A stretch of 52,948 nucleotides of DNA, taken from IMG/VR virus record IMGVR_UViG_3300020171_000037, positions 1 to 52,948 of that record; one strand, given 5' to 3'. The position numbers and the translations under genes are program-made. Shown one piece after another: positions 1 through 52,948 of this stretch. This DNA is from a virus (lineage: Duplodnaviria > Caudoviricetes). The stretch's first letter is position 1. Every line of letters begins with the position of its first letter. The notes beneath the pieces were generated by a model. It was not told the DNA's origin. It did no database searches and saw nothing but the letters and a program-made list of their open reading frames with translations.

Positions 1-44
1 ATGTAACCTTGTGACCTCAATAAAAAAAAAGTGTGGGTTTTGAA

Positions 45-175
45 ATAACATTTGTTATAAAAAGTTAATACACTAAGTAAAAATGAAAACGAATAATTTT
101 AATTTAACGTATTGATATTCAATTGATATAACATGTTATATTTTTGTTATAAAAAAACAGTAAATTTGTTATAAA
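45..175. repeat. Cluster of ATAACA/TGTTAT motifs upstream of terS (candidate cos/terminase-binding or operator region)
   Basis: TTTGTTATAAA at 51-61, 143-153 and 165-175; perfect palindrome ATATAACATGTTATAT at 126-141. Function is inferred from position only. Confidence 0.4.
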
Positions 176-177
176 TT

Positions 178-321
178 ATGAAAAAATACAGAATTACATT
201 AGATTCGAGTTATCTATTCCAGGAACAAGTGATTGAAGCTGAAAACATACTTCATTTACTGAGTTTAATTTGCAATGCATACAATTTAGATAGGATTACT
301 AAAATAGAACTTATTGATTAA
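178..321 (+). CDS. Small hypothetical protein (47 aa)
   Basis: ATG..TAA ORF read by eye, below the ORF track cutoff. Confidence 0.35.
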   Translation: MKKYRITLDSSYLFQEQVIEAENILHLLSLICNAYNLDRITKIELID

Positions 322-351
322 GTAATACCTTTTACAACTAAACGAAAAACA

Positions 352-921
352 ATGGCATTACTAACGCGAAAAGAATTTGCAAAGCTGATTGACAAAGATC
401 CTTTATATCTAGGTGTTTATATTAGCCGTAAAAAGTTAATTATTGAAAACAAGAAACTCGATACTAACAATATTATTAACAAAGAGTTCATTAATAAGCA
501 TTCATCAATAAAAGAGTTTAAAGAATCAGAACAGAAACAAGAACAACAAACTGCAGGTAATGAAGTGAATATAGGCAATATTGACTATGTAGTAAAGCAA
601 CATTCTTTAAAATTAAATTCGATTAAGTTAAAAAAAGAACAACTCGAAATCGAAAAGAAACAAGCTAAGGTAATGCCAGTTGATTTTACAATTGAAATAT
701 TCAATAATTACATGAAGGGTAATATTAACGGTTTAATTAACGATGGGTTTTCGATAATAGATGAACTAATTGAAGAAATGAATGGTAGTTTTGAGCTTAA
801 ATTAAAATATAAGAAAGCATTAAAAGGAAAATTCAATGAAACAATTAGGATAAACCACGAATCAATTTCGAAAAGCATCATTGAAAAGGCTAATGAATAT
901 GCATTACAAAGGAATTGGTAA
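352..921 (+). CDS. Probable terminase small subunit
   Basis: N-terminal HTH-like segment (LLTRKEFAKLI), central coiled coil, typical size; would abut the recombinase-terL block if the cassette array were removed. Confidence 0.6.
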   Translation: MALLTRKEFAKLIDKDPLYLGVYISRKKLIIENKKLDTNNIINKEFINKHSSIKEFKESEQKQEQQTAGNEVNIGNIDYVVKQHSLKLNSIKLKKEQLEIEKKQAKVMPVDFTIEIFNNYMKGNINGLINDGFSIIDELIEEMNGSFELKLKYKKALKGKFNETIRINHESISKSIIEKANEYALQRNW

Positions 922-939
922 TCTCTTTTTTGGCATTGC

Positions 940-1071
940 GTACAACGTTTGGTATATGACCAGTAGCGGATTAAATAGTAATAACCTATCAAATTAGTAG
1001 AATGAATATAGATACAACAGAAACTTCGCAAACCACCGCCCCCGCTATTGGTTATATACCGCGTGTTACCT
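940..1071 (+). repeat. attC-like site A
   Basis: GTACAAC 940-946; arms GGTATATGACCAGTAGCGG 951-969 / CCGCTATTGGTTATATACC 1042-1060; GTTACCT 1065-1071. Confidence 0.88.
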
Positions 1072-1680
1072 GCCGTTTTTCGTGTTTTAAATCTTTGCGC
1101 TGGTATTGGCGGAAACCGTAAAAACTGGAAAGATTGCCAAGTTACAGCCGTTGAAAAAGACCCTAAAATAGCAGCACTTTATAAAAAACTTTATCCTGAT
1201 GATACTGTAATAGTTGGTGATGCTTACGAATACTTAAAAGAAAACTTTGAAAACTTTGATTTTGTTTGGATTTCTCCACCATGCCAAAAGCATAGTAAAA
1301 TGATGAAATTTACAAGGCATAAAGTAGCCGATTACCCAGACTTTAAACTTTATGAAGTGATTGTGTTTTTAGACAACTTTTTTAAAGGGAAATGGGTTGT
1401 TGAAAACGTGAAACCTTATTACAAACCATTGATTGAACCGACAGCCGAAATTGGAAGACATTTATTTTGGGCAAACTTTAAGATTGACCAGGTAAAAGTT
1501 GAACAGCCTAAAAACTTTATAAACAAGGCTAATATGGAAGGTAAAAAGGCAATGATGGACTGGTTGGGCATTCACTTTGAAGAAACAATTTATTATGGTA
1601 AAAATCATTGCCCTGTTCAAATTTTAAGGAATTGCGTTCATCCAATAGTTGGTGAGGCTATTTTCTTAAATGGCAGGTAA
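1048..1680 (+). CDS. Short C5 cytosine DNA methyltransferase (cassette 1); start uncertain (TTG 1048 or GTG 1063, both within site A)
   Basis: Motif I LNLCAGIGG, catalytic SPPCQ, VVENV, motif X-like RNCV. Confidence 0.8.
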   Translation: MVIYRVLPAVFRVLNLCAGIGGNRKNWKDCQVTAVEKDPKIAALYKKLYPDDTVIVGDAYEYLKENFENFDFVWISPPCQKHSKMMKFTRHKVADYPDFKLYEVIVFLDNFFKGKWVVENVKPYYKPLIEPTAEIGRHLFWANFKIDQVKVEQPKNFINKANMEGKKAMMDWLGIHFEETIYYGKNHCPVQILRNCVHPIVGEAIFLNGR

Positions 1681-1764
1681 CTATTCGTATAAACTGCGTT
1701 GGCAAAGTCCGATGTCAGTTTATAAGTAGCTAAATGCCAAATGCAATTTATACGGGTGTTGTGG
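1675..1764 (+). repeat. attC-like site B
   Basis: AGGTAAC 1675-1681; arms CGTATAAACTGCGTTGGCA / TGCCAAATGCAATTTATACG; GTTGTGG 1758-1764. Confidence 0.85.
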
Positions 1765-1795
1765 TGCGTTTTTAAACATTTAATAAATAAATAAA

Positions 1796-2071
1796 ATGGG
1801 AATAAAGAAAATAGCAAGACCTATTAACTACGCAAAAAATTATTTTATTGAGTGGTTAAAAGAAAATGAAGCCTATAATATTGATGTATATGATGGGATT
1901 GATGAAAATGGTGAGTGGGATTATTACAGAACTGTAAGTGGATTTATAGGTGATTCATTGTACACGGTTTATTTTACGATGTGGCATGGTAAGATAAAAA
2001 TTGATTACTCTGATGATGAAAATAGATATTCTGATATGAGCATTTATGAGTTTATGCAGTTATTAACCTAA
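1796..2071 (+). CDS. Hypothetical protein (cassette 2)
   Basis: 91-aa ORF filling the cassette, A-rich leader, stop overlapping the next site's flank. Confidence 0.75.
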   Translation: MGIKKIARPINYAKNYFIEWLKENEAYNIDVYDGIDENGEWDYYRTVSGFIGDSLYTVYFTMWHGKIKIDYSDDENRYSDMSIYEFMQLLT

Positions 2072-2076
2072 ATGCA

Positions 2077-2167
2077 CTACAACGATGACAATAAACCAAG
2101 TTTGGTAACGAAACCGATTTCGTAACCAAATAGTGTCAAACCAAATAGGGTTTATTTGGGGTTATAC
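2077..2167 (+). repeat. attC-like site C
   Basis: CTACAAC 2077-2083; arms AATAAACCAAGTTTGGT / ACCAAATAGGGTTTATT; GTTATAC 2161-2167. Confidence 0.8.
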
Positions 2168-2203
2168 AATGGCTTTCAAGTAATTAACTCAAATAAAAAT
2201 TAT

Positions 2204-2596
2204 ATGAACAATTTAAACGAATTATCAAAACAGATTTACGAAGGTAATAAACTTCGCGGCTTCGATGTTTCAAAAGAAAATATCGGACAAACATTAATGC
2301 TTATAGTATCAGAACTGTCAGAAGCTTTGGAAGCTGATAGGAAAGCAAAATTTGCGAATATGAAAGTGTTTGAAAGTTGCATGGAAGCTGATGATATTAA
2401 AGAAAGTGATATGGATTATTACATAAAACAATCATTTGAATTTAATATTAAAGACACTTTTCAAGATGAAATTGCAGATACATTAATTCGCCTATTTGAT
2501 TTATGCGGTGGTTTACAAATTGATATTGAAAAGCATATTAAATATAAATTAGATTACAATTCAAAGCGAGAATTTAAACACGGTAAGCGTTATTAA
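2204..2596 (+). CDS. MazG-like nucleotide pyrophosphohydrolase (cassette 3)
   Basis: LMLIVSELSEALEA..DEIADTLIRLFD..KLDYN..R..KHGKRY pattern; ATG at 2204 preferred over TTG at 2156. Confidence 0.8.
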   Translation: MNNLNELSKQIYEGNKLRGFDVSKENIGQTLMLIVSELSEALEADRKAKFANMKVFESCMEADDIKESDMDYYIKQSFEFNIKDTFQDEIADTLIRLFDLCGGLQIDIEKHIKYKLDYNSKREFKHGKRY

Positions 2597-2602
2597 GCTA
2601 TT

Positions 2603-2697
2603 GTATAACGGTGGTTGTATGGTGTCGGTTTGCCTTGCAGAAACTTTCACAATACCGATACATTATCCGGCAAACTGCACTATACAACGTGTTAGCC
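2603..2697 (+). repeat. attC-like site D
   Basis: GTATAAC 2603-2609; arms GTTGTATGGTGTCGGTTTGCC / GGCAAACTGCACTATACAAC; GTTAGCC 2691-2697. Confidence 0.9.
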
Positions 2698-2739
2698 GTT
2701 CGGTTTTTATTTTAGTAATTAACTTTAAAACAATATTTT

Positions 2740-3033
2740 ATGAACGAAAAATTAGAACAGGCAAATAAACTACAAAAACAGATTGAAGAACTGGAAAACT
2801 TTCTTTTCGTAGTTGTAGAATTTGACGAAAAATCAAAAGCAATACCGAGCGTTTGGTGCTCAATGACTAAAACCATTAAAGTTGAATTGTCATTGTTTGG
2901 CTTTAGGGGTTTTGGCTGTGGAAATCATTCGCAAACCGTGGTTATACCTAATTTAATCAGAAATAACCTAATTGATTCCTGTAAAGCAAGGCTTCAGGAA
3001 TTAAAAGATGAACTTGCTACGAAGCTGTCTTAA
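2740..3033 (+). CDS. Hypothetical protein (cassette 4)
   Basis: 97-aa ORF filling the cassette. Confidence 0.75.
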   Translation: MNEKLEQANKLQKQIEELENFLFVVVEFDEKSKAIPSVWCSMTKTIKVELSLFGFRGFGCGNHSQTVVIPNLIRNNLIDSCKARLQELKDELATKLS

Positions 3034-3039
3034 ACTGAC

Positions 3040-3335
3040 GGCTAACGATTGGCGGTATATTGTCGGTTGCCGCTTGAATAACCGACACAGTTGAAACGAG
3101 TATTAACTTAACAATTTACGTGCGATGGATAACTTACAAATTAGAGACCAATTTGATTCTGTAACATTCAGAAACAAAAAAGCTGTTTGCATTTTAGAGG
3201 TGCAAAATGAATATAAAACTTCTGAATTTCGATTGAAAAAAAGTGATGCAATAAGCATAATTGCACATTTGCAGGAGTGGGTAGGCATAAAAGCCGATAC
3301 GAGCAAAAGCAACTGCAATATACCGCGTGTTGTGC
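3040..3335 (+). repeat. attC-like site E with a ~238-nt coding loop
   Basis: GGCTAAC 3040-3046; arms GCGGTATATTGTCGGTTGC 3052-3070 / GCAACTGCAATATACCGC 3309-3326; GTTGTGC 3329-3335. Confidence 0.8.
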
Positions 3336-3448
3336 CCTGTTTACCTAGTTACTCATGCCCCTATTGCAATAGCACGCTTATTAACTACAATAAAGTTGAT
3401 GGTTGGAGTTGTGATAATTGTGACGAAACCTGGTTGAATCCTTCTTAA
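3125..3448 (+). CDS. Hypothetical protein with C-terminal zinc ribbon (cassette 5); N-terminal part encoded inside site E
   Basis: CPYC..CDNC; reads through the right arm and GTT box. Confidence 0.65.
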   Translation: MDNLQIRDQFDSVTFRNKKAVCILEVQNEYKTSEFRLKKSDAISIIAHLQEWVGIKADTSKSNCNIPRVVPCLPSYSCPYCNSTLINYNKVDGWSCDNCDETWLNPS

Positions 3449-3453
3449 ATAGG

Positions 3454-3546
3454 GTACAACGTTGGCGGTATGAACTGACCGCCTATAAGACAGTTCAATA
3501 GTACAAATTATGCTCTCAGGCGGTTTGTTTATACCGTGGGTTGTAG
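3454..3546 (+). repeat. attC-like site F
   Basis: GTACAAC 3454-3460; arms GCGGTATGAACTGACCGCCT / AGGCGGTTTGTTTATACCGT; GTTGTAG 3540-3546. Confidence 0.87.
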
Positions 3547-3563
3547 GGCGTTATTCAATATTT

Positions 3564-3974
3564 ATGACCATAGAAAATATTATTTACGAAACGACAAGAG
3601 AGATTTATAGTATTGAAGATAAGCTTAGAATTGCCACTATATTTTTATTCTGCGAAAAAATGGATTCTAAATTATTTGCTGAATTGCTTTACACTGACAA
3701 CCACGAAAAATTTATTGATAATATAAATTTGGAGTATTCTCATTATGAAGTTGATTTCTCTATTAGATTACAAGATAAAAATGTGAGAAATAGCTTTTAT
3801 AAAACGCTTGAAAAAGCTAAAGAACAATTTGACGACAATGGGTTTTACAAGGCTTTATTTGAGAAAGACGAATTTGCACTTGTAATTTATGAAATAGTAG
3901 GCTACAATTTTGATGCTATACAAATGAAAAAAATTACAAAGAATATAGCCGTTCAGTTGCAGCTCGCTCTCTAA
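3564..3974 (+). CDS. Hypothetical protein (cassette 6)
   Basis: ATG at 3564; the frame is also open from ATG 3510 within site F. Confidence 0.75.
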   Translation: MTIENIIYETTREIYSIEDKLRIATIFLFCEKMDSKLFAELLYTDNHEKFIDNINLEYSHYEVDFSIRLQDKNVRNSFYKTLEKAKEQFDDNGFYKALFEKDEFALVIYEIVGYNFDAIQMKKITKNIAVQLQLAL

Positions 3975-3978
3975 TGCC

Positions 3979-4041
3979 CTACAACGAATTGGTGTATGCG
4001 GAGGCTGAGGCACGAAGCTTACGTATGACACCGTGTTATAC
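3979..4041 (+). repeat. attC-like site G (shortest, 63 bp)
   Basis: CTACAAC 3979-3985; arms GGTGTATGCG / CGTATGACACC; GTTATAC 4035-4041. Confidence 0.8.
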
Positions 4042-4146
4042 ACTGGCGTTAACCACTTACCTGCAATTGAAACACGGACGTAATAATTATTTTTTTAGGG
4101 AGGGTATTTTTCTTTAATATTTCTTGTGTATATGAAATATACAATA

Positions 4147-4154
4147 TATCTTTG
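4147..4154 (+). promoter_or_regulatory. Bacteroidota-type -7 promoter box inside cassette 7
   Basis: TATCTTTG matches TAnnTTTG, ~40 nt upstream of ATG 4193. Confidence 0.55.
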
Positions 4155-4192
4155 TTGTAAGAAATTTAATTAGAAACTAAAAACATACGATT

Positions 4193-4468
4193 ATGACTAA
4201 TCAAATTATTTTTAAAAAAGGACAAAAGGTAACAATTACCAACGGAATGAATGCTTCTGATTTTAACATGAACCAAACTTGGAGCATTATGAGTGCCTAC
4301 AATGTTGAAGAATGGTTTAAAAAGGAATTTACAATTGAAGGTACAGTAAAGTTAATAACATTTACTCATTCGCCAGAAGTGTATGGAGCTTATCTATTAC
4401 AACATAATGGCGTTAATGTTGGGTATATTTACAATACAGGAATTAAAGCTATTAAAGATGAAGCGTAA
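4193..4468 (+). CDS. Hypothetical protein (cassette 7, gene 1)
   Basis: 91-aa ORF. Confidence 0.7.
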   Translation: MTNQIIFKKGQKVTITNGMNASDFNMNQTWSIMSAYNVEEWFKKEFTIEGTVKLITFTHSPEVYGAYLLQHNGVNVGYIYNTGIKAIKDEA

Positions 4469-4619
4469 AAACTTAGACTTAACAGAGAATTGCATAAAAG
4501 AAATTGCAAAAGAGGCTATTGATAAAGGCACAGATTTTAAAAATTTAGCTCAGGATATATTAGAAGTACATGCCAAAACCTTAATTGCCGATAGGCAAAA
4601 GAGCGAGGGCAAAAAATAA
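4458..4619 (+). CDS. Small putative ribbon-helix-helix DNA-binding protein (cassette 7, gene 2)
   Basis: MKRKNLDLTENCIKEIAKEA..GTDFKNLAQDILE strand-helix-helix pattern; ATG at 4458. Confidence 0.55.
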   Translation: MKRKNLDLTENCIKEIAKEAIDKGTDFKNLAQDILEVHAKTLIADRQKSEGKK

Positions 4620-4673
4620 TTATGGATAGTTTACACAGGCATTGATTAAGTGAGCTGAGGTTCTTACGCTTGT

Positions 4674-4769
4674 GTATAACGGCTGGCGGTATGGTGTCGG
4701 TTTGCCTTGCAGACTTTTTCAACCTATCACAGACCTTAATGGCAAACTGCACTATACCGCATGTTGTGT
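4674..4769 (+). repeat. attC-like site H
   Basis: GTATAAC 4674-4680; arms GCGGTATGGTGTCGGTTTGCC / GGCAAACTGCACTATACCGC; GTTGTGT 4763-4769; arms nearly identical to site D. Confidence 0.9.
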
Positions 4770-4838
4770 GTCTGGTGCGGTCAAATTGCGAAACAGTTGA
4801 TTAAATGAACAGATGTAATAATTAAATATTTTTTAGGG

Positions 4839-5060
4839 ATGGCATTTTTTGATTTAAACACAATGAGGGAACAGGATGCAGTTATGCAATGCCCATACTG
4901 TTTTGAAGATTTAACTGAAAAAGATATAATTGGTGAAACAGTATATGATGTTGTAAGAATAGGACATAACATTGGTGGAGATGCAACAGTTTTTGAATGT
5001 CCGAAATGCTTTGAAAAATCATTTATTCATAAAGAAAGTTTGAAATGGAAAATACAATAA
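4839..5060 (+). CDS. Small zinc-finger protein (cassette 8, gene 1)
   Basis: CPYC..CPKC. Confidence 0.7.
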   Translation: MAFFDLNTMREQDAVMQCPYCFEDLTEKDIIGETVYDVVRIGHNIGGDATVFECPKCFEKSFIHKESLKWKIQ

Positions 5061-5275
5061 ACTTTGAAGGTAAAGAAATAAAATGGGAATATACTATCTG
5101 CCCATGCTTGCAATGCCCAATTTATCCAACAAAAAAGAAATGGGAAGAAGAAGCAGAAAAAGACGTAAGAAAGGATAAGTGCTATACTTCAAGATGCACT
5201 TATTCAAAAAATCTTGCAGCGAGTATTGCTTGGGAAATACATGATTTACGTTTTGGTTGGGAGGAAAATATTTAA
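5045..5275 (+). CDS. Small Cys-containing hypothetical protein (cassette 8, gene 2)
   Basis: 76-aa ORF overlapping the previous gene's end. Confidence 0.6.
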   Translation: MENTINFEGKEIKWEYTICPCLQCPIYPTKKKWEEEAEKDVRKDKCYTSRCTYSKNLAASIAWEIHDLRFGWEENI

Positions 5276-5327
5276 TTATGGTCAAGTTCCTACAAATGTT
5301 CATTAAATGCACGAATGTAGCACTTGC

Positions 5328-5458
5328 ACACAACGTATGGTGCTATGAGCAGTAGCGGAATTTAAAAAACTAAACTTGAAAATTATGACAGAATTAAATA
5401 ATATACCTGAACTTGAAGCAAACACGAACACCGCTATTGATTATAGCACGTGTTACAG
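5328..5458 (+). repeat. attC-like site I
   Basis: ACACAAC 5328-5334; arms GTGCTATGAGCAGTAGCGG / CCGCTATTGATTATAGCAC; GTTACAG 5452-5458. Confidence 0.9.
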
Positions 5459-6287
5459 GCAGTACGGTATTAATGTACTGTCTCTATTCGATGGAATGTC
5501 TTGTGGTAGAATTGCTTTAGAACGAGCAGGAAATAAAGTAAACAACTACTTTGCTTCTGAAATAGATGAAAAAGCAATTTACATAACGCAAAAAAACTAC
5601 CCAAACACAAAACAACTTGGAAGTGTTACAGAAATTAAAGGTACGGATTTACCGCAAATTGACCTATTAATAGGAGGGTCTCCCTGCCAAAGTTTTAGTT
5701 CATTTGGTAACGGAAAGGGTTTTGATGGTAAAAGTGGATTATTCTGGGAATTTGTAAGGATTTTGAATGAAGTAAAACCAACATTCTTTTTACTTGAAAA
5801 TGTTGTGATGAAAAAAGAATGGGAAGATATTATTACAGATGCACTTGGAGTAGAACCTATACGCATTAACTCAAATCTATTTTCTGCTCATAACAGACCG
5901 AGAATATATTGGACCAACATACCAATAAATGAATTGCCAAAGGAAAACAAAACAACTGTTTATGATATTTTAGAAACACCAAGCTTTCATAATAACTACC
6001 CTAAATGGTTGTTGGGTAAATTTGGAAATAAAACGAGATTAGAACAGTTGTGGTATGCTGATGGGAAAGCAAGTTGTTTAACTTCAAATATGCACAAAGG
6101 ACAAAAATCTACATTTACAAAAGACAGGAACGAAAATATACATAGACTTACTGTTATAGAATGTGAGAGATTACAAACTGTACCTGACAATTATACAGAA
6201 GGTGTTTCAAACACAGATAGGTATAAAATGTTAGGGAATGGCTGGACTGTTTCTGTGATTGCTCACATTTTCGGAGGACTAAAGTAG
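5385..6287 (+). CDS. C5 cytosine DNA methyltransferase (cassette 9); starts in the loop of site I
   Basis: VLSLFDG, GGSPCQ, LLENV, ERLQT, LGNGW motifs. Confidence 0.92.
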   Translation: MTELNNIPELEANTNTAIDYSTCYRQYGINVLSLFDGMSCGRIALERAGNKVNNYFASEIDEKAIYITQKNYPNTKQLGSVTEIKGTDLPQIDLLIGGSPCQSFSSFGNGKGFDGKSGLFWEFVRILNEVKPTFFLLENVVMKKEWEDIITDALGVEPIRINSNLFSAHNRPRIYWTNIPINELPKENKTTVYDILETPSFHNNYPKWLLGKFGNKTRLEQLWYADGKASCLTSNMHKGQKSTFTKDRNENIHRLTVIECERLQTVPDNYTEGVSNTDRYKMLGNGWTVSVIAHIFGGLK

Positions 6288-6293
6288 TATTGC

Positions 6294-6422
6294 CTGTAAC
6301 GTTGAAGCTATGACCAGTAAAGGATTACGGAGCGATAAACTGTCAACTGATACCAAGCTGGATGCGAGCTATAACGTTTGAATAACCGCCGAAACCTTTA
6401 TTGGTTATAGGTTGTGTTACCT
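6294..6422 (+). repeat. attC-like site J
   Basis: CTGTAAC 6294-6300; arms CTATGACCAGTAAAGG / CCTTTATTGGTTATAG; GTTACCT 6416-6422. Confidence 0.88.
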
Positions 6423-6465
6423 GCTGGTGTTTGTACTAATTTATTAATATTCTTAATTTTACGAT

Positions 6466-7644
6466 ATGAAAACGATTAAAAGGAACAACGGAAACGACAT
6501 TAAAATTTATGCAACTACTTTAGAAGATGTTGCATTTGAACAAATTAAAGAACTTGGCGAATTTGAACCATACCAAGATTCTAAAATTAGGATTATGCCC
6601 GATTGCCACGCTGGTGCAGGTTGCACCATTGGAACTACAATGGAAATTAAAGACAAAATTACACCTAATTTAGTGGGAGTAGATATTGGTTGCGGAATGC
6701 TTACGGTTAAACTAAAAGAAACCGATATTGATTTACAAAAGTTAGATGCTGTTATTAATGAATTTGTACCAAATGGATTTAATACACATACTGAACCTAA
6801 AGCAGAATTTGAGTTTGATAAATTGCTTGCTAAAAACCTAAACGTTGGACGTGCTAAATTATCAATTGGCTCTTTGGGTGGCGGAAACCATTTTATTGAA
6901 GTTGGTAAAAACTCAAAAGGTGAGTTATTTTTGGTTATACATTCAGGTTCTCGAAATATTGGTGGACAAGTTGCAAAATATTACCAAGATATTGCAATTG
7001 AAAACTTAACGGATAACTCTAAAGAACGTGAAGAATTGATTGAGCGTTTGAAAAAAGAAGGTAAGCAAAATGAGATTGGCGAAGAGTTGAAAAAACTTAA
7101 AAAACCAATTATAAACAAAGATTTGGCTTACCTAACTGGTACTGACTTTGATAATTATATGCACGATATGGAATTGATGCAGAAATTTGCTGTATTAAAC
7201 CGTAGAACTATGGCAAATATTGTATTAGAAAAGGCTCAATTAACCGAAGCCGAAGCATTTGAAACAATACATAATTACATTGATTTTAAACGTATGATTT
7301 TGCGAAAAGGTGCTGTTTCTGCTGAAAATGGAGAAACCTTACTTATTCCAATTAATATGCGTGACGGGTCAATTATTGCCAAAGGTAAGGGGAATGAAGA
7401 TTGGAACTACTCCGCACCACATGGAGCAGGGCGTTTGATGGGTAGAAATGAAGCACATAAAAAATTGAACTTTGATGAATTTAAAGAACAAATGAAAGAT
7501 GTTTATTCAACTTCTGTTTTAACCGAAACACTGGACGAAGCTCCAAACGCCTACAAGTCAATGAATGAAATTATCGAAGCAATTGGAGAAACTGTTGAAA
7601 TTGTAGATATTATCAAACCTATCTATAATTTCAAAGCTCATTAA
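6466..7644 (+). CDS. rtcB: RtcB-family RNA ligase (cassette 10)
   Basis: MPDCHAG, VGVDIGCG, GSLGGGNHFIE, IHSGSR, HNY..RKGA, SAPHGAGR, DEAP.AYK motifs. Confidence 0.95.
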   Translation: MKTIKRNNGNDIKIYATTLEDVAFEQIKELGEFEPYQDSKIRIMPDCHAGAGCTIGTTMEIKDKITPNLVGVDIGCGMLTVKLKETDIDLQKLDAVINEFVPNGFNTHTEPKAEFEFDKLLAKNLNVGRAKLSIGSLGGGNHFIEVGKNSKGELFLVIHSGSRNIGGQVAKYYQDIAIENLTDNSKEREELIERLKKEGKQNEIGEELKKLKKPIINKDLAYLTGTDFDNYMHDMELMQKFAVLNRRTMANIVLEKAQLTEAEAFETIHNYIDFKRMILRKGAVSAENGETLLIPINMRDGSIIAKGKGNEDWNYSAPHGAGRLMGRNEAHKKLNFDEFKEQMKDVYSTSVLTETLDEAPNAYKSMNEIIEAIGETVEIVDIIKPIYNFKAH

Positions 7645-7667
7645 ATGCAGTGCAGTTTCTTACACTT

Positions 7668-7725
7668 GCAGGTAACTATAATTAAAAGTAATTGTTTTAA
7701 ATACTTAATATAAAACTACTTACAA
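7668..7725. other. Terminal half-site, candidate attI-like primary site
   Basis: GCAGGTAAC box not followed by a clear attC-like arm pair and GTT box; AT-rich spacer up to the recombinase ATG. Confidence 0.55.
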
Positions 7726-8541
7726 ATGGAATTGTCAGAAATAAAAAAGATTTATGTCAAAGAAATGAATCTTAAAACTAGGTCAAAACAAACTATTGAT
7801 CAGTATATGTCATGTGTAAATAAATTCACTAATGAAAATAGTAGAATTTACAGAATGACAAAAGATGAAATCAAAAACTACATGTCAGAATTTCGGTGTA
7901 GATATTCTGATTATTATTTCAATGTAATGGGTTCAGCTTTGAAAGTGCTTTATGAAAAAGTATTGAATCAAAATGAAAAAATGAAATGGTTTGTTCCTGT
8001 AAAAACAGAAATGAAATATCATAACATAATTTCAAATGATGAATTTATAAAAATGATGAAAAAAGCTAATAACATTAAACATAAATTCATAATCATTTTA
8101 TTGTATTCAACTGGAATTCGAGAAACTGAATTTATAAACATAAAGCTTGCTGACATTAATTATGAAGACAATTCCATTTTCATTAAAACTTTAAAAAACG
8201 GTAAAAATAGACATGTATCATTAAGACCACTTTGCAAAAAATATTTACAGGCTTATTTAAAACAATGGAATCCTATTGAATATTTACTAAACGGTCAAAC
8301 TGTTGGTAGTAAATATACCTCATCAAGTATGTTAAAAGTGATTAAAAATGTTTCTGATAATAAATTTACAGTTCATGATTTCAGGCACACCTTTAGTACT
8401 TTGACAATCGAACATGAAAACGTGTTTAGAACAAAAGAAATTTTAGGACACAAAAGCCTTAATAGTACGCTTCATTATTATCATATTCCTAAAAACCAAT
8501 TAAGTTCAATGTATAATCCACTTGACAGTATCGCAGTATGA
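7726..8541 (+). CDS. Tyrosine recombinase, putative cassette integrase
   Basis: LYSTGIR(R), KNGKNR(K), HDFRH, LGHKS, TLHYYH(Y), C-terminal NPLD resembling the SPLD tail of integron-type integrases; stop overlaps the terL start (ATGA). Confidence 0.92.
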   Translation: MELSEIKKIYVKEMNLKTRSKQTIDQYMSCVNKFTNENSRIYRMTKDEIKNYMSEFRCRYSDYYFNVMGSALKVLYEKVLNQNEKMKWFVPVKTEMKYHNIISNDEFIKMMKKANNIKHKFIIILLYSTGIRETEFINIKLADINYEDNSIFIKTLKNGKNRHVSLRPLCKKYLQAYLKQWNPIEYLLNGQTVGSKYTSSSMLKVIKNVSDNKFTVHDFRHTFSTLTIEHENVFRTKEILGHKSLNSTLHYYHIPKNQLSSMYNPLDSIAV

Positions 8542-10649
8542 GCCAATTAGAAATAACAGTAAAAAAAATACTCGATTCATTGAATGTAATTTCAGATGAT
8601 TTGAACCCAGTCGAATGGATACCAAAACATAGAACTATTCAACCTTATGTATCAATTAACATGTCGGGCAAATTTGATTGGTCAAATACACCATACATGA
8701 AAGAAATTACAAACCATTTAGATCAATATAGCCCTACTCAATATATTGCATTAATGAAGGGGGTTCGAGTTGGTGGAACATTCGCATTAGTTCATAATGG
8801 AGTGCCATATATAATGAGCGAGAGACCTGCAAATATTATGCTAATTTCAGCTAATAAAGAACTGGCACGAAAAACAATGCAGGGAGTTGACCACGGCATT
8901 GACGGTTGTAAGATTCGGCACTTAATGACTAAAAGTTCGGGCGTAAAAAGTAATTCGAGTGGTGACACAATGGAATCAAAAAGCTTTGCAGGTGGTTATG
9001 AGCTTTTCAATTTCGGTGGGCAATCAATTGACAATATGAGACAAGTTACAGCCTCAATAATAATTGCAGACGAAATAGATGCCATTAAAGAGAAATCTAA
9101 AGAGGGTGGTAGTTTTATTAAACTAATGGGCGACCGGGCAAAAGATGCAGGGCTTTTAAAGAAAATTATTTATTTAAGTTCGCCGCGGTTGTTAGATTCG
9201 AGTTTGATTTATGAATTATTTTTGGAAGGTGACCAAAGAGTGTATTATGTACCATGCCCGAAATGTGGCGAATATATTGAGCTGGTTTGGAATGAACGGA
9301 ACGAAAACAATACAAGATATGGGATTATTTTTGATGTAAAGAATAGCGAAGTAATTAAAAATAGCGTTCGTTATCGGTGTGGAAAATGTGAGAATGAATT
9401 TGCCGAAACAAAACAATTAAAAAAAGACATGCTAAATGCAGGGTATTGGAAACCCACAATTGAACGCGAAAATAAAACCTTTGTGAGTTATAGACTTTCA
9501 GCATTATATGCCCCTCCGACAATGGACAATTGGTATGATTTCGCTATTGAATATCAGAAAGCATTTCCGAGAGGTGGAATTAAAGACGATTCGCGTTATC
9601 AAAGTTTTGTCAACTCTATTTTAGGCATGCCGTTTAAACCTGAAGGTATTACTTTAAAATCAACTCGATTACAGGAAAACAGGCGCGAATATAAAATAGG
9701 TGAATGCCCGTTTGAATTGTCTAAAAAAGACGGTAACGGCGAAATAATTATTATTTCAATGGCATGTGACTTGAATGGATGGGAAGATGACGGGCGTATT
9801 GATTATGAAATAGTGGCAAAATCTGAAAAGGGCGCAACATATTCCATTGATGCAGGTTCATTTGGAACGTTTATTCCTAAAGTTGAAAAAACAGCATTGG
9901 AGCGCGAGGGGGTTAATGTAGCAAAAGAGGATAGCGAACGGATAAAATACACCTACAAACTTGGAGTTGAAAATAGCATTTGGAAACAATTTGAAGAAAA
10001 GATTGCTTTGACTTACGGAAAATCAGAAAGAAAACTAACTATTATAACAATTGACGTTGGGGTTTATAAAGATTTAGCAATATCGTTTGTGAAACGAATT
10101 AAAAACATGGGTTATACTGTTATTCCAATTATGGGAGCCGATGAAGAAATATTCACACAACAAAATAAAACCGAAACAGGCTCAATTTATCAGATTGCTA
10201 AAGTAGGTGACATTTATTTATTGAATGTAAATGTTATAAAAGATAAACTTTCAAAGTATATTAATTCAGAAAGCTACATTGATGAAGCAGGGCAAATGCA
10301 GCAACCGCCAAACTTTATGAATTTTCCTGAATACGATTCAAAGCAAAACAAATACACCTATCGAAATTACTTTGCTCATTACGAAGCGGAGCATAAACTT
10401 GTTAAAAAAACAGAGGGCGGAATTGATAGGTATTTGTGGGAAAAGAAACGCCCTGGTATTCAAAACCACTTTTGGGATGTTAGGATTTACAATGAGTTTA
10501 GCGCAATATTTATGACCGATTTGATTTGCTCAAACTCGAACCCATACAAAGCGCGAAATTACAAAACCCAAAAGATAACAGCCAATTGGGAAAATGCAGC
10601 TAGGTTAATTAAAGAGGCTAGTATTGAAAATAATGTACCTTTGAGTTAG
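8538..10649 (+). CDS. terL: Terminase large subunit, lambda GpA family
   Basis: MKGVRVGGT Walker A variant, IIADEID Walker B, SSP, GDQRVYYVPCPKCG, NHFWD. Confidence 0.93.
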   Translation: MSQLEITVKKILDSLNVISDDLNPVEWIPKHRTIQPYVSINMSGKFDWSNTPYMKEITNHLDQYSPTQYIALMKGVRVGGTFALVHNGVPYIMSERPANIMLISANKELARKTMQGVDHGIDGCKIRHLMTKSSGVKSNSSGDTMESKSFAGGYELFNFGGQSIDNMRQVTASIIIADEIDAIKEKSKEGGSFIKLMGDRAKDAGLLKKIIYLSSPRLLDSSLIYELFLEGDQRVYYVPCPKCGEYIELVWNERNENNTRYGIIFDVKNSEVIKNSVRYRCGKCENEFAETKQLKKDMLNAGYWKPTIERENKTFVSYRLSALYAPPTMDNWYDFAIEYQKAFPRGGIKDDSRYQSFVNSILGMPFKPEGITLKSTRLQENRREYKIGECPFELSKKDGNGEIIIISMACDLNGWEDDGRIDYEIVAKSEKGATYSIDAGSFGTFIPKVEKTALEREGVNVAKEDSERIKYTYKLGVENSIWKQFEEKIALTYGKSERKLTIITIDVGVYKDLAISFVKRIKNMGYTVIPIMGADEEIFTQQNKTETGSIYQIAKVGDIYLLNVNVIKDKLSKYINSESYIDEAGQMQQPPNFMNFPEYDSKQNKYTYRNYFAHYEAEHKLVKKTEGGIDRYLWEKKRPGIQNHFWDVRIYNEFSAIFMTDLICSNSNPYKARNYKTQKITANWENAARLIKEASIENNVPLS

Positions 10650-10739
10650 ATATGAAATATAATAAAAATAATTTAAAATAATTTGCACAACCAAAAAAGT
10701 ATATGTAATTTAGCAAAAATAATTTAAAGTAAATTGCAT

Positions 10740-11336
10740 ATGAAAACAAATCAAGTATTAAAAAGGAATGATGCATTTGTACAAAGGACTAAGGATGGTT
10801 ATTTTGATTCAAATACATTAATTAATAATTGGAATTTAAACAATCCATCAAAAAGAAAAGAGTTAGCAAAATATAAGGCTAATAATTCAACTAAAGAATA
10901 CATTGAACAATTAATAAAAAGAGGTGTCGAAAATCCTATGTTAATTTCTAATAAAGGTACCTGGATGCACCCTAAGTTATTTATTGACTTTGCTATGTGG
11001 GTTTCAGTTGAATTTAAGGATTTAGTTATTGATTACGTTTTGGATGGGTTAATAAAGAGCCGTAACGATTCAGGCGATTATTATAATCAAATGTGTGCAA
11101 CTATTTTAGAAACCTATGTAAATTATTACCATTGCAAGCCCCCTGCACATATTTATATTGAAGAGGCTAATTTGATTAAATCGTTAGTTACAAATAAGCC
11201 TAGAAATGAAATGAATGAGCAAGAATTAAAACAAATAACTTATTTACAAAAGGTCAATTCTAATTTGCTAAAAAAAGGAATTGGAAAGTCTGCAAGGGTT
11301 AAGAGATTACATGAAGCATCTGAAATAGAAATATAA
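10740..11336 (+). CDS. KilA-N domain DNA-binding protein
   Basis: QRTKDGYF..GTWMHPKLFIDFAMW. Confidence 0.8.
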   Translation: MKTNQVLKRNDAFVQRTKDGYFDSNTLINNWNLNNPSKRKELAKYKANNSTKEYIEQLIKRGVENPMLISNKGTWMHPKLFIDFAMWVSVEFKDLVIDYVLDGLIKSRNDSGDYYNQMCATILETYVNYYHCKPPAHIYIEEANLIKSLVTNKPRNEMNEQELKQITYLQKVNSNLLKKGIGKSARVKRLHEASEIEI

Positions 11337-11372
11337 CTAAAGTAAATAAGTAAACTTAAAAAAATTAGAATT

Positions 11373-11741
11373 ATGATAATAAAAACTAAAGAAGTATATT
11401 ATTGCCAATATTGTAAAAAACATGGGCTTAATAAAAAACAAATGGAATACCACGAAACTATTTGTGTAAAAAATCCAATTAACGATAGGCCTTGTTTTCA
11501 TTGTGAAAATTTAGATAAAAAAGAAACTGAAATATATGGGCAATATTTCGATGGTAGCGAATGGAGTAGAAAACTAGATTTATTATATTGCAAAGTAAAT
11601 GAATGCTTTTTATTTACTCCTAAAAATCAAATAAAAGGTAATCAATTTGATTTAGGTGACGAAAACAATGAACCCATGCCAAAAGAATGTAAAATTTACA
11701 ACTCAATTAAAAAGGTTAATAAATCAATATTTGAATTATAA
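11373..11741 (+). CDS. Cys-rich hypothetical protein
   Basis: CQYC..H..C, CFHC. Confidence 0.7.
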   Translation: MIIKTKEVYYCQYCKKHGLNKKQMEYHETICVKNPINDRPCFHCENLDKKETEIYGQYFDGSEWSRKLDLLYCKVNECFLFTPKNQIKGNQFDLGDENNEPMPKECKIYNSIKKVNKSIFEL

Positions 11742-11867
11742 TTCATATATTTACACTTCGATTTAGTATTTAGACTAAAAAATAGTAACAATTAAAACTT
11801 ACGATTATGAAACATTAATTAAAATTAGAGTACTACTTGATAAATCAGAAAGCAAATAAATTAAAAT

Positions 11868-11898
11868 AAAAATCCACCCAAATAGAGTGGATTTTTTT
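11868..11898 (+). terminator. Intrinsic terminator
   Basis: AAAATCCAC..GTGGATTTT stem followed by a T run. Confidence 0.65.
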
Positions 11899-11925
11899 AT
11901 TTTTACTACTTATTAATTTTTTTCA

Positions 11926-11933
11926 TAACTTTG
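11926..11933 (+). promoter_or_regulatory. -7 promoter box upstream of head genes
   Basis: TAACTTTG, after the terminator and before ORF 11950. Confidence 0.5.
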
Positions 11934-11949
11934 ATAAAAATTTGAATGC

Positions 11950-12195
11950 ATGAATATTACAGATTTAAAAGCCGAATATGAGATACTTAAGCTACAATTA
12001 GCCGATGTAAACACTCAAATCACAGCAATTTTAAAGAAAAATAAAAAATACACTTATTCAAACATTGAAAGCTCGCATTCTGCTGAAACCCACTCACTTA
12101 CAGACTTAATTTCACTTAAAAAATCTATAAAAGAAGAAATGAGTATAATTGAAAACCAGTTAGGCAGCTCTTTTGTTAAATTAAAAAACTACTAA
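11950..12195 (+). CDS. Probable gpW-like head-tail joining protein
   Basis: Helix-hairpin-helix 81-aa protein between terL and portal, matching lambda gene order. Confidence 0.6.
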   Translation: MNITDLKAEYEILKLQLADVNTQITAILKKNKKYTYSNIESSHSAETHSLTDLISLKKSIKEEMSIIENQLGSSFVKLKNY

Positions 12196-12196
12196 C

Positions 12197-13864
12197 ATGT
12201 TTGGAATCAATGAATTAAAGTCTAAAGTTAATGAATTAAGCAAAATAAATGCTGAATTAATCGAAAAAACAACGGCTTTAAATGAATCGAATCATAAAAT
12301 GAACGCAATAGTAGCAGGTTCATTATTCAGTTACGAAACATTAACAGGTGAAACCAACGTTGGGGACTTGCCAGAGGTTAAAGAGTTCATTATTTGGTAC
12401 GAAAAGTTTAGACAAAGGAGTTGGTCATATATTTATAAAAACCATTTAGCTAATTTAATAGTAACAAAGCGGGTTAATTGGTTAATCGGTTCTGGTTTGC
12501 TTTTTAATTCGCGCCCCTCAGATACTCCATTTACAGATTTTTACGGGGCGGCAAATGGTAAAATAAAACACCGTGAATTTATTCAAAAACTAGAATACCA
12601 ATTTAGAAATTACATAAACACAAAGGCAGTTGACTACTCAAAAAACAACAACTTACATGAACTAGCTAGGCAAATTGATTTCAATGCAAGCGCGGACGGC
12701 GATATTCTAATATTAATGAGGGTTAAAAACGGTTTTCCAAACATTCAAGTAATATCAGGGCAATGTGTTACTAATCCATTTAATTACAGCTTACCAAGTG
12801 GAAATACAATTAATGAGGGTGTTGAAATGAATGGCAAAGGCGAAATAGTTAACTACCATGTTTTAGTTAACAAATCTACCTCAAAAACAGAAATCAAAGC
12901 CATTGAAACCGAAATAAGCTATTATACTGAATCAATTCCAGTTTATTTTAAAGGTACAAACATTCGTCAAGCGTGGTTATATAGGTCAAGCGATTTACAA
13001 AAAGCAGGTGAAACAAGGGCAATGCCTTTATTATCGTATATGTTTGAAACCTTACAACACTTGAATGATTACATTATTGCCAATGCCAAAAATGCTCAAT
13101 TAAAAGCTCAAATGGTAGTAGCGTTTGAAAAGGATGCAGCTTCGACAGGTGAGAAAGTATTTGGTGACGTAAAAATAAACGTAGCGGGTATTAGCGACAA
13201 TGTTAATGAAGAAATTACGGACACTTCGCTACTTTCAGAAACAACCGAAAGAAAACTAAAAGGCAATGGAATTGTAATTGATGCTCCTAAGGGTGTAAAG
13301 GTTAAGCAAGTTAATGATAAAGCTCAAAGTGACCAAGGCGATTATGTAAAAAGCACTTTAACAACTTTGTTAGCCGGAACCATATTCCCTTTAGAGGTTA
13401 CTTTAGGCACTTACAATTCAAACTATACTGCTTCAATGGGTGCCCGTTCTGATGCTCAATATAATTTGGACGTTACAACCGAAATAATCCCATCAAATCA
13501 GCTTTACAAAATGGTTTTAAATATGTTTTTATATCTGCAGGTTCTAAAAGGCGAAATTGATTGTCCACCTTTGAAAAAAGCATATGACAATAACGATATA
13601 ATCACAATTCAAGCTTTGACAAACTCAACATTTGAGGGTACTAAATTAAAACCAATTGACCCTGTTAAATTTATCAAATCATTGAGAATGCAAATACCCG
13701 AAAAGATACGTGAACAAGTGCCACTAAACACAATTGAAAACTTAGTAAATGCTGCAAGCGGTGGCGACTTTGAAAGCGTAAACAATCAAGTTGTAAATGA
13801 AATGGAATTGCTATCAGATAATTTTGAAATCATAATACCTGAAAATGGAAACGTACAAGTGTAA
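12197..13864 (+). CDS. Portal protein, lambda family
   Basis: Size, position, EGVEMNGKGEIVNYHV, GETRAMP, NYTASMG motifs. Confidence 0.85.
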   Translation: MFGINELKSKVNELSKINAELIEKTTALNESNHKMNAIVAGSLFSYETLTGETNVGDLPEVKEFIIWYEKFRQRSWSYIYKNHLANLIVTKRVNWLIGSGLLFNSRPSDTPFTDFYGAANGKIKHREFIQKLEYQFRNYINTKAVDYSKNNNLHELARQIDFNASADGDILILMRVKNGFPNIQVISGQCVTNPFNYSLPSGNTINEGVEMNGKGEIVNYHVLVNKSTSKTEIKAIETEISYYTESIPVYFKGTNIRQAWLYRSSDLQKAGETRAMPLLSYMFETLQHLNDYIIANAKNAQLKAQMVVAFEKDAASTGEKVFGDVKINVAGISDNVNEEITDTSLLSETTERKLKGNGIVIDAPKGVKVKQVNDKAQSDQGDYVKSTLTTLLAGTIFPLEVTLGTYNSNYTASMGARSDAQYNLDVTTEIIPSNQLYKMVLNMFLYLQVLKGEIDCPPLKKAYDNNDIITIQALTNSTFEGTKLKPIDPVKFIKSLRMQIPEKIREQVPLNTIENLVNAASGGDFESVNNQVVNEMELLSDNFEIIIPENGNVQV

Positions 13865-14015
13865 AAATATTAAATGTAGGCAGCCTATTTTATTTGAGGG
13901 TGAGTTTTTAGGCACTATTAAAAAAATTTGCCCTAAATGCAAAGAAATGAATATCTTTGTTGAGCAAAAAAACGTAGTTTTAGATAAATTTTGTAATAAT
14001 AATTTAATTAAGTAA
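13845..14015 (+). CDS. Mu Com-like zinc-finger protein (56 aa)
   Basis: Manual translation METYKCKNIKCRQPILFEGEFLGTIKKICPKCKEMN…; Com-type spacing of two Cys pairs. Confidence 0.65.
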   Translation: METYKCKNIKCRQPILFEGEFLGTIKKICPKCKEMNIFVEQKNVVLDKFCNNNLIK

Positions 14016-14022
14016 TTTTGAA

Positions 14023-14460
14023 ATGATGAAAAAAGTATTATTGATTTTATTTGCGTTTATAGTATTCGCAAATTTAGCCAAAGGGCAACAAGGTAACACT
14101 CAATTTTTTGATACTGTTTCTATAACGGTTTCAGAAAAAACAGTAGTGCCGGTTTATTCATATTCCTATGATGGAATGAAAAACTATGAGGGTGCCGTTG
14201 TTGGTTTTATTTTTAGTGTATCAAATTATACCGATACATTAGCAAGTGTAATTTTAGAAGGTGGTTACAAATTGGCAAGTGGTACTATAACTTATACGCC
14301 TGTTGACACTTTAACCGAACTTGGAGCAACAAAACCATATTGTTTATATCAAACTGAACCCGTATTCCAATATTATAGATTACGAATACCTTTTGTAACC
14401 GGCGACAATTCGACATTGAAAAATATATTATATTTTGAAAAGTTTAAGACTTTAAAATAA
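14023..14460 (+). CDS. Exported protein with signal peptide
   Basis: MMKKVLLILFAFIVFANLAKG-Q signal peptide. Confidence 0.7.
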   Translation: MMKKVLLILFAFIVFANLAKGQQGNTQFFDTVSITVSEKTVVPVYSYSYDGMKNYEGAVVGFIFSVSNYTDTLASVILEGGYKLASGTITYTPVDTLTELGATKPYCLYQTEPVFQYYRLRIPFVTGDNSTLKNILYFEKFKTLK

Positions 14461-14549
14461 TTTTCGCACCCTTTAATTAGGGTTTGGTAGTTTTATGCAG
14501 AGCTAGCCTCTCGATGTTAATCATTGAGAGGCTTTTTTAATTTAATCAT

Positions 14550-15539
14550 ATGGCACGAAAAATAGCAACCGATTTACCTGAATTTATCTTCTCATATACA
14601 ATCAATTCACTTATTGACAAAATAAATGAAACAGACGAAGATTATGAAATATCATGGAATAGCAAAGGCGGTTCGGTTTGGGCGGGTAATCAATTTATAG
14701 ATTTCCTAAACAACGATAAAAAACAAAGTACTGCAAATGTAACAGGCGTTGCAGCCTCAATGGGTGCCGTTATGTTGGCCTTTTTTACCAAAACAAAAGG
14801 CGCAAATCAAGCCGACTTAATGATACATTCGGCGGTGGGCGGCGCAAGTTCAACAATGAAAGCTACTAATGAGTTCCTTTATAAAGCACTATCAAAGAAA
14901 ATAGATTCAAAGAAATTTAAAGAATCGACTGGCAAGGATTTAAAAGAGGTTATGATGGCAAGCGAAGATCAAAGAGTTGACGTTTGGTTTACAGGCAAAC
15001 AGGCAGCTTATTTTGGTTTACTTGACGAATCTTACGACCTGCTTGAAAAGTCAGCTTCAATTGATAACAAAACAGATTTTAAAGAATTAGGTTATGAATT
15101 GCCCGAAAACTTAAAAGAGAAATACGGATTAATTAATATTCACACAAATAAAAATGAAATGGAAATAAAAGATGTAACAGCGAGTATGCTGCTTACAGGT
15201 AACAAAGAGGCATACGACAGCATCTTTGAAGCCGGAAAGCAAGCAGAACAAACGAGAGTTTCCGAAATCATGAAGTACGCACAGTACGACATGAATAAAG
15301 CTAACGAAATCGTTAAAAGTGGTAAGAGTTTAAGTATTGCAGATGTTGAACATTTTATGACTAAAAAGTTTGACACCGCAAAACTTAACGAACTTGAATT
15401 AGGTAGCGAAGACCCAATTACACCCGCAAAACCTATTGTAAACAAAGAAGCAAAAACAGTTGAAGAAAAAGAAAAAGAAGCTGCTTTTGCTGAAATGAAT
15501 GAGGGTATTGGACTTGGTAAAATTTTAACTCAAAAATAA
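14550..15539 (+). CDS. ClpP-like prohead protease fused to a scaffold region
   Basis: NSKGGSV, GVAASMG, LMIH, WFTGKQA; charged C-terminal region. Confidence 0.88.
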   Translation: MARKIATDLPEFIFSYTINSLIDKINETDEDYEISWNSKGGSVWAGNQFIDFLNNDKKQSTANVTGVAASMGAVMLAFFTKTKGANQADLMIHSAVGGASSTMKATNEFLYKALSKKIDSKKFKESTGKDLKEVMMASEDQRVDVWFTGKQAAYFGLLDESYDLLEKSASIDNKTDFKELGYELPENLKEKYGLINIHTNKNEMEIKDVTASMLLTGNKEAYDSIFEAGKQAEQTRVSEIMKYAQYDMNKANEIVKSGKSLSIADVEHFMTKKFDTAKLNELELGSEDPITPAKPIVNKEAKTVEEKEKEAAFAEMNEGIGLGKILTQK

Positions 15540-16024
15540 TGGCTGATATTACAGAAACCTTAACCGTTAACACTCCAAATCACTTACGAGTTGATTATAA
15601 TGTTGACAACATATTCCTAAATTTTCCAAATCAACAAAAGAAATTCACTTTCGTTAATGGCACCGCTTCAATTCGCACTATTGCAGCAGGTACTTTGGTA
15701 GGAATAACCAGTGAAGATCAAACCATTGCAGCTCCTGTTAAATCGGATGCAACCGATGGTTCACATATTCCTTATGGAATATTGCTTTATGATACCACTA
15801 TTGCAGCTGGCGCAAGCGAAGAAGTTGAAGCTTTAGTTGGATATGGTGACAATCAAAGCTCTATTTTCTCAGATAAAGTAGTACTTGAAAAATCAGGAGA
15901 CACTTTGGACACTGTAATTACTGAATTAGGTATCAGTATTCGTAACGCTGTTATGGCTTACATGCAAATAAAAATCGAACCTGCAGCTCAAGAAATAAGC
16001 GGCTTAAAGGATTCACAAGTTTAA
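15539..16024 (+). CDS. Head decoration protein (gpD-like)
   Basis: AGTLVG..DGS..PYGIL motif; position before the capsid gene. Confidence 0.75.
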   Translation: MADITETLTVNTPNHLRVDYNVDNIFLNFPNQQKKFTFVNGTASIRTIAAGTLVGITSEDQTIAAPVKSDATDGSHIPYGILLYDTTIAAGASEEVEALVGYGDNQSSIFSDKVVLEKSGDTLDTVITELGISIRNAVMAYMQIKIEPAAQEISGLKDSQV

Positions 16025-16041
16025 CCCTTAAAAATTAAGAT

Positions 16042-17187
16042 ATGCCTATTTCAAGTTTTTCAATTAGCGAAATAATCCCTAATTTAATTAGCGGGTTAAT
16101 TACGTACATTCCAGATGTTTATCAAGAAACATTCGGACTTTCAGGTATGGCAAAAGAGGCCAAACCACAATTAGAGCCTAAAATACAAATACGTGGTAAA
16201 GTTTACAAGCGATTTGTAGCAAGTGACATTCCAGAAGGTAGCGAGGCCACTCAAGTTAAAGACACTAATTTTACAGATGAATTTTTCACAGCTCCAGAAT
16301 ACGGCCGTGCATTTTCAGTAAAAGCTGAGGACTTAATTAGAAATCAAGCCTATATTGCCAGTTTTCAAACAATGTCAGTGCAACCCGACCGAGTACCTAC
16401 CTTAATGGAGCGTATAAAATTAGGTTCAAATCTTTGTATTGACCAAATTAAACGTTCGGCCGATAAACAAGTTAAGGACATTTTGAACAATGGAACTGTT
16501 ATTTTGGACAATTACGACACTATTGACTTCGGTCGCGATAACAATAACAGTGAATCAATTACAACTGCTAATTTAAAATGGACCGTTGCAAATGCGGCTA
16601 CAATGAAACCACTTGGAGATATTAAACGTTGGACTGAACAAGTAGCAACCAGAGGCAATTCAGGCGGTCAAGAGTTCATTGTATTAATGGAAAGTACTTA
16701 CGCTTACAATGCGATGGTTAATTCAGACGAATGGAAAGATGATTCAAACCAACGTAGGAATTATAACATTAATCAAGTTCCTGGCATTACTTCAAAAATG
16801 AATGTAAATATTCCAGAGGGCGCATTGTATCGTTATACTTTGGTAAGCAATCCAGCCGGACCTGTTCACATTTTTACTTATGACCAAACTTATGATGTTA
16901 CAGCCTCAACTCAGGCTAAATGGTTAGATAACTACAAAGTTTATGTAATTGCAACCGATAACATGATTCAACGTCAACCAGTGAAAATCCTAACTATGAG
17001 CGATTTTATTGCACAATCTCAGGTTATGAAACAAACATTAGCCGCAACTCCATCAATGGACGGTTGGTTAGTAACACCTGAATTTAATAAGATTACAAAC
17101 CGCTCTATCTCATTTGGTATTTATAGAAAATTCTTAACAATACCTTTGACACCTAATAAAATGTTTACAGCAATCACTTATTCATAG
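16042..17187 (+). CDS. Major capsid protein (lambda gpE-like)
   Basis: Size, synteny, IDFGR and PLGDI motifs. Confidence 0.8.
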   Translation: MPISSFSISEIIPNLISGLITYIPDVYQETFGLSGMAKEAKPQLEPKIQIRGKVYKRFVASDIPEGSEATQVKDTNFTDEFFTAPEYGRAFSVKAEDLIRNQAYIASFQTMSVQPDRVPTLMERIKLGSNLCIDQIKRSADKQVKDILNNGTVILDNYDTIDFGRDNNNSESITTANLKWTVANAATMKPLGDIKRWTEQVATRGNSGGQEFIVLMESTYAYNAMVNSDEWKDDSNQRRNYNINQVPGITSKMNVNIPEGALYRYTLVSNPAGPVHIFTYDQTYDVTASTQAKWLDNYKVYVIATDNMIQRQPVKILTMSDFIAQSQVMKQTLAATPSMDGWLVTPEFNKITNRSISFGIYRKFLTIPLTPNKMFTAITYS

Positions 17188-17191
17188 TATT

Positions 17192-17626
17192 ATGACTGCC
17201 GAGGAAAAGAAAAAAGCTGATGAAGCTGCAAAATTAGCAGCCGAGGAAAAAGCCAACCAAGAGTTGGAGGAAAAGAAAAAAGCTGATGAAGCTGCAAAAT
17301 TAGCAGCCGAGGAAAAAGCCAACCAAGAGTTGGAGGAAAAGAAAAAAGCTGATGAAGCTGCAAAATTAGCAGCCGAGGAAAAAGCCAACCAAGAGTTGGA
17401 GGAAAAGAAAAAAGCTGATGAAGCTGCAAAATTAGCAGCCGAGGAAAAAGCCACTCCAAAAGGCAATTATATTATGAAAGTTACTCATTTGAGTTGGGGT
17501 TTAAACGGTAAAAATCACTTTTATGCCGATAAAAAGCCATTGATTAATGCAAAAGAAATGGGTAGTTATTCAGGTGTATTGAAGATTTGGTTAGAAAACA
17601 AATGGATTGAAAAAGGTTCGTACTAA
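17192..17626 (+). CDS. Head-associated protein with charged helical repeats
   Basis: 22-aa repeat EEKKKADEAAKLAAEEKANQEL; position after the capsid gene. Confidence 0.65.
   Translation: MTAEEKKKADEAAKLAAEEKANQELEEKKKADEAAKLAAEEKANQELEEKKKADEAAKLAAEEKANQELEEKKKADEAAKLAAEEKATPKGNYIMKVTHLSWGLNGKNHFYADKKPLINAKEMGSYSGVLKIWLENKWIEKGSY
17201..17453 (+). repeat. Perfect 66-bp tandem repeat, ~3.8 copies
   Basis: Units begin at 17201, 17267, 17333 and 17399 (partial). Confidence 0.95.
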
Positions 17627-17976
17627 TGAATGATGTAATTCGAAACGATTTTGTGGATTTTATCAATAATGAGGATTATTTTAATAGTTCTGTAAAATTA
17701 TACGATTCACTTAATGTTTTAAAGTTTGATGGTAAAGGAGTATATGATAAAAAACCCATGCCCGTTCAAAATGAGAACGGCATGGTTTCTTACCAAGGGC
17801 ATATGAGCATATTAACGCTTTCAATGTCCTTACTAACCTTTATGACAGCTTACTTTTCATTAAAAGGCTACAAAGTTGAGATAACTGACAATGTTGACTT
17901 GAAATCGTACACAATTGCAAATTCAAACTATAATTCAAATGTTGGAAGTATTTACTGCGAATTAAAAGAATTATAA
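17626..17976 (+). CDS. Putative head closure/connector protein
   Basis: Synteny and size. Confidence 0.45.
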   Translation: MNDVIRNDFVDFINNEDYFNSSVKLYDSLNVLKFDGKGVYDKKPMPVQNENGMVSYQGHMSILTLSMSLLTFMTAYFSLKGYKVEITDNVDLKSYTIANSNYNSNVGSIYCELKEL

Positions 17977-18599
17977 TGGCTTACACGGCGAAATTAACAT
18001 ATAGTATTTACGATTCTAACAGCTCATTGTTTTTGGAATTGCTAAAAACTATTTTGGAAACTGAATTTACAGCCCAAAGAATTGCGCCACATTTAAAGAC
18101 ATTTTTACCCAAAGCAGTACAAACAGACGAATATCTTTTAAGCCCAATAGCTGACAAAGAAATAGACCCCGCCTTTTGCTCAATTATAAAAGCGCAAATG
18201 AAGGGCACCGAAAATAGATTTGCAGGGCAACAAAATGAGCTTAATTACTTCATAATTGGAGTTCTGGCAAATGGACTTGCAAATCTTAGAAAAATACTTG
18301 ATGCAATTAGTATTATTTTGAATGACAATGATGTTAAAATCTATTTATTTCAGTACAAAAATGCATTAGGTGAAAACTTAATTTCAAACAGCAGTCAATA
18401 CATGATTAAAGAGCTTTCAAGCGAATTTGAAGTATCAAAAACCATTAATGATAAAAACATTGTTTATGGTTCGTTGATTCTGCAAGCTGAAATATCAGAG
18501 GTTGTAAAATTAAATACATACACCCCAATTAACAGTGTAGATTTAAATTTGGAATTAGGAAATAATGAAGTAAATATTAATCAAATAACAAATTTATAA
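17976..18599 (+). CDS. Putative tail terminator protein
   Basis: Immediately precedes the sheath gene. Confidence 0.45.
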   Translation: MAYTAKLTYSIYDSNSSLFLELLKTILETEFTAQRIAPHLKTFLPKAVQTDEYLLSPIADKEIDPAFCSIIKAQMKGTENRFAGQQNELNYFIIGVLANGLANLRKILDAISIILNDNDVKIYLFQYKNALGENLISNSSQYMIKELSSEFEVSKTINDKNIVYGSLILQAEISEVVKLNTYTPINSVDLNLELGNNEVNINQITNL

Positions 18600-18600
18600 A

Positions 18601-20109
18601 ATGGCAAATTCAGCAAGTCAAATAATGCCAAACGCTGCGGCGGCTGGTAGCTTTTATAAAGTTGGTTTAGGTTCGTTAACTGGACTTTCACCACTTTTAG
18701 AGCAAAAGATTGCCGTGTTATGTGAAGCTAACGCGGACATGCAAACTGAGGGTGCACAAGATGGGGGAGTTTTGAAACCCATCACATCTAAGGAAGTTGC
18801 ATTAAAATTTGGGTATGGCAGCCCGGCACATTTAGTAGCCAAAACGCTAATTGATGAATTATCAGTTGGAGTTGAAACTAAATTCTTTTTTGTTGCAGAA
18901 AACGGAAGCGCAACCGTAACTAAAACCGTAATAACTGGCACGGGTGCAACCATTACCAAAACAGGTTCAATTGTTTTGAATATTAATGGAGTTTTACTTT
19001 CAGTTGGTTTGGTTTTAGCCGATACTTTGGCGGAAGCTTTAGTAAAAATTAAAACTGCCATCAATGCGGAAATTAACTTACCTGTTTTAGTTTCAACTCC
19101 AACCCCGACAACTTCAATTTCAGTTGATTCAAAATGGAAAGGTTTGAGTTCAGTTCCTTTAACCGTAACCGTTGATTCATTAACCGCCGAGGGAATTACT
19201 TTTGCAGGTGTAAAAACTGATGGCACCGGAGAAACCGCTTTGGCCTCAACATTGGCTAAGTTTCAAAACGATTGGTATCCACATATTTTGAACACACTTG
19301 GGGAGGGTGGTACAAATGCAAACTTAGATGCTTTTGAAACATTCATTGGAACAGCCGCCGCCGGAACTGGCAAATATGCACCAGAGAATATGACACCTTG
19401 CGTTGCTTGGACTGCGACAAGCACATCAGTATTAGCTACATTACAAGCTGTAACGTCAACTAGATTAGATTATAGCTCAAATGTGTACATTCCAGTTCCA
19501 AACGCTCAAGATATTCCTTTTATTAATGCCACAAATGCATTGGGTATTTTCGTTAAAAAATCAAACGGAGACCCAAAACAGGATATTTTGGACGATGTTA
19601 TTCCAGGTGCAACCGCGCCCGAAGATCTGAACGTTGGTGACATTATTAATTATTCATTTAGGGATGCATTAGTAAAAGCTGGTTGTTCAACTACAAATTT
19701 TAGGAATGGTTCGTATTATGCCGGTGACATTATCACAACTTACCACCCAGAGGGCGAAACTGACCCAATATTCAGATATGTAAGGGATTGTATGATTGTT
19801 TTCAACATTTTGAATCAATTCAAAGCATTCAATTTGAAGCAAAAAAACAAAACAATAGCTCCAAACGCTTTACCAAGTGCAAGGATTACAAGTCCAAAAT
19901 TGTACAAAGCTGGTATTTTGAATGAGATAATTAAGCCTTTTGTTGAAGCTGGTTATATTGCTGATTTCGATTACGCAAAAGCTAATTTAGATGTGGGAAT
20001 TGACCCAACAAATGCAGGCCGTTTCAATGTACTTTCTCCAAACTTAATAACTAGCTTATTGAGAATAGTTGCTACTGAAGTTCAGGTTAATAAATATTAT
20101 GGTGCCTAA
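18601..20109 (+). CDS. Contractile tail sheath protein (Mu-like)
   Basis: FGYGSPAH motif, ~500 aa, C-terminal DPTNAGRFNV. Confidence 0.85.
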   Translation: MANSASQIMPNAAAAGSFYKVGLGSLTGLSPLLEQKIAVLCEANADMQTEGAQDGGVLKPITSKEVALKFGYGSPAHLVAKTLIDELSVGVETKFFFVAENGSATVTKTVITGTGATITKTGSIVLNINGVLLSVGLVLADTLAEALVKIKTAINAEINLPVLVSTPTPTTSISVDSKWKGLSSVPLTVTVDSLTAEGITFAGVKTDGTGETALASTLAKFQNDWYPHILNTLGEGGTNANLDAFETFIGTAAAGTGKYAPENMTPCVAWTATSTSVLATLQAVTSTRLDYSSNVYIPVPNAQDIPFINATNALGIFVKKSNGDPKQDILDDVIPGATAPEDLNVGDIINYSFRDALVKAGCSTTNFRNGSYYAGDIITTYHPEGETDPIFRYVRDCMIVFNILNQFKAFNLKQKNKTIAPNALPSARITSPKLYKAGILNEIIKPFVEAGYIADFDYAKANLDVGIDPTNAGRFNVLSPNLITSLLRIVATEVQVNKYYGA

Positions 20110-20120
20110 AAATTAAAATT

Positions 20121-20525
20121 ATGAGTTTCGTAACAAAAGAAATACAAAACCTATATGTAACTACTCCAGAGGGTGACGTGGTTTTATCAGGTAAAGCGGG
20201 CGAAGTTCCTGAATTGAATCTTTACACCGATTCAATTGAAGATTCTGAAGATCATTTAACAAACGATAATCAATTAATTATCAATGTTAAAAAACAAAGA
20301 TCGCATATTAAAGGCGTATTCGCTTATAAGGATGAAGATATACCAATGCTTCAAAGCGGGATTGCTCAAGTAATTGGAGGCGGGGCAGAATTGCCTGCAA
20401 ACATACTTTGCACTGACGGTTCGATTTATTCAAATTCAGGTGTATTCGTTGGAAAATTAATGTATTCAGCCGCCGGCACTCAGGAATTAAAATTTGTGAG
20501 TGCATCCGATTGGATAGTATCATAA
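20121..20525 (+). CDS. Tail tube protein
   Basis: 134 aa, directly after the sheath gene. Confidence 0.7.
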   Translation: MSFVTKEIQNLYVTTPEGDVVLSGKAGEVPELNLYTDSIEDSEDHLTNDNQLIINVKKQRSHIKGVFAYKDEDIPMLQSGIAQVIGGGAELPANILCTDGSIYSNSGVFVGKLMYSAAGTQELKFVSASDWIVS

Positions 20526-20538
20526 AAAAACTAAAAAC

Positions 20539-21108
20539 ATGAAAGACATATCAATTAAGGATTTAAATAAGACAGGTTCGGAAAATCAGGCCGAACCTGT
20601 TAAAGTTATTGTAGAGAAAAAAACCACTCCAAAAGATGAGTTTTTACTCGAATGCAATGATGAAGAAAAGGAAATTTTCCTAAAAATCATTGAAGTACTT
20701 ACAGAGCAATGCGACAAATACGAATTTGAGGCAGTAACCGCCGATAATTTGGAGGAGTTTTCACAAATCATAACCTACATTAAGAACGGAATTTTAACAC
20801 TTGAAAATGAAGGTGTGAGGGTTAAGTTAAGAAAACCACTAAAAAGACCAGATGGCACCGTTTTAACAGAAAGTGTAAAGATTCTTTATGAACGGAATGA
20901 AGCTCGGGAAAAAACATTCACAAAAGACATTAAGGTTACTAAAAAAAGCACTGAATCACAAAGAGAATTTACTTTAGCTTCATTGGCGGCATCATTTGAA
21001 AATATAAATGGGGCAATGATTGGAGTTGAAGCAACCAGGCGAATTCAAAATAACAATTACCGTGATTACATGCTTTTATTGACCGTGTTTAACTTTTTTC
21101 GCAACTAA
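20539..21108 (+). CDS. Tail assembly chaperone
   Basis: Between tube and tape measure; ends with a T6 run (..FNFFRN). Confidence 0.65.
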   Translation: MKDISIKDLNKTGSENQAEPVKVIVEKKTTPKDEFLLECNDEEKEIFLKIIEVLTEQCDKYEFEAVTADNLEEFSQIITYIKNGILTLENEGVRVKLRKPLKRPDGTVLTESVKILYERNEAREKTFTKDIKVTKKSTESQREFTLASLAASFENINGAMIGVEATRRIQNNNYRDYMLLLTVFNFFRN

Positions 21109-21124
21109 AATACAAGTAGTTGAG

Positions 21125-21340
21125 TTGACCAATAAGGAAAGCTCAATCAAAAGCAAATACTACACAATTTTAGAATTATACGATTCAATAGAGTTAATAA
21201 AAGGGGATGTTTGCTACAATAAAAATATAAGTCCAAATGAAGTTGATGAACTTGAATACCAAGATTATAATTACAGAGGGCTTTTTTGGTGGTATAACAG
21301 AATCCTAAAAGAAATTGCAGAATCAAACGCTAAAAAATAG
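21125..21340 (+). CDS. Second tail chaperone segment (probable frameshift extension)
   Basis: No ATG start; frame is open back to the T6 run at 21094-21099. Confidence 0.55.
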   Translation: MTNKESSIKSKYYTILELYDSIELIKGDVCYNKNISPNEVDELEYQDYNYRGLFWWYNRILKEIAESNAKK

Positions 21341-21364
21341 CCCCTTAACCGGGGCTTTTACAAA

Positions 21365-24166
21365 ATGAGACCATTTACATTAAAAACAGAGATAGTCGCT
21401 ATTGACAAAGCAAGCCAAAACATTAATAAGATTAATGCGGCGGCTGATCGAATGTCAAAAAACGTAACCAAAGAATCTACTATTTCTGGGAACGCATTTT
21501 CATTGATGGCCTCAAAGATAAATTCAGCAACCAAATCCGCCGCCGTTTCATTGGGTAATTTTAATGCTCGCGTTTCACAAATAAGTAGAAATGTAAGCAA
21601 AAAAGTTAGCGGAATGCTGGGAACGCTTGGTAAAATAGGCGTTGGAATTGGTTTGGTAACTACTTTGGGATTTATCGCAAATGCCAATATTGAAGTTGAC
21701 AAAAACATGCAAAGCCTGTCAGCGGTTACAGGTGTAGCAGGTGCCGAATTTGAAGGGTACAAAACAAAGGTTTTTGACGCTTCAAAAGAACTTAACATGT
21801 TTTCAGGTGACATGGCAAAAGCATTTGAGGTAATAGGTTCACAAAAACCCGAATTATTAGCCAGTGCCGATGCAATGAAGATGGTTACTAAGTCAGCTGT
21901 TATATTATCGCGTGCGAGTGGTGAAGATTTAGCTTCATCAGCTACCAATTTGACCGGAATAATGAATCAATTCCAATTGGGAGCAATGGAATCGGCACGA
22001 ACTATTGATGTTTTGGCGGCAGGTACAATTGCGGGAGCTTCATCAATAGCAGAAACCGGCGAGGCAATGAAAAACTTTGGAACCGTTGCAAAAAGCTCAA
22101 ATATGACAATTGAAGAATCAGTTGCAGCAATTCAATTATTATCACTTTACCAATTAAAGGGAGCTGAAGCAGGTACAAAAGCCCGTGGAGCAATTATTAA
22201 ATTACAGCAAGCTCAATTAGGCTATCAAAGTGGGATATTTAATACAAACGATGCATTAAAAGAGGCTAAAACTAAATACGATAAATTAGGCAGTGCAATT
22301 GCAAAAGATGCTTTTATACTTGATACTTTCGGGATTGAGAATAAAACAACCGGAATGATTCTAATGAACAACGTAGGACGTTTAGAATCAATGACCGTTG
22401 CCGTTTCCGAAACCGGAAAAGCTCAGGAAATGGCAAATAAGAACATGGATACCTTTTCACAAAAATTAATTGATATTCAAAACGCTTTCAAAAACGAAAC
22501 TACAAGCGTTCAGGCTAATTCAAGCCAAATGAACTCATTAAAAGCTATTTTAGGTTCAGTTGCAACCAATATGGATAAAATCATTGCAACCGTAATAGTT
22601 GCAGTTAAAATATACGCCGCATATAAGATAGCCACTTGGAGTGCAATAGTAGCTCAAAAAGCATTGCAAGCGGTTATTTTTGCTCAAAATGTAGTGTTAG
22701 GTATTCAATACGCATTGTATGGTAGCACTACGATAGCAATGAAAAGAAATATAATAACATCAAGGGGAAATGCAGTAGCCATGTGGACAATGAACGCTGC
22801 AACTAAGGCAGCAACAGTTGCAACCGCATTGTATAATTTAGGTTTAACAGGTGCAATTGCAGCAACTTGGGCATTTACAGCGGCATTATTGGCAAACCCT
22901 ATCACTTGGGTAATCGTTGGAATAGCCGCTTTGATTGTAATTATTATACTTTTGGTTAAACATTGGGAAACTGTAAAAAAAGCAGTTATTTCGTTTTGGG
23001 ATTCAATCAAAAATACAGCTCCAATTCAATACTTAATTGAAATATTCCAAGGTTTTAAAAACGCTGCAATGCAAGTGATTAATTCAGTAATTGGATTATT
23101 CAAAAATATGTGGGAATTTATAAAAGCTATTGGCGGTTTTATTTCGGCTGTTTTTACCGTTGCTTTCAGTCCTATTGTTGATTCTTTAAAATACGTTTGG
23201 AGTGTTTTTAAACTGGTTTTTAGTTTTATAATTGATTTGGCTGGTAAATTAATCGAGCCGTTCATTCCATTTGTTGAAGCATTAAAGAATATTGGAACCG
23301 TAATTAAGACTTATATTTTGGACAAATTTAAATCCATTGGAGCTTTTGTTTCAAAAATAATTGACAGTATAAGTAAATTCTTTGGGGATTCGGCAACAAA
23401 AATAAATGCAAAATCAGAACAAATATTGACCGTAAATAATAAAGAGGGTAATATTTCAGAAAAAAACATTAAAAATAGTGTTGTTGAAACTACAAAAAAT
23501 AAAACAATTGAAAATGAATCTTTAAAAACCGATGCATCAAAGAAATTAGCCGATGCATTAAACAAAAATACATCTTCAAATGATGAAAATACTGAAATTC
23601 AAAAAGCTAAAAAAGATGAATGGAAAGGTAAGTTTTATACTTCAATTTTGAAAAACGCTAATGTTCCAAGTTTAAACAAAACGGTAACAAATGAGCTAGC
23701 TACTACCAAAATAAACAATGAAAAAAACATTATAAATGAGCAAAAACAAATAGTAGATAAAACTAATCAAACTGAATTATCTAAAGTATCTGAAATTGCT
23801 AAAACTGATAGTATTGAAAAAAAGGCAACAAATACAATCATTAATGAGATAACAAATGAATCATTCAAAGAATCTGAAATTGCTAAAACAGCAATACGGA
23901 ATGAGCAAAATGTTATCAACACTCAAAAAGACGTAATCAATGAAAGCAACATCATTGAAAATACAACTAATAGAGATTTAGTCAAAGAATCAAATATAAC
24001 TCAAAAGTCAACAATTAACGAAAATACCATTTCAAAAACACCAACAAATCGAAACGAAAATAAAAAAAGTGAATTGGTAATTACTTTAATCGACAAAACA
24101 AACAACAAATTCGGAATAACAGTTGAATCAACAGGAATTGACGTAATAAGAACGGGAAATGCATAA
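21365..24166 (+). CDS. Tape measure protein
   Basis: 933 aa, TP901-type core (KGAEAGT), ANPITWVI hydrophobic region, periodic aromatic residues. Confidence 0.93.
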   Translation: MRPFTLKTEIVAIDKASQNINKINAAADRMSKNVTKESTISGNAFSLMASKINSATKSAAVSLGNFNARVSQISRNVSKKVSGMLGTLGKIGVGIGLVTTLGFIANANIEVDKNMQSLSAVTGVAGAEFEGYKTKVFDASKELNMFSGDMAKAFEVIGSQKPELLASADAMKMVTKSAVILSRASGEDLASSATNLTGIMNQFQLGAMESARTIDVLAAGTIAGASSIAETGEAMKNFGTVAKSSNMTIEESVAAIQLLSLYQLKGAEAGTKARGAIIKLQQAQLGYQSGIFNTNDALKEAKTKYDKLGSAIAKDAFILDTFGIENKTTGMILMNNVGRLESMTVAVSETGKAQEMANKNMDTFSQKLIDIQNAFKNETTSVQANSSQMNSLKAILGSVATNMDKIIATVIVAVKIYAAYKIATWSAIVAQKALQAVIFAQNVVLGIQYALYGSTTIAMKRNIITSRGNAVAMWTMNAATKAATVATALYNLGLTGAIAATWAFTAALLANPITWVIVGIAALIVIIILLVKHWETVKKAVISFWDSIKNTAPIQYLIEIFQGFKNAAMQVINSVIGLFKNMWEFIKAIGGFISAVFTVAFSPIVDSLKYVWSVFKLVFSFIIDLAGKLIEPFIPFVEALKNIGTVIKTYILDKFKSIGAFVSKIIDSISKFFGDSATKINAKSEQILTVNNKEGNISEKNIKNSVVETTKNKTIENESLKTDASKKLADALNKNTSSNDENTEIQKAKKDEWKGKFYTSILKNANVPSLNKTVTNELATTKINNEKNIINEQKQIVDKTNQTELSKVSEIAKTDSIEKKATNTIINEITNESFKESEIAKTAIRNEQNVINTQKDVINESNIIENTTNRDLVKESNITQKSTINENTISKTPTNRNENKKSELVITLIDKTNNKFGITVESTGIDVIRTGNA

Positions 24167-24587
24167 TTTACAACTCATAGATAGTGAAGATGGGGGTTTT
24201 TTCGGTTTTGATCGAAATGATTACCCAATTGACCAAGGCATTTATACTGAGTTGTATTGTGCTTTATTTTCAACAACAACTCAATGGTGGGGGGATAAAT
24301 CATTTGGAATAAATACTTTCAATATTACTTCAAAAACAGGGGTTTCATTGAAAAACAATAATTCAACAAGTCAATCAAATATCAACTTAATAAAAAAAGC
24401 GATAAAAGACGACTTGGATAGATTTACCGGAAAAAACAAAAACATCGAAGTAAGCGCAATTGAGGTTGCTTATTGGTCAAAAACGATACTTATTATAATT
24501 GAATTAATCGGATACAACAAACCGTTTAATTTCATTTATCAAAAGACAAAGGAAAGTTTAGAAAATTCAAATTTTAAGATATACTAA
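24159..24587 (+). CDS. Baseplate protein, Mu gp46-like
   Basis: ALFS..WWGD motif; position before the baseplate J-like gene. Confidence 0.65.
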   Translation: MHNLQLIDSEDGGFFGFDRNDYPIDQGIYTELYCALFSTTTQWWGDKSFGINTFNITSKTGVSLKNNNSTSQSNINLIKKAIKDDLDRFTGKNKNIEVSAIEVAYWSKTILIIIELIGYNKPFNFIYQKTKESLENSNFKIY

Positions 24588-24588
24588 A

Positions 24589-25797
24589 ATGACTTACCAA
24601 CAAATATACGATTCAATAATAACTGATTGGTGCAATAGGCTTGACATTACAGTTGAAAATGCAGGTTTTACGATTATAGCTACCTCAAAAGTATTTGCAT
24701 CCGGTTTATATTTACTTGTAAAAATGATTGACGGTTTGGCTAATAATGTTTGGGTAGGTTCGATGCAAGCCGCAAAACTAATCGAGGTAGGTCAAGATAA
24801 AATAGGCCGTGGACCGTATTTGGCAGTAAAAGGTGAATATAATTGTTCGACAATCGCAAAAGGCGTTGGAAATATACCTTTGGGAACCATTTTTATAAAA
24901 GAAATTGACGGTGCTACTTATACTTACGAAACTTTATCAGAGGTTGCAGGTGGGGCAAATGTCGTAATAAGGGCATTAACCGCCGGGACTGCAAACGAAT
25001 TAGTAATAAGCGACACCTTGACCGCTCAAAAAAGCTTAGATTATGCAGAAAGCACAATTACTGTTTTATCAGTAACTGAGAATCCAACCGATGATGAAAC
25101 GATTGAAGATTACAGAGCGGTTGTTGTTGCTTATGAGAGGTTAAGGTTGGGAAATGGTAATGCAAGCGACTATATTGTTTGGGTTTCAAATGTGAACGGA
25201 TTGAGAACGGCATATCCATACACGGCACCGGGCGAAGCGGGTAAAGCTGTTATTTATTGCGAAAGTTCAGATATTGAAGTACTGATACCAAGTGCCGGGT
25301 TAATTGATGACGCGATAGATTCAATCAAATATGATATTAATGGAGTTTCGCAACCGCCGGTTGAATTCTTTGAATTTGTAAATACTACTTATGTTTTGCC
25401 GGTAAAAATAACAGGCGTAAACATTATTTTGACAAACGGCGACCCATTGCAGCAATCAAGCATTGAAACTTTAGTAAGAAATTATTTATTGATTAAAAGG
25501 CCATTTTTGCACACCGTAAATAAATATATCCAAACGAGTACCGGTTATAATACTTATGAAAATACGATAGCTTTAGTTGATGTTATTCAGCTATTAGCAA
25601 ATGCCGGGATTACTTTTGATTCAATAGAAATGAAAGTAAATATATTATTAGCAGCAACATACGTAACAATGAGTAAATACGTGGTAGGCTATAGGGGTGG
25701 TTCAACCTATCCAACAACATTAAGCCCGTCAAATGACCCAGCCTTGGCGGCTTATTATGGTGAGTGTCCAAGATTAAATACAGTAACATTTGTGTAA
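24589..25797 (+). CDS. Baseplate J-like wedge protein
   Basis: RALTAGTAN, DETIEDYR, GNASDYIVW motifs. Confidence 0.85.
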   Translation: MTYQQIYDSIITDWCNRLDITVENAGFTIIATSKVFASGLYLLVKMIDGLANNVWVGSMQAAKLIEVGQDKIGRGPYLAVKGEYNCSTIAKGVGNIPLGTIFIKEIDGATYTYETLSEVAGGANVVIRALTAGTANELVISDTLTAQKSLDYAESTITVLSVTENPTDDETIEDYRAVVVAYERLRLGNGNASDYIVWVSNVNGLRTAYPYTAPGEAGKAVIYCESSDIEVLIPSAGLIDDAIDSIKYDINGVSQPPVEFFEFVNTTYVLPVKITGVNIILTNGDPLQQSSIETLVRNYLLIKRPFLHTVNKYIQTSTGYNTYENTIALVDVIQLLANAGITFDSIEMKVNILLAATYVTMSKYVVGYRGGSTYPTTLSPSNDPALAAYYGECPRLNTVTFV

Positions 25798-26417
25798 TGT
25801 GGTATAATTTCATAAACAAAATAAAGCCAGACGGCAAGCCTTTTAGGAGTATTCTTTTTAGTAAGATTTTCTATGAGGTTATTGCTTATGGTTTGAATTT
25901 AATAAGTGATTACGCTACTTATAAAATTACTGACCAGGTTTGGTATGTGAATAGTAATTTCGACCCAGAACCATGGGAGAACAGATATTTAATAAACGTT
26001 CCTGAAAGTGCAACAATTGAAGAACGTAGATCGGTTGTAAAATCATACATGCTATTTCCACAATCGCAAAATAGACTATCGAGGGATTATATTAAAAGCT
26101 CGCTTATAAACGCAGGGTTTACCGGTATTGATATAAAATACAATCCAACCGGATTAAATGATGGTTATTTGCATGTAAATGATATCACGGATGAAAAAGG
26201 TGTATTCAACTTAGGGGCGTTAACTTACAATACATTTATAATTGATGGTGAAATAACAGCAAGCTATTATTGGAATGCTTTATATTTAGCATTGAGTTTG
26301 AAACCATTACAATTAGGAATGTATGATAAATTAGATATATTATACACAATCGCATTAGATGACGACTTTGCAATCGCATTGGATTCTGATTTTGCAATAG
26401 CATTAAGTAAAATTTAA
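25797..26417 (+). CDS. Baseplate protein, Mu gp48-like
   Basis: WENRY..TIEERR motif; ATG overlaps the upstream stop. Confidence 0.65.
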   Translation: MWYNFINKIKPDGKPFRSILFSKIFYEVIAYGLNLISDYATYKITDQVWYVNSNFDPEPWENRYLINVPESATIEERRSVVKSYMLFPQSQNRLSRDYIKSSLINAGFTGIDIKYNPTGLNDGYLHVNDITDEKGVFNLGALTYNTFIIDGEITASYYWNALYLALSLKPLQLGMYDKLDILYTIALDDDFAIALDSDFAIALSKI

Positions 26418-26427
26418 TAATAAAAAG

Positions 26428-27606
26428 ATGGCAGGGGAAATTTCAACACCAAGCACGGCAGTAAAAATAGAATTATTTACTCCGACACAATTAGCTTTTT
26501 TTAAAGAATCTTTAAAATTAAATGGTGACATAATTCATAATCTTATTAAAACAGGAATAGATCATCATTCCGATATTGCATTATATGAAGGTGTAGTTTA
26601 TTCGATGGTTTCAGATAAAAGCATAAACGAATTTGATACAATTAGCGATTTAGCACTTAATGAATGGACCGTATCAATAAAAGAAAGCCAAACAATACCG
26701 GCTTTTTGCAGGTTTAAAGCTGAAATTTTAGGAACTGATATTTCAGTAAAAACAGATATATCATATCCAATTATTGCAAATGATTATTTATTGAAATTTG
26801 GAACGGTTGGCAGTTCAGACGGACTATTCAATAATCCATATGGTATAGCTGTTAATAAAACAAATATATTCGTAGTCGATCAGGGTAATGATAGAATTCA
26901 AAAATTTGATTTATTAGGGGCTTATGTATCTAAATTTGGCAGTGCAGGCTCAGGAAACGGTCAATTTAATTCAGCTTATGGTATTGCAATTAATCAAACA
27001 CATATATTTGTTACAGATATAGTTGACAATCGCATTCAAAAATTTACATTGGCAGGTGCTTATGTTTCACAATTTGGGCTAGGTTCTGGCTCAGGAGATG
27101 GCCAATTTAATGGTCCTTATGGAATATGCATTAAAGGTGAAAAAGTATATGTAAGCGAAGTTGTTAATAATCGAGTTCAGGTATTTGACTTAGACGGTAA
27201 TTATCTATTTAAGTTTGGAAGCTCAGGCTCAGGCGATGGTCAATTTTTCGGGCCTTATGGAATAATGGTAACTTCAAATAGGATTTACACAATTGAGGGT
27301 ACAGGCGCAAGGGTTCAGGTATTTGACTTAGACGGTAATTATCTATTTAAGTTTGGAAGTGGTGGTTCAGGTAGTGGTCAGTTTACAAACGCTAGAGACA
27401 TATCGGTTACAGATACAAATATTTATACAATTGAATTAACAAATAACCGAATTCAGAAATTTGATTTAGCTGGGGAATTTATAGAATTATTTGGTAGTTC
27501 TGGTTCGGGGGATGGTCAATTTAACTCTCCAAATAAATTAGTCATTATTGATAATAAAATATATACAACTGACTTAGGAAATGATCGAGTACAAGTATTT
27601 AATTAA
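26428..27606 (+). CDS. NHL-repeat beta-propeller protein, probably tail-associated
   Basis: Six repeats of FGSxGSGDGQFNxPYGI..YVxD..NNRIQxF. Confidence 0.85.
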   Translation: MAGEISTPSTAVKIELFTPTQLAFFKESLKLNGDIIHNLIKTGIDHHSDIALYEGVVYSMVSDKSINEFDTISDLALNEWTVSIKESQTIPAFCRFKAEILGTDISVKTDISYPIIANDYLLKFGTVGSSDGLFNNPYGIAVNKTNIFVVDQGNDRIQKFDLLGAYVSKFGSAGSGNGQFNSAYGIAINQTHIFVTDIVDNRIQKFTLAGAYVSQFGLGSGSGDGQFNGPYGICIKGEKVYVSEVVNNRVQVFDLDGNYLFKFGSSGSGDGQFFGPYGIMVTSNRIYTIEGTGARVQVFDLDGNYLFKFGSGGSGSGQFTNARDISVTDTNIYTIELTNNRIQKFDLAGEFIELFGSSGSGDGQFNSPNKLVIIDNKIYTTDLGNDRVQVFN

Positions 27607-27623
27607 TTTTAATATAAGAAATC

Positions 27624-27905
27624 ATGGCAATAACAACAGGTAAATTATACAGCGTAAAAGCAAGTTCGACATTTCAAATAGGTCAAACAGCTAGAATAGA
27701 GCTAAAAGGAACCGTAAGTTTAATTATTTACGGTAGTGAAGAAATTCAAACGTCAGTTGCAAATTTGACACCCGTAAGCGAAGCAATTACAGAGGATGGT
27801 TACTACCCATGCGACACTTTGCCAACCTATATTGCATTTATTGGAACGGCTGATAGAATTAATGTAGGAGGTTATGATTTGACTTTAATTGGAGCAATTG
27901 AGTAA
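27624..27905 (+). CDS. Hypothetical tail-region protein
   Basis: 93-aa ORF. Confidence 0.6.
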   Translation: MAITTGKLYSVKASSTFQIGQTARIELKGTVSLIIYGSEEIQTSVANLTPVSEAITEDGYYPCDTLPTYIAFIGTADRINVGGYDLTLIGAIE

Positions 27906-29797
27906 TGGCAGGGTTATTTAAAATGATACCTTTAGTCAGAGCTTCAGGTCTCATAAAAGGCAAAATAATTGAGGGCAAAGGGTTGATTAAGCAGTTTTTG
28001 CAATCATTCACTCTTACCATTTACAAAACAGGCGAAGGAACGGTTGACCCTGACGTGGGTGAATTGATTTGTCAGGAAGGTACACCCGTTACAATAACAG
28101 CAACGGCAACAGACCCCGATTATTACCATGATACTAATTTACTTGACGGCGTACCTGTTAGTAATCCTTACATTTGGAATCCAGATGCAAACAGAGCATT
28201 TGAAGCTAGGTTTTTGGCTTGGTTAAATATACTTGATGTATTTTCAACTACCCCGCAATCAATAGGAGGAAAATGGTATTTTAGAAATTTACAAGAAACT
28301 TTAAATAAATATAACCAGTATGTTGTATGTTTTGGAAATTCATTAACAGCCCAAAATTACCCGATTTATTTACGCAATTATTTAAACGCCAAGCTAAATT
28401 CACCTTATCGATACACATTGTATCAAGAAGGGTTAGGAGGAAGAACAGGAGCGCAGATGCTAATTGATTTCAATACTGATGTATTGCCATTAATTAATTC
28501 AGGTGGAGATAATTTGATTATCATAAATGAGGTTATTAATGATATGGCTAATAGTTATACATATACCGAAGCAGCTCAACATTTAATTGATATAGCTCAA
28601 TTATGTACTGATAACGGGGCAAAATGTATGATATTAACAGCCTCTCCAACATCAACAGCAATTCCTAATTATATTCAAAATGCTAATGACATAATCCTTG
28701 CAAATACAGTTAGTGATTACGTATTTGATTTATCGACAATACCTGAAACATTAGACCCTAACAACCTAACATATTATAGTGATGGCGTTCATTGGACTAA
28801 TGCACTTGCTTTAATTATTGCAAATACAATAGGGGCTTATGTTGATTCAATAAATTATCCTAAACATATTCAGGTTAAAAAAAATCAGGTAGCGACCTTT
28901 AATGATACAAAATTAAATGTTGGTAGATTTCATTCTGACTTGCCTAGTTTTGAGATTATATTAAAAATTCCAAATTATGCAACATCGTCAGGTTATATCT
29001 ATAATAAGCGATTAACCGCTGGTGCAGATGTTGAAATACAAATGAATTACGGAAGTTCAGGTGTATTAACTTGTTACATCACAACGGCTACTGGAACATT
29101 GATAACCGCAACATTAAGTAATAAAATAATCTCTGATAAATGGACTAGAGTAAGGTTTGACACAGTAGGAAATAATTTACATCTATCTGTATTTAACATA
29201 CAAGATCAACAGGATTATTATGAGCATATAGTACCATTTACAGGCGTTGTAAAAAACGTTGCAGCAGATAATATAATAGGGGTAAGGGGCTATGACAATA
29301 CAACACCAATGGTTAACGTTCAGGTTGCTTATATCAACATCAACAGTGGTCAATTTGAATGTTTCTTGAATCATAAAAACGGGTTAAATTGCTTTGATAA
29401 ATTAGGCACTTTAACTGGTTTATTTTCAATAAACACAACGCAATTATGGAGTAATACAACGGAATTTATTGAACCTTACTTTGCAACTAAAGGAACGACA
29501 ATTTACACTGCAAATTCAAATCCAACTGATGTAAGTTTGTGGATATTTATTTCAGGTTCGGAAACATCACAAGCAATTTCAAACTATACTAAATTAGGTT
29601 ACTTTCCTGTTAATTCAGGAATTTTAAAAGGGTTAATTAATGAGTACACAATACCGACAGATGCTGAAATAAATGCAGAAATAGCGGCAGGAGATTATGA
29701 TTTTGCTGAATTAGATGTGTTAGTTGCCGCGCCTGAATTGCAGATTGCCAAAACAGCAAATAACATAAGTCAATTAATAGTAAGAAAACAACAATAA
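27905..29797 (+). CDS. Tail-associated SGNH/GDSL-type esterase with additional beta-rich domains
   Basis: FGNSLT, EGLGG, INDM, DGVH blocks. Confidence 0.75.
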   Translation: MAGLFKMIPLVRASGLIKGKIIEGKGLIKQFLQSFTLTIYKTGEGTVDPDVGELICQEGTPVTITATATDPDYYHDTNLLDGVPVSNPYIWNPDANRAFEARFLAWLNILDVFSTTPQSIGGKWYFRNLQETLNKYNQYVVCFGNSLTAQNYPIYLRNYLNAKLNSPYRYTLYQEGLGGRTGAQMLIDFNTDVLPLINSGGDNLIIINEVINDMANSYTYTEAAQHLIDIAQLCTDNGAKCMILTASPTSTAIPNYIQNANDIILANTVSDYVFDLSTIPETLDPNNLTYYSDGVHWTNALALIIANTIGAYVDSINYPKHIQVKKNQVATFNDTKLNVGRFHSDLPSFEIILKIPNYATSSGYIYNKRLTAGADVEIQMNYGSSGVLTCYITTATGTLITATLSNKIISDKWTRVRFDTVGNNLHLSVFNIQDQQDYYEHIVPFTGVVKNVAADNIIGVRGYDNTTPMVNVQVAYININSGQFECFLNHKNGLNCFDKLGTLTGLFSINTTQLWSNTTEFIEPYFATKGTTIYTANSNPTDVSLWIFISGSETSQAISNYTKLGYFPVNSGILKGLINEYTIPTDAEINAEIAAGDYDFAELDVLVAAPELQIAKTANNISQLIVRKQQ

Positions 29798-29871
29798 CTA
29801 TGAATACAACAATTTAACTTTTAAATATAAAACAAATGAGTATGAACTAATTTAATAAATTTTAAAAAAAT

Positions 29872-30348
29872 ATGACACTAAAAAAACATAACGGATTAAT
29901 CAAGTATGTGAAGAACATTTTTTACACTTACTATCAATTTGTTTTTTTAGGAATTGCCGGTGAAATAATTGAAATTGAAGGTTTGAATTATTATAAAAAC
30001 TATGGCCTTGGTGAAAATGAATGTAATTTGCTTATAATTTCAGGCACAATGGAAAATGAAGATTTAATAGTTCAATAAGCTAGCGGAAATTATGGACTTT
30101 ATGCAATATCGGTTAAATATGATTTAGACTGGTATGGTACTGATTTAAACGACCCTTTGCCAATTCCATACTCAGCTTTAAAAGCCATAAACACCACATT
30201 AATTAAGCGTTCTGATTTCTTTATTGACAATGAAACAACTTTAAAAACAATGTGTATTCAGCCATTTGAAGAAGTTACTTATAAATATGCACCTGTAACT
30301 TATGAAAATGAACCAACAGTATTTTTAAAACCTCATTTAATACCTTAA
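29872..30348 (+). pseudogene. Single reading frame interrupted by one in-frame TAA (30076-30078)
   Basis: ORFs 29872-30078 and 30157-30348 share a frame with no other stop between them. Confidence 0.55.
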
Positions 30349-30350
30349 AA

Positions 30351-30905
30351 ATGGATATTCAAGATATAATCGGCACAACTCGCGATCAATTTTTGTTAGA
30401 CGGTTCAAACGAAATTGATTTTTTTCCGGCTATAATGTCCGACCCTATTGGAGGCACAGCCCCCGATGCAGGTAATATAACTATACAAGGGGTTCAATTT
30501 GCCACTTTATTATATGGAGTTAATGAAACCCAGGGCGTAAAAATTGAATTAAACCACCCCTATAAAAACGCTGGTTATGTTGATTTCCATATTAGGTATT
30601 TTCCAGTAAATGACAATACGGGAACCGTTAATTTTTCATATAATTATTTTATTTTTCATGTTGACGGTACAACAACTGCAGGTGCAGTGGTAAATGTTGA
30701 GCAAAAAACAATCTTAGCAGGTGACAAAACAGCCAATAAAGGACAATATGCAAGTGTTGTATTAGATAGCGCAAATTTCGTAGGTGGAGACATGATAATA
30801 GGACAATTTAAGCGCGAAGCTGGTACTTATGGTAGTGATGTTGCCATAATGGAAATAGGATTGCATGGTGGAGTTGGTAAAGTAGGACGTAAACACATGA
30901 CATAA
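30351..30905 (+). CDS. Hypothetical beta-rich (virion-like) protein
   Basis: 184-aa ORF in the tail fibre region. Confidence 0.6.
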   Translation: MDIQDIIGTTRDQFLLDGSNEIDFFPAIMSDPIGGTAPDAGNITIQGVQFATLLYGVNETQGVKIELNHPYKNAGYVDFHIRYFPVNDNTGTVNFSYNYFIFHVDGTTTAGAVVNVEQKTILAGDKTANKGQYASVVLDSANFVGGDMIIGQFKREAGTYGSDVAIMEIGLHGGVGKVGRKHMT

Positions 30906-31384
30906 TGGACTTAAGAGATATTTTAAGATTGTTTTATTTGCCTAGAAAAATAGCAATTCAGGATTGTGTTGATACGGGTACTTTAATGAATTTATTAGAT
31001 GGCCAAACTTATGATTTACCCATAGATTGCGCTTTGAGAAATTATTTAAGTACCGAAAGGGAGTTGTTTTTTCCCGAAACTTCGACAGTTCGAGATTCGA
31101 TTGTAAATAATGGACTTACTGTTAAGGTGAAATTATCATTGCGCGGAAATGTTTCAGATAAATTAAAAATTAACATTTACATACCACATCCAACATACGG
31201 AAATATTCCAGTTGATAACTATGAAATTGTAATTTATCGGAATAATTTAACCGTGGATTTTAGCCAAATAATTGAGTTATACAATGCGATTGACGGGGAG
31301 GCTCATTTGTATGGTTTTAAATTTGAATTAGTGCCAGAGGGGAATTTAGAATTAACATCGAGATCAATATTAATTAAAGCTTAA
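30905..31384 (+). CDS. Hypothetical protein
   Basis: 159-aa ORF coupled to the previous gene. Confidence 0.6.
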   Translation: MDLRDILRLFYLPRKIAIQDCVDTGTLMNLLDGQTYDLPIDCALRNYLSTERELFFPETSTVRDSIVNNGLTVKVKLSLRGNVSDKLKINIYIPHPTYGNIPVDNYEIVIYRNNLTVDFSQIIELYNAIDGEAHLYGFKFELVPEGNLELTSRSILIKA

Positions 31385-31448
31385 AATTATGGCAAAGAAA
31401 GTAAAAACAACAGAGACGATTCCACCGCCGGACAAACCGAAAAAGTAA

Positions 31449-31877
31449 ATGGAAAAAAGAATAATATTCATATTAATGTTGTCGAGTTTATTAATCGTAA
31501 CATATGTTAATTTAAACGATTTTAACTATGGTTTGATTAATGTACATTTTTGGAGGTTAATATATTACTTTCAATATTACGTGCTTGTAGGTTTTTCGAT
31601 AGTGTTGTTATGGATATTATTTTCAAACAAAGTGATAAGAATATTAACAGCTCCTATTGCAGTTTATTACTTATTCCATTTGTGTATTAATTATCTTGAA
31701 ATATTCAACCCTGAATTAAAAGATTTAATTTATACTACAAAAACAATAAATTACCTACTTTCAATATCTATGGCTATTTCCATTGTAATTGCTATGTATT
31801 GGGTAAAATTGACCAATTTAATACTCTATTTTTATGAGAAAACAAAACGATTCATTAACCGAAAACCAGTTAAATAA
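31449..31877 (+). CDS. Multi-pass membrane protein
   Basis: About four hydrophobic segments; lysis region. Confidence 0.65.
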   Translation: MEKRIIFILMLSSLLIVTYVNLNDFNYGLINVHFWRLIYYFQYYVLVGFSIVLLWILFSNKVIRILTAPIAVYYLFHLCINYLEIFNPELKDLIYTTKTINYLLSISMAISIVIAMYWVKLTNLILYFYEKTKRFINRKPVK

Positions 31878-32166
31878 AATGAAAGAACTAATGATGAATA
31901 AATACTTAGGATTTATAGGGATTTTAACCAGTTTGATATTAAGCATTACATTGTACGCTTATGCACGTGATTTAAACACTTTAGATTCAAAAATTAAAAC
32001 TGAATCTGAGGTAAGAAAAGAATCTGATATTAAGCTGGGTATTGATATTGATAATAAAATGAGTGAACATGAAAAGTTACATATTGAGCAATCTAAGAAT
32101 AATGAGTTGCTTATAAAATATCTCGATCAGCGATTTGATGATATGGAAAAACTAATAAAAAAATAA
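31834..32166 (+). CDS. Single-TM coiled-coil protein (holin-like/lysis accessory)
   Basis: One TM segment; precedes the endolysin. Confidence 0.5.
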   Translation: MRKQNDSLTENQLNKMKELMMNKYLGFIGILTSLILSITLYAYARDLNTLDSKIKTESEVRKESDIKLGIDIDNKMSEHEKLHIEQSKNNELLIKYLDQRFDDMEKLIKK

Positions 32167-32169
32167 TTA

Positions 32170-32730
32170 ATGGATAAAAAAGTTATTGATTTTGTGAAAC
32201 AACAAAATTTAGTGGATTCAGCTGTTTTATTAGCTTTTATAGAAGTTGAAACAGGCGGACTTGGATTTTCAAATGAGGGTAAAATAATAATTCAATTTGA
32301 GCCTGCATGGTTTAGAAAAAAAGCTCCATTTGTACCTAGCGGGAATTGGTCATTAAATAAAGTGGATAGGCAAGGTGCTGAATGGACTGCATTTAACGAA
32401 GCGTTTAAATTAAATGCAAATGCTGCAATGGAATCAACTTCAATTGGTTTAGGTCAAATAATGGGTTTTCATTGGAAAACATTAGGATTTAACTCAGTTG
32501 GTGCAATGTGGGATAATGCAAAATATAGCATTGAAAATCAAATTACTCAAATTATTCAATTTATATATTCGTCACAAAAGCTTAAAAAAGCAATTGCGAA
32601 TAAAGACTGGCATATGATTGCAACTATTTATAATGGGGCAAAATACAAAGAATTAGCTCAAAGAATAGGGCGTGAACCTTATAATATTTCGCTAGAAAAA
32701 GCATATTTAAAATACAGTCAAATTCATTAA
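32170..32730 (+). CDS. Endolysin, N-acetylmuramidase (DUF3380-type)
   Basis: VETGG, FEPAWF, STSIGLGQIMGFHW, YNG. Confidence 0.88.
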   Translation: MDKKVIDFVKQQNLVDSAVLLAFIEVETGGLGFSNEGKIIIQFEPAWFRKKAPFVPSGNWSLNKVDRQGAEWTAFNEAFKLNANAAMESTSIGLGQIMGFHWKTLGFNSVGAMWDNAKYSIENQITQIIQFIYSSQKLKKAIANKDWHMIATIYNGAKYKELAQRIGREPYNISLEKAYLKYSQIH

Positions 32731-32734
32731 AATA

Positions 32735-33022
32735 ATGGCTAAATTAGAAATAGTAAAAAAAGAATCAAATTCACCTGATTATACATTTCATTGTTTGGGT
32801 TGTGGATATAGTCATGGGGTTTGGACAACTAGATTAGAAGGTGAAACCCATCCACTATGGGGATTTAATGGAAATTTGGATAAACCCACATTTACACCAT
32901 CATTATTAGTAAGAGGTGTATTTGTTTGTCATTCCTTTATTAAGGATGGTAAAATACAATACCTAAATGATTGCACCCATAATTTAGCTGGTCAAACTAT
33001 TGAAATGGAGGAAATAGATTAA
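32735..33022 (+). CDS. DUF6527-like small metal-binding protein
   Basis: CLGC..H, WGFNGNLDKPTFTPSLL, CHSFIKDGKIQYLNDCTH. Confidence 0.65.
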   Translation: MAKLEIVKKESNSPDYTFHCLGCGYSHGVWTTRLEGETHPLWGFNGNLDKPTFTPSLLVRGVFVCHSFIKDGKIQYLNDCTHNLAGQTIEMEEID

Positions 33023-33196
33023 ATGGGTAAAACATATTTGCACAAAGAATCGGGTAAGTTTAAAAACGGTAAACTTGGAAAACCATCGAATAAATTGAGC
33101 CGAAAATTTGACCGTCACAATTTTGAAGTAGGTGAGTTAAGGAATGAAAGAAACAAATTAAAGTATAAAGAGTACGAATAATTTAATAAATTAACT

Positions 33197-33541
33197 ATGA
33201 AAACAGAAATTTTAGGGTACATTTTAGGCAATTTAACACTATCGTTTTTGATTGCTTTTTATTTGTTCGCAGTTTGCGGGGTTGTTTTATCAATGCTTTT
33301 GCATTTGGGTAAAAAAGTAAAGAAAACAGCAGTTAAATTAAGTTGGCAGTATTGGATAAAAGACAATTTAATGCGGTTTTTTACTTCATTTATTTGCATT
33401 TTTATTGCTATTCGTTTTTATGATAGTTTACCAATTGATGTTGAGCCAAATATGTTTTTTGGGTTAATTGTTGGAATGAGTTTGGACCAGGTAATAATAT
33501 TGATTAGAAATAAAACCAATATTAATTTATTTCAAAAGTAA
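33197..33541 (+). CDS. Putative holin (3 TM)
   Basis: Three hydrophobic segments; near the endolysin. Confidence 0.55.
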   Translation: MKTEILGYILGNLTLSFLIAFYLFAVCGVVLSMLLHLGKKVKKTAVKLSWQYWIKDNLMRFFTSFICIFIAIRFYDSLPIDVEPNMFFGLIVGMSLDQVIILIRNKTNINLFQK

Positions 33542-33565
33542 ATTATTAATTAAATATATAAATAC

Positions 33566-33829
33566 ATGTACACATTAAGAAGGATTACAAGTGATGGGTT
33601 GCAATCAAATCAAGCACTTGGAGAAAGTTACAATTTTGTAAGTAAAGAACTAAACGAAATTGAGTTTAAAAAATGCTTAGATCAAATGAAATGGGTTGAC
33701 GATCCTGAAATTTACGGATTTGTTAGCTATGGTGAAGGTTCAAAACTATTAGCACTTTACAAAAAGTCAGCTTATTTTATTATGACATCTGGAGGCGAAA
33801 CATTTGACAATTTAACACTTAAAAGATGA
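33566..33829 (+). CDS. Hypothetical protein
   Basis: 87-aa ORF. Confidence 0.65.
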   Translation: MYTLRRITSDGLQSNQALGESYNFVSKELNEIEFKKCLDQMKWVDDPEIYGFVSYGEGSKLLALYKKSAYFIMTSGGETFDNLTLKR

Positions 33830-34395
33830 AACTACTAACTAAAATATTAATAGCATTAGTTGTATTCTTTGCAATCGGTTTTGGTTATTCTTACAACCAA
33901 TGGCAAAAAGACAAAGATAGAGCCAATAGAATGACTGTAAACTATAAAGATGCCATAAAGCAAAACAATGAGCTTAATTTGACACTAAAAGAGCTTAATT
34001 CAGAGCAAGAAAAAAGAGTTAAGGTATTAACCGATTCTTTAAAAATTAAGCCAAAAAAGGTCAAAGAATATATTAATACGGTTATTCATGATACTATCCG
34101 TGATACGATAATGATTAAGCTTACCTTAGTTGAGCCATTTACTTATAAATTTACTCAAGATACAGGGTGTTTTCATTTAGCTGGGTTAGTTAATAATAAG
34201 AATGAAATACCTGTTTTACAATTCACAGAATTAGACTACGATAACACAATTGAGGCTTTAATTTATCAAGATAGGCAGCAATGGCAATTCCTTTTTATTA
34301 AGTCTAAGTTCTTAGGTAAAAAATACAATGAACTTGCAACATTCTCAAAATGTGGGGTTTCAACCGTTCAAAAGATAAATATTATTAAAAAGTAA
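33826..34395 (+). CDS. Putative spanin-like protein
   Basis: N-terminal TM anchor, coiled coil, beta-rich C-terminus; end of the lysis module. Confidence 0.55.
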   Translation: MKLLTKILIALVVFFAIGFGYSYNQWQKDKDRANRMTVNYKDAIKQNNELNLTLKELNSEQEKRVKVLTDSLKIKPKKVKEYINTVIHDTIRDTIMIKLTLVEPFTYKFTQDTGCFHLAGLVNNKNEIPVLQFTELDYDNTIEALIYQDRQQWQFLFIKSKFLGKKYNELATFSKCGVSTVQKINIIKK

Positions 34396-34425
34396 GAATA
34401 GCCCTGATTGGTTGTTTTCATGTTT

Positions 34426-34626
34426 GCCCTCATTTTACTTTGTAAAGTGGGGGTTTTTTATTAGTTTTGAAGTGCTAAATATTTTTTACAAAAAGCCAGT
34501 TTTGCACCCCAAAAGCGACTGGCTTTTTTATTTCAATTATATTTATTAAATTTGATATGTAGATTTTTTTCATACGTATTGGTTTTACCCTCTGATTATT
34601 CCCGAAAAATAATTAGAGGGTTTTTT
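34426..34626 (+). terminator. Three tandem hairpin + T-run elements
   Basis: Stems at ~34426-34459, 34491-34529 and 34587-34626. Confidence 0.65.
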
Positions 34627-34638
34627 ATTTTAAATTAT

Positions 34639-34646
34639 TATCTTTG
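34639..34646 (+). promoter_or_regulatory. -7 promoter box for tmRNA
   Basis: TATCTTTG immediately upstream of the acceptor piece. Confidence 0.6.
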
Positions 34647-34651
34647 AATCA

Positions 34652-34958
34652 GTTCTTTAAGATATTAATAGTAAAATAGTTTGGACGGCGGTTCGATTCC
34701 GCCCAGCTCCACAATTCCAATTATAAAGCAAGGTTACCAACAACTTGTAAAAATGGTTTCCTATTTTAGAGAAGTCCTAAGTACCACTTTGGAGGTTATT
34801 ATCGAGAATGGGAATTACGGGGTTGACTGGTTTTGACAGCTACGAGTATGATTAATGGAGAGAACAAAACGCTTTAAACGGCAAAACAATTGAATTTTCT
34901 AAGCCATCATTAAGAATGGTAGCTTAGGTAGAATAAAGCCCCTTAATTGGGGTTTTTT
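34652..34958 (+). ncRNA. ssrA: Circularly permuted (two-piece) tmRNA
   Basis: T-arm and 3' acceptor strand GGCGGTTCGATTCCGCC-CAGCTCCA (to 34711) come before the 5' strand GGGGTTGACTGGTTTTGAC (34819); G3.U70 pair; tag frame 34880-34927 GKTIEFSKPSLRMVA*; terminator 34935-34958. Confidence 0.85.
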
Positions 34959-35001
34959 ATTACCATATTCTTAATGTCAGGAAAATGGTTTTTAAAATAA
35001 A

Positions 35002-35034
35002 TTTGCATTATTCAAATATTATTTTTTATCTTTG
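35002..35034 (+). promoter_or_regulatory. Bacteroidota-type promoter (-33 TTTG / -7 TATCTTTG)
   Basis: TTTG 35002-35005 and TATCTTTG 35027-35034, 21-nt spacing. Confidence 0.7.
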
Positions 35035-35057
35035 TAGTGTTAAAAAGACATTAAACG

Positions 35058-35160
35058 ACCCGAAAGGGTACAAAAGTTGAGTTACGGTCAACTAATAAAA
35101 ACATAAAAAGACCTTTAGGGAGTAGAGCCGTAACCTCGAAACCTAGAGGTTTTTTATTTT
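35058..35160 (+). promoter_or_regulatory. Structured leader with complementary hairpin loops and a terminator-like stem
   Basis: Loop GTTACGG (35081-35087) is the exact reverse complement of loop CCGTAAC (35128-35134). Confidence 0.6.
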
Positions 35161-35608
35161 ATGACAAACCTATTTTTAACGCTTTCTAATGACTGCAAGC
35201 ACAACCCAATTAATCCACCTTAATTTACACAATAGCCAATATATAGGAGGGTATGAAAGTAACAGCAGCTTATATTGGTAATTGTCATACTGCGGGATTC
35301 GATAAATGACAAATCCAGAACTAAGGCAAAGGGATTAAATCGACAGGGCTACCGATAGGCTTTGAAAGCAGTTGCCAACCTAAAGAACACGGCGTTTACT
35401 TTAGGCTCGAAACGATAAACGGCTCCATGGTCGCAAAATTGTTTTGTGAGTTTTAACTTAGAAAGTGATTTCTAAGGATAAACTCACTTTTCTCTTACTC
35501 CAAACTCACCTTAATTGCAAAAAGAATATTAATAAATAGTAAATACAGTTTTCACTTAAAATTATATACAAAAAAGTAAATAAATTATATAACTTAAAAA
35601 TTACGAAT

Positions 35609-36310
35609 ATGAATGAGCTAATTAAGATTACAGAAACAAACGGCAAACAATTAGTAAGTGCTAGAGAATTGCATTTAATATTGCAGGTAAAAACACATTT
35701 TAAAGATTGGGCAAGTAGAAAAATAATTGAAAACCCATTTTTTCAAGAAAATGAAGATTTTGTAAGGGTGCTCAATTATGAGCGGGCTAATCAGCCAGCA
35801 TTAGAATTTGGATTAAGCATTGATATGGCTAAAAAATTAGCAATGTCGGAAAATAATGAAGCTGGAAATAATGTAAGAGATTATTTTATTTCATGTGAAA
35901 AACAGCTTAAAGAAATTAAACCGCAATTTGAAATACCTCAAACGCTTTCTCAGGCTTTAATGTTAGCATCAAAACAAGCTGAACAAATCGAAATGCAACA
36001 AACAACGATTGCAATAATGGAACCCAAAGCCGAATTTTACGACATTGTAACAGAATCAAAAGATACTATTGATATGGGTAATGCTGCTAAAGTTTTAAAC
36101 CTTGGATTTGGGCGTAATACCTTATTTGAAAAATTAAGAGATAAAAAAGTATTAATGCATAATAATAAACCTTACCAAACCTACATTGATAGGGGTTATT
36201 TTAGAGTAATTGAAACTAGTTTCGATAAACCAGACGGTAGCACTCACATAAATATTAAAACTTTGGTTTATCAAAAAGGTTTGGAGTTTATTAAAAATTC
36301 TTTGAAATAA
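35609..36310 (+). CDS. Phage antirepressor (AntA/AntB N-terminus + KilAC/ANT C-terminus)
   Basis: VSARELH..FKDW, MAKKLAM, PQTLSQAL, GRNTLFEKLR, PYQTYID. Confidence 0.9.
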   Translation: MNELIKITETNGKQLVSARELHLILQVKTHFKDWASRKIIENPFFQENEDFVRVLNYERANQPALEFGLSIDMAKKLAMSENNEAGNNVRDYFISCEKQLKEIKPQFEIPQTLSQALMLASKQAEQIEMQQTTIAIMEPKAEFYDIVTESKDTIDMGNAAKVLNLGFGRNTLFEKLRDKKVLMHNNKPYQTYIDRGYFRVIETSFDKPDGSTHINIKTLVYQKGLEFIKNSLK

Positions 36311-36613
36311 GATTATTTACATACCCATTTATACGGGTATGTAAATTATAAATAAACTGTAAATGCAATTCCAAAACCTATATGAAGGTCAAAAATTCCA
36401 TTTGGACACTAAACACGGTCGGGTTACTTTCATTAAAGACTTTGATACTGGAATAGTGATACATAGTGAGCATTATTTTTTTGATATTGGGACCAAAAAA
36501 GCATTTAAAAAACATACTCAAATAAAAATAAATTAAAAAAATATTAAAAAAAGTTTTGTATTCTAAAATAAAGTATTACCTTAGCACTATCAAATTATAA
36601 AATATTTAGCGAT

Positions 36614-36916
36614 ATGAAAACTACTACAAAGAAAATCACAAAAGCAACTTTCAAAAGTTTTATTAACAAAAACTTATCTGTTTTAGAAGTTAAAATTGAA
36701 TCATCATTTGACGGAATGACTGATTGCGTACAATCAATTAAAGACAATTTTAAAAAGGTAACAACAACTAATTCAAATGTAGAAAATACATTAGGAATTG
36801 ATGGTGTTTGGTTAGTTGGTAGCCGCGATTGGTTTAATTCATATGAAACTGAAACCCACATAGGAATTGAATATTATAATTGTTGCGGTTCGGGTGTAAT
36901 CGCAATACCAAAATAA
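36614..36916 (+). CDS. Hypothetical protein
   Basis: 100-aa ORF followed by a terminator (36962-36992). Confidence 0.7.
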   Translation: MKTTTKKITKATFKSFINKNLSVLEVKIESSFDGMTDCVQSIKDNFKKVTTTNSNVENTLGIDGVWLVGSRDWFNSYETETHIGIEYYNCCGSGVIAIPK

Positions 36917-37018
36917 TAAACCCTCTTTATGTTTTGTGGTTAAATAAAAAGTCAAGGGTTTGCCCCGATTCTGAAATAAGATCGGGGTTTTTAGGTGAAA
37001 ACAATAAATATTTAGCAA

Positions 37019-37249
37019 ATGAAAACGATTAAAAGATTATTCAGAAACTTACTATTTTGGCTCAAAACAAAGCCTTTTCATAGGATAAACAAATTAGATA
37101 CTTTTAGAATAGTTGATGAATTTGGCTCAGCTGGTTTTATGAAAACCTGCGAAATAAAAGCGATTTGTTTAGATAGTCAGGATGGCACCTACGAAAAAAG
37201 CAGGGAATACGCTTTTGAAATGCATCAAAGAGTAATTAAAACTTGTTAA
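37019..37249 (+). CDS. Hypothetical protein
   Basis: 76-aa ORF. Confidence 0.6.
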   Translation: MKTIKRLFRNLLFWLKTKPFHRINKLDTFRIVDEFGSAGFMKTCEIKAICLDSQDGTYEKSREYAFEMHQRVIKTC

Positions 37250-37260
37250 ATTTAAAATAA

Positions 37261-37497
37261 ATGGCAAATCTTAGAAACTTAATGGGTTTAATACCCAAAG
37301 ACAAAACGAATGAAGATTTCACAAAGGCAATATTTCCACACATGCCAAATGAAACACAACTGGACAAAACGAAATTGAATAAACAGCTTATTCAATTGGT
37401 AGCAGGTAAGAGCATCAAATACGATACGCTCGATAGAATTGCAAATGTAACAGGCGAAGATTACAACACAATATTGAATTATGCAGGTAGAAAATAA
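37261..37497 (+). CDS. Possible HTH-like regulator
   Basis: TLDRIANVTGEDYNTIL resembles the tail of XRE domains. Confidence 0.4.
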   Translation: MANLRNLMGLIPKDKTNEDFTKAIFPHMPNETQLDKTKLNKQLIQLVAGKSIKYDTLDRIANVTGEDYNTILNYAGRK

Positions 37498-37656
37498 ACA
37501 ACGGCTAATATTGATAATTCTCACTGCTATTTTTATTGCAGCTTTGATTTACACGATATTTGACAAAGAAATGGACTTACCTACTCGAATCGGAGCTATC
37601 ATTTTTGAATTGGGCTTAATTGTATTGAATCTACACACCTATTTAAAAATTAAATA

Positions 37657-39672
37657 ATGAAAAAAATCATTTTAAACAAATTGGAAGTTCGAAACTTCAA
37701 AGGGCAAATTCATAAAATAGTTGAGTTTGAAAACGAAACAACTCTATTTGGTGACAATGCCACTGGCAAAACTACAATGGGAGCCGATGCATTACCGTGG
37801 TTATTTTTCGGTAAAAACTCAGTTGATGAAAGTAAATTCAATGTTAAAACGCTTAATTCAGATGGGTCGCGAATCGCAAACGTAGAAACAAGTGTAAAAG
37901 GATGGTTTACCATAAACGGCGAAGTTGAGGTATTTGAGCGTATTTTGTTTGAAAAGTGGGTTAAACCAAACGGCGAAACCGAAAAACAATATATTGGTGA
38001 CGAAACTAAGTTTTTTATTAACGCGGCCCCAAAGCAAAAAAAAGACTTTGATTTAGAAGTGGGTAATTTGATTTCAACAACGCTGTTTAAGCTACTTTCA
38101 AACCCTTTGGAGTTTAACCGTTTACCGTGGGATAAAAGGCGCGAAACGTTAATACAAATGGCGGGTAACATTGAGATACAACCCACCGATTTAAACCTTT
38201 TAAAAATCCTAAATTCAGGCAAATCAATTGAAACTTACAAAGCTGAATTAAAAGGTAAAATTTCACTTTATAACAAATCGCTTGAAGACATACCTGGGCG
38301 AATTGATGAAAACCAAAGAAACAAACCCGAACTTGCAAACTGGAATGATTTAAACAGCCAATTAACAGCTAAAAACGAACGCTTGTTAATCATTGATGAA
38401 CTAATGAACAATGAGCTTAAAAAACGGGCTGCAAGTAATCAAGAACAAAACGAAACTCAAAAGCTAATCGGCGAAAAACAACTGCAGCTTCAAAAGTTAG
38501 AAAACGAATTGACCTTGGAATCTAACAAAGATTTAATTAAGTCTAAAAATTTAAAATCGGAGCTTCAGGAAAATTTGAACAAGCTTTCAATCTCAATTCA
38601 AACAAACAATACTTTTATTATTAATTCAGAAAATCAACTAACCGGTCTAAAAGCTGAAAAAGCAAAACTACTTGAAGAGTATTTTGCAATTAATAAAAGG
38701 ACTTTTGTTTTTGATGAATCAAAGGGCATTTGTTCCACTTGTAAGCAAATATTGCCCGAAAGCGATTATTTTGCAGCAAAAGAAAAACTAACAGGTAATT
38801 TTAACCAAACAAAAGCCAATGATTTAGAGTTAAATATGGCTAATGGCAAAGCAAAGGCAAAAGCAATTGAAGAACTTGAGGCCAAAATAAAAGATGCAAC
38901 CAAATCAAATGAGTTAATTGCAAATGAATTGCCCGAACTTAAAACCAAAATTGATTCAATTGTAATTGTTGAAAAGCCAGTTGATTTCTCAATGGAAAAG
39001 GAATGGAACGATTTATACAATGAAATTGAGGCTTTAAAAACTAAAGTTAGCACTCCAATTGAAATAACTGGGAATGAATCGTTAATCATTGAGAAAGCCG
39101 AAATTGGCGAAACAATCAAAGCTATCGAAAAGCAATTAAATGCTAAAACTGAAATTGAGAAAGCCGAAAAAAGAATTGGTGAACTTCAAAAAGAGCAATT
39201 GAGTTTATCTCAAATGATTGCGGACTTGCAAAAGGATGAAAACATTGTTTTAGCCTTTGAAAAAACCAAAATGAATATGTTAGAAGATCGAGTAAATAAC
39301 ATGTTTAAATTGGTTAAATTTCGAATGTTTGAACCTCAAAAAAACGGCGGTGAAAAGCCAGATTGTGTTACTTTAATTGACGGTGTGCCTTATTCAGATG
39401 CAAATACAGCATCAAAGATTAATGCAGGTATTGACATTATAAATGTACTTTCAGAGCATTACCAAACATTCGTGCCTATTATTGTGGATAACCGCGAGAG
39501 CGTTACAAATCTTTTGCCCGTTAAATCGCAAATTATAAACTTGAATAAAACAATTGGAGTTTATAAACTTACAAATAACGAAATCAATTCTTTGGAGCAA
39601 CAAATTGAATATTACAAAGGAAATGATTTCAAAGTAGCTCAATTGCAAGCAAAATTAAACTCATTAAAATAA
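37657..39672 (+). CDS. SbcC/Rad50-like ATPase
   Basis: GDNATGKTT Walker A, long coiled coil with CSTC hook, IIVDNRES Walker B. Confidence 0.88.
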   Translation: MKKIILNKLEVRNFKGQIHKIVEFENETTLFGDNATGKTTMGADALPWLFFGKNSVDESKFNVKTLNSDGSRIANVETSVKGWFTINGEVEVFERILFEKWVKPNGETEKQYIGDETKFFINAAPKQKKDFDLEVGNLISTTLFKLLSNPLEFNRLPWDKRRETLIQMAGNIEIQPTDLNLLKILNSGKSIETYKAELKGKISLYNKSLEDIPGRIDENQRNKPELANWNDLNSQLTAKNERLLIIDELMNNELKKRAASNQEQNETQKLIGEKQLQLQKLENELTLESNKDLIKSKNLKSELQENLNKLSISIQTNNTFIINSENQLTGLKAEKAKLLEEYFAINKRTFVFDESKGICSTCKQILPESDYFAAKEKLTGNFNQTKANDLELNMANGKAKAKAIEELEAKIKDATKSNELIANELPELKTKIDSIVIVEKPVDFSMEKEWNDLYNEIEALKTKVSTPIEITGNESLIIEKAEIGETIKAIEKQLNAKTEIEKAEKRIGELQKEQLSLSQMIADLQKDENIVLAFEKTKMNMLEDRVNNMFKLVKFRMFEPQKNGGEKPDCVTLIDGVPYSDANTASKINAGIDIINVLSEHYQTFVPIIVDNRESVTNLLPVKSQIINLNKTIGVYKLTNNEINSLEQQIEYYKGNDFKVAQLQAKLNSLK

Positions 39673-39690
39673 CCTTAACAATTAAATAAA

Positions 39691-40545
39691 ATGGAAAATA
39701 AAAAAGAAACACCAAAAGCAGAAATTGTAAAAAATGCAGCTGCAAAGCAAGAAATTGAGCGCAACATAACCGATTCAGTTTTAGCTAGGTTTATCGAAAC
39801 AAAGTCAACTGGAGCAATTGACGTTCCAAATGATTACAGTGCCGAAAACGCACTTAAAAGCGCATGGTTTACGCTTCAAAATGTTCAAGATAAAGAAAAA
39901 AAACCCGCTTTGCAGGTTTGTGAAAAAAACAGCATTGCAAACAGCCTATATGAAATGGTTGTAAATGGATTAAATCCAATGAAAAAACAATGCTACTTTA
40001 TTGTTTATGGTAATAAATTAACCTGCCAAATTTCCTACCAAGGTAACATTGCCCTTGCAAAAAGGTTTTCAGGTGTTAAGTCAGTAATCGCAAAAGAAAT
40101 TCGCAAAGGTGACACTTTCAAAACTGAAATATTAAGCGATGCCAGGGAAATATTAAAAGAACATGATAGCGCTTTTGAAAACGCAGATGCTGAAATAATT
40201 GGAGCTTATTGCGTAATTGTTGATGACAACGACAAAGAACATCTTACGAAAATGACTATGCAAAACATTCGTAAAGCATGGTTAAAATCGGCTACAAAAG
40301 GCAATGGTGACGTTCACAAAGACTTTGCAGATGAAATGGCAAAAAGGACTGTAATAAATAGGGCCTGTAAACCTTGGATTAACAGTTCTAATGATGAAAA
40401 TATCATTGATGAAGAAAAGCCCGAAATCAAATCTGAAATGTTGACTATTGACATTACTGAAAAATCGCAGCCAGTACAAAAGACTTTGAGTATTGACGAA
40501 AAACCAGAGAAACCGATTGTTGAAAACCAAGATAAACCGTATTAA
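39691..40545 (+). CDS. recT: RecT-family single-strand annealing protein
   Basis: GLNPMKKQCYFIVYG, SYQG, EMAKRTVINRACK. Confidence 0.9.
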   Translation: MENKKETPKAEIVKNAAAKQEIERNITDSVLARFIETKSTGAIDVPNDYSAENALKSAWFTLQNVQDKEKKPALQVCEKNSIANSLYEMVVNGLNPMKKQCYFIVYGNKLTCQISYQGNIALAKRFSGVKSVIAKEIRKGDTFKTEILSDAREILKEHDSAFENADAEIIGAYCVIVDDNDKEHLTKMTMQNIRKAWLKSATKGNGDVHKDFADEMAKRTVINRACKPWINSSNDENIIDEEKPEIKSEMLTIDITEKSQPVQKTLSIDEKPEKPIVENQDKPY

Positions 40546-41264
40546 TGGAGCTAAAAATATTATCAACTGGCAGCGATGGTAATTGCTACCAGTTGAAATC
40601 TAAAACAGGCGATAGTATTTTAATCGAATGTGGTTTACCATTCAAAAAAATAAAAGAGGGTATTGATTTTGATTTGGTTAATATTTCAGGTTGTTTATTG
40701 AGCCATGAACACAAAGACCATGCAAGATGCCCACAGGAATTAATCAATGCAGGCATTCAAGTAATAAGTTCATTTGATACTGCATCGGCTTTAAAACTAA
40801 ATAATCCAACGTGTGTAATGGCAGGTGACTTATTCGAAGTTGGCGAATTTAAAGTAAAAGCATTTAAAGTTGAACACGATGCAATTGAACCTTTTGGGTT
40901 TTTAATTTACCATGATGAAATGGGCTTAATGGTTTTTGCAACTGATACTAAAAGCCTAGATTATGAAATTGCGGGTGTTAACCATTGGCTTATTGAGGCA
41001 AATTTTTCAGAAACTATAATGCTAAAAAACATTGAAACGGATAAATTAAATGCATTCCTAGCGAATAGAGTTTATCAAAATCACATGAGCATTGAAACAA
41101 CCATTGAAGTACTTAAAAAAAATGATTTAAGTACATGCCGTTCAATTACATTAATTCATTTATCGGCGAATAACGGAAATGGTAATGAGTTTGTTAAAAT
41201 GGTTTCAAAAGCAATTGGAATAAAGCCAAAAATAGCCAAAAACGATTTAATCATTGAGTTATGA
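40545..41264 (+). CDS. Metallo-beta-lactamase-fold hydrolase
   Basis: TGSDGNCY, SHEHKDH, HDA, TDT, EAN, HMS, HLS. Confidence 0.9.
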   Translation: MELKILSTGSDGNCYQLKSKTGDSILIECGLPFKKIKEGIDFDLVNISGCLLSHEHKDHARCPQELINAGIQVISSFDTASALKLNNPTCVMAGDLFEVGEFKVKAFKVEHDAIEPFGFLIYHDEMGLMVFATDTKSLDYEIAGVNHWLIEANFSETIMLKNIETDKLNAFLANRVYQNHMSIETTIEVLKKNDLSTCRSITLIHLSANNGNGNEFVKMVSKAIGIKPKIAKNDLIIEL

Positions 41265-41533
41265 CAGATGAACAATTCAACCTAAAACTTTTAAAAATAG
41301 GAATACTTTCCGATATTTTAGAATCTGAAATAAAAGCATTACGACCCGAAAAGTACTTACAAGATAAAGTTTTTGCAATGAAAATTCGTAACGCTCAAAT
41401 TCACACGTCAAGCCTAAGGAAATATTTTGATAGGCTATTAAAACCATTAATTGGTTTGATTGGAGACTATTATGATTCAATAGATCAAACCATTGATTTA
41501 AAAATAAAAGAATTGGACTATGAAAAAAAATAG
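41261..41533 (+). CDS. Hypothetical protein
   Basis: Coupled ORF. Confidence 0.6.
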   Translation: MTDEQFNLKLLKIGILSDILESEIKALRPEKYLQDKVFAMKIRNAQIHTSSLRKYFDRLLKPLIGLIGDYYDSIDQTIDLKIKELDYEKK

Positions 41534-41792
41534 CGAATTAAAAGGAATTAGAAGTGAAATAAACAATGCACCCGCAAGTCATGATGAACTTACCAAACTT
41601 GCTAAAAAGCTAAAGAAAGCCCCAAAAGATAAGTATTTTTGCGATGTTTTCTATTCAGGTAGTACAAGGGTGCAATTTCAACTTAGAAGTCCATTAAAAG
41701 AGCGATTGCCAATAATTCAAAAGGCATATTCAAAGCAATACAATGATAGGATTATGACATTTGGTAAAATTAAACCTATAAAAGCAACGTAA
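41520..41792 (+). CDS. Hypothetical protein
   Basis: Coupled ORF. Confidence 0.6.
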   Translation: MKKNSELKGIRSEINNAPASHDELTKLAKKLKKAPKDKYFCDVFYSGSTRVQFQLRSPLKERLPIIQKAYSKQYNDRIMTFGKIKPIKAT

Positions 41793-42277
41793 TGGAAAAG
41801 AATTTATACAACTTAAAGTTGCACGAATCAATTACAGAACCATTTGGAATGTTAATTATGAGAGTTCCTGGAGGGTGGATTTATGATTGTTGGGATTTTG
41901 AAAATGATAAGTCAAAAATTGGAACATTTGTACCTTTTGATAATGAATTTATGGAAAAGGCAAAAAAGTTTGATGAGCTATTTCCACCCGAAAAAAAACC
42001 AGAGTTTAACTTCAAAAAATCACTTATCGAATTGGGAGTTGGTGAACAAATTGCAAGTGATTGGATTAAAGTAAGGGCAAAGAAAAAAGCATCAAATACT
42101 AAAACGGCATTTGATGAAATTGAAAAGCAAATCAAATTAACCACCCATAACCCAAACGAATGCATAAAATTGGCAATAAAAAAGAGTTGGGCCGGTTTTG
42201 AATCGGAATGGTATTTTAACGCAACAAAGAAAACTGAAAATGAATCAACCGAAAAGAAGCTTAGCGCAAAATTCTGA
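41792..42277 (+). CDS. Protein with a replication-initiator-like C-terminal domain
   Basis: DWIKVRAKKKA..SWAGFESEW; directly before DnaB. Confidence 0.5.
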   Translation: MEKNLYNLKLHESITEPFGMLIMRVPGGWIYDCWDFENDKSKIGTFVPFDNEFMEKAKKFDELFPPEKKPEFNFKKSLIELGVGEQIASDWIKVRAKKKASNTKTAFDEIEKQIKLTTHNPNECIKLAIKKSWAGFESEWYFNATKKTENESTEKKLSAKF

Positions 42278-43640
42278 TTTTGGCAAATTACCACCTCAAT
42301 CTGTTGAAATAGAGGAGTTAATTTTAGGAGCTTTAATGCTTGAAAAAACAGCTATTGAGCGAATTGAAAACATTTTAATTGATGGATGCTTTTATAAAGA
42401 TTTCCACAATTTTATATTCAAAGCAATCATTGAATTAAGCCATGAACGCAAATCAATTGACATTCTAACCGTATCTCAGCAATTAAAGAAAAACGGTAAT
42501 TTGGATATAGTAGGAGGTTCATTTTATTTAGCTCAATTATCAAATAAAGTAGCCTCAACCGCTCACTTAGAAGATCATTGTTATATAGTTCTTGAAAAAT
42601 ACATTCGTAGAAAAATAATCGAACTTCAAAACGAAATTTCAAACAATTCATTTGACGAATCAATAGATTTAGAGGACTTAATTTCAAAACTAAATGGTAA
42701 TATTGATATTATTAACGAATTGTCAAATGGTAATAAAGATTCTCAACACATTAGAGATATTGCCAGAAAGTGCATGGTTTCATTAGACGACCGGACTACA
42801 AAAACAAACAAAGGTGAATCTATTGGAGTACCAACTGGTTTTACTAAATTAGATCAAGCTACGAATGGATGGCAGCCAGGAGATTTAATTGTCTATGCAG
42901 CACGTCCGGGCGTTGGGAAAACAGCAGTAATGCTTCACCACGCAAAAGCGGCGGCCAATGGGAAAAAACATGTTTGCATTTACTCATTAGAAATGACTGC
43001 AATGTCATTAACAGATCGAATGATAATTTCAGTTGCTGACATAGATTCAAACAATTACAAGTCAGGAAAACTAAGCGATTTGGAATATTCGAGATTGGAC
43101 AAAGCTATTTCTGAAATAGAGAAAATGAACATCTATATAGATGACAATGTAAGCGTAAATATGAAATATATCCGTTCACACGCTCGCAAAATGAAGAAAT
43201 TAGGCAAATGTGACATTATAATGATCGACTACCTACAGCTTGTAAATATGGATAATTCTTATAATTCAAACCGGGAAGAAAAAGTAGCTCAAGCATCAAG
43301 AATGGCAAAAGTAATCGCAAAAGAATTAAACATTCCAGTTATTCTATTGGCTCAATTGAATAGAGATATTGAAAAAAGAGGTGGTGACAAAAGGCCGTTA
43401 CTTTCAGATTTAAGAGAATCGGGAGCAATTGAACAAGATGCCGATATGGTAATATTCATACACCGACCTAATTATTATGGGATTAATCAAGATGGCGAAG
43501 GTAACGACATTAGCGATATTGGTAAACTTATAATTGCTAAATTCAGGAACGGAACACCTCAAGATATTAAATTTAAACATAATAAAAGCCTTACGCGATT
43601 AATCGGTGAAGGTGAAGAAACTAGCGATTTACCTTTTTAA
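42240..43640 (+). CDS. dnaB: Replicative DNA helicase
   Basis: LPPQS.E.E, AARPGVGKT, SLEM, IDYLQL, LAQLNR, SDLRESGAIEQDAD, AKFRNG. Confidence 0.97.
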   Translation: MNQPKRSLAQNSDFGKLPPQSVEIEELILGALMLEKTAIERIENILIDGCFYKDFHNFIFKAIIELSHERKSIDILTVSQQLKKNGNLDIVGGSFYLAQLSNKVASTAHLEDHCYIVLEKYIRRKIIELQNEISNNSFDESIDLEDLISKLNGNIDIINELSNGNKDSQHIRDIARKCMVSLDDRTTKTNKGESIGVPTGFTKLDQATNGWQPGDLIVYAARPGVGKTAVMLHHAKAAANGKKHVCIYSLEMTAMSLTDRMIISVADIDSNNYKSGKLSDLEYSRLDKAISEIEKMNIYIDDNVSVNMKYIRSHARKMKKLGKCDIIMIDYLQLVNMDNSYNSNREEKVAQASRMAKVIAKELNIPVILLAQLNRDIEKRGGDKRPLLSDLRESGAIEQDADMVIFIHRPNYYGINQDGEGNDISDIGKLIIAKFRNGTPQDIKFKHNKSLTRLIGEGEETSDLPF

Positions 43641-43642
43641 TT

Positions 43643-44353
43643 ATGTTACCACAAATTGGAATAGATCCTGGAATATCGGCTGGATGCATATCTGTTTTTG
43701 ACAATGGAAAGTTGCATATTTTTAAAATGCCTGAAAAGTTTATGGAAATAAACGAACTGTTAAAACCATTTGGATGTGGAAAAGCATCTATTGAGCAAAT
43801 TAATTCGCGCCCTAATTTTTCACCATTTGCAAATAAGAGAATGGAACCTTTGATTAAAAATGTTGAACACTTGAAAAACGCAATGGAAATAAACAGAATC
43901 GAATATAAAGAGGTTGCACCCTCAACCTGGCAAAAGTACCATGGGTTAATTTTACCAAAAGGAATTGGCGAAAAGGGCATGGATTATGATGAACTTTTGA
44001 GGCTTGAAAAGGAATTAAAGCATTTGGAAATTCACAGGTCAATTGAAACAAAAGTACAAAACGATGTTGTTTATTCTGAAAACATTAAATTCATTTTGGA
44101 AACATCTGGGAAATTAGCAGCTCGAAAAGCTCTTTGTGATTCATTCACATATTTTTCAAAATACGACATCAACAAAGCGATTGAAGAAACTGAAAAATCA
44201 ATTGCAAAGTTCAAATCTCAGGAAAAGGTAATCCGTAAAAAAAGATACCAAACATACATTACAAAAAAGCTAAAAAGTGAGGGTTACGATAAAAAGATAC
44301 CCCTATGGCAGTCAGATAGCTTATGTATTCTACTTTATCAAATAAATAACTAA
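43643..44353 (+). CDS. RuvC-like Holliday junction resolvase with a helical insertion
   Basis: IGIDPG, SIEQ, VAPSTWQK, terminal SDSLCI. Confidence 0.7.
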   Translation: MLPQIGIDPGISAGCISVFDNGKLHIFKMPEKFMEINELLKPFGCGKASIEQINSRPNFSPFANKRMEPLIKNVEHLKNAMEINRIEYKEVAPSTWQKYHGLILPKGIGEKGMDYDELLRLEKELKHLEIHRSIETKVQNDVVYSENIKFILETSGKLAARKALCDSFTYFSKYDINKAIEETEKSIAKFKSQEKVIRKKRYQTYITKKLKSEGYDKKIPLWQSDSLCILLYQINN

Positions 44354-44357
44354 AACA

Positions 44358-44540
44358 ATGAAAAAATATTTTGAACAATACAGTAACATAATTTCACCAC
44401 GCGAAAATGAAAATTCGTTTTTAGGGTTAGTTAGAATATCAAATGAATTAAATATGTTATTTAAAAAAATTCATGATGATGGTTTTGAATTAGGATTTGA
44501 AAAATGTAAAGAATTAAAAGAGATTATCAAATCCAATTAA
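44358..44540 (+). CDS. Hypothetical protein
   Basis: 60-aa ORF. Confidence 0.5.
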   Translation: MKKYFEQYSNIISPRENENSFLGLVRISNELNMLFKKIHDDGFELGFEKCKELKEIIKSN

Positions 44541-44542
44541 AC

Positions 44543-44929
44543 ATGAACGAATTAACAGTTACAGGCGAAATAAACAAAGCTGGTCAATTAGGCATGTACC
44601 AAATTCGAGAAATAGAGAATTTCGCCAAAATGAACAAAGGCAAAAAGCTACTTGTTAAGTACATAATTCAAGATGAAGATTTGCGAAAACGGCTTATTTC
44701 GTATTACTTTGGAGTTGTAATTGATATTTGGCAAACTCACTTTCATGATACTGGCACCATTTTGAGTAAAAAACAAGTTGATGTGCATTTAAGGCATAAT
44801 TGCCCAATTACCCACGAATGTGAACTTTCAAAACTAGAATTGAATGATTTAATTATGTTTTTGGATTATTTAAAAGAAATCACTTTGGAGCAAGCAAACC
44901 GATTCATTGAAAACCCTAGATTGTTATGA
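44543..44929 (+). CDS. NinB-like protein
   Basis: YYFGVVI..SKLE..FLDY..IENP pattern. Confidence 0.5.
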   Translation: MNELTVTGEINKAGQLGMYQIREIENFAKMNKGKKLLVKYIIQDEDLRKRLISYYFGVVIDIWQTHFHDTGTILSKKQVDVHLRHNCPITHECELSKLELNDLIMFLDYLKEITLEQANRFIENPRLL

Positions 44930-45267
44930 AAATACTATATTTGACACTGACAAAGGAACCATTTGAAGCGATGCAATTGGGTTTAAAAGATCGCGAATAT
45001 AGAGAGCCGTCAAAATGGATTCGTAGCCGGTTAATTGATTCAAAAACCAAACAACCAAAGCATTTTGACGTTGTTTTATTCCGTAATGGTTATGAGAATG
45101 ATAAACCCTATTTTGCAGCCAAATACTTAGGCTTTGAATATTCCCAAATGAATTACTCAGTAACTTACGCCAATGGATTTACGGTTAACGTGAAAAAAGG
45201 GTATTTTAGAATAAAACTTGGAGCAATAATAAAAAAAGGAAATATAGACAGTAAAGAATTATTTTAA
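44926..45267 (+). CDS. ASCH/PUA-like domain protein
   Basis: LYLTL..F..GLKDREYRE..W..RL, FRNGY. Confidence 0.75.
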   Translation: MKILYLTLTKEPFEAMQLGLKDREYREPSKWIRSRLIDSKTKQPKHFDVVLFRNGYENDKPYFAAKYLGFEYSQMNYSVTYANGFTVNVKKGYFRIKLGAIIKKGNIDSKELF

Positions 45268-45283
45268 CTAACAAATTTTAAAC

Positions 45284-45847
45284 ATGGAAAACAAATTATT
45301 TAATGTTCCAATTGAGTTATTCCAACTGGAAAAGCTTGTTTTAAACAAGGGTAAAAACTGCAAAGTTTGGTTTAAAATTATCGACATGCGAGGCGATAAA
45401 AATGAAACTATTGACGGCTATTTAGAGCCAGACTATCAATGCATTTTTGCAATGCAGGAAAAGTTAAACGAACTTAAACCGTATCTTTTGAAATTGCGAC
45501 ACAAAGGTGAAAACACAAACGGCAATGTGATTGTAAAGGGTGTAATTTGGAAAGGCGAAGGTGACAAAGAAGCTTTTAAAATTTTAGGCTCAGAGGTTTC
45601 CGATTCAGAAAAAAACATGACCTTTGATAGTGCGGTTGAGCATGTGAATGAATCAAACTACGGATTCGAAATGGAAGTACGTGACATCATTTTACAACTT
45701 GAAGCTTTTGCACATGCTTATTTGTTTGAAGGCATGAAAGCAGAACCTACTTTCGGGCTAAAAAACGGCAATGATTCTGAAAGTGAAGAAAGTGAAGACA
45801 ATGAAGAAATTGAAGAAATTGAAGAAGCTGAAACAATTGAAGACTAA
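45284..45847 (+). CDS. Hypothetical protein with acidic tail (possible ssDNA-binding protein)
   Basis: E/D-rich C-terminus. Confidence 0.5.
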   Translation: MENKLFNVPIELFQLEKLVLNKGKNCKVWFKIIDMRGDKNETIDGYLEPDYQCIFAMQEKLNELKPYLLKLRHKGENTNGNVIVKGVIWKGEGDKEAFKILGSEVSDSEKNMTFDSAVEHVNESNYGFEMEVRDIILQLEAFAHAYLFEGMKAEPTFGLKNGNDSESEESEDNEEIEEIEEAETIED

Positions 45848-46326
45848 TGATTGAAATTAACAGCCGCCTCGAATATGACTATGTTGTAAGTCGAGGGCAT
45901 CAGCCCCTTTTGGATTGGAAGAAATATATAATGCCAATAGAGCTACGTTTATTAATCCAAGATGAATATTTCGGGGCGGCTGACTTTCAAAAAGAGAATC
46001 AAAAGTTTTACAGGTGGGTTTGGGAGCATTCAATTCATAATTGCGCCGAAACTGGACTACCATTACCAACTTATAGTTCTGTTTATATTTCACATATTAT
46101 TTCGAGGGGTTCAGATCGCAGAATGGCAATTGACCCTCGTAATGTAAATATACTTTCACCACAAATTCACGCTTTGTGGGATTCTGAAAACAAAAGTCAA
46201 AAGCAAAAATTAAACATTTATAGAGAAAATCAACTAATTATTAATTTACTTAAAAAAGACTATGATCAATCAAATAATTTTAGGACCATTAACATTGACC
46301 CCATTAGCTCAATTTGCATTCGATAA
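45847..46326 (+). CDS. HNH-like nuclease-family protein
   Basis: SHIISRG..DPRNVNIL..H..WD. Confidence 0.55.
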   Translation: MIEINSRLEYDYVVSRGHQPLLDWKKYIMPIELRLLIQDEYFGAADFQKENQKFYRWVWEHSIHNCAETGLPLPTYSSVYISHIISRGSDRRMAIDPRNVNILSPQIHALWDSENKSQKQKLNIYRENQLIINLLKKDYDQSNNFRTINIDPISSICIR

Positions 46327-46510
46327 TATCGAAGCATTAAAAGCTAAGACTGAAATCAAGCAAATCACATCGAAGTCAAACAAACCGTTCATTGTGATTA
46401 AGATTGAAATGGAAAATAATACAAAAGTAACTGACCCGTTAAAAAAGGATTTGAAAAGAATTTTTAGCGCGGAATCGGTTAATTTTGTTTATTCTGAAAA
46501 AATTAGTTAA
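46262..46510 (+). CDS. Hypothetical protein
   Basis: 82-aa ORF. Confidence 0.5.
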   Translation: MINQIILGPLTLTPLAQFAFDNIEALKAKTEIKQITSKSNKPFIVIKIEMENNTKVTDPLKKDLKRIFSAESVNFVYSEKIS

Positions 46511-46538
46511 AAAGTTGTAAATTTACAAAAAAGATATT

Positions 46539-46847
46539 ATGGAAAATCAAGTTTTAATTCTAAAGGACAAATACAAAGCTCATTATGGCATTAAGCTTTC
46601 AAGAACTGAAAAAAGAAGAGCTATTTTAGAGTTTAAAATATTTGAGGTTGAAGTTGAACCATTGATAAATGAGTTTGAAACTGAATTATTTGAAGATAAA
46701 ACTGAAAAAAGCTATGGTGATTTATACAAAAACAGCTTAGAAAAAATCACTAAACTATACGATTGGTTAAATATTCACAGGTTTAAAGTCATTGAAGTCG
46801 ATAATTATTTTTTTTCGAAAACATATCAACCAATTGAATCATTATGA
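46539..46847 (+). CDS. Hypothetical protein
   Basis: 102-aa ORF. Confidence 0.6.
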   Translation: MENQVLILKDKYKAHYGIKLSRTEKRRAILEFKIFEVEVEPLINEFETELFEDKTEKSYGDLYKNSLEKITKLYDWLNIHRFKVIEVDNYFFSKTYQPIESL

Positions 46848-47236
46848 TCACAAAACAGGACGTAGATTTTCAAATCAGCTCAATAAACGAGCTTTATGAC
46901 GACTTCATAGTTTATGTTGATTCGATAAACATAACCGATTCAAACGAATTGGTTTATGTAACTTCGGACACGTTACTTTCGGCGGTTAAAAAGTGTAAAG
47001 AAACATCAATTCAAAGCCTTGAAGAACAAAAAAGGGATTCTTTAACTGAGTATTCATATACTTCAAATTCAGATTCTACTTTGTTTAATATTTGCTTTGA
47101 AATCTATGGAACTGTTAATGAAGAAAACATTGAACAATTAATAGTTGCTAATGATTTGCAAGCATTGAATAGGTTAGATATTAATCCAATGAATCCAATG
47201 ATTAAGAAAAACACCAAAATAATTTACTATAAATAA
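46844..47236 (+). CDS. Tail/baseplate protein with LysM-like C-terminus
   Basis: TLFNICFEIYG..EQLIVAND..IKKNTKI pattern; precedes the hub gene. Confidence 0.55.
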   Translation: MITKQDVDFQISSINELYDDFIVYVDSINITDSNELVYVTSDTLLSAVKKCKETSIQSLEEQKRDSLTEYSYTSNSDSTLFNICFEIYGTVNEENIEQLIVANDLQALNRLDINPMNPMIKKNTKIIYYK

Positions 47237-48165
47237 TGGCTAAATTGGTATTAAATATTGACGGTAAGGATTTGCAGTTATTCGATAATTTCGCTTATTC
47301 AGCTCAAATTGACGGCGGCGCAAGTTCAACTTCATTTAATTCATTCATTGATTTAGCTACGTTTGATTATTTACCAATTTCGATAAAAAGAAATGATGTT
47401 TTAATTTTTACAGGTGAAATCATAAGTAAATCAATTCCAAGGGAAACACCACCAAAGCCTTTTAATTATAAAGCCGAAAGTCTTACTCACATTTTATTTG
47501 AATCAACATTACCAACCGAGGCATACCCATTACAGCTTGAAAATTCAACACTCAAAGATATTGTTGAATATATTTGTTCATTCTTTGAAATTACCGTAAT
47601 CTTTGATAAATCAAGCGAAAGTGAAGCAAAAGCGGGTTATCCATTAGCGGATTTAGGTATTGGAAAAACAGCCGGGGAAATCATTAACGGATTAATTACT
47701 CAGGTAGGTTTGATATTGTCGCACAATTCAGAGGGTAATTTGATAATAACTAAGTCAATAGAACAATCCGAAATCATTTTGCCAAAATTTACAAGCGATA
47801 ACAAGCAATTTGATCTTAAAAAGTTTTTTCACAATTACATCGCATTAGGTCAAGCTCCGATAGGTGAAGATGCCGACATTCAGGCAATCGCTAAGTTTGA
47901 TAACATTGATAAAAGACGCAATATCACTCAAATTCAAGATAGTGGTGGAATTGATACGGTTGAAAAGAAAGCCTTTGGAATGAGAGCTGATAGTTTGAAA
48001 TCAATTCAACAATCATTGACATTTAATAACTTTTTTTGCAATATCGGCGACTTTGTTATGATTAATGATTATAAATTAATCGTTAATCAAATAGATTATT
48101 CATTCAATTCAAGTGGTGAAACTGCAACAATTTCATTACTTGATAGTCAAATTTATGTAAGATGA
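47236..48165 (+). CDS. Baseplate hub protein (Mu gp44/P-like)
   Basis: LNIDGK start, IFTGEI, SEGNLII; synteny with the spike gene. Confidence 0.7.
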   Translation: MAKLVLNIDGKDLQLFDNFAYSAQIDGGASSTSFNSFIDLATFDYLPISIKRNDVLIFTGEIISKSIPRETPPKPFNYKAESLTHILFESTLPTEAYPLQLENSTLKDIVEYICSFFEITVIFDKSSESEAKAGYPLADLGIGKTAGEIINGLITQVGLILSHNSEGNLIITKSIEQSEIILPKFTSDNKQFDLKKFFHNYIALGQAPIGEDADIQAIAKFDNIDKRRNITQIQDSGGIDTVEKKAFGMRADSLKSIQQSLTFNNFFCNIGDFVMINDYKLIVNQIDYSFNSSGETATISLLDSQIYVR

Positions 48166-48680
48166 ACACATCCGGACACATAAAAGAATCAACTCAAGAT
48201 GAAAACGGGTTTAGACAATTCCTTATTAATTGCTTAGGTTCAAGCGATCAAAAGAAATACTTTTCAATTACTCCATTTGGTATTGATTACAATGCACCTG
48301 TAAACGTGAGATCGTTAACAACCGATTCAAGCAATAAAGATGTTAAATATAATTTGGGGGTTTTAAACAAGCTTAAAATTGATGATTTGGCACCGGGTGA
48401 AAGTGCAATTTTTTCAACAGATGAACCGGGTGAAACGATAATGAGTAAAATTGTTTTAAGAAATACAGGTGACATTGAGATTAATAAGGATTTAGACAAT
48501 GGGAGTATTTTAATTGGTGTGGATGGTTCAATTCAGGTAATCGCCAAAGCGGATGCTTCAATTACGGTTGACGGGAACGCTACAATTGAAGCAACCGGGG
48601 ACGTTAATTTAAATGCTGATGGTAACGTAATTGTAACAGCAACTCAATTTAGTGCAAATGGTAATTTAACAGTTGATTAA
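48162..48680 (+). CDS. Baseplate spike protein (Mu gp45-like)
   Basis: PFGIDYNAP, LAPGESAIFS, C-terminal beta-helix repeats. Confidence 0.75.
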   Translation: MNTSGHIKESTQDENGFRQFLINCLGSSDQKKYFSITPFGIDYNAPVNVRSLTTDSSNKDVKYNLGVLNKLKIDDLAPGESAIFSTDEPGETIMSKIVLRNTGDIEINKDLDNGSILIGVDGSIQVIAKADASITVDGNATIEATGDVNLNADGNVIVTATQFSANGNLTVD

Positions 48681-49063
48681 TGAAAGCGATAGCAGTTGAC
48701 GGCGCAACATTCATGCAAAATGACCCATTAGTGGTTTGCACTATTGCACCCGTGGGAGTACCATCAATTAAATGTAAAGCAGAAACTAAAGGAATTTTAA
48801 AAGATGGTTATAATATAATTGTTTCAGCAATTACAGTTCCAAGTGCAGGTGCATCGATACCAGATCCAGCATCATATCCGGTTGCATTTTCAACAACAGC
48901 AACAAAAGTAAAAGCGGACGGTACTTTGGTATTATTGGAGGGTGATTTAACCCCAACGATTAACGCGGTACCACAAATACCTGGTTCACCTCCAACACCT
49001 TACCCAGTTGCATTCAAGATTGAAATAAAAGTAGCAGGTCAAACTAAAGTAAAGGGAATATAA
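48680..49063 (+). CDS. PAAR-like spike tip protein
   Basis: KVKADGTLVLLEGD, Pro-rich, AGQTKVK; follows the spike gene. Confidence 0.6.
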   Translation: MKAIAVDGATFMQNDPLVVCTIAPVGVPSIKCKAETKGILKDGYNIIVSAITVPSAGASIPDPASYPVAFSTTATKVKADGTLVLLEGDLTPTINAVPQIPGSPPTPYPVAFKIEIKVAGQTKVKGI

Positions 49064-49066
49064 AAT

Positions 49067-49387
49067 ATGGAAAAAGACTTAAGTTTAGATGAAATTGCAA
49101 AAAGAATAACTAATGCAATTATGAATGAGCCTTATTTTGATAGGGATAGTTTAAACGGCATAATTAAGCCTATTTTAAAAATATGGCTAAAAAAAACAGA
49201 TTCTTTCAAAAGTCAAAAAGCTCCAAAAAGTAGATTACAAGAAACAATTGAAAATAGACAAATTCAATTAAAGTTTTGGTACAATAAAACCAAAGAACTT
49301 GTAAATGAAGACACAATGAAGAGTTATTACAAAGAGCTTGATGAAATATTAGTCAATGAAGGTTATAAACAACCATCTAATTTTTAA
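49067..49387 (+). CDS. Hypothetical protein
   Basis: 106-aa ORF. Confidence 0.6.
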   Translation: MEKDLSLDEIAKRITNAIMNEPYFDRDSLNGIIKPILKIWLKKTDSFKSQKAPKSRLQETIENRQIQLKFWYNKTKELVNEDTMKSYYKELDEILVNEGYKQPSNF

Positions 49388-49398
49388 AAAATAAAGAT

Positions 49399-50268
49399 AT
49401 GATTATAGTAACAGTAGATGGCAAGCGTTGGGCGGTCAAGTACATGCAAAACAAAGAAGACATTACTAATGATTTTGGCTCAACAGTATTTCAATATCCA
49501 AATTTCAATGGCTCTAAAGTACACCAGAACAGTACTTCATCTGATAAATATTCATTATCGTTTGCAATTCATAAAAACTTTTTTGTAGGGTTTAAAGAAT
49601 CCATTAAAAAATTTGTAATAAATGAAGAAGATGCAATTGAAGACCAGGAATATGGAAAATTGACCAATATTGTAATTGTTCATGATACTTGGGGGGCAAT
49701 TAAGGGTAAGTTTGTTGGAAATATAAAATATAATACGTCAAGCGATGGTGACATTATCTGTAATACTGTTTTTGTTGAGCATACTGAAGATAATGATACT
49801 GAGAAAAAAGACATTGAACAGGAAAACCAAGATGCAGCAAGTGAAGTCGATACTGAGACTAGCGAGGGCGAATTTGAAGAAGAAGATAGGCCGGCTCTTT
49901 TAAAGTTTCTTGACTGGCTTAATGCTCTTTATTCCAATATAAAAAATAGTGCAATTGTTGCGGCATTCAATGACTTAAAAAGTGCGCTAAATGAAGCGTT
50001 ATTGAATTTTCAAAAGATTATGAACGCGGTTAAAAAGATTTTAGCTTTGCCATTAGCTTTATTTGATGCAGTTGGCGACATTAAGCGCAAATTTGATCTA
50101 ATTAAAAAACAAGCTATGGTAATTAAAAACATGCCTAAAACCAGCTTTAATTTAGCTAAATTCAATGTTCAATGTTTAGCCTACAATACCAGAGTTTCAA
50201 GTAGAGTGCCATTTATTAATCCGGCCGCATTAAAAGCCGCTGCCGGGATAAAAACAGTTCCTTTGTAA
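49399..50268 (+). CDS. Possible Mu N-like (DNA circularization/tail) protein, N-terminal domain
   Basis: VFQYP..HDTWG..FVE pattern. Confidence 0.45.
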   Translation: MIIVTVDGKRWAVKYMQNKEDITNDFGSTVFQYPNFNGSKVHQNSTSSDKYSLSFAIHKNFFVGFKESIKKFVINEEDAIEDQEYGKLTNIVIVHDTWGAIKGKFVGNIKYNTSSDGDIICNTVFVEHTEDNDTEKKDIEQENQDAASEVDTETSEGEFEEEDRPALLKFLDWLNALYSNIKNSAIVAAFNDLKSALNEALLNFQKIMNAVKKILALPLALFDAVGDIKRKFDLIKKQAMVIKNMPKTSFNLAKFNVQCLAYNTRVSSRVPFINPAALKAAAGIKTVPL

Positions 50269-51134
50269 TGGCAAATTTCAGCATAAAGTCAGAGGGCTTA
50301 ATAGATTATACGCTTTCGTTACAAAAAATAAATAACGTTGCGTTACCTTTTGCCGTCCAAGAGGCTTTGAATGAAACTGTAAAAGACACTAAAAAAAGAA
50401 CCTTAGCAGAAACAACAAATAAAATGTTTGACGTTAAGCGTAAAGGCTTTTTTAAGGCAAATTCAGGCTTTAAACCATACAAGGCAAAGGAATTTGATTA
50501 CAACATAAACAAGATGCATGCTGATGTTGGTATGATTAAAGGCTCAAAACCAAATGAGCAAGCAACTGAACAAGTCGGACATCAACAAACAGCAAGCCCA
50601 ATTAAGCGAAGTATTAACCCGCTTGGAAATAAACCACAATCGAATAATGTTATTGACGTTTTGAGTAAAAAGCCTGAATTTTTTCAATGGAATGCGACTG
50701 CAACAAGCGATGAAAATAGAAATGATTCAATATATAGATTCATTAGGGGTGCAGCAAGGTCAAAAAAAGCAAATAGACCATTCGTAATTTTAAGTAGCAG
50801 TTCAGGTTCAGGAACGGTATATATGGTAGATAGATTTGAAAAAAACTCTAATTATTTAGGCAAAAGAAAAATTTATAACGATAAAAAAACCAGAGCTAGA
50901 CATAAGGAAGGTGTATTTATAAAAAAAGGGGCGGAAGGTTTAGAAATAACAGATAATAGGGTTCATTTAATAAATATGGTAAATGTGGCATCATATCGTA
51001 AAGGTGGACATTTAACGCTTAATAAAAAAGCTCCATTCATATTTGAAGCCGCTGCAAAGGCTGTTAAAGAGGGTATGAATGAAAACTTTATTAAAGCAGC
51101 CGAAAAGCAAATACAAAAAGCTTGGAAAAGATAA
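50268..51134 (+). CDS. Putative neck/tail completion protein
   Basis: Basic protein; PFAVQEALNET..PFIFEAA. Confidence 0.5.
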   Translation: MANFSIKSEGLIDYTLSLQKINNVALPFAVQEALNETVKDTKKRTLAETTNKMFDVKRKGFFKANSGFKPYKAKEFDYNINKMHADVGMIKGSKPNEQATEQVGHQQTASPIKRSINPLGNKPQSNNVIDVLSKKPEFFQWNATATSDENRNDSIYRFIRGAARSKKANRPFVILSSSSGSGTVYMVDRFEKNSNYLGKRKIYNDKKTRARHKEGVFIKKGAEGLEITDNRVHLINMVNVASYRKGGHLTLNKKAPFIFEAAAKAVKEGMNENFIKAAEKQIQKAWKR

Positions 51135-51157
51135 TTTGATTATTATTTTAGCCATGG

Positions 51158-51190
51158 AAAGCGGAATATTAATTTATTTCGCTTTTTTTT
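51158..51190 (+). terminator. Intrinsic terminator
   Basis: AAAGCGGAATA..TATTTCGCTTT followed by a T run. Confidence 0.6.
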
Positions 51191-51276
51191 ATTAAAAATA
51201 ATATGAAAAATGTTTTGTACATTAAATATATTTATTAATTTTGATTCATAAATGTGTTTAACTAAAAACAAAAAAC

Positions 51277-51465
51277 ATGATTTTAGAAGCAATTAAAGCT
51301 GAAATGTGGGACAAACACGAAAACCCAAATATTTTAGCAAAGAAATTTAAAGTAAAACCACCTCAAATGTATAATTACTTTAACGGGGTTAATAAACCGG
51401 GATTGGAAATGCTTGAAAGAATGTGTGAGCATTACGATTTAGAATTAACTAAAAAGGTAAAATAA
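51277..51465 (+). CDS. Cro/XRE-like HTH protein
   Basis: LAKKFKV..MYNYFNG..PGLEMLERM. Confidence 0.75.
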   Translation: MILEAIKAEMWDKHENPNILAKKFKVKPPQMYNYFNGVNKPGLEMLERMCEHYDLELTKKVK

Positions 51466-51472
51466 TTGAGTT

Positions 51473-52090
51473 ATGACAGAGCTAATGAAATTTGACGCTA
51501 ATAACAAAGCTACAATGAGTAGCAGGGAAATTGCAGAATTAACAGGTAAAGGACACAGACATGTATTAAGAGATATTGACAAACTCAATGAATACTATGA
51601 AAAATTAACCATGCCCAAATGTGAGCAGGGTTTTTATACACATGAAAGAACGGGAAACCAACAACACAAAGAGTATTTTCTTACTAAAATTCAAACGTTG
51701 GATTTAATGACTGGTTATAGCATTGAATTAAGAATTAAAGTAAATAGGCGTTGGGAAGAGTTGGAAACAAAAAAACAAATACCCACCACTTATAAAGATG
51801 CTTTGATAGCATTAGTTGCAAAAATCGAAGAAACAGAACAATTAGCCTTGCAAGTAAACAACTTAGAAACCGTTTTGGATATTCGCTTGGATTGGGTTTC
51901 AATAATCAAAATAGCTCAATTCAATAAAGTAAGTGAAAAGGCTTTTGATTGGCATATTCTAAAAACCAAATCAAAAGAGTTAGGTTATGAAATAAAAAGA
52001 GCCGAAAGCGTAAGGTATAAATACCAAAACTTATATCATTTGAATGTATTCAGGGCATGTTATCCAAAGTATAATTATAATTTAAAATAA
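51473..52090 (+). CDS. Rha-family phage regulatory protein
   Basis: MSSREIAELTGK.HRHVLRDI, LMTGYS..LR..RWEELE. Confidence 0.88.
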   Translation: MTELMKFDANNKATMSSREIAELTGKGHRHVLRDIDKLNEYYEKLTMPKCEQGFYTHERTGNQQHKEYFLTKIQTLDLMTGYSIELRIKVNRRWEELETKKQIPTTYKDALIALVAKIEETEQLALQVNNLETVLDIRLDWVSIIKIAQFNKVSEKAFDWHILKTKSKELGYEIKRAESVRYKYQNLYHLNVFRACYPKYNYNLK

Positions 52091-52108
52091 ACGCTAAAAA
52101 CTAAAACT

Positions 52109-52339
52109 ATGCAATCTATTCAGCCTTGGACTAGCGACAAATGCGATCCTCATAATGACATTCATGAAATGATTGAATTTGCTAAAAAACAAACATTCAA
52201 AAATTATAAAGAAGTTAGCATCCGCAAAAGTACTTTTGAAATGTACAAAAAGGCTACAGGATTAAATACATCACTCGAAATCGAAAATGAATACTACAAA
52301 AGATTTGATGAAAATATTAAAATAATAATTATAAAATAA
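52109..52339 (+). CDS. Hypothetical protein
   Basis: 76-aa ORF. Confidence 0.55.
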   Translation: MQSIQPWTSDKCDPHNDIHEMIEFAKKQTFKNYKEVSIRKSTFEMYKKATGLNTSLEIENEYYKRFDENIKIIIIK

Positions 52340-52356
52340 CACTAAAAACTAAGACT

Positions 52357-52638
52357 ATGCAAGATTTATTCAAAAGACATTATGAAGCAACCGTAAAACG
52401 CGGTCAAATTCGCAAAGACACTAAAACCATTGATTTTATAATGAAAATGGCAGAGGAGGACAATGAAGTATTAAGAGAAATGATTACCTATTCAGTAGGA
52501 ATGCCACCAAGCGAAGAATTAGTATCAGAGGTAATTGATAAAGCTATGGTTTGCTTCAATTTCTTACAACACATCGGAGTTGACATTGAATTGGCACTTT
52601 GTAGAAACACTATGAAACAGGAATCCAGAAAAGACTAA
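52357..52638 (+). CDS. MazG-like protein
   Basis: KMAEEDNEV..SEVID pattern. Confidence 0.5.
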   Translation: MQDLFKRHYEATVKRGQIRKDTKTIDFIMKMAEEDNEVLREMITYSVGMPPSEELVSEVIDKAMVCFNFLQHIGVDIELALCRNTMKQESRKD

Positions 52639-52642
52639 ATTT

Positions 52643-52861
52643 ATGATACTGCAAGAACTAGCTCAAGCCGAAATAAACCGATTGAACAAATCAATTGAGA
52701 TTTTAAACGAAACAGTGCCAACGAATGTATTTTTAGGACATTTTTTCATTCAAAATTCAATAGCCAAAAAGCAAATGAGAATAAGGCAAATTCAAGATGA
52801 ATTAAAACACATAAACGAGGCCAAACCGGCTTACATATCGAATGACGAAATATACTTTTGA
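52643..52861 (+). CDS. Hypothetical protein
   Basis: 72-aa ORF. Confidence 0.5.
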   Translation: MILQELAQAEINRLNKSIEILNETVPTNVFLGHFFIQNSIAKKQMRIRQIQDELKHINEAKPAYISNDEIYF

Positions 52862-52948
52862 ATTGCGGGACCAAAACTGGAAAATGAATAATTTTCTAAT
52901 ACTTGAAATGGACTTTTATGTTTATTGGCATGTACCGTTTCATTGGTT

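What the first reader, a model, noticed from the sequence alone, without database searches (positions are those of the whole stretch)
940..8541. Phage-encoded integron-like cassette array with its own tyrosine recombinase
Seen: ten sites of the form nnnnAAC-spacer-arm-variable loop-arm-spacer-GTTnnnn (63-296 bp) at 940, 1675, 2077, 2603, 3040, 3454, 3979, 4674, 5328 and 6294. Each separates one or two unrelated ORFs, and a tyrosine recombinase follows directly. Established: AAC/GTT core boxes around an imperfect hairpin of variable sequence define integron attC sites. Inference: this is a gene-capture and shuffling platform carried by a Bacteroidota-type phage. I do not know of integrons as a standard phage feature but cannot verify novelty.
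Basis: partly seen in the sequence, partly recalled or inferred. Interest (0 to 1): 0.97.

Follow-up and report, generated by a model that had tools for sequence, protein, structure and literature searches.

The report
Integron-like gene cassette array in phage
This phage keeps ten swappable gene cassettes, each headed by a folding DNA hairpin, beside a small recombinase: the layout of a bacterial integron run by a different enzyme, and it probably lets the phage exchange DNA-modification and other counter-defence genes.

Summary
There is also an eleventh half site at 7668-7676, 50 nt upstream of the recombinase gene.

Each site's GTT box and tail pairs with the tail and AAC box of the next site, not with its own. 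That is the signature of integron cassettes.

Comparative evidence supports cassette movement:
- Two 99-100% identical phages (L008, L009) differ by whole cassette blocks. Every breakpoint lies in the AAC box, and one block sits exactly at the site next to the recombinase.
- Cultured Polaribacter phages Freya_1 and Freya_10 show the same kind of difference.
- Contigs from other metagenomes carry this window's cassettes in other contexts.

The hairpin stem covaries and keeps two conserved G.T pairs, so the coding strand is the strand that folds.

The reading needs four corrections:
- The crossover is at the left AAC box.
- The site heads its cassette, and the gene often starts inside the hairpin loop.
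- Genes face the recombinase.
- The enzyme is XerA-like, not IntI. It lacks the IntI-specific insertion.

Eight library searches found no description in print. Qi et al. 2023 reported only recombinase-less attC clusters in phages. This scan has noted the same kind of system on other DNA before.

The parts
352..921 (+). Homology with relative L004 stops at its stop codon.
   Evidence: only phrog_5193, function unknown; window 638-921 matches L004 57-340.
944..1680 (+). Cassette 1. Site 944-1067 with a 19-bp stem. Short C5 DNA methyltransferase frame 1048-1680, which begins inside the right arm of the site.
   Evidence: (PF00145, 40.3 bits, N-terminal 112 of 324 positions).
1679..2082 (+). Cassette 2. 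Site 1679-1760. ORF 1796-2071 (91 aa, no family found).
2081..2608 (+). Cassette 3. Site 2081-2163. ORF 2204-2596, a MazG-like pyrophosphatase.
   Evidence: phrog_9236, 5.5e-31.. (weak model hit, E 0.09).
2607..3045 (+). Cassette 4. Site 2607-2693. ORF 2740-3033 (97 aa, unknown).
3044..3459 (+). Cassette 5. Long site 3044-3331 whose loop holds the start of ORF 3125-3448 (107 aa). The homologous cassette is the last one in L004, with covarying stem and tails.
3458..3984 (+). Cassette 6. Site 3458-3542. ORF 3510-3974 (154 aa, unknown) starts in the loop.
   Evidence: (E 1.7e-6, not in the training set).
3983..4679 (+). Cassette 7. Shortest site, 3983-4037. Two small ORFs: 4193-4468, and a frame ending at 4619 (listed from ATG 4383).
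   Evidence: (E 0.0011, not in the training set).
4678..5333 (+). Cassette 8. Site 4678-4765, with arms nearly the same as site 4. ORFs 4839-5060 and 5045-5275.
5332..6299 (+). Cassette 9. Site 5332-5454. C5 DNA methyltransferase 5385-6287, starting in the loop.
   Evidence: PF00145, 160.9 bits..
6298..7676 (+). Cassette 10. Site 6298-6418. RtcB RNA ligase 6466-7644. Ends with the tail and AAC half site at 7668-7676.
   Evidence: PF01139, 214.4 bits. (9-nt pairing of the GTT box of site 10 with 7668-7676). (an X4 contig diverges right after 7676).
7674..7725 (+). attI-like site: an AAC followed by conserved A/T-rich sequence instead of G plus hairpin. This is the junction between variable and conserved DNA.
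   Evidence: homology with L004 resumes at 7664. (9 of 9 loci).
7726..8541 (+). XerA-like tyrosine recombinase, 271 aa.
8538..10649 (+). Terminase large subunit (context; conserved right flank).

Best explanation
Positions 944-7725 are a site-specific gene-cassette platform that works like an integron.

Layout of one cassette: AA|C-G, a 5-6 nt spacer, the left stem arm, a loop, the right stem arm, a ~3 nt spacer, the GTT box, a tail, the cargo, the complementary tail, then AA. The loop often holds an A-rich leader and the start codon.

Proposed steps:
- When the + (coding) strand is single-stranded, it folds into a hairpin.
- The adjacent 271-aa XerA-like tyrosine recombinase binds the hairpin and exchanges strands in or next to the 5' AAC box.
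- Exchange between two cassette sites releases a circle, in which the two tails pair over 8-15 bp.
- Exchange between a circle and the attI-like site, 50 nt upstream of the recombinase gene, inserts the cassette next to the recombinase.

In DNA terms this is the classical integron topology read from the other strand: attI lies beside the integrase, and the crossover is at the far box of each site. The differences are that the genes point toward the recombinase and sit on the folding strand.

Cargo here: two C5 DNA methyltransferases, a MazG-like pyrophosphatase, RtcB, and eight small proteins of unknown function. Relatives carry many DNA methyltransferases. I read the array as a swappable anti-restriction and counter-defence set.

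Shown: site anatomy, covariation, strand bias, cassette boundaries, the conserved attI-like junction, and cassette differences between near-identical phages.
Inferred: that this recombinase is the enzyme, that the substrate is single-stranded DNA, the exact cleaved bond, resolution by replication, and the role of the cargo.
For: Chain rule:
- All ten GTT boxes pair with the next AAC box over 8-15 nt.

Stem structure (20 sites from 7 phage loci):
- A 16-bp consensus stem, with compensatory double changes in 13 of 16 pairs.
- Two pairs kept as G.U in 17 of 20 sites each.

Strand bias:
- An unbiased count over 71 detected sites gave 109 G.T against 14 A.C in stems, and 40 against 4 in tails.
- The + strand folds better than the - strand in 8 of 9 sites.

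Breakpoints:
- L009 equals L008 minus 2463-9493 plus 2.5 kb at the attI-like junction, and all junctions lie within TAAC.
- L004 and the window share only the flanks, which end at the stop codon of the upstream gene and resume at the terminal AAC.
- Freya_10 has 4,921 bp inserted at an AAC 44 nt upstream of its integrase ATG, relative to Freya_1.
- In contigs of two other metagenomes (X3, X4), 7 of the 12 loose ends listed lie at the AAC boxes 944, 3047, 4677, 5335 and 7676.

Site and downstream gene travel together:
- Cassette 5 and its L004 homologue keep site and ORF together in different array positions, with covarying stems and tails.
- In 32 of 50 curated cassettes the longest ORF starts inside the site. 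In 16 of 50 the stop codon is the TAA of TAAC.

Enzyme:
- R132, K157, H217, R220 and Y251 are invariant and H242 nearly so in 35 homologues. They align with the XerA active-site motifs.
- An AAC half site lies 48-52 nt upstream of the recombinase gene in 9 of 9 loci.
- No relative above 35% identity turned up in 185,579 species genomes, which argues against a lysogeny integrase.

Cargo:
-.
Against: - No recombination product (circle or junction read) could be seen. The runs available were contigs only.
- The enzyme lacks the roughly 43-residue IntI-specific region that includes the I2 helix. The abstract of PMC7790495 credits that helix with the shift of IntI to single-strand recombination.
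- The G.T bias is on the transcribed strand, so RNA folding would explain it equally well.
- One listed loose end (X4, 2690) falls at a GTT box, and four fall elsewhere.
- L004 has only 2-3 canonical sites for about 8 genes.
- Metagenome assemblies could in principle mis-join at repeats. However, the shared junction sequence is only about 9-16 nt, and the Freya genomes come from isolates.
Confidence: 0.85

Rival explanations
1. The hairpins are RNA-level or regulatory elements, such as processing or stability signals or translation start presentation. Cassette shuffling then happens by homologous or microhomology recombination between these repeated motifs, as proposed for the PeSL motifs of T4-type phages, and the neighbouring recombinase has no part in it.
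For: - The conserved G.U pairs and the better-folding strand are the mRNA strand.
- Start codons sit in the loops.
- PeSL-mediated shuffling is a precedent (PMC2839356 and PMC4122927, search listing and abstracts only).
Against: - The long-range tail pairing across 80-1260 nt of coding sequence has no obvious RNA role, but is what a circular cassette needs.
- Junctions share only about 4-16 nt.
- Blocks are inserted exactly at one fixed AAC upstream of the recombinase in two unrelated phage groups.
- The sites are not terminator-like: 0 of the 4 terminator-like hits lie on the + strand, with 4.5 expected by chance.
- No Rfam family matches.
Confidence: 0.06
2. The sites are ordinary integron attC sites (a CALIN) picked up from bacteria and moved by a host IntI or host Xer enzymes. 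The phage recombinase is a lysogeny integrase or dimer resolvase that merely lies next to them. Cassettes might also pile up at the phage's dif-like site, as IMEX elements do.
For: - Qi et al. 2023 (PMC9892861, section 3.4 read) found attC clusters in 17 phages, including a Polaribacter phage. IntI1 recombined 5 of the 6 phage sites tested.
- Host XerCD recombines folded single-stranded CTX phage DNA (PMC3442271, abstract).
- Large arrays of the same site family lie in two Bacteroidales genome bins.
Against: - The array abuts the recombinase gene, with a conserved half site, in 9 of 9 loci and in Freya.
- No prophage copies of this recombinase family were found in 185,579 species genomes.
- The IntegronFinder 2.0 preprint (passages read) reports In0 earlier and now one complete integron (Salinibacter ruber) in Bacteroidetes, so a host IntI is unlikely.
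- The chromosomal arrays in the Bacteroidales bins also sit by a XerA-like recombinase, not by an IntI.
Confidence: 0.08

Closest known systems
Integrons (IntI integrase, attI, attC-bounded cassettes), especially sedentary chromosomal integrons
   Same: - Imperfect hairpin sites with AAC/GTT outer boxes, an inner stem, an asymmetric unpaired spacer and a variable loop.
- Cassette ends that complement each other.
- One strand favoured for folding.
- An attI-like site beside the recombinase gene, with new blocks inserted there.
- The crossover at the box far from attI.
- Many sites are about 120 nt long.
   Different: - The enzyme is XerA-like and lacks the IntI insertion. It scores 82.8 bits against a cut-off of 265 on TIGR02249.
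- Genes lie on the folding strand and point toward the recombinase.
- The gene often starts in the loop and ends in the TAAC box.
- Loops reach about 300-400 nt.
- Two conserved G.T pairs take the place of extrahelical bases in the consensus fold.
- The system is carried by a phage, between packaging genes.
CALINs (attC clusters without integrase) in phage genomes, Qi et al. 2023 (PMC9892861)
   Same: - attC-type sites in virulent phages, including a Polaribacter phage.
- DNA methyltransferases among the cargo.
   Different: - They are described as integron fragments of 2 or more sites without an integrase, and were tested with bacterial IntI1.
- No phage-encoded recombinase, attI or cassette turnover is described in the sections I read.
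Archaeal XerA, and Xer recombination of folded single-stranded phage DNA (CTX phage, IMEX elements)
   Same: - XerA is the best sequence and fold match (4a8e, 5hxy).
- A Xer-type enzyme without an I2 helix can exchange one strand pair on a folded single-stranded hairpin (PMC3442271, abstract).
   Different: - Xer resolves dimers at one dif site.
- IMEX elements are whole phages or islands that use host enzymes, not single-gene cassettes with an element-encoded enzyme.
PeSL motifs of T4-type phages (PMC2839356, PMC4122927; listing and abstracts only)
   Same: Repeated stem-loop motifs that bound small variable genes in hyperplastic phage regions.
   Different: - PeSLs are promoter and terminator motifs thought to act through homologous recombination.
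- They have no dedicated recombinase, no AAC/GTT boxes, and no complementary cassette ends.
pdif modules of Acinetobacter plasmids (recalled, not looked up)
   Same: Gene modules bounded by Xer-type sites.
   Different: They use double-stranded XerC/D sites in alternating orientation with host enzymes, and have no hairpins.

Membership tests
Integron | Integron integrase: passes the IntI family model | tested here: not met
   TIGR02249 gives 82.8 bits against a cut-off of 265, in two stretches. NF011946 gives 35.8 against 435. The best model is XerA_Arch at 124.5, below its cut-off of 220.
Integron | IntI-specific extra segment (I2 helix region) in the catalytic domain | tested here: not met
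   Profile positions 177-201 face IntI4 residues 180-247, so IntI has about 43 extra residues. The model has no helix between H168-181 and H199-209. The fold alignment to 2a3v needs 319 columns for 271 residues.
Integron | Tyrosine recombinase fold and catalytic residues | tested here: met
   PF00589 and PF13495 match. R132, K157, H217, R220 and Y251 are invariant and H242 nearly so. pLDDT is 89.3. Naming these residues as the catalytic set is from my knowledge.
Integron | attC: AAC and GTT outer boxes around an imperfect inner stem with a variable loop | tested here: met
   Ten of ten sites fit. The stem covaries in 13 of 16 pairs. IntegronFinder and HattCI were not available.
Integron | Cassette ends complementary because the crossover splits the site | tested here: met
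   Ten of ten adjacent pairs match over 8-15 nt, against 3-6 nt for a site's own boxes.
Integron | attI next to the integrase gene, where cassettes enter | tested here: met
   An AAC half site lies 48-52 nt upstream of the ATG in 9 of 9 loci. Blocks are inserted there in L009 relative to L008, and in Freya_10 relative to Freya_1.
Integron | One folded strand is the substrate; extrahelical bases set the strand | tested here: inconclusive
   There is a strong + strand bias. The consensus shows conserved G.T pairs rather than bulges, and RNA folding would give the same bias.
Integron | Promoterless cassettes read outward from Pc at attI, integrase divergent | tested here: not met
   All cassette genes and the recombinase are on the + strand and point toward attI. 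The sigma-70 scan was uninformative: 42 sites found against 43.4 expected.
Integron | Recombinase-dependent excision and insertion | not testable with these tools
   Only contigs were available. This needs a bench assay.
CALIN | Two or more attC sites with no integrase nearby | tested here: not met
   A recombinase gene follows the last cassette after 50 nt.
Xer/dif dimer resolution | Passes the XerC, XerD or XerA equivalog cut-off; a single dif site | tested here: not met
   XerA_Arch 124.5 against 220, XerC 88.9 against 335, XerD 73.8 against 330. There are eleven sites, not one.
PeSL-type regulatory cassettes | Promoter plus terminator stem-loop | tested here: not met
   No + strand terminator-like site lies in 1-9000.

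The most novel reading that the evidence does not exclude
An IntI-independent integron. A minimal XerA-like recombinase without the I2 helix carries out single-strand hairpin cassette recombination. It would be either a second invention of the integron principle or a relic of its Xer-like ancestor. The same site family serves small arrays in Bacteroidota-type phages (this window, L004-L013, Freya) and arrays tens of kilobases long in Bacteroidales chromosomes. Phages and hosts could therefore draw on one cassette pool, with the phages using it as a fast-changing anti-restriction arsenal.
Probability: 0.55. Interest if true: 0.93.

Novelty: new variant of a known kind. Interest (0 to 1): 0.88.

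Why it matters
- Integrons are regarded as a bacterial invention tied to one enzyme, IntI, and to its I2 helix. A working look-alike run by a plain Xer-type enzyme would show that hairpin cassette recombination does not need that innovation.
- It would give phages a dedicated gene-capture device.
- It would explain some of the hypervariable 'ORFan' stretches in flavobacterial phage genomes, including the size range among Freya isolates (44.0-48.9 kb in PMC8776804). I traced only the Freya_1 versus Freya_10 difference (4,942 bp) to one 4,921-bp block.
- It offers a cultured system (Freya on Polaribacter) in which to test it.
- It marks the cassette cargo as a catalogue of candidate anti-restriction and counter-defence genes.

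Tried and rejected
- Rfam scan of 1-9000 at E up to 5 gave 5 weak matches. None was at a site and none reached its gathering score.
- My first loose AAC/GTT stem scan gave 184 + strand hits against 92-118 in shuffles. It was too permissive to use.
- In one search, site 7 was indexed one base off, so its row read 0. One search corrected it.
- Megablast of 1-12000 against the phage collection found no match.
- A single-protein search and a two-sequence search of viral contigs found only L004.
- The metagenome-contig scan found only two distant recombinases (22-26% identity) with no arrays.
- The genome-contig scan found no close relative; the best was 35%.
- Intrinsic terminators and sigma-70 promoters were not enriched.
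- The runs laid are contigs only. They cannot show excised circles, read-level junctions or abundance. Parts of the stretch without cover in X1 and X2 are not evidence of anything.
- Polaribacter phage P12002L, named in PMC9892861, was not among the 33 records that matched the Freya integrase at E up to 1e-15. I did not fetch it.
- I did not compare Freya_2 to Freya_9 junction by junction.
- The covariance model missed window sites 2, 4, 5 and 8 at E up to 0.1, because it was trained on the ~120-nt class only.
- No complex prediction was run.
- IntegronFinder and HattCI are not among the tools.
- Supplementary files of PMC9892861 (tables of phage CALINs) and PMC8776804 (genome comparisons) were closed. 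They may list these phages or arrays.
- That the system is not in print rests on searches, plus 81 and 82 for the analogues. Subscription journals are not covered.

Full report
WHAT THE WINDOW IS. The window is a whole 52,948-bp virus record, 32% G+C, classed linear and 86% complete. Its large terminase is of the GpA type. The closest terminases in the phage collection belong to Cellulophaga and Flavobacterium phages, at 31-34% identity. A Bacteroidota host is therefore likely but not shown. The whole record has no near DNA match among 50,697 phage records.

THE OBSERVATION.
- Each has an AAC, usually followed by G.
- A spacer of 5-6 nt follows, then a stem arm, a loop, the other arm, about 3 nt, and a GTT.
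- AAC-to-GTT spans run from 55 nt (site 7, 3983-4037) to 288 nt (site 5, 3044-3331).
- As single-stranded DNA, the nine sites short enough for the tool fold with z-scores of -1.45 to -4.14 on the + strand. The + strand is more stable than the - strand in 8 of 9; site 2 is the exception.
- No Rfam family matches, and the sites are not terminator-like.

THE CHAIN RULE.
- The GTT box and tail of site n is complementary to the tail and AAC box of site n+1: 14, 10, 15, 9, 10, 14, 9, 8, 14 and 9 nt with at most one G.T.
- A site's own two boxes share only 3-6 nt.
- The tenth GTT tail pairs with an eleventh element, a bare tail plus AAC at 7668-7676. That element is not followed by a hairpin.
- Isolated pairs of this length are common by chance (94 of 9 nt or more in the remaining 44 kb). 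What is not chance is the unbroken chain.
- With strict settings the window's + strand has 6 linked sites and the - strand none. Fifteen of 17 loci that hold only distant recombinases have none.
- Complementary cassette ends are what one expects if each unit once closed into a circle at the AAC/GTT boxes, as in integron cassettes.

RELATIVES. The recombinase (7726-8541) belongs to a family of about 38 proteins of roughly 270 aa at 44-76% identity. The next tier is at 35% or less. An alignment of 35 of them (A2) recovered eight loci in viral contigs (L004, L007-L013).
- In all nine loci (the window included), an AAC lies 48-52 nt upstream of the recombinase start. It is followed by A/T-rich conserved sequence, not by G plus hairpin.
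- Upstream of that point lie chains of the same sites. My detector found up to 14 in L008 and 10 or more in L010.
- L004 has a recombinase 76% identical to the window's. It shares with the window only the flanks: the upstream gene up to its stop codon, and everything from the terminal AAC onward. Two short pieces inside the array also match.

BREAKPOINTS.
- L008 and L009 are 99.4-100% identical over the shared parts. L009 lacks L008 2463-9493. The junction keeps the left tail of one AAC box and the hairpin of the other, so the exchange lies within about 9 nt around AAC.
- L009 also has 2.5 kb of cassettes that L008 lacks. They are inserted exactly between the last AAC and the conserved A/T-rich sequence.
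- A 152-nt cassette end is 97% identical between L009 and L010, whose recombinase regions are 71% identical.
- The cultured Polaribacter phages Freya_1 and Freya_10 have an integrase 27% identical to the window's. Their flanks are 100% and 99.9% identical. They differ by a 4,921-bp block inserted at an AAC 44 nt upstream of the integrase start. The block begins with G and a hairpin arm like those of window sites 4 and 8.
- The ten Freya records place an identical integrase at seven different offsets: 50, 51, 511, 983, 3245, 3840 and 4147. I did not check those junctions.
- Contigs 90-99% like single window cassettes occur in two other runs, X3 and X4. Of the 12 loose ends listed for those runs, 7 lie at AAC boxes (944, 3047 twice, 4677, 5335 twice, 7676). 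One lies at a GTT box (2690) and four elsewhere. The table was cut, with 244 rows not shown.

WHICH BOX AND WHICH GENE.
- Cassette 5 (site 3044-3331 with ORF 3125-3448) has a homologue in L004 (site 4407-4687 with ORF 4487-4795).
- In both, the gene starts in the loop, runs through the right arm and the GTT box, and ends just before the next AAC. The neighbours differ, and in L004 it is the last cassette.
- Stem arms and tails differ between the two copies yet stay complementary.
- The hairpin therefore travels with the gene that starts in it or after it, and the exchange point is the left AAC box.
- Among 50 curated cassettes from nine loci, the longest ATG frame starts inside the site in 32. 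In 16 the stop codon is the TAA of TAAC.
- Read on the - strand, this is the classical integron map: integrase, attI, then units whose far GTT box is the crossover point.
- The + strand then corresponds to the attC 'bottom' strand, whose 5' AAC is cleaved in integrons. That comparison is from my own knowledge, apart from the bottom-strand statements in the abstracts of PMC2727003 and PMC3458562 (listing).

STRUCTURE AND STRAND.
- Twenty sites of the ~120-nt class from seven loci align well (A3).
- RNAalifold gives a 16-bp stem with compensatory double changes in 13 of 16 pairs. Two pairs are kept as G.U in 17 of 20 sites each.
- A count that treats both strands alike, over 71 detected sites (a few of them probably false), finds 109 G.T against 14 A.C in stems and 40 against 4 in tails.
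- The + strand is therefore the one selected to fold. This strand is also the mRNA strand, so the data do not separate DNA folding from RNA folding.
- A covariance model built from A3 (R1) gave 68 hits at E up to 0.1 in 266 kb, all on a single strand per locus.
- In the window all hits lie inside the array. Three are outside the training set: sites 6, 7 and 3 at E 1.7e-6, 0.0011 and 0.09. Sites 2, 4, 5 and 8 were missed.
- The model also hits Freya_10 at E 2.7e-12.

THE ENZYME.
- It has the Pfam Phage_integrase and SAM_4 domains.
- In NCBIfam the best model is archaeal XerA (124.5 bits, cut-off 220). The integron-integrase model gives 82.8 bits against a cut-off of 265.
- Against solved structures, the family profile aligns end to end with XerA (4a8e, 5hxy). 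It aligns with the Vibrio integron integrase 2a3v in two pieces, leaving about 43 IntI residues unmatched.
- The AlphaFold model (pLDDT 89.3) matches XerA best (E 4e-12). 2a3v ranks ninth, with 319 alignment columns.
- The enzyme is therefore a plain Xer-type tyrosine recombinase without the IntI insertion.
- The abstract of PMC7790495 says IntI moved to single-strand recombination by gaining the I2 helix, which counts against a simple transfer of the mechanism.
- The abstract of PMC3442271 shows that Xer enzymes can exchange one strand pair on folded single-stranded phage DNA, which keeps the mechanism plausible.

CARGO.
- The window carries two C5 DNA methyltransferases. One is short and covers only the N-terminal part of the family model. 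It also carries a MazG-like pyrophosphatase, RtcB, and eight small proteins without a family.
- Of 19 larger cassette genes tested in relatives, five are N6/N4 DNA methyltransferases above cut-off. One is a marginal D12 methylase and one a sub-threshold Eco57I-like hit. One has a PAPS-reductase domain and one is a SpoU methylase. Ten have no family.
- I infer a role in evading restriction and other defences. This was not tested.

BEYOND PHAGES.
- Two Bacteroidales genome bins, reached through distant recombinase hits (L018 and L022, 31-34% identity), hold at least 70 and 27 model hits. The hits cluster over tens of kilobases (only 150 candidates per genome were scored).
- Next to the arrays lies a 529-aa protein whose C-terminal half is XerA-like: 232.5 and 219.1 bits against a cut-off of 220. 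It stays below the IntI cut-off.
- The gene order there differs from that in the phages.

WHAT IS IN PRINT.
- Qi et al. 2023 (PMC9892861; outline and section 3.4 read) report attC clusters without integrase in 17 phages and recombine five of six tested sites with IntI1. They do not describe a phage recombinase, an attI or cassette turnover in what I read.
- Bartlau et al. (PMC8776804, passages) take the Freya integrase as a sign of a temperate life style.
- The IntegronFinder 2.0 preprint (passages) knows only In0 and one complete integron in Bacteroidetes.
- Searches found no account of such a platform.
- Earlier notes of this scan describe the same kind of system on other DNA and agree with this reading. 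They are not independent evidence.

VERDICT. Recombinase activity on these sites remains inferred.

Noticed in passing
G001:C1:668938-715427, G001:C4:1709537-1745933, G002:C8:170145-222417 (also L018, L022): Two Bacteroidales genome bins hold arrays, tens of kilobases long, of the same hairpin site family (at least 70 and 27 model hits). Beside them lies a 529-aa recombinase with a XerA-like C-terminal half and an unexplained 260-aa N-terminal half. The gene order relative to the array differs from that in the phages.
   Followed up: partly
Freya records MT732463-MT732472 (L002, L003, L029, L030): Ten isolates of one Polaribacter phage carry an identical integrase at seven different offsets, in genomes of 43,978-48,920 bp. 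Freya_10 has a 4,921-bp block inserted relative to Freya_1, at an AAC 44 nt upstream of the integrase.
   Followed up: partly
window 7641-7650, 5300-5310, 4795-4805, 2066-2075; L004 855-900 and 1945-1990: Cassette 3' ends carry a recurring TAAATG-type motif. As a result, stop codons fall either 1 nt or 12-13 nt before the end of the AAC box (28 of 50 cassettes). L004 also repeats a ~45-nt stretch twice.
   Followed up: partly
L004 2768-2793 and 3057-3082: A 26-nt inverted repeat (96% complementary) brackets a whole 56-aa ORF but lacks AAC/GTT boxes. It may be a decayed or variant site. L004 has only 2-3 canonical sites for about 8 genes.
   Followed up: no
window 1048-1680: The first C5 methyltransferase is only 210 aa and matches just the N-terminal 112 of 324 model positions. 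It may be truncated or degenerate.
   Followed up: no
window 2607-2693 and 4678-4765: Sites 4 and 8 share almost identical arms of about 40 nt, although their cargo is unrelated. The first site of the Freya_10 insert has a similar arm.
   Followed up: no
L013 19250-19396: A strong model hit (E 1.6e-9) lies about 9 kb downstream of the recombinase, outside the main array. It may be a second array or a stray site.
   Followed up: no
L008/L009 9952-10000; L010 6950-6998: The attI-like region holds two imperfect direct repeats of about 10 nt between the AAC and the recombinase start. They recall the accessory integrase-binding repeats of attI1 (that comparison is recalled).
   Followed up: no

What the first reader, a model, noticed from the sequence alone, without database searches (positions are those of the whole stretch)
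1065..7676. Flank complementarity spans each gene, not each site (10/10), implying circular cassette intermediates
Seen: the sequence starting at each GTT pairs with the sequence ending in AAC at the far end of the same gene. Pairs: GTTACCTGCCGTTT(1065)/AAATGGCAGGTAAC(1668); GTTGTGGTGCGTTT(1758)/AAATGCACTACAAC(2070); GTTATACAATGGCTT(2161)/AAGCTATTGTATAAC(2595); GTTAGCCGT(2691)/ACGGCTAAC(3038); GTTGTGCCCTGTTT(3329)/AAATAGGGTACAAC(3447); GTTGTAGGGCGTTA(3540)/TAATGCCCTACAAC(3972); GTTATACAC(4035)/GTGTATAAC(4672); GTTGTGTG(4763)/CACACAAC(5327); GTTACAGGCAGTAC(5452)/GTATTGCCTGTAAC(6287); GTTACCTGC(6416)/GCAGGTAAC(7668). Within a site in the linear array the outer flanks match much less well. Inference: each site is a hybrid made by crossover at the AAC/GTT triplet, and each cassette has a fully paired hairpin only when circular.
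Basis: partly seen in the sequence, partly recalled or inferred. Interest (0 to 1): 0.9.

Follow-up and report, generated by a model that had tools for sequence, protein, structure and literature searches.

The report
Integron-like gene cassettes in a phage
An uncultured tailed phage stores ten accessory genes as swappable cassettes joined at folding DNA sites, built like a bacterial integron but beside a smaller Xer-like recombinase and with the genes facing the opposite way.

Summary
The 12 bases after each GTT pair with the 12 before the AAC at the far end of the same gene: mean 9.5 Watson-Crick pairs, against 3.6 within a site and 3.9 for other pairs. The same-gene flank was the best partner in 10 of 10 rows, and 0 of 100000 permutations matched the total. 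Sites circularised in silico fold at -26.4 kcal/mol, linear hybrids at -17.5.

The inner hairpin travels with the downstream gene.
- Two 99.4% identical relatives differ by whole cassette blocks that break at AAC.
- In 16 of 16 relatives a junction AAC lies 49-51 nt upstream of the recombinase start.
- Contigs from other metagenomes lose similarity at the AACs.

This is the integron cassette principle, in print since the 1990s (recalled). Here it sits in a phage beside a 271-aa recombinase that lacks the IntI insert, with genes reading towards the recombinase. Six literature searches found only integrase-less attC clusters in phages (PMC9892861). This scan has noted such phage arrays before on other DNA. 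No circle and no enzyme activity was observed.

The parts
352..921 (+). Conserved backbone gene (189 aa, function unknown) just left of the array
   Evidence: ORF. PHROGs gives only phrog_5193, unknown function. The relative L003 has a homologue at 57-340 (66% nt, 53% aa), which is also followed at once by the first AAC.
944..946 (+). Distal AAC junction: left end of the array, backbone | cassette 1
   Evidence: In run X3 similarity of foreign contigs starts at 944.
947..1681 (+). Cassette 1: inner hairpin 947-1064, GTT 1065, short C5 DNA methyltransferase-like ORF 1048-1680, AAC 1679-1681
   Evidence: Pfam DNA_methylase 3.3e-10; phrog_363. The ORF starts inside the hairpin.
1682..2083 (+). 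Cassette 2: hairpin 1682-1757, ORF 1796-2071 (91 aa, no family)
2084..2609 (+). Cassette 3: hairpin 2084-2160, MazG-like pyrophosphatase ORF 2156-2596
   Evidence: phrog_9236 pyrophosphatase, 7.9e-31
2610..3046 (+). Cassette 4: hairpin 2610-2690, ORF 2740-3033 (97 aa, no family)
   Evidence: Foreign contigs start to match at 2606 and stop at 3047.
3047..3460 (+). Cassette 5: long hairpin 3047-3328 whose loop holds the start of ORF 3125-3448; the ORF crosses the GTT at 3329
   Evidence: The loop leader 3089-3128 is 92.7% identical to L003 4450-4490.
3461..3985 (+). Cassette 6: hairpin 3461-3539, ORF 3510-3974 (154 aa), which starts inside the hairpin
3986..4680 (+). Cassette 7: short hairpin 3986-4034, two small ORFs (4193-4468, 4383-4619)
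   Evidence: Foreign contigs start to match at 4677.
4681..5334 (+). Cassette 8: hairpin 4681-4762, two small ORFs (4839-5060, 5045-5275); weakest flank pair
   Evidence: Foreign contigs stop matching at 5335 in X3 and X4.
5335..6300 (+). Cassette 9: hairpin 5335-5451 with the ATG (5385) of a C5 DNA methyltransferase in its loop; ORF to 6287
   Evidence: Pfam DNA_methylase 6.8e-47. The hairpin is 75% identical to that of cassette 1.
6301..7676 (+). Cassette 10, nearest the recombinase: hairpin 6301-6415, RtcB RNA ligase ORF 6466-7644, AAC 7674-7676
   Evidence: Pfam RtcB 4.5e-63. In run X4 a contig leaves the window sequence exactly behind 7676.
7677..7725 (+). attI-like insertion site: conserved A/T-rich block that starts right after the last AAC, 49 nt before the recombinase ATG
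   Evidence: The junction AAC lies 49-51 nt upstream of the ATG in 16 of 16 loci. Sequence is conserved to its right and variable to its left.
7726..8541 (+). 271-aa Xer-like tyrosine recombinase, the presumed cassette integrase
   Evidence: Pfam Phage_integrase plus SAM_4. NCBIfam best hit XerA-type, 124.5 bits, below its cut-off. Nearest solved structures are XerA 4a8e and 5hxy, then IntI4 2a3v without the IntI insert. R132, H217, R220 and Y251 are invariant and H242 is at least 90% conserved in 35 relatives.
8538..10649 (+). Large terminase, overlapping the recombinase stop (context)
   Evidence: phrog_15, 8.7e-96

Best explanation
Window 944-8541 is an integron-like gene-capture platform carried by a tailed phage. 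It consists of ten cassettes, an attI-like site (7677-7725) and a 271-aa Xer-like tyrosine recombinase (7726-8541).

Each cassette, in + strand order, is [inner hairpin: spacer, semi-conserved GGTATR/YATACC arms, variable loop] - GTT - right arm of a long R stem - gene(s) - left arm of that R stem - AAC. In the linear array every site is a hybrid: its 5' R arm comes from the cassette upstream and everything else from the cassette downstream.

When a cassette is excised as a circle, or when the + strand folds, its own two R arms meet. They form a 9-15 bp stem that stacks on the inner hairpin.

Recombination occurs at the AAC on the 5' arm of the + strand hairpin. Site-by-site recombination excises cassettes, and recombination with the attI-like site inserts them next to the recombinase gene.

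Genes read towards the recombinase and terminase, so the site lies upstream of its gene, the reverse of classical integrons.

Shown here: the pairing pattern, its strand asymmetry, natural rearrangements that break at AAC, and the conserved junction.

Inferred: that this recombinase is the enzyme, that the substrate is folded single-stranded + strand DNA, that circles are the intermediate, and that resolution needs replication as in integrons.
For: 1. Same-gene flank pairing: mean 9.5 of 12, against 3.6 within a site and 3.9 for other pairs; best partner in 10 of 10 rows; 0 of 100000 permutations.

2. Folding: the own flank gives the lowest energy in 10 of 10 sites, -26.4 against -17.5 kcal/mol.

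3. Strand asymmetry: the + strand hairpin is more stable than the - strand in 10 of 10 (-24.7 against -19.9). The outer stems hold 12 G.T and 0 A.C oppositions. In 28 cassettes from the window and relatives, position 11 of the left arm is T in 28 of 28 and faces G in 22 of 28.

4. A natural experiment: L124 and L125 are 99.4% identical over 10.6 kb from the recombinase onward. Their arrays read A-B-C-int and A-C-D-int. All breakpoints fall in 4-9 nt of shared sequence containing AAC, and the inner hairpin of block C stays with C behind two different neighbours.

5. Conserved junction: an AAC lies 49-51 nt upstream of the recombinase ATG in 16 of 16 loci whose recombinases are 44-76% identical to the window's. 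Sequence to its left is variable; to its right it is conserved.

6. Site distribution: hairpin sites scoring at least 30 number 50 in 79.2 kb upstream of the recombinase and 6 in 130.4 kb downstream, over 9 sources.

7. Other samples: of the 18 loose ends displayed (363 in all), 7 lie within 3 nt of an AAC junction (944, 2606, 4677, 3047, 5335 twice, 7676) and 1 lies at a GTT.

8. ORFs of cassettes 1, 5, 6 and 9 start inside the upstream hairpin and cross the GTT. That fits only if the hairpin belongs to the downstream gene.

9. The recombinase keeps its catalytic residues. No relative above 35% identity was found in 185,579 cellular genomes, which argues against a lysogeny role.
Against: - No circular cassette, excision product or enzyme activity was observed. 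My single read-laying run went to other samples and returned contigs only.
- The recombinase lacks the insertion that the literature calls essential for integron function (PMC8138268, passage read). It has 41 residues where IntI4 has 88, and it scores below the integron-integrase cut-off, 82.8 against 265 bits.
- I found no consistent extrahelical-base pattern, only a spacer that tends to be longer on the AAC side (my reading of the folds).
- The G.T bias lies on the mRNA-sense strand, so it would equally suit an RNA structure.
- The closest relative, L003, gave 0 chained links in my detector and shares no whole cassette with the window.
- In three comparisons hairpin similarity also ends at the GTT. 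I read this as site conservation, but it does not exclude occasional crossover at the GTT.
- The contigs were accepted from 88% likeness in complex metagenomes, and only the best-supported rows were shown.
Confidence: 0.78

Rival explanations
1. The sites are real integron-type recombination sites, but another enzyme moves the cassettes, for example a host integron integrase or host Xer proteins. The adjacent 271-aa recombinase would then be the phage's own integrase for lysogeny or dimer resolution.
For: The recombinase lacks the IntI insert. Phage attC sites with no phage integrase are recombined by IntI1 in the laboratory (PMC9892861, section 3.4 read). Polaribacter phage P12002L carries similar AAC...GTT sites beside methyltransferase genes and has no annotated integrase.
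Against: The junction AAC keeps a fixed distance of 49-51 nt from the recombinase start in 16 of 16 loci, even though the recombinases have diverged to 44% identity. Sites are about 14 times denser upstream of it. No relative above 35% identity was found in cellular genomes, so no prophage form is seen.
Confidence: 0.1
2. The complementarity acts in RNA. Stems that bracket each gene in the transcript would guide processing, stability or translation, and DNA recombination would be incidental.
For: All genes and the more stable hairpin lie on the + strand, which is the mRNA sense. There are 12 G.T (G.U in RNA) and 0 A.C oppositions. Start codons sit in hairpin loops.
Against: It does not explain DNA rearrangements that break exactly at AAC, the conserved junction beside a recombinase gene, or the invariant AAC/GTT triplets. 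No Rfam family matched at E below 0.1 in 1-9000. An RNA role could still coexist with recombination.
Confidence: 0.05
3. Each gene is an invertible segment (an inverton or shufflon) flanked by inverted repeats, and the recombinase flips it.
For: Every gene is flanked by inverted repeats, and a tyrosine recombinase is adjacent.
Against: The repeat sequences differ from gene to gene. Every ORF of 90 aa or more in the 944-7676 array is on the + strand. L124 and L125 differ by block insertions and deletions, with no inversion in the blastn output.
Confidence: 0.03
4. The rearrangements come from homologous or illegitimate recombination between similar intergenic repeats (modular shuffling as proposed for T4-type phages; recalled, no paper read), not from site-specific recombination.
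For: Some inner hairpins are alike: 82% identity between the hairpins of cassettes 4 and 8, and 75% between those of cassettes 1 and 9.
Against: The junctions share only 4-9 nt, or 17 nt with one mismatch. The attI-like site shares only TAAC with cassette ends. This model gives no reason for R arms to pair across each gene.
Confidence: 0.04

Closest known systems
Classical integrons (IntI, attI, attC cassettes; class 1, Vibrio chromosomal integrons)
   Same: - A recombinase gene with an insertion site at its 5' end.
- An array of cassettes, each owning one imperfect hairpin site with an R stem, spacer, L stem and variable loop.
- Invariant AAC/GTT triplets, with the crossover at the AAC on the 5' arm of the more stable strand.
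- The bulk of each site lies at the attI-distal end of its cassette.
- Linear sites are hybrids and circles are the presumed intermediate.
Sources: PMC5027507, passages read.
   Different: - The recombinase has 271 aa and no IntI insert.
- It is co-directional with the cassettes, not divergent.
- Genes read towards attI, so the site precedes its gene and the folding strand is the coding strand. [quoted passage not shown]
- R stems are 9-15 bp rather than 7. The core is GTT-R-N6-G-T, not GTTRRRY.
- There is a conserved T.G mismatch.
- Loops reach about 240 nt and carry coding sequence.
- The carrier is a phage.
Clusters of attC sites lacking an integrase (CALINs) in phage genomes (Qi et al. 2023, PMC9892861)
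   Same: Phage-borne attC-type sites beside DNA methyltransferase genes, including a Polaribacter phage. The sites of P12002L look alike by eye.
   Different: That paper reports no dedicated phage recombinase for these clusters and reads them as pieces of bacterial integrons. Here a conserved recombinase and an attI-like site accompany the array. I could not see the paper's Supplementary Table S1, which lists all 17 phages, so relatives of this family might be in it.
Archaeal and bacterial Xer recombinases (XerA, XerC/D)
   Same: Best sequence matches: XerA 4a8e at 4.2e-18, and NCBIfam XerA-type at 124.5 bits. Same length and the same two-domain layout.
   Different: The score is below every curated cut-off. 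Xer proteins act on one short double-stranded dif site, not on arrays of hairpins. The C-terminal NPLD tail aligns with the SPL tail of IntI4.
pdif modules of Acinetobacter plasmids (recalled; no paper read)
   Same: Gene modules bounded by inverted sites for Xer-type recombinases.
   Different: As I recall, pdif sites are conserved 28-bp double-stranded XerC/XerD sites served by host enzymes. Here the arms differ in every cassette and only their pairing is kept.

Membership tests
Integron (sensu IntegronFinder / IntI-based) | Integrase of the IntI subgroup with the specific insertion in the catalytic domain | tested here: not met
   41 residues (171-212) align where IntI4 2a3v has 88 (174-262). 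TIGR02249 scores 82.8 bits against a cut-off of 265, and PRK15417 scores 35.8 against 435.
Integron (sensu IntegronFinder / IntI-based) | Tyrosine recombinase with an intact catalytic set | tested here: met
   R132, H217, R220 and Y251 are invariant and H242 is at least 90% conserved in 35 relatives; K157 is invariant. Pfam PF00589 at 1.3e-21.
Integron (functional architecture) | attC-type sites: imperfect hairpins with R and L stems, an unpaired spacer, a variable loop and conserved AAC/GTT triplets | tested here: met
   10 of 10 sites fold this way once given their own flank. The triplets are invariant in 28 of 28 cassettes, but they were required by the detector.
Integron (functional architecture) | Canonical core consensus RYYYAAC / GTTRRRY | tested here: not met
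   Position 4 is R in 28 of 28 cassettes. Position 5 is Y in 17 and R in 11 of 28, and positions 6-7 are mixed.
Integron (functional architecture) | Crossover in the AAC triplet of the R box | tested here: met
   Breakpoints are confined to the shared strings GCTAACGGT and TAAC in L124/L125. The exact phosphate cannot be resolved.
Integron (functional architecture) | attI site next to the 5' end of the integrase gene, where cassettes enter | tested here: met
   A junction AAC lies 49-51 nt upstream of the ATG in 16 of 16 loci, with conserved sequence on the integrase side. Block D in L125 lies between block C and this site.
Integron (functional architecture) | Integrase divergent from the cassettes; genes read away from attI with attC at their 3' end | tested here: not met
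   All genes and the recombinase are on the + strand. The hairpin precedes its gene.
Integron (functional architecture) | Demonstrated excision and insertion by the integrase | not testable with these tools
   Needs a recombination assay or read-level junctions.
CALIN (cluster of attC sites lacking an integrase) | At least two attC sites recognised by the attC covariance model, with no IntI nearby | not tested
   The IntegronFinder attC model is not available here, and Rfam gave no match.
Xer recombinases (XerA/XerC/XerD) | Score above the curated family cut-off | tested here: not met
   XerA_Arch 124.5 against 220 bits; XerC 88.9 against 335; XerD 73.8 against 330.
Invertons / shufflons | The same segment found in both orientations | tested here: not met
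   No inverted match in the L124 versus L125 comparison. Every ORF of 90 aa or more in the 944-7676 array is on +.

The most novel reading that the evidence does not exclude
A self-contained phage integron run by an insert-less, Xer-like recombinase. The enzyme would recognise folded hairpins on the coding strand, with a conserved T.G mismatch one helical turn from the crossover marking the strand instead of extrahelical bases. Counter-defence genes (methyltransferases, RtcB, MazG) would then be traded as circles among phages of several habitats. This would show that the IntI insertion is not needed for hairpin-site cassette recombination, and it may be what the ancestor of integrons looked like. 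A bolder and less likely extension: the loop of a site and the segment after the GTT are separate coding modules, so that recombination also shuffles protein domains.
Probability: 0.55. Interest if true: 0.85.

Novelty: new variant of a known kind. Interest (0 to 1): 0.7.

Why it matters
Integrons are the standard example of gene capture in bacteria, and their integrase insert is held to be essential for reading folded attC sites. A family of phages that keeps the DNA logic (hairpin sites, AAC crossover, an insertion site by the enzyme gene) but uses a plain Xer-sized recombinase with inverted gene orientation would matter in three ways.
- It would widen the definition of an integron.
- It would offer a simple enzyme for testing how hairpin sites are recognised.
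- It would explain how phages exchange small anti-defence genes.

The flank rule confirmed here also gives a practical way to mark cassette boundaries in such arrays without a site model.

Tried and rejected
- An ungapped search for inner arms and a generic inverted-repeat search could not pick the sites out of the A/T-rich background. I replaced them with a gapped arm score chained to flank pairing.
- A 14-base junction motif scanned against viral contigs gave only chance hits: 0 of the fetched loci encode the recombinase. One scan was wasted.
- megablast of window 1-12000 against cultured phages found no match.
- Polaribacter Freya phages (recombinase 27% identical) show no comparable sites by eye in Freya_10 1-4200.
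- The detector found 0 chained links in the closest relative, L003, although sites are visible there by eye. It also misses the window sites 2083/2161 and 3985/4035 at the strict threshold.
- I looked for a regular extrahelical-base pattern in the folds and found none.
- The two methyltransferases are only 24% identical, so the likeness of their hairpins (75%) is weak evidence for linkage.
- Rfam gave nothing useful.
- Parts of the stretch without cover in runs X2 and X7 carry no meaning.
I therefore could not read the contexts of 30 further relatives, and used the search for related loci instead.
- Literature: searches found no description of a phage array with a dedicated insert-less recombinase. 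Subscription journals are not covered, and supplements were closed.
I resent it with the same content.

Full report
WHAT THE WINDOW IS. The window is one IMG/VR virus record of 52,948 bases, linear and estimated 86% complete. Its GC content is about 32%, and all long ORFs lie on the + strand. PHROGs identifies a large terminase (8538-10649), portal, head protease, tail sheath and tape measure, so it is a contractile-tailed phage. The finding covers the first 7.7 kb. Directly downstream lies a 271-aa tyrosine recombinase (7726-8541; Pfam Phage_integrase plus SAM_4).

CHECKING THE OBSERVATION. I scored the 12 bases beyond each of the ten GTTs against the 12 bases before each of eleven AACs.
- Same-gene pairs have 6-11 Watson-Crick pairs, mean 9.5.
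- Pairs within one site average 3.6.
- The other 90 pairs average 3.9.
- The same-gene partner is the single best in 10 of 10 rows, and no permutation of 100000 reached the diagonal sum.

With its own left flank, each site folds (DNA parameters) at a mean of -26.4 kcal/mol. The linear hybrid gives -17.5 and foreign flanks give -17.9. The own flank is the best of eleven in 10 of 10 sites.

Flank pairing alone at loose thresholds is common in this A/T-rich genome: 44 hits in the other 44 kb. When I required an inner hairpin as well, all 13 chained links in the whole window fell inside the array. One of them is spurious.

WHICH TRIPLET IS THE CROSSOVER. The pairing pattern is symmetric, so the same circle could be opened at the AAC or at the GTT. 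Four lines of evidence point to the + strand AAC.

(a) Relatives of the recombinase. I found 38 proteins of 44-100% identity, about 270 aa long, and fetched loci for them. Two of these loci, L124 and L125, come from different samples and are 99.4% identical over 10.6 kb from the recombinase onward. Their arrays nevertheless read A-B-C-int and A-C-D-int.
- Each breakpoint lies in a short shared string containing AAC: GCTAACGGT between blocks, and TAAC at the recombinase side.
- The inner hairpin of block C stays with C whether A or B precedes it.
- The end of A is followed by two different hairpins in the two phages.
The mobile unit is therefore hairpin + GTT + gene + AAC.

(b) The recombinase-side junction. 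In 16 of 16 loci where it could be measured, an AAC lies 49-51 nt upstream of the recombinase ATG. Sequence is variable to its left, and a conserved A/T-rich block (TATAATTAAA in the window) lies to its right. This is the layout of an attI site.

(c) Other metagenomes. Contigs from landfill, groundwater and manure runs match single cassettes. Of the 18 loose ends shown out of 363, seven lie within 3 nt of an AAC junction and one lies at a GTT. One contig carries the end of the RtcB cassette and leaves the window exactly behind 7676, so it does not continue into the attI-like block.

(d) ORF positions. The ORFs of cassettes 1, 5, 6 and 9 begin inside the hairpin upstream of them and cross the GTT.

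At the left end, the array begins just after a conserved gene (352-921) that the relative L003 also has, again followed at once by an AAC. The window therefore holds exactly ten cassettes, between AAC 946 and AAC 7676.

STRAND. The + strand hairpins are more stable than their complements in 10 of 10 sites (-24.7 against -19.9 kcal/mol). The R stems contain 12 G.T and no A.C oppositions. In 28 cassettes from the window and seven relatives the core is GTT-R-N6-G-T. Position 11 of the left arm is T in 28 of 28 and faces G in 22 of 28. This is a conserved T.G mismatch about one helical turn from the triplet, and it would be an A.C clash on the other strand.

In integrons the recombining strand is the one that folds better and carries the cleaved AAC on its 5' arm (PMC5027507, passages read). 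The + strand here meets both conditions. Because + is also the coding strand, an RNA role cannot be excluded and might coexist.

THE ENZYME. The recombinase keeps the catalytic arginines, histidines and tyrosine.
- Its best family match is the XerA type: 124.5 bits against a cut-off of 220.
- The integron-integrase model gives 82.8 bits against 265.
- The nearest solved structures are XerA (4a8e, 5hxy), then Vibrio IntI4 (2a3v).
- Against IntI4 the alignment breaks where IntI4 has 88 residues and this protein has 41, so the IntI insert is absent. The C-terminal NPLD tail aligns with IntI4's tail.
- The literature describes that insert as essential for integron function (PMC8138268, passage read).
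- In 185,579 cellular genomes no relative above 35% identity turned up, whereas eight viral contigs carry one. Sites are about 14 times denser upstream of the gene than downstream: 50 in 79.2 kb against 6 in 130.4 kb.

These facts tie the enzyme to the array, but its activity is inferred.

CARGO. The cassettes carry two C5 DNA methyltransferases, a MazG-like pyrophosphatase, an RtcB RNA ligase and six cassettes of small proteins with no family. A counter-defence role is plausible but untested.

COMPARISON WITH WHAT IS KNOWN. The DNA logic is that of integrons: hybrid linear sites, AAC crossover, attI at the 5' end of the integrase gene, and the site bulk at the attI-distal end of each cassette. 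The differences are:
- the insert-less 271-aa enzyme;
- co-directional rather than divergent arrangement;
- genes that read towards attI, so each site precedes its gene (an orientation that PMC5027507 says has never been seen in integrons);
- longer R stems, a different core, and coding loops;
- a phage as the carrier.

Qi et al. 2023 (PMC9892861; abstract, section 3.4 and passages read) reported attC clusters without an integrase in phages, including Polaribacter phage P12002L. Its sites look similar by eye, and it has no annotated integrase. That paper does not describe a dedicated phage recombinase for these clusters. I could not see its supplements.

Six full-text searches found no description of this architecture. 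This scan's own earlier notes describe many such arrays in Bacteroidota phages and genomes. They agree with my reading but are not independent evidence.

VERDICT. The principle is textbook for integrons. Its occurrence in a phage, with a different enzyme and inverted gene orientation, is a new variant of a known kind. Still open are direct evidence for circles, for the enzyme's activity and for the single-stranded substrate.

Noticed in passing
window 4818-4832 / 5265-5279 (and 4083-4095 / 4611-4623): There is a second, nested pair of inverted repeats inside cassettes 7 and 8 (first noted in e1-6326268). In runs X3 and X4, contigs match the outer parts of cassette 8 and jump from 4832 to 5264-5265, and similarly from 2711 to about 3024 in cassette 4. 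The cassette ends are therefore shared while the interior differs.
   Followed up: partly
window 3125-3448; L003 about 4490-4800: These are two-part proteins. The N-terminal part is encoded in the loop of the site, the linker by the 3' arm and the GTT, and a CxxC...CxxC zinc-ribbon-like tail by a segment of only 132 nt between GTT and AAC. Relatives hold many such short GTT-AAC segments of 106-230 nt between long sites.
   Followed up: partly
window 3089-3128; L003 4450-4490: A 40-nt leader in the site loop, just upstream of the ORF start, is 92.7% identical between two otherwise different cassettes. It may be a promoter or a translation signal.
   Followed up: no
L157 9194-17760 (uncultured Bacteroidales MAG, chromosome-size contig): A 529-aa protein whose C-terminal part is 34% identical to the phage recombinase is followed, on its 3' side, by at least 8 nearly identical 114-nt AAC...GTT hairpin sites spaced 0.5-1.6 kb apart. 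This looks like a chromosomal array of the same kind with a different layout.
   Followed up: partly
L168 (Polaribacter phage P12002L) 29965-30085, 38010-38125, 38810-38955: Short AAC...GTT hairpin sites with GTATATA/TATATAC arms lie between methyltransferase genes. Here the two R arms of one site pair with each other, and no integrase is annotated.
   Followed up: partly
Polaribacter phage Freya_1 to Freya_10 records: The integrase lies at 107 in the 43,978-base record and at 4204 in the 48,920-base record. The region before it therefore differs in length among these isolates. I saw no comparable sites in Freya_10 1-4200.
   Followed up: partly
window 40-180: Three copies of the word TTTGTTATAAA lie in the non-coding stretch before the first gene. 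They may be promoter or operator repeats.
   Followed up: no
L128 3894-4080: A hairpin 76% identical to that of the window's methyltransferase cassette 9 keeps the start of the ORF in its loop, but the frame stops just after the GTT and different sequence follows. This is either a decayed cassette or an exchange at the GTT.
   Followed up: partly
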